Source of the DNA: Reclinomonas americana ATCC 50394
Lineage: Eukaryota
Reading direction: 5' to 3'
DNA: 42,401 nt
Assembly (NCBI GenBank): GCA_048213135.1
Contig: PS015387.1
Coordinates: forward strand, 124,468 to 166,868
Made by a program: the position numbers and the translations under genes. Below the pieces are notes generated by a model, which was given only the letters and a program-made list of their open reading frames with translations, was not told the DNA's origin and did no database searches. Shown in pieces: positions 1 to 42,401 of the stretch (the first letter of the stretch is position 1; every line of letters starts with the position of its first letter).

Positions 1-1085
1 ACCACCGGCAGCGGGAGCGGGGCGGCAGCAGCTGGAGTGGCCGCAGCAGCACCATCACCGCCTGCAGCTGGGGCGGCAGCAGCAGCGGGAGCGGCCGCAG
101 CACCATCACCACCGGCAGCAGGAGCGGGAGCGGCAGCAGCTGGAGCGGCCGCAGCAGCACCATCACCACCGGCAGCGGGAGCAGGAGCGGCGGGAGCGGC
201 AGGGGCAGCAGGTGCAGCAGGAACGGCACCTGCCTTCTTCGACCGCTTCTGAGGTGCCGACGAAAAGAAAAAAACCGAGAATGAGCTCGAAAGCAACACA
301 GAACGAATACTGAGCAAGCACAGACCGAGCGACGGCGACGGCGCCTCTCACCACCTCGTCTTCGCCGTCTGCGCTTGCGCGGTTTCACCTCCGGATCATC
401 ATTTCGTTTCACCTCATCGTCGCGGCGGCGAGGCACATCGTCACCGGTGACTTCTGCGACAGGCTTCTCATCCGTCTCCTTGACAGTGTCCTCCTCGCGG
501 CGTCGCGTGGTCTCCACAGTGTCTGCATCCTTTGGTGCAGACGTCGACGCAGCCGGCACGTCACGATCCTCCACCGGCACCGACCTGCGACGACGATGTT
601 TCCTCCGCCGCCTGCTCATCTTCCTTCTGCGGACAGCTGGTGCCTCATCACCGTCCAGACTTCTGGCGTGCTCAGTAATGTCGCGCCACCACATGCGCCG
701 ACCCGAGTCAGGCGGCACAGGCTCACTCGCCCACGACTTGCGACGTTGCGCATCATTCACGCGACACACCTCGCCTTTGAATGCCGGCCACACTCCACGA
801 TGCTGTGTGTGTGCGCGCGCGCATGAGAACAACACTTGCCACCCTCGGCACACACTGACACACACTCACTGTCATCGGCAGTGGACCAAGATCGGCATCT
901 GCACACACACACACACAGAGGCAACGAAGTAAGCACAAAGGCTTGGAAAACCACGCAATGTGCGACGACTGACCATAGTACTCAGCCAGCAACTCATCCA
1001 ACTCGTCTTCTCTGCTCGACTCGGCCACCGACACAAAGAGGAACACCAGTAACAACACCAACAAGCACACCACCGACAACCTCAT
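1..1085 (-). CDS. Orphan secreted protein: signal peptide, polybasic Arg-rich blocks, Ala/Pro/Gly repeats (3' end runs off the window)
   Basis: Manual exons 1085-974, 898-870, 802-326, 248-<1, joined by GT-AG introns in frame. N-terminus MRLSVVCLLVLLLVFLFVSVAES is a hydrophobic signal peptide. Contains RRRKMSRRRRKHRRRR and KPRKRRRRRRGGERRRRRRSKRSKK, then repeats of AAGGDGAAAAPAAAAP. Confidence 0.7.
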
Positions 1086-1137
1086 TGCAGGATATCAATT
1101 GTCCTCGTCCGCGCGAGCAGCGAGATATTTGCGACGA

Positions 1138-2000
1138 ATGTCACGCAGAGGGCGGCCTTTGTTGTTGTTGCTCCTGCTGCTTGCGCTCTCATGCGCAGCA
1201 GTGGTAGCACTAGAAGACGATCAGCAAGCTGTACTCGATGGTCACGTTCCTCGGTCTCAATGTGTTTTTCTTGCGTTTTTTTATTGACTTTGTGTTTTAT
1301 TGAGCAGTTGCCGCTGCACCGCTGGCGGGTGAGAGGGATTATGCGGTGGCGATGAAGCGGTTGAAAGAGTCATATGCGCGGGATGAGTTTGAGGCGATGG
1401 AATTGCTGTTGAGCGAGACCGAGTTCAACTTTGGTGGCGGCGATGAGGCGGAGGAGATGTTGGTGGAGGTGGAGAACGAGGAGGATGATTTGCTGCAGGC
1501 GATTGAGGAGGAGCTCAACTCGCTGGATATGACCGAGGTGAGTGTGTGCGCCGTGCGCGCGCTGCGACGACACGATCAGCTCACGAAGGAGAGTGACGCA
1601 GATCTGGGGCCGCAACAATAACAACCAGCAGCAGAACAACCAGCAGCGTGGTGGTCCGCAGGGGCAGCAGCGTGGGCGCGGTCCACCCGGTCAGCAGGGT
1701 CAGCAGGGCCGGTTGACGCAGCAGCAGCTGCTGGATATCATGAACAAGGTGCTGCCGACGCTGCACAAGGAGCTGGGCACGCTGTACCAGATGGCGCCGC
1801 AGAGCAATGGTATGCTGCATTCGCTGTACCGTGAGCTGGACATCATGTATGGCACGAATGGGGCCGGCATGGATGCACTGGGAGCGCAGGGACAACAGCA
1901 ACAGCAGCAACAACGCGGTGGCCGGCAACAACGAGGCGGAGGGCCGCAGCAGCAACAACAAGGCCGCTTCTTTGGAAACCAGCAAGGTGGTCGTCCTTGA
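1138..2000 (+). CDS. Orphan secreted precursor: signal peptide, acidic pro-like region, Q/G/N-rich C-terminal part
   Basis: Exons 1138-1240, 1308-1537, 1602-2000 with in-frame GT-AG introns. MSRRGRPLLLLLLLLALSCAAVVA signal peptide; E/D-rich middle; C-terminal IWGRNNNNQQQ...QGRFFGNQQGGRP*. Confidence 0.75.
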
Positions 2001-2079
2001 GTCGGGCACTGCATGCGCATGAAAGAGAAGGCGTTGTTGTATTCTCTCTGGTTCACACAGCGCACTATACTTCTTCCTC

Positions 2080-3586
2080 TTATGTCGCCGCCGCCGCCAC
2101 GGCGTTGGCCGGCAGCGTCTCCAGATGATGCGCCCATGCACCGCGCAAAAATGCCTCCATCTTTTGTGGCACTTGGTCGACCTCCTTGTAGCCGGGCAAC
2201 GCGTTGATGTCGATCACAAATGCCGTGCCTGTGCCCTTTTCGACAATCACATCAAAGCCAACCAGATCCAGCCCCTGCATTGAGCAAATATATAAATGCG
2301 TTGAGAAGCCTGGTCGACCACTCTCGTGCACATTTGCGGTACCGTTCGTCGACGCATCACGCGCGCTGTGTTGCGCACAACGTCCTCGTCGACGCTTGGC
2401 GCCGTGACACTGCCGTCTGCGCCGAGAGTGAGATCGGCAGCAAAGGGTTTCTGACTCTGGAAAGAAATCGGGTCGTGGGGTTGTTCGGCTGCGTCAACGC
2501 CTGTGAGCACGACAAGCACAAGAAAAAAAAGAAACACATCGCAGGGGCACACGTCGATCACCTGGTATGTCGTCGAGATTCTTCACCGACGCTCTGCGCG
2601 TGATTTCCACCACGTCGCCGATCACGTAGACCTTGAAAACCACCCCGTCGTGGTCGACAAACTGCTGTGTCAGGAACGGGTAATCCCATGACTGCAACTC
2701 GGTGAACAGCTGCGCCTCGTTGAACACAATGGCCATGCGATGTGCGTTCTCCGTCACCGATGCCTCAAGCGCCTTGCACACTGCACACGTGCAAGTCGCG
2801 TGAGCGAGAGGAGAAAACATACGGTGACGAAAAAACATATGCGCACCCACGGGATAGTGAAGCGACAGGCCATCGATTTGAAGTCGGTGGCGAGCATGTT
2901 GAATGCCCTCAAACATGAAATACTCGGGAACGCGCAAGCGATCGTTCCCTGCACACACTCAACGTGAGGAGACGCAGAGGAGCTTTCTCCCACATGCATA
3001 CGCACTCGCTCACCGATCTCGTTGCAAATCGCCTGCAACTCAGCGTACAGAGTCTCTCGGCGAAGAGTGAGCTGCACGCCAGCGAAGCGATTGACGACAA
3101 GCAGTCGTGGATGACGAGCGACGTACGCCTGAAACCACTCGATGAGCCCATAGCAGAGGGAGAGAGAGAGAGAGAGGGTGGGTGGGCGACGCACTTCAAT
3201 CGTGGCCACACGACGCTTGGCCTCGTCCACCCCGAGCGACGACATGACCAGGTCGTCGTTGATTTTGTGAATGAGAATGTCGACCGACGGCAACTGCTCC
3301 ACCGGCAACGACAAGTCCAACATGTGACACGCCATCCCACGCGCAACACTGCCACACGCACGCACGCACACGCACACACACACACACGTGAGACTGCATG
3401 CACAATGCACTCTCTCTCTTCCCGCGCACTCATGTTCACTCAACACATGATCAATCAGAGGCTCAAACAGACGCTGCGACTTGCGCGGTGGCCTGCAGAC
3501 AGTGTGAGAGAAGAGTGTGCACAGAGTCGGTGAACGTGCATCACGCACCCAAACATGCCGAGGCGGAGCACAGCTTCGTGCGACAT
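2080..3586 (-). CDS. ITPK1: Inositol-tetrakisphosphate 1-kinase (ATP-grasp fold), multi-exon
   Basis: Spliced translation gives family motifs: DILIHK, YPVVCKALEAS..HRMAIVFN, QQFVDHDGVVFKVYVIGD, GLDLVGFDVIV, FVIDINALPGY. Confidence 0.92.
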
Positions 3587-3594
3587 TCTGTAAA

Positions 3595-4828
3595 ATGAAT
3601 GGTCGTGTCCTGCATGAAGTCGCGCTCCTTCCACTCCCTCCCTCCTTCCCCGCACGCACAATGCTGCAGTCACTGGCCAAGCTGGAGAGCTTTCTGTCGC
3701 CAAGTCGACTGGAGCGACTACGGCATGCTGCGTACGATGTGAGTACACGTGAGTGTTGAATGGTCGCTGACACGGAAGAGTTGCGCTTGCAGGCCTTTTC
3801 GCAGCGTTGCGGGACGGTGGAGGTGGTGCTGGAGGCGTTGCAGAACGATCAGAATGTCGCTGCGTGGTTCGTGCACCAATGTCCATGGTCGCGACAACAC
3901 CGCCTCATCTCTGTGTTGCATGCATGCGTATGCATGCCAGTCTGCGTACGTGCGACGGCATTGGTGTGCATCGCGTGACGCTGGTGACACCGACAAGTCG
4001 CTTCGCCCGCATCGCCAGTGCCGTGAGCATGGGCAGTTACAAGGTCTCCTGTCTTTCTTGTCACGATCGGCGAGTCCCACAGCTTGCTAAACATCGCGGC
4101 GGCGCAGTGGCTCGACGTGCATCGCGTGGCCACAACCGAGGAGGTGATCGCCGATCTGCAAGCGCGCGGTGTGACACTGTTCACGACGGCGTTGTCGGCG
4201 ACCAGTGTGGTATGCGATGCACTGCTTGAGCGAGCAGGCACAGCGCACTACTCACTCTGTGTCTGTCAGCCCATACACCAAGTTGATTTCAGCGCCGTTC
4301 CGCGTGTGGCGATTGCGTGTTGCGTGCACATCAAATCGCCCCTGTGAATGCTCAACAACGACGTTGACCTTTGTCGTCGCCGCGCAGTTGGTACCGAAAA
4401 CTCTGGCGTGTCGGATACACTGCGGCAGGCGGCCGCCCGAGACATCATTCTGCCGATGCGCGGCATGGTGCAGTCGTACAACGTGTCGGCATCTTGTGCG
4501 TGCATAGCTCTTGCCTGTGGGGAGCGCTGATGCTTTGCCGAGCTCACTCATGCACTCGCTGCACAGGCGCCATGGCTCTCATGGTTCACGCACAATTTGT
4601 CTGTGACCCCTCCGCAATCTTCTCACTGTCCCTTCCCCTTCTGTTTTCCGCAGTATCTCGACAGTGTGGGCAGGTTGCACTTCAATCCGATCGCTGTGCA
4701 GCGGAGAGTGGCGGTTGGGCGTCTTTACTCACGCTCTCTGTCACAGAATACGGCCGGATCTCGCAAGTGTGCTCTCCGATCCCGAACTGCAAGCCCATTG
4801 GAGACGCTGGGTGGAGAGGGCGTGTTAG
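3595..4828 (+). CDS. SpoU/TrmH-family tRNA/rRNA 2'-O-ribose methyltransferase, multi-exon
   Basis: SPOUT motifs after splicing: VVLEALQNDQNVAACLRTCDGIGV, SMGSYKWL, AFGTENSGVS, LPMRGMVQSYNVSASCA. Probable last exons 4654-4673 and 4747-4828. Start may instead be the ATG at 3661. Confidence 0.88.
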
Positions 4829-4909
4829 ATGGTGTGGCGGTGTACAACAAATGACTGCATAATGCAGGGTTGAGTGTACATTTTTTCTTCTCTTCAACCG
4901 GCGAGGCCC

Positions 4910-7900
4910 TCACTCATTGTAGCCCGGAACTAGGTACTGTGGCAGTTCGCGCACACTGGCCACCAAAAAGTCCATCAGATCCTGCTGGATGAGCAACGAC
5001 GTCTCTTTGCTGATGGAGCTCACGAGCTCTTGCTTTTGTGCCGGGGTCAGCTGCGGGGGCGATAGACGAAGCAGGTCAGAATGAGCACAAAGAGCCGCCT
5101 TCCACAAGGTGTCGACAGACCTCGGTGGACTGAGCACCAATCAGCCGCTCTGCACGTTTCCTCAAGTGCTGAATGTCGGGCTGTGTGGAGACGTGCGCCT
5201 CCATCCGAGCTCGGAATTCGGGGAACCGATCGTGATACAGAGCGTACGCCCAGTCTTGTCGGAAGAAGCTGCACGAGGCACAAAAACCCATGTCAGCAGC
5301 GATGCATACCTACTCCCTCCAGCACAGCACGCAACGAGATAAAGTCGTCAATGACACCCTCGTCGAACTGGTCACACAGGTTGTTGATGTACTTTTCGGG
5401 GAGGCCCACCAGCGCCTGCAGGTTCCACACCTCGACCATGTCGCGACCAAAGTACGTGATGCCTTCCACGCGACCGGCTTGCGACGTGTACACTGCGCAG
5501 TAGCGACGCGAGGCCGAGTCCGCACCCGTACATCGCTTCTTGCAGCTAATGGATCCGTGAAGCAAGCCGAGCGAGCCCATGTGGAACAGAATGTGCCCGC
5601 CTGCACAACGAAAGTGAGATCGGAGTGGCAACCAGACACACATGCAACAATCCACTACCAACCAGGCAGTTTGCAGTACAGCGACTTGGGCTTGGTGAAC
5701 ACGGGAATGCTGGAGAACGCAGACCGCTGTCGCTCGTCTTCCTCCTCAATGACGGCATCGGGGTCGAAGATCGGCAGCAGCACCCGCGCCAACTGCCAGA
5801 AGAATTCGTCAGCAAGCGGGACGAGCAACACAAAGGGGCGCGACTGCGCACCTTTTGCCCCACTTCTCGCGCATTGTAGAGCTCGAGGAACTGAGATGGA
5901 CCGTACTGGCGGGAGAATCGTACCAACGGACCAGAGGCAAAGCTGCGTGCGATAGGAAAACACGGCAGGTCACTCACACAGTACTGCACACAGCGACAAC
6001 AAGCAAAGCACCACAAACATTGTGGGATCGGCGGTCTTGAACTCCGGATCCACGACCAGACGACCGTCAAACACAATCGAACTCTGCGTGGCTGCGCGCA
6101 GAATATCTTGATCTCTGTGGCCGGACGCGTGTAACAATAANNNNNNNNNNNNNNNNNNNNNNNNNNNNNNNNNNNNNNNNNNTGACGGCCACTCCTCCTT
6201 GATAAAGTGCCGCAGATTGCGGATTTGGGAGCCACGCACCAAGTTGTACAGGCCACTATCCTGCGCGGTGAACCACACAATCCCCCGGTCATGTGTTGAG
6301 AAGGCAGGAACAATGCAGCTCAATGGAGAAAGAGCAGTGACGAACAGGCAGCCCCTCGATTGTGCGCAAAAAGGTGGGACTGAAGGTGAATTGCAGGCCG
6401 GTGGCCATCACCAGGTAATCGTACGCAATGGAGCCGCCGCGCTGTAGGATGACGCGCTTCTTGTCACGGTCGAGCTTCTGCATCTTGTCCTTGACCACCA
6501 GCATCTTGGAGCCGTCGTGGAAAATGGTGTACCTAACAAGCGCGTTGTCGATCGATCAGCACGTGACATCCAGTCGCACAAGCCGCTGGTACGCAACTCT
6601 TGCATGAGGAACGGATAGCTGCTCGGGAAGAAGCTCTCCTCCGTCAGCGTCGGATACGGTGGCAGCCCTTCGGGTGACAGCAGCGTCACGCCAGTGAACG
6701 CCGAATCGGCAATCTGCAGGCAGCAACAACGACGACAATATACCCATGAGCATGAGCAGCGAATCACTTAAAGACAAGCCGCACATTCCACAATCGACAA
6801 ACCATGAGCAGTGTGTGGATAAACGCCAGTGCAGTGTCCGAGGCACCCACGACAACAATGCGAGCGTGCACCGCCACCTGAGCGGGGGAAGTGAGCCACA
6901 AAGACGCGTACACGCACACATGCACTCCCTCCGGGCACACACACCTTTTCCTCACTCAGCAGACGCTTGTTCACACAGTAGCCGACACTATTCGACGAAT
7001 TCGTATCGACAAAGTCCGTCACCTCCGGGTCCAGCACAAGAGTTCTGTGAACGGCATTTTTTGTGCCAAAACATGAGAAAGTGGAGGTTAATGCACAAGC
7101 AGGCAGCGGAGCACGAAACTGACGACGCGGGGACAAAGCAATGAGCTCCTGCGACATGTGCAACACACGGGTGCCGACTTGCCACTCGTAGTACAGCAGA
7201 GTCTTGTTGAGCACACGCAAAATCTCCTGCTCGACAATGAGAGTATGAGCACGAGAGAGTGACAGTAAGATTACGCAGCGCTGCTCCTCGTACCTTCAGA
7301 ATGAAGCGCGTCTTGAAGTGATACACAGGGTTCACGGTGAGCAGTGGGACCACACACAGCTCGCGGTCCGAGTACAGAGACGTGTCCATGTACTTGGCGG
7401 TGTCGTATCGAGCTTCCCAGTCGTACGCTTTCGTGTCGACGTTGGCCACACACGCACCGACCACCACACCTTGACAGAGCACAATCAGACACTCGTGGGA
7501 CGCCGACGGGCGCGCAATGGTCGACTGGAACATTGAAATGTTTTCGGCCGACTCCTGCGACGACGACGATACCGTGAGTACAATCGCACCCACACGCAGC
7601 AAGCAGTGCGACACCTCAACACAAAAGACGACTCACATGCACTTTCTCGTAGAAAGCGCTCATGAGAGCGGCATCCGCGGAGGTGGCTCGTCGCACACTA
7701 ATCGGGCGCGCAAGTGCGTAGCGGTGGTGCACGAATAGCGCGCTGCCATATAGGCTGCCAGGGTACGCCACGGCGCGGTTGAACTGCTTGAGGAACGGGA
7801 ACTCGGGCGTCGTGTACGGCACCGTCAGCAGCAGGAAGTTGCAGGTGGGGAACAAGTCGTAGGCGGCCGGCAAGAAATCGACAGCACGCGACTCGAAGCC

Positions 7901-9120
7901 CTCGCGCATGCAAAACAGCGAGATGCGGAAAATGTTGTCACGACCGACGGCGGTTTCATCGTGCTGCCGCGCCGCCGGCGCTCGCAGGAAATTGTCGTAC
8001 ACCGACAGGTCAAACGACTGCACCAGATTGGCCAAATCGTCGACGACACACGTCACCGCCAAGATGCCGACAAACTCGCCGTCGCGCTGCGCCACTAATA
8101 CAAAGTGTTCGTCGTCTTGGCTCTCCAACAACGACGCCAGGTAGAGATTGTCGTGTCGCGGTCCCACCACCGGCAAATCCTGGTTGAGCAACGGCAACAA
8201 ATCGTCGTAGTCCTCGACGTAGCCTCGGCGCAGCGTCAGCTTCGGCACAAGCCTCTCGCGATTGCAGCGGTACACCACACAGCGACGCGCATCGGCGCCC
8301 TCACCCAGCTGCAGTTGCGTCAACTGCGTGCGACGGAGAAGAAAAGGAGGAGGAGTAGAGAGAGAATGAGTTCATCTTTGTCTCAGAGCGCAACGCCCCA
8401 TCCACACCCCTCGTACCTCCTCAAAGTATCTGGCCTGCAGGCCCTGGAAAGGCGGCGCGTCGTACACGGACATGATCAGCAGATCGTCGACCAGCGGCAA
8501 CGTCTCAAACACCGACGACAGCACAGTCTGCGTGACTGCATTGCGCCACTCGGGCTCCGCCACCAGGAACGTCAACCACAGCACCGACTCCGCCTGTGAC
8601 CGCAGCGTGAGCGCACGCGCACACACCACAGCGCGTCTGCAGCACATCACAACGCAACATCAAACTCAAAGTCTCGGCACTGTTGTCGCAGTTTGGCCTC
8701 CCACGACACCGAGTCCACTCCACCCGAGTTGACATGCAACTGTGGGTAGTCGTTCAAGCATGCCGCGCCCACCACTCGGCCGTCCTCATTCAACGCCGCC
8801 ACTCCCATGAACGAGTGCTCACTGCACAAACGACAGATCAGTCACAAGATGAGCACAGTCAATCCATTTCCCCCACGCAACATGAGCTGGCCCATGTCTC
8901 TGACAAAGCCGAAGCGTGGCACAAACGCAAAGTCGGACTCGGCCAACAGCGCCACCGCATCGGCGTCGGCCAGCGCCGCACGACGCACAATCACCTCGCC
9001 CTCGACAGCAAACGCTTCATACGAGTCGACGCCACCGCCTCCATCCGCGCTGTCGTCGAATCCACTGTCACCGGCCAGCTCACGCGCAGCCACTTCCTCG
9101 GCCGACAGAAACTCAGCCAT
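4910..9120 (-). CDS. CFAP61: Cilia- and flagella-associated protein 61 (small N gap at 6141-6182 inside the gene)
   Basis: Recognisable segments: LTLRRGYVEDYDDLLPL, NIFRISLFCMREGFESRAVDFLPAAYDLFP, RIVVVGASDTALAFI, YDYLVMATGLQF, RLVVDPEFKTADP, YNAREVG, LVGLPEKYIN, WAYALYHDRF. Ends PGYNE*. Confidence 0.9.
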
Positions 9121-9219
9121 TGTTACGCGCAAAGAAACAACGGAAATGGACAGATTGCGCTGCGCGAGCGCGATTGTGCCTAGCTGCTTTTGCTTCGTAT
9201 CGTTCTTGCTTGTGCTGGC

Positions 9220-10332
9220 ATGGAGTGGCTGGAACGGGCAGCGGATCGCGTCCGAGTTGGTGTTCTGTTTGTGGCGCACGAGGCGTTTGGGTTGAAGCCG
9301 GAGCAGATTCCGCGCGGTGTGGAGACGGGCGTGTTGCTGCTGGCGGGAGCGGGATTGGCGCTGGGAGGGCGGGCCTTGGTGCAGCGAGTTGCGCACGAGG
9401 CACAATCATGGTGTGCGCATTCGGCTCTTGACTGTGGAGTGTGTGTTTTGATGCAGATGAGGCACTTCCGGACGGTGGCGGATTTGCCGCCGGCGGTGTT
9501 CAGCAAGCAGCAGGTGCTGCGGGGCGTGGTGACCAAGGTTCCCGACGGGGACAACTTTCGCATGGTACACACCCCACCACTGTGGTGGTTGCGCAGGCGT
9601 TTGTCTCCCTCGAAAAGCGGGACTGGTGAGTGCGATTGGTGTCTCTTTGTGATCTTCTCATCATCACACACGCGCACCGCAGCCTCCGATTCCACCATGC
9701 ACGTCCGATTGGCGGGTGTGGATGCCCCCGAGCAAGGTTGGTTTGGGAAGGAGGCGCAGCCATTCGGCAAAGAGGCGAGGCAGTGGCTTGAAGGTTTGCG
9801 ATAGTCGACACGATTCTCAAGATCTCTCTCTCACGCTCGCCTCACCCTGGAAACAGACTACCTGTTGAACAAGAGTGTGCACGTTCAGATCCACGCGCGT
9901 GATCAGTACGGGCGGGTGGTGGCTTCTGTGTGGACCCGCAAGGTATCGCTTGAGTCGTCGCAAGTCGCGTTGTGTGACCGCACTGGGCTCACCACCGTCG
10001 GGCTGGCACTTTTTGCAGGGTTGGCTGCGGCGTCTAAAAAACGTGTCGGAAGAGATGGTGAAAGCTGGCCTTGCGTTCACGTACACGTCGGCAGGAGCTG
10101 AGTACGGACCATTTTCGCGAGAGCATTTTGAAAAGTTGGAGAACTCGGCACGACAACAGCGTCGGGGAGTATGGGTGCAGAAGAAGGTATCTGAGTTGCA
10201 TGTGCGCGAGTCAATGGCATCTTGAGTACTCACCACGTGATTGCGTGCGCCCGGCAGGTGGAGCATCCCGCCGACTACAAGAAACGTCTGAAGGAGAGCA
10301 GCCCCGCAAGCAGCAAGCGTGCAGAAGGCTAA
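9220..10332 (+). CDS. Staphylococcal-nuclease (thermonuclease) domain endonuclease, LCL3-like, with N-terminal hydrophobic segment
   Basis: Motifs VTKVPDGDNFRMVHTP, VRLAGVDAPE..FGKEAQPFGKEARQWL, RDQYGRVVA, NVSEEMVKAGLAFTY, ARQQRRGVW, EHPADYKK. Confidence 0.88.
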
Positions 10333-11368
10333 CGCAATACATGTGTGTGGGGTACTTTGACTGCAGCATGAGTGTCGCGGTGGGAGTGAGACGGGGAAGA
10401 AGTCGTCCATTCAACTGCACGCAGCGATGCCGTGCGCGTGGCAAGACAGAGATCTCGAAAAAGACGTCTTATCATACCCACTGTGCCATGATGCAGTTTC
10501 GTGTACGTGTGGGACATAGCAACGCAAAGCTTACAGGCAGGTGACGCGCCAAGAGGGTCATGCGTTGCAAGCGGTGCGTGCGACAGACGTCGCGATCGAG
10601 GAAGTACCGCAAAGCAGTCGCTTGTTCATGTTGTTGGTCTGGCTTGGTGAACGACTTGCTGACTATGATTCAGAGTCGCAAGCAGTGGGCAACGGCGCGT
10701 GCGCGCTAGCACACGTCCACACACTGAAAGCCATCATGCTCCACCGCGCGCGCGCGGTCGCTGCTCTGCGACGTCGATCCGGGTCCGCTCAAGGCTAGCA
10801 ACAACAACNNNNNNNNNNNNNNNNNNNNNNNNNNNNNNNNNNNNNNNNNNNNNNNNNNNNNNNNNNNNNNNNNNNNNNNNNNNNNNNNNNNNNNNNNNNN
10901 NNNNNNNNNNNNNNNNNNNNNNNNNNNNNNNNNNNNNNNNNNNNNNNNNNNNNNNNNNNNNNNNNNNNNNNNNNNNNNNNNNNNNNNNNNNNNNNNNNNN
11001 NNNNNNNNNNNNNNNNNNNNNNNNNNNNNNNNNNNNNNNNNNNNNNNNNNNNNNNNNNNNNNNNNNNNNNNNNNNNNNNNNNNNNNNNNNNNNNNNNNNN
11101 NNNNNNNNNNNNNNNNNNNNNNNNNNNNNNNNNNNNNNNNNNNNNNNNNNNNNNNNNNNNNNNNNNNNNNNNNNNNNNNNNNNNNNNNNNNNNNNNNNNN
11201 NNNNNNNNNNNNNNNNNNNNNNNNNNNNNNNNNNNNNNNNNNNNNNNNNNNNNNNNNNNNNNNNNNNNNNNNNNNNNNNNNNNNNNNNNNNNNNNNNNNN
11301 NNNNNNNNNNNNNNNNNNNNNNNNNNNNNNNNNNNNNNNNNNNNNNNNNNNNNNNNNNNNNNNNNNNN

Positions 11369-11636
11369 GCCGAATTCCACAAAGGAAACGAGAAAGATAG
11401 CAAGAGGTGTTGGTGTCAGAACACATAGGGAAAACCAACAAAGCCAGGCAACATGCAAGTTAGGTGTCAGTTGAGTGGTTGTCGCTGATGATGGTGTTGC
11501 TCACGGGAGTTGTCACTGCCGCCTGTTGATTCTGGCAACGGCACCGCAATGCGCCGACCAGATGTAATGGTCGTGGCGCGCAGCGCAGCTGCACAGTTTC
11601 GACAGCAATTGCAAGCGATCCGTGTCATCACTGCTT
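11369..11636 (-). mobile_element. 3' fragment (end of ORF plus 3' UTR) of an RLE-type non-LTR retrotransposon; continues into the N gap
   Basis: The reverse complement matches 12466-12750 closely, with a few indels. It encodes ...SSDDTDRL(QL)LSKLCSCAARHDHYIWSAHCGAVARINRRQ*. Confidence 0.7.
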
Positions 11637-12219
11637 CGTTTTTTGTTTCCTGTTCTCCCTCGGCCGGTGCTGTGGTCCATCTCTGGTGTGTACATCGGTG
11701 GGTATGCTACGCATACTAGTTGTTAGAGGGCTTGCCCTTGCGCATGCCTTCGATCGCGAATTCGACGCGACAAATGCATTCAAAATTAAACCAATCTCTG
11801 CGATCGAAATTCGAATCCATTTCTAAGCCAGCTCTCTTCTCTTTTCTTGTGATGCATGCCGTGCGGCGATGTTGACGGTTTCGACTAACGCGATTGTCGT
11901 CTTGTTGCCTTAACATGATTTGCGCGCGGGCGGGGGCGTGTTAACTCGCACACGGATTTGACCCCTAGCGTCGTTTTTGCGAACTTGCGTTCTAAGCAAC
12001 AGCGCCCATGCTGAAACATTTTGCGCCACGAAATCCTTTTGAGGCCATCACGCGTTTGATTGGCTTTGTCTCCTGAAAGGGAAGATGTCTGTTGGAGAAG
12101 ATTTATCAATGTGTTGATTATTGTTGGTGTGCCAATAATGGTCATCGTCGGCAAGGGATTTGTGGACATTTGTCGCATTATTGGAATGTGGTGAATGAAG
12201 TGTTTTTCTCCTATAAATT

Positions 12220-12914
12220 CATGGCCGACGTTACTGTGGCGTATGCCGCTGACGGACGTCTACAGGATGACAAGAAGAGCTCGCTGGAGACGGCTGCTGG
12301 AAAGAAAAAGGAGAAGTACCGCGATTTGGTGCGTGCTGTCGAGCAACACACGCAGAAACGCGTTGTCTTCTACACACTGGTGTTTGGCTCCGGCGGCATC
12401 GTCCCGAAACGGACTGGTGAAAACGTGGCCGACTTGGTGTATGGCCGTTCACCTCAGGAGCGTCAAAGCAGTGACGACACGGATCGCTTGCTGTCGAAAC
12501 TGTGCAGCTGTGCCGCTCGCCACGACCATTACATCTGGTCGGCGCATTGCGGTGCCGTTGCCAGAATCAACAGACGGCAGTGACAACTTCCGTGAGCAAC
12601 AACAACAACACCATCACCAACAGCAACCTCTCAAGTGCATGTCAGTTCCTTCCCGGACTTGCTTGCATGTTGCCTGGCTTTGTTGGTTTTCCCTATGTGT
12701 TCTGATACCAACACTTTGCTATCTTTCTTGCTTCCTTTTTGGAATTCGGCGTCAAATCCATGCTTGTCATGAGCCGTGGTTTCTCTTGCAGAAACGCCAG
12801 CATTAGCCATCTCGACTTTTTCTCGCTTTTTTTCGTGATGTCTGAGTTTCTGGTGCTCACTCAAGATGGTGATCATCATGCAGCTTGCTGTTTGGATTAG
12901 TAAAGTTGTTGTTG
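12220..12914 (+). mobile_element. 5'-truncated RLE-clade (R2/NeSL/CRE-like) non-LTR retrotransposon: restriction-like endonuclease C-terminal half, 3' UTR, putative (GTT)n tail
   Basis: ADVTVAY...LETAAGKKKEKYRDL...VVFYTLVFGSGGIVP fits the DVTV / KxxKY / GxxG pattern of RLE domains. The upstream PD motif and the RT are absent. GTTGTTGTTG at 12905-12914. Confidence 0.7.
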
Positions 12915-13868
12915 AGCTGTATAAATCGACTTTCACTGCGACCGACCAAACCGCTTCATTTCCGGGGGGGTGNNNNNNNNNNNNNNNNNNNNNNNNNNNN
13001 NNNNNNNNNNNNNNNNNNNNNNNNNNNNNNNNNNNNNNNNNNNNNNNNNNNNNNNNNNNNNNNNNNNNNNNNNNNNNNNNNNNNNNNNNNNNNNNNNNNN
13101 NNNNNNNNNNNNNNNNNNNNNNNNNNNNNNNNNNNNNNNNNNNNNNNNNNNNNNNNNNNNNNNNNNNNNNNNNNNNNNNNNNNNNNNNNNNNNNNNNNNN
13201 NNNNNNNNNNNNNNNNNNNNNNNNNNNNNNNNNNNNNNNNNNNNNNNNNNNNNNNNNNNNNNNNNNNNNNNNNNNNNNNNNNNNNNNNNNNNNNNNNNNN
13301 NNNNNNNNNNNNNNNNNNNNNNNNNNNNNNNNNNNNNNNNNNNNNNNNNNNNNNNNNNNNNNNNNNNNNNNNNNNNNNNNNNNNNNNNNNNNNNNNNNNN
13401 NNNNNNNNNNNNNNNNNNNNNNNNNNNNNNNNNNNNNNNNNNNNNNNNNNNNNNNNNNNNNNNNNNNNNNNNNNNNNNNNNNNNNNNNNNNNNNNNNNNN
13501 NNNNNNNNNNNNNNNNNNNNNNNNNNNNNNNNNNNNNNNNNNNNNNNNNNNNNNNNNNNNNNNNNNNNNNNNNNNNNNNNNNNNNNNNNNNNNNNNNNNN
13601 NNNNNNNNNNNNNNNNNNNNNNNNNNNNNNNNNNNNNNNNNNNNNNNNNNNNNNNNNNNNNNNNNNNNNNNNNNNNNNNNNNNNNNNNNNNNNNNNNNNN
13701 NNNNNNNNNNNNNNNNNNNNNNNNNNNNNNNNNNNNNNNNNNNNNNNNNNNNNNNNNNNNNNNNNNNNNNNNNNNNNNNNNNNNNNNNNNNNNNNNNNNN
13801 NNNNNNNNNNNNNNNNNNNNNNNNNNNNNNNNNNNNNNNNAACGTACTCTCTCGTGTCGGACGTGTCG

Positions 13869-13922
<54 letters not shown>

Positions 13923-15225
13923 CGTGTGTGTGTGTGCGTGTGTTGTGTGTGTGTGTTGTTCCTCAAAATTCCACTCACGCGATGCACTCTCATCTTTCGC
14001 TCACACATACACACAATAGACTACCCTCTGCACCTCAGGTAGTAGTTCCCGCACAGAAGAGGGAGAGCGGCACGCTGAATGACGAAAGCAGTAGACGAAA
14101 ATGGGCGGGAAAGGTGAGAAACGCACGAAACTGTCGCATTTCGCAGTAACACGCAGCGAGTGTGTTCACCACGCAATACGAGAGTACATTCTCAACTAGT
14201 GTGTGAGGGCGTTTTTTTCTTTTCTCGTGTGTGTGCGCGGGAAAACGAGGAATGCACAAAGATGTGCGTGAACCGCCTCTCCTCTCCCACTCAACAAAGT
14301 GCATGTGTGCGTGCGTGCGTGCGTGTGAGAGAGAGCACATATATGCGAACGTGAACGCCTCAAGATAGTGTGTGCAGAGAGTCCAGATTAAATGTGCGCG
14401 CGTGTGTGCGAGAAGAAATGACGTTACTCAACTTGAGAGTGCGAAATGCGTCGCAAGTGCGACCACCCACAACAGCAGGAGTGCTGCGAGCGGAATGTGT
14501 AGCACACGAGCACTTCGTGAGTGCTTGACCATTTTGTTGCGTGTTCTCTGCGTGGCAAGGCAAACGGAAGTGGTCGGAAATGGGGGGTGGNNNNNNNNNN
14601 NNNNNNNNNNNNNNNNNNNNNNNNNNNNNNNNNNNNNNNNNNNNNNNNNNNNNNNNNNNNNNNNNNNNNNNNNNNNNNNNNNNNNNNNNNNNNNNNNNNN
14701 NNNNNNNNNNNNNNNNNNNNNNNNNNNNNNNNNNNNNNNNNNNNNNNNNNNNNNNNNNNNNNNNNNNNNNNNNNNNNNNNNNNNNNNNNNNNNNNNNNNN
14801 NNNNNNNNNNNNNNNNNNNNNNNNNNNNNNNNNNNNNNNNNNNNNNNNNNNNNNNNNNNNNNNNNNNNNNNNNNNNNNNNNNNNNNNNNNNNNNNNNNNN
14901 NNNNNNNNNNNNNNNNNNNNNNNNNNNNNNNNNNNNNNNNNNNNNNNNNNNNNNNNNNNNNNNNNNNNNNNNNNNNNNNNNNNNNNNNNNNNNNNNNNNN
15001 NNNNNNNNNNNNNNNNNNNNNNNNNNNNNNNNNNNNNNNNNNNNNNNNNNNNNNNNNNNNNNNNNNNNNNNNNNNNNNNNNNNNNNNNNNNNNNNNNNNN
15101 NNNNNNNNNNNNNNNNNNNNNNNNNNNNNNNNNNNNNNNNNNNNNNNNNNNNNNNNNNNNNNNNNNNNNNNNNNNNNNNNNNNNNNNNNNNNNNNNNNNN
15201 NNNNNNNNNNNNNNNNNNNNCTCAC

Positions 15226-15259
<34 letters not shown>

Positions 15260-15293
15260 GTCTCTCTCTCTGTGCATGTGTTGCGTTAACCAG

Positions 15294-18200
15294 GAATCAC
15301 AAAATCCGCAAAATTACCGCCGCCGGAATCGTCTCCAACTTTGCCGGCTCTGGCACAGCCGGTGGTACGAACAATACCGGAACCATGGCCACATTTAACA
15401 GGTTCTGTTGTTGATCTGCGGTGCAACTCGTACGCTGCCTTTCATAAGTTCTCACTGCGGTGAGGAAGCTACATAGGCCCTCGTTTCTCTACATTGACCG
15501 CTCGACGGACACGATCTTCACGTTCGATGTGCGTCGTGCACCAGCTGTCAGCTGCTGCTCTCGCTCCCTGTCACGCTGAATTCTCATCTTTGCTTCCTCG
15601 CAGCAATTCGGATTCAGAGTTCGTACAATCACGTCTTCCGCGACAACAGCCACGCTGGCGGGCGCAGGCGTCAGTGGAAGCACCGACGGAATGGGAACCT
15701 TGGCAAAGTTTGGTTCAGGTGTCACTGGAGGATGTCTGGATACGACCAACCAAGTTCTTTATGTTGCCGATCCTGGTAACAAAACGATTCGCTCGGTACG
15801 ATGTACATGCACATTTCCTTGTTGCCCTCATTGTCTCACTTCTTCTTTTGTTTGCAGGTGACGTACGCCGGCAACGTGGTCAGATACTGCGGTGTCCAGG
15901 GAACGACTGGCACCACTGACGGCAGTTGCACTGTTCCAACTGCCAGGTTCACTACGCCTTCCGGCATGACGATTAAAGGGACGACCTTGTACGTTGGTAC
16001 GTATGAAGTGAACCGCCCACTTCGGATCTCATATGTGAACTAGACTCAATTCTCCGCACGCGCAGCGGATAGAGGCACTCACTCCATCCGCGCCATCGAC
16101 ACGACCACTCTCAACGTGACCACGTACGCCGGCTCCACGAGCAGTCTATCCGGGACGAGCAACGGCATCGGTACGTTTGCTTAATTGCTTCCTGATTTGC
16201 CCATCCTGCATCTGACGCACGTGCAACACAGGCACCTTGGCGAGATTCAACGCCCCGTTTAGTATCCTCTACGAGTCGAACCTGGACGCTTTCTTCGTCG
16301 CTGATGTTGCGTGATCCGATGCGTGTGGTCGTGTTGAGAAGGGACCGGTGTCTGACGTTGCCTGCGTGCAGCAAAACAACGGTGCGATTCGCATGATCCG
16401 TGCAAGTGATACTCTCGTGTCCACATTTGCTGGATTACCTGGCACTACCGGCCAGGTAGACGGCCCGGCAATCGGGACTGGCCGCATTAGCAATCCGGTG
16501 CGATGATAGTTTTGAGTCTGTTGTTCTCTTGCTTTTGTCGAGTCGCTCACAACCTGCGTGGCATGCATGCAGACTTTCATGGTGGTTGAGTGGGCCAACT
16601 CTCGCCTGGTGTTCACCGACCAAAACCAGCACATTATCCGCCGAGCGTCATTTGGCGGCGTGCGAGCGACGGCATCTCCGTCCACGTCCACCGGCTCGTC
16701 TCCCGTGTCCATCTCGGCTTCCGTTGCGGGTCTAATCTCGGGCAGGACATACTACTATGCGCCGGTGGCCACGACATCGACGCCAAGCACGGTGTACGGC
16801 TCGGTGCTGACGTTCGCTGCCGGTACCAACGTCGCACCCACTGCCTTGTCTTGCTCACCTCTCGGCTACGTCTCTCCATCGACCGCCAACACCAACATTT
16901 GCACCATGTCGCCGACGGATGCAAATTCTGGTCAGACCTACACGTACTCGGTGACTGGCGGAGCCGACATGGCCTCGTTTACAACGAGTGGCGCGATTCT
17001 GCGACTGGTGCCAGCTGGTATCACCAGCGCTTCATTGGTGGTGTCGGTGACTGTCACCGATAACGGTGGACTCTCGTACGCGGCAACGTTTACCATCGGT
17101 ACGTGTTTTTTCTGCCATCAAGTGTCTCCCTTGCCACTGAGAAAGCGCCTCTCGCTGACGCTCGTGTGACGTGCCTATGCAGTGCGCAACCAGGCGCCAA
17201 CGGCCGTAAGCTTGTCGCCCGCGAGCTACGTGTCACCGAGCACCGTCAACCAACTCATTGGCACCCTGAGCACCACCGACGGCGACATGGGTCAGACGTA
17301 CACATACTCGGTGGTCGGTGGCGCCGATGCTGCTTCGGTGATCATCTCCGGTGGCAACCAGCTGCAGTTCGCAGTCGCCGGCGTCACCAGCACCATGACA
17401 GTCATTGTTCGGACGACTGACAATGGATCGCCAGCGGCAACGTACGACCAAACATTCACTATTGCCAGTGCGTTTCTGTGTTTCTTTGCATCGCTCTGTG
17501 ATCGTTGAGTCACTCAGTCATCTGTGCACCTCGTTTTCAATCGTGCAGCTGGCGCGGGAAATAGCGCCCCCACCGGCGTATCTCTCACTGTGTCGTCGTA
17601 TGCACCTCCGAGCACCGTCAATCAAGTGATTGGCACGTTGAGCTCCACCGATCCGGACGTCGGCCAGACGTTCACCTACTCGGTGGTCGGTGGCGCCGAC
17701 GCCGCGTCTGTCACCATTGCCAGTGGTAATCAGCTGCGATTTGCCGCCGCCAGCGTCACGAACAACTTGACAGTGATTGTGCGGACGACGGACAACGGCG
17801 TGCCAGCACTTTCGTTTGACCAGACTCTGACGATTACAGGCAAGTATTAATCTCAACAAGAGGCGAGCTCGTAACTGATGCTGATCGACCTTCTGTTGTG
17901 CAGCGCAAAACAACGCACCAACTGATATTGTGCTGTCGGCAACGACGTACGCGCCGCCAAGCACGACGAATCTCGTCGTTGGCAGTCTGTCGACCACAGA
18001 TGTTGATAGCAGCTGGCAGTCGTACACGTATACGATTGTGGGTGGCGCAAATGCCGCCACGTTCAACATCTCTGGCACGCAGCTGCGAATCACAGCAGCA
18101 GGCGTCACCGGTGGTGGGTATTTGGTGACTGTGCGTTCGACGGACAACGGCAATGGCTCGCTGTTCTTTGACAAAACATTCACAATCAACGAAGGTCTGT

Positions 18201-19062
18201 CGTCTTTTTCGCGTAACTTGATTGTCATTGTAGTTCTTATGCGTCGTGTGGCAGCCAATGCTGCACCGACGGATATCGCACTGTCGGCGACGACATACAC
18301 GCCGCCGACTACTGCCAATCTCGTGATTGGTACTCTGTCGACCACCGATGCCAACTCTGGCCAGACGTTCACGTACACGATCGTGGGTGGAGCGAATGCA
18401 GCCATGTTCAACATCTCGGGCGCGCAGCTGCGCATCACGACAGCCGGACAGAATGGAACGGGCTTGGTGGTGATTGTGCGATCGACTGACAGCGGCAGTG
18501 GATCGCTGTTCTTCGATAAGACATTCACAATCAATGAGGGTCTGTGATTGTACTTAACAAAAGTCTCCTTTCTTCAGCTGTTTCTCACTTCTTTGCCTGT
18601 CCCCCCCCCTGTCCAGTTAATGTTGCGCCGACGGACATTGCACTGTCGGCGACGACGTACACGCCACCGACCACGGCCAATCTCGTGATTGGCAACCTGT
18701 CGACAACAGACGCCAACTCGGCTCAGACGTTCACATACGCGGTTGTTGGCGGAGCCAATGCGGCCATGTTCAACATCTCGGGCACGCAGCTACGCATCAC
18801 GACGGCCGGGCAGAATGGAACTGGCTTGGTGGTGATTGTGCGATCGACGGACAACGGCAGCGGATCACTGTTCTTCGAGAAGACATTTACGATCAACGAA
18901 GGTCTGTGTCCCTACTTGGCAACGTCTCCATTCCTCAGCTGTTTCTCACTTCCTTGCCTTCTTCTATCGATCAGTGAATGTTGCACCGACGGACATTGCA
19001 CTGTCGGCGACGACGTACGCGCCGCCAACCACTGCCAATCTCGTGGTAGGCAATCTGTCGAC
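15294..19062 (+). CDS. Large surface/adhesin-like protein (both ends lost in gaps): NHL beta-propeller repeats, FN3-like segment, at least 7 cadherin-like domains
   Basis: NHL: NHKIRKITAAGIVSNFAGSGTAG, LYVADPGNKTIR, ARFTTPSG, ARFNAPFSI, FFVADQNNGAIR. FN3-like: ASVAGLISGRTYYYAPVA...YGSVLTF. Cadherin-like consensus: NxAPTDIALS..IGTLSTTDxxxxQTFTYxIVGG.NAAxFNISGxQL..VIVRSTDNGxGSLFFDKTFTI. Confidence 0.85.
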
Positions 19063-19331
19063 NNNNNNNNNNNNNNNNNNNNNNNNNNNNNNNNNNNNNN
19101 NNNNNNNNNNNNNNNNNNNNNNNNNNNNNNNNNNNNNNNNNNNNNNNNNNNNNNNNNNNNNNNNNNNNNNNNNNNNNNNNNNNNNNNNNNNNNNNNNNNN
19201 NNNNNNNNNNNNNNNNNNNNNNNNNNNNNNNNNNNNNNNNNNNNNNNNNNNNNNNNNNNNNNNNNNNNNNNNNNNNNNNNNNNNNNNNNNNNNNNNNNNN
19301 NNNNNNNNNNNNNNNNNNNNNNNNNNNNNNN

Positions 19332-19332
<1 letters not shown>

Positions 19333-19366
<34 letters not shown>

Positions 19367-19721
19367 CACACACACAATGCAGAGGCAAAGACACGAACGC
19401 AAAATGCACACCTGCACTCCTCTTCCTCCGGCTCACTCGCTCTCACTCTCTCTCTCTCTCTCCCTCTCTCTCCCTCTCTCACTCACACACACACATGCAC
19501 ATTATGCACAGAGACAAAGAAAAAACGCAAAATGCACACTGCACTCCGCGCACTCGCTCTCACTCTCTCTCTCTCTCTTTCACCTCTCTCTCTCTCTCTC
19601 TCTGACACACACACACACACATGCACAATATGCACAGAGACAAAGACACGAACGCAAAATGCACACCTGCACTCCTCTTCCTCCGGCTCACTCGCTCTCA
19701 CTCTCTTTTTTCTACACACAC

Positions 19722-19760
<39 letters not shown>

Positions 19761-19815
19761 TGCACATCACACCTCCACTCCTCTTCCTCACGCTCACTCA
19801 TCTCACTCTCTCACA
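19333..19815. repeat. Degenerate tandem repeat of roughly 120 bp interleaved with (CT)n/(CA)n
   Basis: Three copies of a core like cagagacaaagacacgaacgcaaaatgcacac..ctcgctctcactct, lying between two N gaps. Confidence 0.7.
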
Positions 19816-20519
19816 NNNNNNNNNNNNNNNNNNNNNNNNNNNNNNNNNNNNNNNNNNNNNNNNNNNNNNNNNNNNNNNNNNNNNNNNNNNNNNNNNNNNN
19901 NNNNNNNNNNNNNNNNNNNNNNNNNNNNNNNNNNNNNNNNNNNNNNNNNNNNNNNNNNNNNNNNNNNNNNNNNNNNNNNNNNNNNNNNNNNNNNNNNNNN
20001 NNNNNNNNNNNNNNNNNNNNNNNNNNNNNNNNNNNNNNNNNNNNNNNNNNNNNNNNNNNNNNNNNNNNNNNNNNNNNNNNNNNNNNNNNNNNNNNNNNNN
20101 NNNNNNNNNNNNNNNNNNNNNNNNNNNNNNNNNNNNNNNNNNNNNNNNNNNNNNNNNNNNNNNNNNNNNNNNNNNNNNNNNNNNNNNNNNNNNNNNNNNN
20201 NNNNNNNNNNNNNNNNNNNNNNNNNNNNNNNNNNNNNNNNNNNNNNNNNNNNNNNNNNNNNNNNNNNNNNNNNNNNNNNNNNNNNNNNNNNNNNNNNNNN
20301 NNNNNNNNNNNNNNNNNNNNNNNNNNNNNNNNNNNNNNNNNNNNNNNNNNNNNNNNNNNNNNNNNNNNNNNNNNNNNNNNNNNNNNNNNNNNNNNNNNNN
20401 NNNNNNNNNNNNNNNNNNNNNNNNNNNNNNNNNNNNNNNNNNNNNNNNNNNNNNCCCTCCCCTCCCCTCCCTCCCCTCCCTCCCTCCCTCTCCCTTCCCC
20501 TTATTCCCTCCCTTCCCAC

Positions 20520-20908
20520 CTTCTTCCCCGACAAAATGCACAACGCCTCCGTATCAATCGCCTTGGAGCCGCGCACCGCACGCTCCACCAACCGCGAAAT
20601 CTCCACCGTCAACGCCGTCGCCGACTCGCCCGCAATAATCGCCGGCGACGCCATCGCCGAAATGTGCGTGTGAAACGACAGAAATCCCTCCGCCGGTCGC
20701 GCCAATTCCGGTTCCACAACCGCCGCAGTCACCACGGAAATCACTCTGTGAAAATTAAAGTGAGTGCGTGAGTGTGTGTGTGACAAGTGCACATGCACAT
20801 CACCAACCCACTCGTGACACAAACAAAAATGCACTCTTTCTTTCTCTGTCGCGGAGGGTGTGTGATGGATGAGGCAAAGATAAAGTTGCCGGAAGTCGAT
20901 GAAGGGAA

Positions 20909-20940
<32 letters not shown>

Positions 20941-21394
20941 CAATGCATGAATGCTTGTGTGTGTGCATGAGAGAGAGAGAGAGAGAGTCTGAGAGGAGGA
21001 ACATGCACACACACCCTCACAAACTCACGAATGCGTGAGATAAGGCTGACCAGTCTCACTCTCACAAAGTCTCTCTCTCACACGTGCGAGTGTGTGACAA
21101 GGCCGCTTTCGATGACAGCAACAAAGCACTGAGCCTCCCAAACACGCTTAAAGTGTGCATTAGGCGAAGGATAAGTCGCCGCGGGTGACGGATGAACGCA
21201 CATACATACATACAGAGAGTGAGAAGGATCGCCCACACATGCATCTTTCCTTGCACTCTCTCTCTCTCTCTCACACGCACACACACTCACTCACACACAC
21301 ACGCACACAATGAGAGATCATGCAGCATCATTCTCACCCACTCTCGCATGCGCAGAGAGAGAGAAGAGAGCTCATTCCCTTTCTCACACACACA

Positions 21395-21449
<55 letters not shown>

Positions 21450-21804
21450 TCACTCACTCACTCACTCACTCTCTCACACACACACGCACAGTCTCTCTCT
21501 CACGCACATACACACAGTGCATCCTTCTCCCCCACTCTCTCCCTCTCTTCTCCCCCTCTCTTCTCCCCCTTTACCCCTTCCTCCCCCCTTTCCTCCTCTC
21601 CTCCTCTCTTCCCCCTCACCTCGTCCTCCCCAGCTGCACCTCCACATGCCCTCTCTTGCTGGCAAACGACAGTCGAATCGCCCGATAGTCCAGCGGCCGG
21701 CGACCATCGCCGCGCACGGCCGCGGAGGAGCCGCTCGACGCATCGGCGCTCAGCAGCGCGTTGACGATAAAGTCGCGCTCGACTTGCGAGATGAGCTCTC
21801 TCAT
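20520..21804 (-). CDS. RRP45: Exosome complex component RRP45/EXOSC9 (first two exons; remainder lost in the gap)
   Basis: Exons 21804-21620 and 20745-20520: ERDFIVNAL..RGDGRRPLDYRAIRLSF..VEVQLGRTRV..PELARPAEG..SAMASP..RLVERAVRGSKAIDTEALCILSGKK. Confidence 0.9.
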
Positions 21805-22483
21805 GATACGGACGAAAGGGGATGGAGTGCAAGCCTGCAGGACACGGGGAGGGAGAGAATGTGTGGAGGAAAGAGAAAAGCGCGTCTGCATGGATAATGT
21901 GCTCTCACGCGCGTACGCTCCTTGGATCCTTGAGTGATGCAGCAGTGAACGTCGACATCCAGAGAATTACAAAACACTTCATTCACCACATTGCAAAAAT
22001 GCGATAAATGTCCGGATCCACAAATCCCTTGCCGACAATGACCTTACACCGCAATATACAAAACACATTATTGCTCTTCTCCAACAGTCATCTTCCCTTT
22101 CAGAAGGCACAGCCAATCAATCGCGTGTTGGCCTCAAAATAAGGATTTATGCAATTGAACCTTTATCAAATGTACATTTCTTCCAGAGGAACAGCAGTCG
22201 TTTGTGAATACAAACAAGAGAAGAACGGACAGATACAATTGGATTACGATTGTGACTGCTCCGTTCTTCTCTTCCAGAAACCTCAGTATACTAAACAGTA
22301 ACTATCACTGACATGTTGCCATGTGGTTTGGTTTTGTTCGATATCAAGCATGCCAAGCTGCTTTGATGCTCAAGTCCAACCATAGCACTTTGTTTGCTTC
22401 CCATGCACATCCACCAAGTCGATCGGCGCGTCACCGCAAGCATGTTCGCATTCATTTGCAATTTCAGCGTTTTCTCGCTCTGA

Positions 22484-23057
22484 TCAGAACAACTCCTCCT
22501 GCAGGTTAATGTGGCCAGGCAGCTGGATGCCCATGCCAGCCAGTTGTTGAACGTAATCGTCGCGTACTTGTACACGAGCGTGACGAATGCCAGTCGCTGA
22601 GACAAACGCACTCCACTCCGGAGATCGCAGATTCAGTGCACCAGGGATCCCCTGATCATGCGACGAGAAAACACACATGAGCGGATCTCTTTCTTTCCAT
22701 CTTTCTCAGTATCTCTCCTGATCTGTGTGCTTGGTCGCGACGTCGTGAACAGAGATGTTCATGTTGCTTCTCTGGTGGTTGTCGAGTTCTTTGTTTCGCT
22801 CGCACTCCGATCTTCACCCTCCTCTCAATCATGTCTCTCTCTCACATACACACTCTCTCGCCCCTCACACGCACCGGCTCCACCAAGCCGGCAAAGAGCA
22901 TCCTCAACTTCCTCAAGCGCAGTCGGCGTCCGCCTCTGGCTCGCTCGAACAGGCAGGCGGACAGGTTGACAAGGAGCTGAACCTGCGCGACATCGCCATC
23001 GGCGTCTCCAGCACCAGGTGCATTATTCATATCGACATACGGGTTGTTCTCTGCCAT
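22484..23057 (-). CDS. Small orphan protein (paralogue B of an unrecognised domain)
   Basis: Exons 23057-22875 and 22651-22484 (phase-0 GT-AG intron). Translation MAENNPY...RLRKLRMLFAGLVEP|GIPGALNLRSPEWSAFVSATGIRHARVQVRDDYVQQLAGMGIQL...EELF*. Similar to the neighbouring gene. Confidence 0.6.
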
Positions 23058-23497
23058 GTTTTCTTGTCTCACACCGAGCAGCAAAAAGTAAGCAAGCACA
23101 AATCTGACAATCCGGCACAAGCCGGCGGACGACAACCCGGCTGACTGGCTTAAAAAGCGATGAGCGAGTTGTCCGCGCACCGCAGTTGATGCATGCTCGC
23201 AGAGCACAACAAACGGAATGTTGGAGAACGAATATTGCTGTTTTGTGTATTCTCAAGAACTTTTCCCGCAGCTTTTTCATGGACGTCACTCGAGCTCCCC
23301 TCCCCGTCTCCCGTGCGCTGCGTCAGCTTCAAGTGTGGAGCGATCGGTTAAGACCAAGGGGAGGGAAATACGCGTGTACTTAACGTGACTCACAACGCGG
23401 CGAGAGAGAGAGACCGAGAGAGAACACAACAACAACGCGAAAGGAAACTGGTATTCGGCAGCTTGTTCGAAAACGGCTGGGAAGGATGGGAGCAGCA

Positions 23498-24753
23498 TCA
23501 GCCTTCGCCAGCTTCGTTGTCGTGCAGTGGCGACCTCGGGTAGTTATAATAGTCGACGAAAGGAGACGGGGCCGGGGTGACGAGACCGAGCAGAGGGAAA
23601 TCAACTCCCGGAGACCTAGACCCCTCACATTCGGCTGCTCCGTTGGCGACAGGCGCTCGTACCTCGTCTCCGGCATCTGCAAGATCATCGGCGTTTCAAA
23701 TCGCTATCGGAATGCGTGAATAGGGAAAGCCATGCGTGGCGTGTGCGTCCTCACCGCCTTCGCGACTCTGATCTCCGACATCACCACTGTCCGTGGCCAT
23801 GGCCAACGGTGGTTCGTGCGCTGCATGCATCTGCTGCTGCTGCTGCTGCTGCTGCTGTTGGTGCTGTAGCTGTAGCTGTTGCTCTTGCTCTTGCTGGTAC
23901 TGTTGCTGCAGCTGTTGCGCATGCTGTTGCTGCTGTAGCTGCTGCTGCTGTAGCTGTTGCGCATGCTCTCGCTGCTGCTGGAGTTGGTGCTGCTGTTGCT
24001 GCTGTAGCTGTAACTGTTGCTGCTGAAGCTGTTGCTGTTGCTCTTGCTGCTGCTGTTGCTGTTGCTGGTGCCACTCGAAGTCGCCTGCTTCCACGCCAGT
24101 CGCGGTACTCGCACCGACACTCACTGGAGTCGTGATATCGATAATCAGAAACGCATTCCGGACAAATGCGGTACATGTTTGCAATCACCTGCGGCTGCAG
24201 AGCTCGCCGGCCCTTGAAACACGTCTCGCCAAGCGTCCACGCTCATGCCGAGTTGCTCCACGCGCGACTCGAAGTTGTCGTTCTCTCGTGCTCGACAGTT
24301 TGGCAGGCCGACGGACATTTTGAAGTACCGCCACGGGTCGTCTCGTGATCCAAGTCGCACGTTGTGGTGGCCGTACTTGAGCATGCATACACACTTGCCA
24401 GTTAGCACACACACACACATGCACACACCAGCACAAAAGACAGCGGCACAGCTGTGCATGCACCGCACGCGAATGTCACACACCCGGTACAGAAGCGTTC
24501 TCATCAGGAACTGGAGTTGCCGCAGGCGCGTCTTTTTCTTTTTCGGCCCCCCCACGGGTACGACACGGCGCTGGTTAGACCCAGGAGGAGCGTGTCCGTG
24601 CTGCGTCACTCTCTCAACGCCGCCGACTTCGCACATGATGAACAAATAGAGGACGATTGTCTTCATCCAATGCGTTACATCCAACTCCTGTGCCGTAAGC
24701 CTTCTTGCCAGTGCTGCGAGCTCGAGCTCGCGGTCTCTGTCATTCGACGCCAT
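23498..24753 (-). CDS. Orphan polyglutamine protein with NLS-like PKKKK (paralogue A of the same unrecognised domain)
   Basis: Exons 24753-24484, 24375-24189, 24123-23755, 23676-23498, all joined by in-frame GT-AG introns. Long imperfect CAG/CAA tract at ~23832-24068. Confidence 0.7.
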
Positions 24754-25352
24754 GTGGGCGCCTAGAGAGAGGTGGGGCAGGTTGCCTCCGCTCGCCAGGA
24801 GCGAAAGAACAGGAAATAGAAGAACACGACGGACAACACAGACCCGTCATGTTCGGTTCGGCTGATTTCGTACATTATTGGGCGCCACGCACCACACAAG
24901 TGTGCTCTTTTGATAGCACCTGAAGCGCACAGAAGAACAGCGTGTGAAGAGCACAATGTTGCTTAATGCCACACATGTGAAGGCGTGCCACCCGAGATAT
25001 TTGACGGCGGTTGATTCTGCCGTATCCGGCGAAACAGGATACGCGTTCGGTGTGTCGTGTTCTGATGCCATGTTGACGTGGCGACTCGCCTATCTGACAA
25101 CACGCACGTTTTTACCGGCTCTCAGTCGCGTTCAAGTTGCACTTGTGCCATCACAAGTTGCTTTGTTCGATTTCAGCAGCGTTCGACGTCGCGTTCGCTC
25201 ATAACGTCGCACTCGTGATTGTTGTTCCACCAGCCACTCTCTCGCTCACTGCCAGCACAAAACAACGAATGCCGCCCACCAAACACAGAACAAGAGAGCG
25301 AGAGAGAGAACAGTGTGTCCCGCGTCCCAACTTCCAACCATCACACACAGAG

Positions 25353-31965
<6,613 letters not shown>

Positions 31966-32383
31966 ATTCTCCACTTTGTGATTGTAACAACAACAAACGA
32001 AACCGATCTTTCAATTGCACACAAAGACTACATTTTTTTCAGCCAAACTAACAAGCATACGCCAAGGAACGATCACCACTCCTCGAGCACGCGCTCCACA
32101 CAAACAAACAAACAAACCAAGGGGAAAAGTGGTCACCGCCTCCACACTCAACAGACACACACACTTAGCGTTTCCTCGCTCTTCAAGAATAAGGAGAAAC
32201 GCAAATCCGCAAATGGGCGAACCCACCGCGTGTAAAGAATAAAAAGGAAAACCCCAGCAGAGTACAACAACCTCCTTCCCCCCCACAAACTCCCTCCCCC
32301 GTCAACATTCGTCCGCACAGAACACAAGTCACGAGATGCGCAAACTCCTCATCGCACACTCTCCTCCACACACATTTGTTTCC

Positions 32384-35300
32384 TTAGTTGCCGCCATTCG
32401 GCCAGCCCGGCTGGCGCGCACCATACTGCTGCTGCTGCTGTTGCGGCGGAGCAGCAAAGTACTGGCCCTGCTGGTAGAACGCAGCTGGGTTGGCCGGGTA
32501 GGCGGCGTACGCCTGGTGCGCTGCCGCGTGCGGGTGCTGGTGGTACTGTGCCGAGGCGTACGACGGCACAGCGGCGGCGGCGGAGCTGACCGAGGTCGCC
32601 GCGGGGGCGCCAGCGGCGGCATCCGAGCGCTTGCCCTGCTTGCCAGCGGCGGCCTGCGGTTGTTGTTGCTGCTGTCCCATCGCCATGTACGGGCTGCTCT
32701 GCGGCATGTAGTAGGGGTCCGCCTGTGGTGGGGAAGGGGGAAAAGGGGGAAGGGTGAGAAAAGGGAAAGGGTGATAGAAAGGGAAAGGGGGAGGAAGAGG
32801 GGAGAGAAGGGGAGCGGCGAATAAGGGGGAGTGGGAAGGGATAGGAACACAGGGAATGAAGAACTAAAAGAAAGAAGGGACAGGGACGGATGGGTGATAG
32901 AAAGGGAAGGGGGAGGACGAGGGGAAGAGAAGGGGAGCGGCGAATAAGGGGAAATGGGGAAGGGATAGGAACATAGGGCATGAAGAACTAAGAGAAAGAA
33001 GGGAAAGGGACGGGCGAGGTAGAGAAAATGAAGAAGAAGAAGAGGACAAAGGCAACGAATATACAGCACAAACACAGAGGTTCAAAGTGCAAGAATGACA
33101 CAGTCACAGACAGCGAGAACACAGAAAATCAAGCAAGTACACTCCAAAGCTTTCTCCCACTGTGTCTCACATGCCGCAACCCTCTCCTCTCCCTGCCTTT
33201 CGCATCACCAATCGTCAAGCACACGACTCTTCAAACCTATTTCACTCTCTCACAGACGCACATTATCTCTCTTCTCAAACACCCTTCTCCTTTCAAATCC
33301 CTACTCCGACATCTTATCTCCTTCTCCAACATCTTTCCCCTTCAATTCTCTTCTCCTACATCCTGCTCCTTTCTATTCTCATCCTCCATTATCCTTCCCC
33401 TGCCTAACCTCTTCTCCAACATTCTCCTCTGTCTATTCCCTTCTCCAACATCCTCCCGTTTCTCTCCCCTTCTTCAACATCCTTCCCGTTTCTATTCTCT
33501 TCTGCAACATCCTTCCTGTTTCTGTCCCCTTCTCCAACATCCCCCTCCTTCCAATCCCCTTCTCCAACATCCTTCCCGTTTCCATACCCTTCTTCATTAT
33601 CCTTCTCCTTTCCATTTTCTTCTCGAACATCATTCCCCTTCATTTCCCTTATCCATCATCCTTCCCGTTTCTATCCCCTTCTTCATCACTCTTCCCTTTT
33701 CAGTCCCTTTCTCCATCATCCTTCCCCTTTCTTTTCCCTGCCCCACTATCCTCCTCCTTTCCATCCCATTCTCCAGCATCCTTCCCGTTTCTATTCCCTT
33801 CTCCAACATCCTTCTCCCTTCTATTCCCCTTCCACCCCCTTCTTCCATTCCCTTCTCCTACTCACCGGCTGGTACGCATACTGATAGCTGGGCATATACG
33901 GGTATCCGTGGTAACCCACCGCGTAGCCCTGGCTCATCACCTGCGTCTGTGCCGCCTGGCTCGAGTCCACCGTCGCCGCGGCGGCTCCCGCGTGCGACAC
34001 GGCTGGCTGCGCCGGCTGTGCCGCCGCCATCATGGCTGCCGGGTGCTGCTGCTGGTGCGCCGCCGCCGGCTGCTGCGGGATTTGCGAGTAGCCGTAGTAG
34101 TCAAACGGTTGTTGCTGGAAGCCGTACGGCATCATCGGCAACATGCCAGTGAGGGCCGCCGCTGGCTGCTGCTGTGCGTGCAACTGCTGCTGTTGGTGCT
34201 GGGTCTGCAGCGCCGCCATTGGTTGCTGGTGCTGCAATTGCTGTTGTGCCTGTTGCTGCGCCTGTTGCTGCTGCTGTTGGGCGGCGGCAGCGGCGGCGGC
34301 AGCTTGTTGCTGTTGAGCTTGTGCCTGCTGCTGCTGTTGCTGTTGCAGGGCTGCGGCGGCCGCAGCATCAGCTGCCGCCTTCTCCTGCGCCTGCTTCAGT
34401 GACTCGGCGGCTGCCTGTGCCGCTGCAGCGGCCGCGGCCTGTTGCCGTGCGTCCTCCGCCGCTGCTGCTGCTGCTGCCGCTGCCTCGGCGGCTGCCTGGT
34501 GTTGCGCCGCAGCCGCGGCCGCCTTCTCCTCCTCGTGATGATGATCGGGCTCCGTCTGAGTCTGCATCTCAGTGGCTTGCTTGGCGGCAGCCTTCTCATC
34601 AAACGCGTGCAGGGGCTCCTCGGGACTGTACACGTTGCTGCACGGGGGAAGAAAAAGTGAGGGGGAGGGGAGGGGATTGGAAGGACGGAAAAGAAGACGC
34701 AACGCATGGCCAACACCGCCAAACTGCACATTGCTGTCATCCCATGTGTCGTCGAACGCCCATGTAACAACTGCGTGGCTCTCGTACGACTGGTGGTGGA
34801 TCGGATCTGGAATAGCAACCACTGCAGTGGGAGGGAGGTGAGCAAAACCATGCGGAGATCAAAGGGGGAGGAGGAGGAAGTGAAGCAAGACGCACATGCG
34901 GGTTCTGCGGCCCACGCTCTGGGTGCTCCCTCTCCAAACGCCGACAGGGGCTTGCCAATCGGCAATGGCTCAGGCACCGCAACAGGGGCCTCGAGAATGG
35001 GCTCGGGTGTGTACGGCTGAATGGGCTCGGGGACGTGGTGCATAATGGGTGGGGCCAACTGCGGCGGCTCAATCGACGACGGCAGCATCGCCGACGGTGC
35101 TGGCCGAGGTGCGCGACCGTGCGCTGCTGCTGGCGCCGCAGCAACAGCACTCTGTGGGCCCGCTGCTACCTGTGCAAATGACCGTCCCGAGTTGTTCCAC
35201 TTGTTCACTCGAGGTGCGGCCGGTGCGGCATCACCGGCGGCGGCAGCAGCTGCTGCTGCTGCTGGCTGTGCTGACTGTGCGCGCTCCTTTCGCGGTGCGT

Positions 35301-37038
35301 GCTTGGGAGCCTCGGCGGCCGGTGCGGCCGATGGTGCCGTGGCGGCGGCGGCGGCGGCAGCGTCGGTGACTGCTGTGACTGTGGCAGCCGATGCTGCGGC
35401 CGGCACTGTGCTGGTGGCTGAGGCGGCGGCAGGTGCGCTGCCATCGGCCGGTCGTCGGGCACCACCACCACGACCTGGACGACAAGGAAAAGTGAGCGAC
35501 GAAGGGGAAAGAGTGGGAGAAGAGTGGAGTGGGGGGAGGAAGAGACCGAATCAGAACTTGCGATATCACTCACGAAGAATCGGAAGAGGTGTCAGCAAGA
35601 AATACTCATCATAGAAATCGTCTGTCTTTCTCTCTTGTCTCACTCTCAAGCGACTCACCACCACCGCGTCCACCTCGGTCTCCACGCTCACCGCGCGGAC
35701 GATCCCGATCACCACCCCGGTCGGCCCGCTCACCGCGTCCACCACCTCGATCGCCTCGATCACCACCACCACCGCGTCGTTCGCCTCGCTCGCCATTGGC
35801 GCGGCCGTCGCCTCGGCCACCGCGGTGCTCGCCACCAGCGCCGCCGCGCTTGGGGCCNNNNNNNNNNNNNNNNNNNNNNNNNNNNNNNNNNNNNNNNNNN
35901 NNNNNNNNNNNNNNNNNNNNNNNNNNNNNNNNNNNNNNNNNNNNNNNNNNNNNNNNNNNNNNNNNNNNNNNNNNNNNNNNNNNNNNNNNNNNNNNNNNNN
36001 NNNNNNNNNNNNNNNNNNNNNNNNNNNNNNNNNNNNNNNNNNNNNNNNNNNNNNNNNNNNNNNNNNNNNNNNNNNNNNNNNNNNNNNNNNNNNNNNNNNN
36101 NNNNNNNNNNNNNNNNNNNNNNNNNNNNNNNNNNNNNNNNNNNNNNNNNNNNNNNNNNNNNNNNNNNNNNNNNNNNNNNNNNNNNNNNNNNNNNNNNNNN
36201 NNNNNNNNNNNNNNNNNNNNNNNNNNNNNNNNNNNNNNNNNNNNNNNNNNNNNNNNNNNNNNNNNNNNNNNNNNNNNNNNNNNNNNNNNNNNNNNNNNNN
36301 NNNNNNNNNNNNNNNNNNNNNNNNNNNNNNNNNNNTGCTCGCCACCAGCGCCGCCGCGCTTGGGGCCGGCGGAGACAGGGCGGGGGGCCTGCGGGGAAGA
36401 GAAGGGGGGTGAGGGAAGGAAAGGGGAAGGGGGAAATGGGGAAGGGAGAAGGGGAAGGGAGGAGGGGAAAAAGGGAAAATGGAAGGGGACGGGAGAGAGA
36501 TAGAGAGAAGGAAGCAACAGAGAGGGAAAGTGAGTGCAAAGCTTCGAGAAAAAGGGACGCGAGAACAAGAACGACGCGACCATCGACTCTCGCGTTTCGT
36601 AGAAAGCGACCACGCAAAGGCAACATTGATTACGAAGAGAGATAAGCAAAGAGGTCAACGAGGGAGAGAGAGAGAGACATAGACACACGAAGCGTTCAGG
36701 GAGATCACAGGTGACCCCGAAGAAAGAAACTACGATGCTTCGGAACAGAGTGCAGGTTGTAAGAGAGACAAAGAAAGAGGAGGAAGGGAGAAACAAAGAC
36801 TCGCCAAAGACGTGCTTCTCAAGCCACACAAAAGAATGCTCAGTCTCGCACGCGAGGACTGCACCAGGAGGGAAGAAACGCAAAAGTTGTCGACTGACAA
36901 GAAGGGAGAGAGAATACGTGTGTTGGAGAGAAAAGAAGACACCGGTAAACAAGGAACACCCGAGAATCGCATGTGAAAGGAGAGGGCTCAATCGATGCGT
37001 ACGCAACACAGCCATCTCCCACACAGGTGACTCGCAGC

Positions 37039-37077
<39 letters not shown>

Positions 37078-38197
37078 AGAGCGCTGAGAGGGTGGGAGGG
37101 ACAACGACGAGACGACGAGAAGAAGACGAGAACGCAGGGAGAGTGGGAGAAGAAGAGTACTCACGTGGTCGGGCGTCGCGAACAACGACGNNNNNNNNNN
37201 NNNNNNNNNNNNNNNNNNNNNNNNNNNNNNNNNNNNNNNNNNNNNNNNNNNNNNNNNNNNNNNNNNNNNNNNNNNNNNNNNNNNNNNNNNNNNNNNNNNN
37301 NNNNNNNNNNNNNNNNNNNNNNNNNNNNNNNNNNNNNNNNNNNNNNNNNNNNNNNNNNNNNNNNNNNNNNNNNNNNNNNNNNNNNNNNNNNNNNNNNNNN
37401 NNNNNNNNNNNNNNNNNNNNNNNNNNNNNNNNNNNNNNNNNNNNNNNNNNNNNNNNNNNNNNNNNNNNNNNNNNNNNNNNNNNNNNNNNNNNNNNNNNNN
37501 NNNNNNNNNNNNNNNNNNNNNNNNNNNNNNNNNNNNNNNNNNNNNNNNNNNNNNNNNNNNNNNNNNNNNNNNNNNNNNNNNNNNNNNNNNNNNNNNNNNN
37601 NNNNNNNNNNNNNNNNNNNNNNNNNNNNNNNNNNNNNNNNNNNNNNNNNNNNNNNNNNNNNNNNNNNNNNNNNNNNNNNNNNNNNNNNNNNNNNNNNNNN
37701 NNNNNNNNNNNNNNNNNNNNNNNNNNNNNNNNNNNNNNNNNNNNNNNNNNNNNNNNNNNNNNNNNNNNNNNNNNNNNNNNNNNNNNNNNNNNNNNNNNNN
37801 NNNNNNNNNNNNNNNNNNNNNNNNNNNNNNNNNNNNNNNNNNNNNNNNNNNNNNNNNNNNNNNNNNNNNNNNNNNNNNNNNNNNNNNNNNNNNNNNNNNN
37901 NNNNNNNNNNNNNNNNNNNNNNNNNNNNNNNNNNNNNNNNNNNNNNNNNNNNNNNNNNNNNNNNNNNNNNNNNNNNNNNNNNNNNNNNNNNNNNNNNNNN
38001 NNNNNNNNNNNNNNNNNNNNNNNNNNNNNNNNNNNNNNNNNNNNNNNNNNNNNNNNNNNNNNNNNNNNNNNNNNNNNNNNNNNNNNNNNNNNNNNNNNNN
38101 NNNNNNNAGTAGGTAAGGAAGGAAGGACGGACGTACACTACGAGTCGACGTACGACAACACACGACCACTCCACCACACGAGTACGACGTCGACGAG

Positions 38198-38234
<37 letters not shown>

Positions 38235-39409
38235 GAGAAAGAAAGACGCGTGCAAGAGTGTGATGCAACACGGAATGAACCGAGACAAAGAACGCAAGGA
38301 CACTGAGAATCGTGAGTGAAAGAAGAGTTCACAGTCGGTGCGCTCGCAACACAGGCATCTAACACAGATTTGACTCGCAGAGAGAGAGAGAGAGAGAGAG
38401 AGAGACAGTGAATGAAAGGAGACTGCGTGTGATGCAGCATCACATCAGCTGATGCGCGGAATCGCCAGAGAGGGAAACGAGTGCCCGCTCGAGAATACCC
38501 ACAGATAGAGTGGAGAGAGCATCGAGGGACAACTGCCTCACTCGGCCACTGAATGCACCTTGACTTTGGGTGCGTTGGCGGCAAACTCGTAGTAACCCGA
38601 CAGCTTCTTCTCCGCTACTGCCTCGCCATCGCCGTGCATCTCTGCAAGTGCCGACTGGATCTCCGACGGCGCCCACTCGGGGAACATTCTGTGTGTGTGT
38701 GTGAGAGAGTGAGTGATCAGCCCAACGACATGTCCTCCCACACTTGCGCGCGCTCTTTCAAAATGACAGCAGCAGCCCCAGCAGTGAGTGAGAGTGAGGA
38801 AAGAAGTCAATAGTGAGTGAGATGTGTAATGGACGGACAACAGCAGCAACAACAAAGAGGACCCAGTTGAGACACGTTGCAAACACCCCCCGACTCGCAC
38901 TGGTGCTCACACAGGAAAACACAAACACACAGAGAGACACACATCTCACACTCCCATTGCACACACGTGTGAGTGAGTGGAGAGAGATACAGAGAGGGAG
39001 ACACACAAAGTCGACACATGCTCGACATGTGATGGCGCCCCGCGACACGCGCCTGCCCCCCTTTCTTCTCACTCTATTGCACACACGCGCATGCACGTGC
39101 AGAGGGAGAGCGCACAGGCCACACACGCACACGCGCATAGAGAGGCAAGTGGTGGACAACTCTTGCTATATCGAGCAAACATAGACGCAACTCTTGCAGC
39201 CTCTTTTGTGCTGATCCTGCTGCATCAGCTGCTTGCACACACACATAGACACACAACAATGAACGCGAGGGAGAGAGGGGACGAGAGTGAGGTGATGGTC
39301 GAAAATGGCGCGCGTTTTTTTCTCTTCTCTCGTCACCTGCAGCAGGGGCGGCGGCGCCTCCGCGTAGAATGGCCTGGATGGCCGTGGCTTCCTTGACCTT
39401 GTCGCTCAT
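32384..39409 (-). CDS. Def1/UBAP2(L)/Lingerer-like protein: N-terminal CUE/UBA-like domain, RGG box, Ala/Pro-rich, Q/Y-rich prion-like tail
   Basis: Spliced QKRLQEMFPEWAPSEIQSALAEMHGDGEAVAEK (CUE-type MFPxW). RGGRGDG..RGGGRGER..RGGRGG; SFAQVAA; NVQFGG; poly-Q/A; Tyr-rich C-terminus ending GWPNGGN*. Two N gaps lie inside the gene. Confidence 0.7.
32770..33010. repeat. Intronic tandem duplication, two copies of ~120 bp
   Basis: gggtgatagaaagggaa...ggggagcggcgaataagggg...gggaagggataggaaca..atgaagaactaa occurs twice. Confidence 0.7.
33400..33850. repeat. Intronic degenerate ~32-bp minisatellite
   Basis: Repeated unit like cccttctccaacatccttcccgtttctatt. Confidence 0.7.
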
Positions 39410-40335
39410 GCGCAAGATGTGTGTGTGTATGTGTGTGTGTGTTTGATTGCTGGTGGTCTCACTCGCGTGAGTTGTTGATTGTTTTGATACTGGACAATCG
39501 CCGGAAGCGCGAGTCGTAATGTCCGCGAAGCGCAAAAAGGGTGGGAAAGCGTGGGTGCTGAAGGACGCTGCCGCTAGAAGTGTGCGGGTACGAGGGATCG
39601 CAAGAAAGAGAAGAAGCGTTGAAGGAATTGCTGTTGTTGTTGCAATTTGATAAAGATCGCAGTCTTCGAATTCGACTTGTTCAAAGCTCCGAGAGCGGAT
39701 GGACACGCCAAGAAAACCTGCCGCTGCCCTCAAGACTGGTGTTTGGGTGTTCATGTTCTGGAGACTATTGGACTTGGTCCTCAAAACAGATGTTTTGTGT
39801 TTGTTGGAGTTGTTTGCATTCGAAGTTGATTGTTTTTCGGATTCCTGTAATTGCATTTCGTCCAGCGATGCGAGAAAGCAGTGAGGCGCCAAGTAGCGCA
39901 ACCACCTAGCATATGTGCTCTGACAGTTGACCCTCATGAGCTCTTGCAGGAAAGGGTGGACATTGGCAGACACGCGAGTTCTGTCCACTGTCACTTTTGT
40001 GTGTTGTGCAAAGAGGTGAGCGTGCGTGCGGCGTCTGTCTTTCATGCTCTCTCTCTTTGTCTGTGTACCTGTGTGTCTTCGTGTACTAGCACACACGCGT
40101 GCATGAAGTGCGACATGAGCTCAATTTCGATAGTCATTGACAAATGCTCTCACTGACACACGCACGCACTCTCTCTCTGTGCATGCGCTCTGCTCCACAC
40201 AAGCACGCTCTTAGTGATAGAGAAAGACCTCCAGAGAGAAAGAAAGAGACAACAGTTCGAGTTTGCGTGTTGACATGTCCTTTCGCGCCCTCTGCTGACC
40301 TTCCATTCTTCACACACACACTCACAGAGAGAGCA

Positions 40336-41966
40336 ATGACTGATCAAGAGGAAGGTTTCGGGTTCAAGGTGCACGACACATTGCGCGCGGGTGGACCGCT
40401 GCGTGTGCGCTCGACGGTGATTCCGTCGCATCCGCTCGATGAGCTGCAGAAGCAAGTTGCGTGGCGGAAAGGGGAGGAGATGGGGGGGATAGTGGGAGGA
40501 GATTGGGAGGAAAGTGGGAGGAAAAGTGGGGTTGAATGATGTGGGGACTCTGAGAAGAGATAGAGAATGCGAGAGAAAGCTCGCTTGCTTCCACCTTCAT
40601 CCAAGCATTTGTCTGAAGGAAGAGGCATGAAGAGCAACAAGGAACAGTGGGAGGAGCTCCTTCTTTCTCCTTTCTCTCTCTCTCTCTCTCTCTCTCCCTT
40701 GCGAGCAAAGGGATGAAGAAGGACGCAGGCAGGGAGAAGACATATCGCCGAAGCAGCAAACGCAGCAAGAGTGTACTTTCTCCTCTCTCTCTCTTGCTCT
40801 CTCTCTCTCTCTCTTGGCAAAACCTGAAAAAGGACGCAAGCAGGGAGTAGGCTAATTGTCGAAAGCAGCAAAGAAACGCAGCAAGTGTGCACTTTCTCCT
40901 CTCTCTCTCTCTCGTGAGCAGGGGAAGCAATAGTAAGCAAACTGGAGAAGACAGATGATCGAAGGAAGCGTTTGTGTGGAAAGAGCTCTTTCTTTGTCTC
41001 TCTCTCTCTCTCTCGTTCTCTATGCGAAGGCTTCGCCTGAGAAACGCGGGAGGCATCGTGCTATAGGGAGAGAGAGGGGGTGAAGGACTCTCTTTCCTTC
41101 TCTCTTGATCTTTCTCTGAGTAGTGACATGCAGTTGTCGCCCTCTTCCCGTCTCTCTCTCTTTCTCATGCACAAAGACATGAAGAAACTAAGCCTACTGA
41201 GAGATAGGAGAGACAAGGAACTCAAGAAGATGTGTGAATAGTTCCTTGTTTCTCTTCTCTTGTCTTCTCTCTCTCTCGCTCTTCGCAAGCGTCTGCACCG
41301 AGAACGAAGAAAACACAGTGCTGCAGGGGATAGCAAGCAGGGGTGAAGAATGAGAGCCTCAGCGCGCAAGGAATGCAAGGACAAGGTTGAACAATCCTCA
41401 CTTGTTTTCGCGCTGTCTGTCAGCCTCTCTCTGCTGGGGTCTGAACAGAACAACGGAGGTTCTGAGATGGAGAAGTGAGGAGAAACGGTTATGCAAATAA
41501 CGGAATGCAAGGAGATCAACAATCCCTCTCTTTCTCTCCCTCCCTCTCTCTCTCTCTCAATGTGAGGAAATAGTTGGGAACAGAGAAACAGGCCATTCAC
41601 CTTTCCCTTTCCCCAATCTTCCCCCTCTCCCTTCCCTCCTCCTCACCTCTGCCTTCCCCTTGCTCCACGCAGGCCCCCCTGATCGAAAAGGAGCAGTACC
41701 GCAGCATGGCCGCGCTCCACGGCTTCGCCCTCCCCCTCCAGCGCCAAATGGAGAAGGCACTCTTCTCGCGCCCTCTGCGCGCCTTCGGCCTCACCTCGGC
41801 CTCCGGCCACGCCTGGGACGTGATGACCGGCAACGACACGATGCTCACCTTTGCCGACTACCTCGGTGGCGACCCAAGGGACAGCGAGGTGCCGACGGAG
41901 CGTGACTGGCGCGCTGCCATGGAGGACAAGATGGGCGTGTCAACACGCGATCTCAACCTCAAGTAA
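40336..41966 (+). CDS. POMP: Proteasome maturation factor UMP1/POMP
   Basis: Exons 40336-40455 and 41673-41966: HDTLRAG..PSHPL..HGFALPLQRQMEKAL..SRPLR..WDVMTGNDTMLTFADYLG..AAMEDKMG. Confidence 0.9.
40700..41010. repeat. Intronic degenerate ~110-bp tandem repeat punctuated by (CT)n
   Basis: Two clear copies plus a decayed third of aaggacgca.gcagggag...gaagcagcaaa..cgcagcaag.gtg.actttctcctctctc. Confidence 0.55.
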
Positions 41967-42100
41967 GACAGAGAGAGAGAGGGAGAAGAGAGACAAGAGA
42001 GACTCGACGTGGGGGAAGGAGGAGGAGACAGAAGCGTCAATGCAATCGACTCCTGTGCATCTTGCTTCTCTGTAGACAAGGGTGAGAGAGAGAGAGAGAG

Positions 42101-42134
<34 letters not shown>

Positions 42135-42263
42135 ACTTTGAGGAAGGCGTTCGCTTCTTCAGAAAGAAGAGTGAGGTGACGATTGGGACGTCTTCCCGAG
42201 GACGAATTGTGGAGCATCAAGGTGTGGAGCCCTCTTTCGTTCTCCCCGGTTGACACGCTACGA

Positions 42264-42317
<54 letters not shown>

Positions 42318-42401
42318 TCTCTCGTCCGTCGAGGAACGGACCGCCGTCGTCGTTCGTACTAGTCGCGCGAGGTGCGTACGGTTACGGTACGTACGTTACG
42401 T

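Follow-up and report, generated by a model that had tools for sequence, protein, structure and literature searches.

Gene model and domain architecture

The window analysed here (42,401 nucleotides of Reclinomonas americana ATCC 50394 DNA) contains on its forward strand, at positions 15294–19062, a gene fragment of 14 exons, which we delimited by open reading, alignment to NHL proteins and repeat periodicity. Exons 1–5 lie at 15294–15401, 15477–15528, 15604–15795, 15858–15996, and 16066–16170, exons 6–10 at 16232–16305, 16372–16497, 16573–17098, 17183–17467, and 17549–17839, and exons 11–14 at 17904–18194, 18255–18539, 18617–18901, and 18975–19062. Joined and read from position 15295, they yield 948 codons with no stop or frameshift. 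The 13 introns are 60–84 nt long and have exclusively canonical splice sites (12 GT-AG, one GC-AG); the sole GC-AG intron (17840–17903) directly follows the exon of repeat 3. Exon 1 is in phase 2 at its start, where an AG acceptor directly follows a (CT)n run. A gap-free alignment to NHL proteins spans all seven junctions of the NHL part, and repeat periodicity backs the remaining ones. This bears out the claim, made in a preliminary description of this DNA, of one spliced and fully intronised gene. Separate transcripts for NHL and cadherin parts, which the same description had considered, do not apply: both parts belong to one gene, because the exon at 16573–17098 contains the last NHL blade, a remnant resembling fibronectin type III (FN3) modules, and cadherin-type repeat 1.

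The stretch 15294–19062 is a single contig bounded by runs of N on both sides. A gap of 630 N (14591–15220) removes the 5' part of the gene, and a gap of 269 N (19063–19331) removes its 3' part with further repeats and any anchor. The 5' gap would also hold a signal peptide, if there is one, and at least part of one further NHL blade. No transmembrane-like stretch occurs among the 948 readable residues, and neither signal peptide nor anchor is visible because both protein ends fall inside the gaps. Downstream of 19331, the remainder of the window contains no cadherin-type repeats. The product is rich in Thr (17%), Ser (10.5%), and Gly (10.4%), as had been noted at first sight, and contains 0.6% Glu. 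Its 14 N-glycosylation sequons, against 15.3 ± 3.2 expected, are not enriched and thus add no support for a secretory route. The sequencing-run search listed no RNA run containing the stretch. One DNA run gave a single 504-nt contig (16585–17073; 17 differences, no joints), which is uninformative for splicing because it lies wholly inside exon 8.

Bacterial contamination or an assembly chimera within a eukaryotic scaffold might be suspected from the bacterial nearest protein relatives and from the contig being tied to its neighbours only via N gaps. We rejected this reading on account of the 13 spliceosomal-type introns, without whose removal no long open reading frame (ORF) exists. The (CT)n microsatellite at the 5' end of the contig resembles others on the scaffold, and the composition is that of neighbouring genes (GC3 of 0.67 versus 0.56–0.80), so that an artefact is extremely unlikely.

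The NHL-type beta-propeller region (15294–16653, exons 1–8 with seven introns), identified by profile matches and alignment, comprises five blades of ~56 aa, after which a sixth begins with its first strand. For a six-bladed closure, five full blades and one strand are thus visible, with the N-terminal portion inside the gap. The spliced region can be aligned over its entire length with NHL proteins, at 37–41% identity over ~290 aa (E 1e-36 to 7e-43). A profile built from the blade exons matched 60,889 proteins at E ≤ 0.001, and all 16 top profile matches that were scanned carry PF01436 (215–1162 bits), which is consistent with the initial assignment of NHL repeats. Pfam searches of 13 single exons or ORFs gave nothing above threshold for NHL (no PF01436 match), fn3 or Cadherin, the only signal in place of fn3 being a weak match to Pur_ac_phosph_N (E 0.065).

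The propeller is followed by a Ser/Thr-rich linker and the FN3-like remnant (16657–16815, ~53–55 aa), recognised by its motif GL.SGRTYYY..VA..YG..LTF (16735–16815) and by pairwise alignment. An FN3-like module that occurs ~14 times in the protein P0121 matches it in its C-terminal half, with 49% identity over 55 aa (pairwise E 1e-7). The proposed FN3-like module is therefore present in motif and only half there in extent: the ~55 residues between propeller and repeat 1 cover the C-terminal half only, and a complete fn3 domain (~90 aa, seven strands) is absent.

The cadherin-type array consists of six complete repeats of 91–96 aa and the start of a seventh; at least seven tandem repeats of ~95 aa had been described, and the seventh is represented by its first 28 residues only. 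Repeat 1 (16825–17097) shares its exon with the last NHL blade. Repeats 2 (17183–17467, exon 9), 3 (17549–17839, exon 10), 4 (17904–18194, exon 11), and 5 (18255–18539, exon 12) each occupy one phase 1-1 exon, and repeat 6 (18617–18901, exon 13) is 91% identical to repeat 5 in protein and 86% in DNA. Repeat 7 (18975–19062) is cut by the 3' gap. Every repeat has its intron at the same phase-1 site, giving one repeat per phase-1 exon, and identity to repeat 5 ranges from 52 to 91%. Tandem Repeats Finder detected no DNA-level array; a direct repeat search recovered the units at 63–85%. The best PF00028 score, 18.2 bits against a gathering cut-off of 28.8, came from ORF 17885–18544, the only contiguous two-repeat ORF, whose linker includes 20 intron-coded residues. 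An AlphaFold2 model of repeat 5 (pLDDT 90.7, pTM 0.82) has seven strands and is predicted to adopt the cadherin fold, a seven-strand Greek-key beta-sandwich of ~100 aa. For this model, all PDB matches listed by Foldseek are EC domains of cadherins or protocadherins (best E 4.7e-4, TM 0.64–0.76). We regard the array as a stalk of at least seven cadherin-fold repeats.

Affinity to bacterial surface proteins

A search with the repeats retrieved 1083 proteins at E ≤ 0.001 out of 8000 scored. The best 120 of these 1083 all carry PF00028 and are bacterial or metagenomic, with every named organism bacterial (Rhodopirellula, Flavobacterium, Planctomycetaceae). Likeness to bacterial cadherin repeats is far beyond chance, as per-domain scores reach 65–82 bits over the full repeat length. 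Identity to single bacterial cadherin domains is 49–56%, the upper value being comparable to that between bacterial phyla, and in the ESM Atlas bacterial cadherin clusters lie nearest to the repeats. Both sides have the signature N.APTDI.LS...G.LS.TD...FTY....G....F.I.G..L......V.VR.TD.G....F...FTI in common. Against metazoan cadherins in the PDB, the repeats alone scored 17–21 bits (E 0.003–0.004), which agrees with the earlier view that they are more like bacterial surface proteins than like metazoan cadherins. A joint profile of these repeats and 10 bacterial repeats matched 69 PDB sequences, with CELSR1 best (6.8e-27); the 60 of the 69 matches listed are all cadherin-superfamily chains. 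Homology to PF00028 is shown indirectly, through bacterial relatives that carry this family and through the match of the joint profile to PDB cadherins. Scans of genome and metagenome contigs with a single-peptide pattern found 6 and 5 loci, respectively, at 39–62% identity and no close relative; over the full repeat nothing was closer than 39–47%.

The domain mix had likewise been compared to bacterial proteins, and this comparison holds for domain order: in the bacterial proteins P0258, P0252, and P0200, an NHL part precedes PF00028 cadherin, and a type IX secretion tail comes last. A query with exon 8 (175 aa) matched four proteins, none with the NHL-remnant-cadherin architecture and none being the product of the window itself, and NCBIfam assigned 13 matches to generic NHL and RTX-type families only. 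Different proteins come out on top for the NHL part and for the cadherin part, so that these matches would not imply a transfer of both parts together. They also fit an origin by exon shuffling in the eukaryote, in which one part, NHL or cadherin, is native and only the other bacterial. Consistent with shuffling, the exons holding single repeats are all phase 1-1, and a second NHL gene 10 kb away in the window (PF01436, 35.7 bits) places NHL propellers in the stock of this genome. However, no intron marks the seam between NHL part and repeat 1, which falls within a single exon, the NHL part is nearer to database NHL proteins than to the neighbouring NHL gene (30–37% over about 80–97 aa), and the NHL-then-cadherin order already exists in bacteria. 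We consider shuffling possible but unlikely, and the NHL part is probably of bacterial descent too.

Calcium ligands and growth of the array

The calcium-binding signatures had been described as eroded, and the comparison with bacterial relatives corroborates this. The motifs xEx and DxE are missing in all six complete repeats, and no repeat has an LDRE-type motif. As first reported, DxD is kept in three repeats only (DGD in repeat 2, DPD in 3, DVD in 4); the other three have D-x-N. In alignments to the best 14 of 1576 bacterial domains, all 14 bacterial domains keep an E-N pair and 13 keep D-[FY]-E, the remaining one reading N-F-E, whereas all six protist repeats have S/P-P in place of E-N and a shortened loop free of acidic residues. 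None of the linkers contains DxNDN. The linker reading NE-VNVAP given earlier stands for the three youngest junctions (INE-A/V-N-A/V-AP) and not for the older three, which differ. All repeats share the first Asp of DxD as well as the Asp of TDxG, so that a partial calcium site is possible. Judging from these motifs, we infer a stalk that lacks the canonical three-calcium linker and may be independent of calcium.

The per-domain phylogeny that had been suggested as a check was computed from the six protist repeats and bacterial or metagenomic domains only, with no eukaryotic cadherins. The six repeats stand out as a clade of their own with a support of 0.995 among these domains; support for the sister group is weak (0.69) and singles out no donor lineage. 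Introns 12 (18540–18616) and 13 (18902–18974) are homologous (57 matches of 73–77 nt; score of 33 versus −1.5 ± 3.6 for shuffled sequences), which shows that an exon-plus-intron unit was duplicated in place. The dN/dS ratio between repeats is 0.07 for the youngest pair and 0.15–0.37 for the others, and dS exceeds 1 in most pairs, i.e. is saturated. Clade, homologous introns, and dN/dS together show that the repeats multiplied within the eukaryote while under purifying selection. The earlier description of a domesticated gene is upheld in that the gene is resident in the eukaryote, as shown by its introns, a GC3 like that of the host, a microsatellite of a kind typical for the scaffold, the exon-plus-intron duplication, and dN/dS below 1.

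A decaying relic or unexpressed pseudogene with no present function would accord with the missing RNA run and with start and stop both lying outside the readable sequence. It is hard to reconcile with 948 codons in 14 exons free of stops and frameshifts, with 13 canonical splice sites, and with the low dN/dS, and we deem it very unlikely. We read the locus instead as a fragment of a resident and probably functional protist gene.

The age of the gene bears on a further alternative, an old and unsampled vertical eukaryotic family, or one gained from another eukaryote, with no bacterial transfer into this lineage. Saturated dS and full intronisation do indicate an old gene, and the available part of PMC2926784 reports cadherins in choanoflagellates and oomycetes. 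The absence of eukaryotic orthologues is weak evidence, as the collections searched include neither the host nor its relatives; the CFAP61 ORF of the window found one chytrid match at 28%. Against vertical descent stand single repeats up to 56% identical to bacterial domains, the low scores of the repeats alone with PDB metazoan cadherins, the bacterial or metagenomic nature of the best 120 matches, and contig scans that came no closer than 39–47%. On balance we rate such a family as unlikely.

Origin and relation to known systems

The most likely route of arrival of the cadherin repeats would be an old transfer from a bacterium. Thereafter, the gene would have gained spliceosomal introns, the Glu (xEN) and Asp-x-Glu calcium ligands would have disappeared from the ancestral repeat, and one exon-plus-intron unit would then have been duplicated in tandem under purifying selection. 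This sequence of events, including a descent of the repeats from bacterial-type cadherin domains, is the explanation we prefer with moderate confidence. Horizontal acquisition is the best reading of the similarities and of a tree confined to bacterial, metagenomic, and protist domains, and as such a probable one. The encoded protein may be secreted or exposed at the surface, with the N-terminal NHL propeller as a putative ligand-binding head, the short FN3-like remnant, and the cadherin stalk, and a propeller that binds from its stalk might serve as an adhesin or in prey capture. The strongest version, in which a whole bacterial NHL-cadherin gene was captured, remade into a calcium-independent stalk, and now acts as a receptor for prey bacteria or substrate, appears rather doubtful to us. 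The observation made in the preliminary description is thus confirmed and its interpretation partly supported.

If both transfer and a surface role hold true, a eukaryote would have adopted a bacterial adhesion module and remodelled it in three ways, by gaining introns, losing the calcium switch, and lengthening the array through exon duplication. Under these conditions, the debate on the origin of cadherin-type adhesion would gain a case from outside the animals. Should the captured-receptor version apply, cadherin-based adhesion would have an origin independent of the animal lineage. A natural cadherin array that appears to lack canonical calcium sites would also be useful for asking what share calcium has in stalk rigidity.

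The closest known systems are the bacterial cadherin surface proteins (PF00028 with PF17803; Planctomycetota, Bacteroidota, Pseudomonadota), which have full-length homologous repeats and NHL before cadherin. They differ in keeping the E-N pair and D-x-E loop and in a linker that is two residues longer, whereas the protist gene has 13 introns and its own clade of repeats. Their sorting tail is not visible in the protist gene, whose 3' end is missing.

Metazoan and choanoflagellate cadherins (classical cadherins, protocadherins, CELSR, cadherin-23) share fold, superfamily, and tandem arrangement of ~100-aa domains. The metazoan proteins have xEx, DRE, and DxNDN motifs, which are missing from the protist repeats, and transmembrane and cytoplasmic parts, none of which are visible in the fragment, its 3' end being in the gap. 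An NHL propeller is not known as head domain of choanoflagellate cadherins. Animals, too, have cadherin-fold repeats whose junctions lack some of the calcium ligands, namely at the calcium-free linkers of Drosophila N-cadherin EC2-3 and protocadherin-15 EC9-10. The PDB entries 3ubh and 5kj4, which we take to be tied to these linkers, are among the Foldseek matches of repeat 5. The animal cases are single linkers in a calcium-bound array, whereas here every visible linker lacks the same ligand groups.

Oomycetes provide cadherin-repeat genes from a protist with a flagellate stage outside the animals. According to the part of PMC2926784 available, which weighs oomycete cadherins against bacterial cadherin-like proteins, the Pythium ultimum genes score above the Pfam thresholds and retain both LDRE and DxND motifs, unlike the repeats described here, which lack both motifs and remain below the Pfam cut-off.

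NHL modules, for their part, occur in teneurins. A bacterial origin has been proposed for teneurins (available part of PMC3278476), and candidate bacterial-to-choanoflagellate transfers of extracellular-matrix domains are described for Salpingoeca rosetta (available part of PMC7971027). These cases set a precedent for bacterial surface modules (cadherin, IPT/TIG) in intron-bearing genes of flagellated protists; the available parts of both papers describe neither this NHL-cadherin architecture nor the loss of calcium ligands. The initial designation as an undescribed system was therefore overstated, given that domains, bacterial architecture, and, going by the available part of PMC7971027, bacterial-to-protist transfer of cadherin domains all have precedents. 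Built from known parts (NHL propeller, cadherin repeat, FN3) in a known bacterial architecture, the gene is a variant rather than a system of a new kind.

Structure of the NHL–cadherin gene and its surroundings

The NHL–cadherin gene (15294–19062, +) lies on one contig of a gapped scaffold, between N runs at 14591–15220 and 19063–19331. The locus has no long ORF on either strand. Splicing of 14 forward-strand exons, read from 15295, yields 948 codons without a stop and reproduces the combination of NHL repeats, FN3-like motif and cadherin-type array in the preliminary description. The 13 introns are 60–84 nt long, twelve with GT-AG borders and one with GC-AG (17840–17903). A spliced region of 292 residues in the N-terminal part aligns end to end with NHL proteins (37–41% identity, E 1e-36 to 7e-43); the alignment spans all seven N-terminal junctions, with a single near-junction gap, of two residues, against one of the two proteins shown, and these junctions thus have support from outside the window. 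Exon 8 (16573–17098, +) encodes the last NHL blade, the FN3-like remnant and cadherin-type repeat 1, so that NHL and cadherin parts cannot be separate transcripts unless this exon is misread.

GC3 of the gene is 0.67, within the range of the neighbouring genes (0.56–0.80), and its contig starts with a (CT)n run similar to others on the scaffold, which together make contamination very unlikely. Contig ends beside N gaps all have microsatellites of (CT)n, (CA)n or related type (13841–14000, 15226–15271, 19332–19815, 20900–21530, 30975–31230), probably the cause of the assembly breaks. A 504-nt contig from one public run (2012) matches 16585–17073 inside exon 8 with 17 differences, many of them in the Ser/Thr-rich linker, and no gaps; at about 96.5% identity, the sequence comes from a second allele, a paralogue or another strain. 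The sequencing runs listed for this stretch included no RNA run.

Neighbouring loci include an inositol 1,3,4-trisphosphate 5/6-kinase gene (2083–2958, −), a CFAP61 N-terminal domain gene (7619–8371, −; 84 bits) and a staphylococcal-nuclease homologue (9184–10222, +). These genes mark the host as a ciliated or flagellated eukaryote. The only protein database match of the CFAP61 ORF was a chytrid protein with 28% identity, an indication that public protein sets cover this organism poorly. At 11407–12714 lies a possible transposon, about 1.3 kb long, with inverted ends (53-nt arms 98% and 134-nt arms 90% complementary) and an internal ORF that had no Pfam match. With a partial copy in opposite orientation about 10 kb away (21971–22139; arms of 43–65 nt, 91–93%), it brackets the contig of the NHL–cadherin gene. 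Long Gln/Ala-rich low-complexity ORFs occur at 23696–24184 (−) and 33824–34858 (−); the latter had no Pfam match when scanned.

NHL propeller, FN3-like remnant and cadherin-type repeats

Pfam searches of single exons and ORFs of the gene gave nothing above threshold, with no NHL or fn3 match and Cadherin scoring best (18.2 bits versus a cut-off of 28.8). A profile of the blade exons matched 60,889 proteins of a representative library at E ≤ 0.001, and PF01436 (NHL) was present in all 16 top matches scanned (215–1162 bits). Five blades of about 56 residues each make up the NHL part, together with the opening strand of a sixth; the start of the propeller falls in the N gap. A second, different NHL-repeat gene at 29363–30560 (+) is truncated by a gap at 30653 (PF01436 35.7 bits on 30070–30560, TEN_NHL match weak) and shares 30–37% identity over about 80–97 aa with the blades described here. 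Between propeller and repeat 1 lie about 55 residues, FN3-like motif included. They align with the C-terminal half only (49% over 55 residues, pairwise E 1e-7) of an FN3-like module, of which a Polyangiaceae protein has about 14 copies; the motif noticed earlier is present, the complete module is not, and the alignment points to a remnant.

Next come six complete repeats of 91–96 residues and a seventh of which the opening 28 residues are present, where at least seven had been counted; repeats 2 to 7 occupy one phase-1 exon apiece. Of 8000 proteins scored, 1083 matched the six-repeat profile at E ≤ 0.001. All 120 listed matches contained PF00028, and the organisms named among them were bacterial throughout (Rhodopirellula and other Planctomycetota, Flavobacterium and other Bacteroidota, some Alphaproteobacteria and Chloroflexota). 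Individual bacterial domains scored 65–82 bits across the full repeat with up to 56% identity, and the nearest ESM Atlas clusters were bacterial cadherin clusters, in line with the bacterial affinity first proposed. Among solved structures, the six repeats alone matched only a protocadherin (E 0.0032) and cadherin-23 (E 0.004); a joint profile with ten bacterial repeats matched 69 PDB sequences, and the 60 listed were cadherin-superfamily chains throughout (best CELSR1, 6.8e-27). The structure model of repeat 5 (pLDDT 90.7) has seven strands, and its listed Foldseek matches were exclusively cadherin and protocadherin EC domains (TM 0.64–0.76). Taken together, these profile and model comparisons show that the repeats have the cadherin fold and belong to the superfamily's bacterial branch.

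The spliced 948 residues are unusual in composition (Thr 17%, Ser 10.5%, Gly 10.4%, Lys 0.8%, Glu 0.6%), with nearly all charge from Asp and Arg; sequons are not enriched, and no transmembrane-like stretch was found within them. By analogy with bacterial NHL–cadherin surface proteins and with cadherins generally, the protein would most likely be secreted, or anchored via its missing C-terminal end, with the propeller as its distal binding head and a spacer or stalk built of the Thr/Ser-rich repeats, the stiffness of which would be independent of the usual calcium sites.

Calcium ligands and growth of the repeat array

The calcium scheme of animal cadherins comprises the motifs xEx, DRE, DxNDN, DxD and xDx and a three-calcium linker. 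The six repeats were compared with the best 14 of 1576 bacterial domains. The E-N pair after the first strand, kept in 14 of 14 bacterial domains, is replaced by S/P-P; the D-[FY]-E loop, kept in 13 (N-F-E in the other), is shortened and has no acidic residue; a three-residue 'tgs' insert before D-N, found in most of the 14, is absent, and the linker is two residues shorter. Bacterial NHL–cadherin proteins retain both E-N and D-[FY]-E. The erosion of calcium signatures described previously thus extends to all six repeats, and DxD is complete in three, as reported (repeats 2–4); its first Asp and the TDxG Asp are invariant across the six. With these ligand states, a canonical three-calcium linker as in animal cadherins would not be possible, and the repeats may have a partial calcium site.

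In a FastTree phylogeny of 271 domains (the six repeats and the two most similar domains from each of 134 bacterial or metagenomic proteins), the six repeats formed one clade (support 0.995) with sub-clades of repeats 1–3 and 4–6. Each repeat boundary has an intron at the identical phase-1 position of a linker codon. Introns 12 (18540–18616) and 13 (18902–18974) are clearly homologous (57 matches of 73–77 nt; score 33 versus −1.5 ± 3.6 in shuffled sequences); no alignment beyond composition was obtained for older introns of the array. Pairwise dN/dS of 0.07–0.37 (repeats 5 and 6: dS 0.60, dN 0.04) shows that the array has been under purifying selection. The simplest reading is that a single ancestral repeat, with its Glu and Asp-x-Glu ligands already gone, would have gained an intron, and that the exon-plus-intron unit would then have multiplied in tandem.

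Origin and known counterparts

NHL and cadherin-type matches occurred together in 10 of 273 collected proteins, and all four of these that were scanned contained NHL and PF00028. In three of the four (P0258, P0252, P0200), NHL precedes cadherin, and a C-terminal type IX secretion sorting domain identifies them as Bacteroidota-type surface proteins; the domain mix therefore has bacterial precedent. The weakly supported sister (0.69) of the six-repeat clade comprised three proteins, two of them metagenomic and with RTX-type repeats; these two have in common a shorter loop ahead of the A-x-F motif.

These affinities suggest horizontal transfer from bacteria. The claim is not firm, because the tree lacks eukaryotic cadherins, the closest NHL and the closest cadherin relatives are different proteins, and host relatives are missing from the searched collections, with nothing closer than 39–47% across the full repeat in the genome and metagenome collections scanned. 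Domestication, also put forward earlier, is borne out by the 13 introns, host-like GC3, homologous introns 12 and 13 and low dN/dS. Bacterial origin and a resident functional gene, read jointly, appear moderately probable to us.

The initial suggestion of an undescribed system does not hold, as the components are of known kinds and NHL–cadherin proteins exist in bacteria. As published precedents, PMC7971027 and its preprint list cadherin and IPT/TIG domains among candidate transfers into Salpingoeca rosetta, with putative donors including Bacteroidetes and the Planctomycetes-Verrucomicrobia-Chlamydiae group. The Pythium genome paper (PMC2926784) distinguishes 'true' cadherins, with LDRE and DxND kept, from bacterial cadherin-like proteins.
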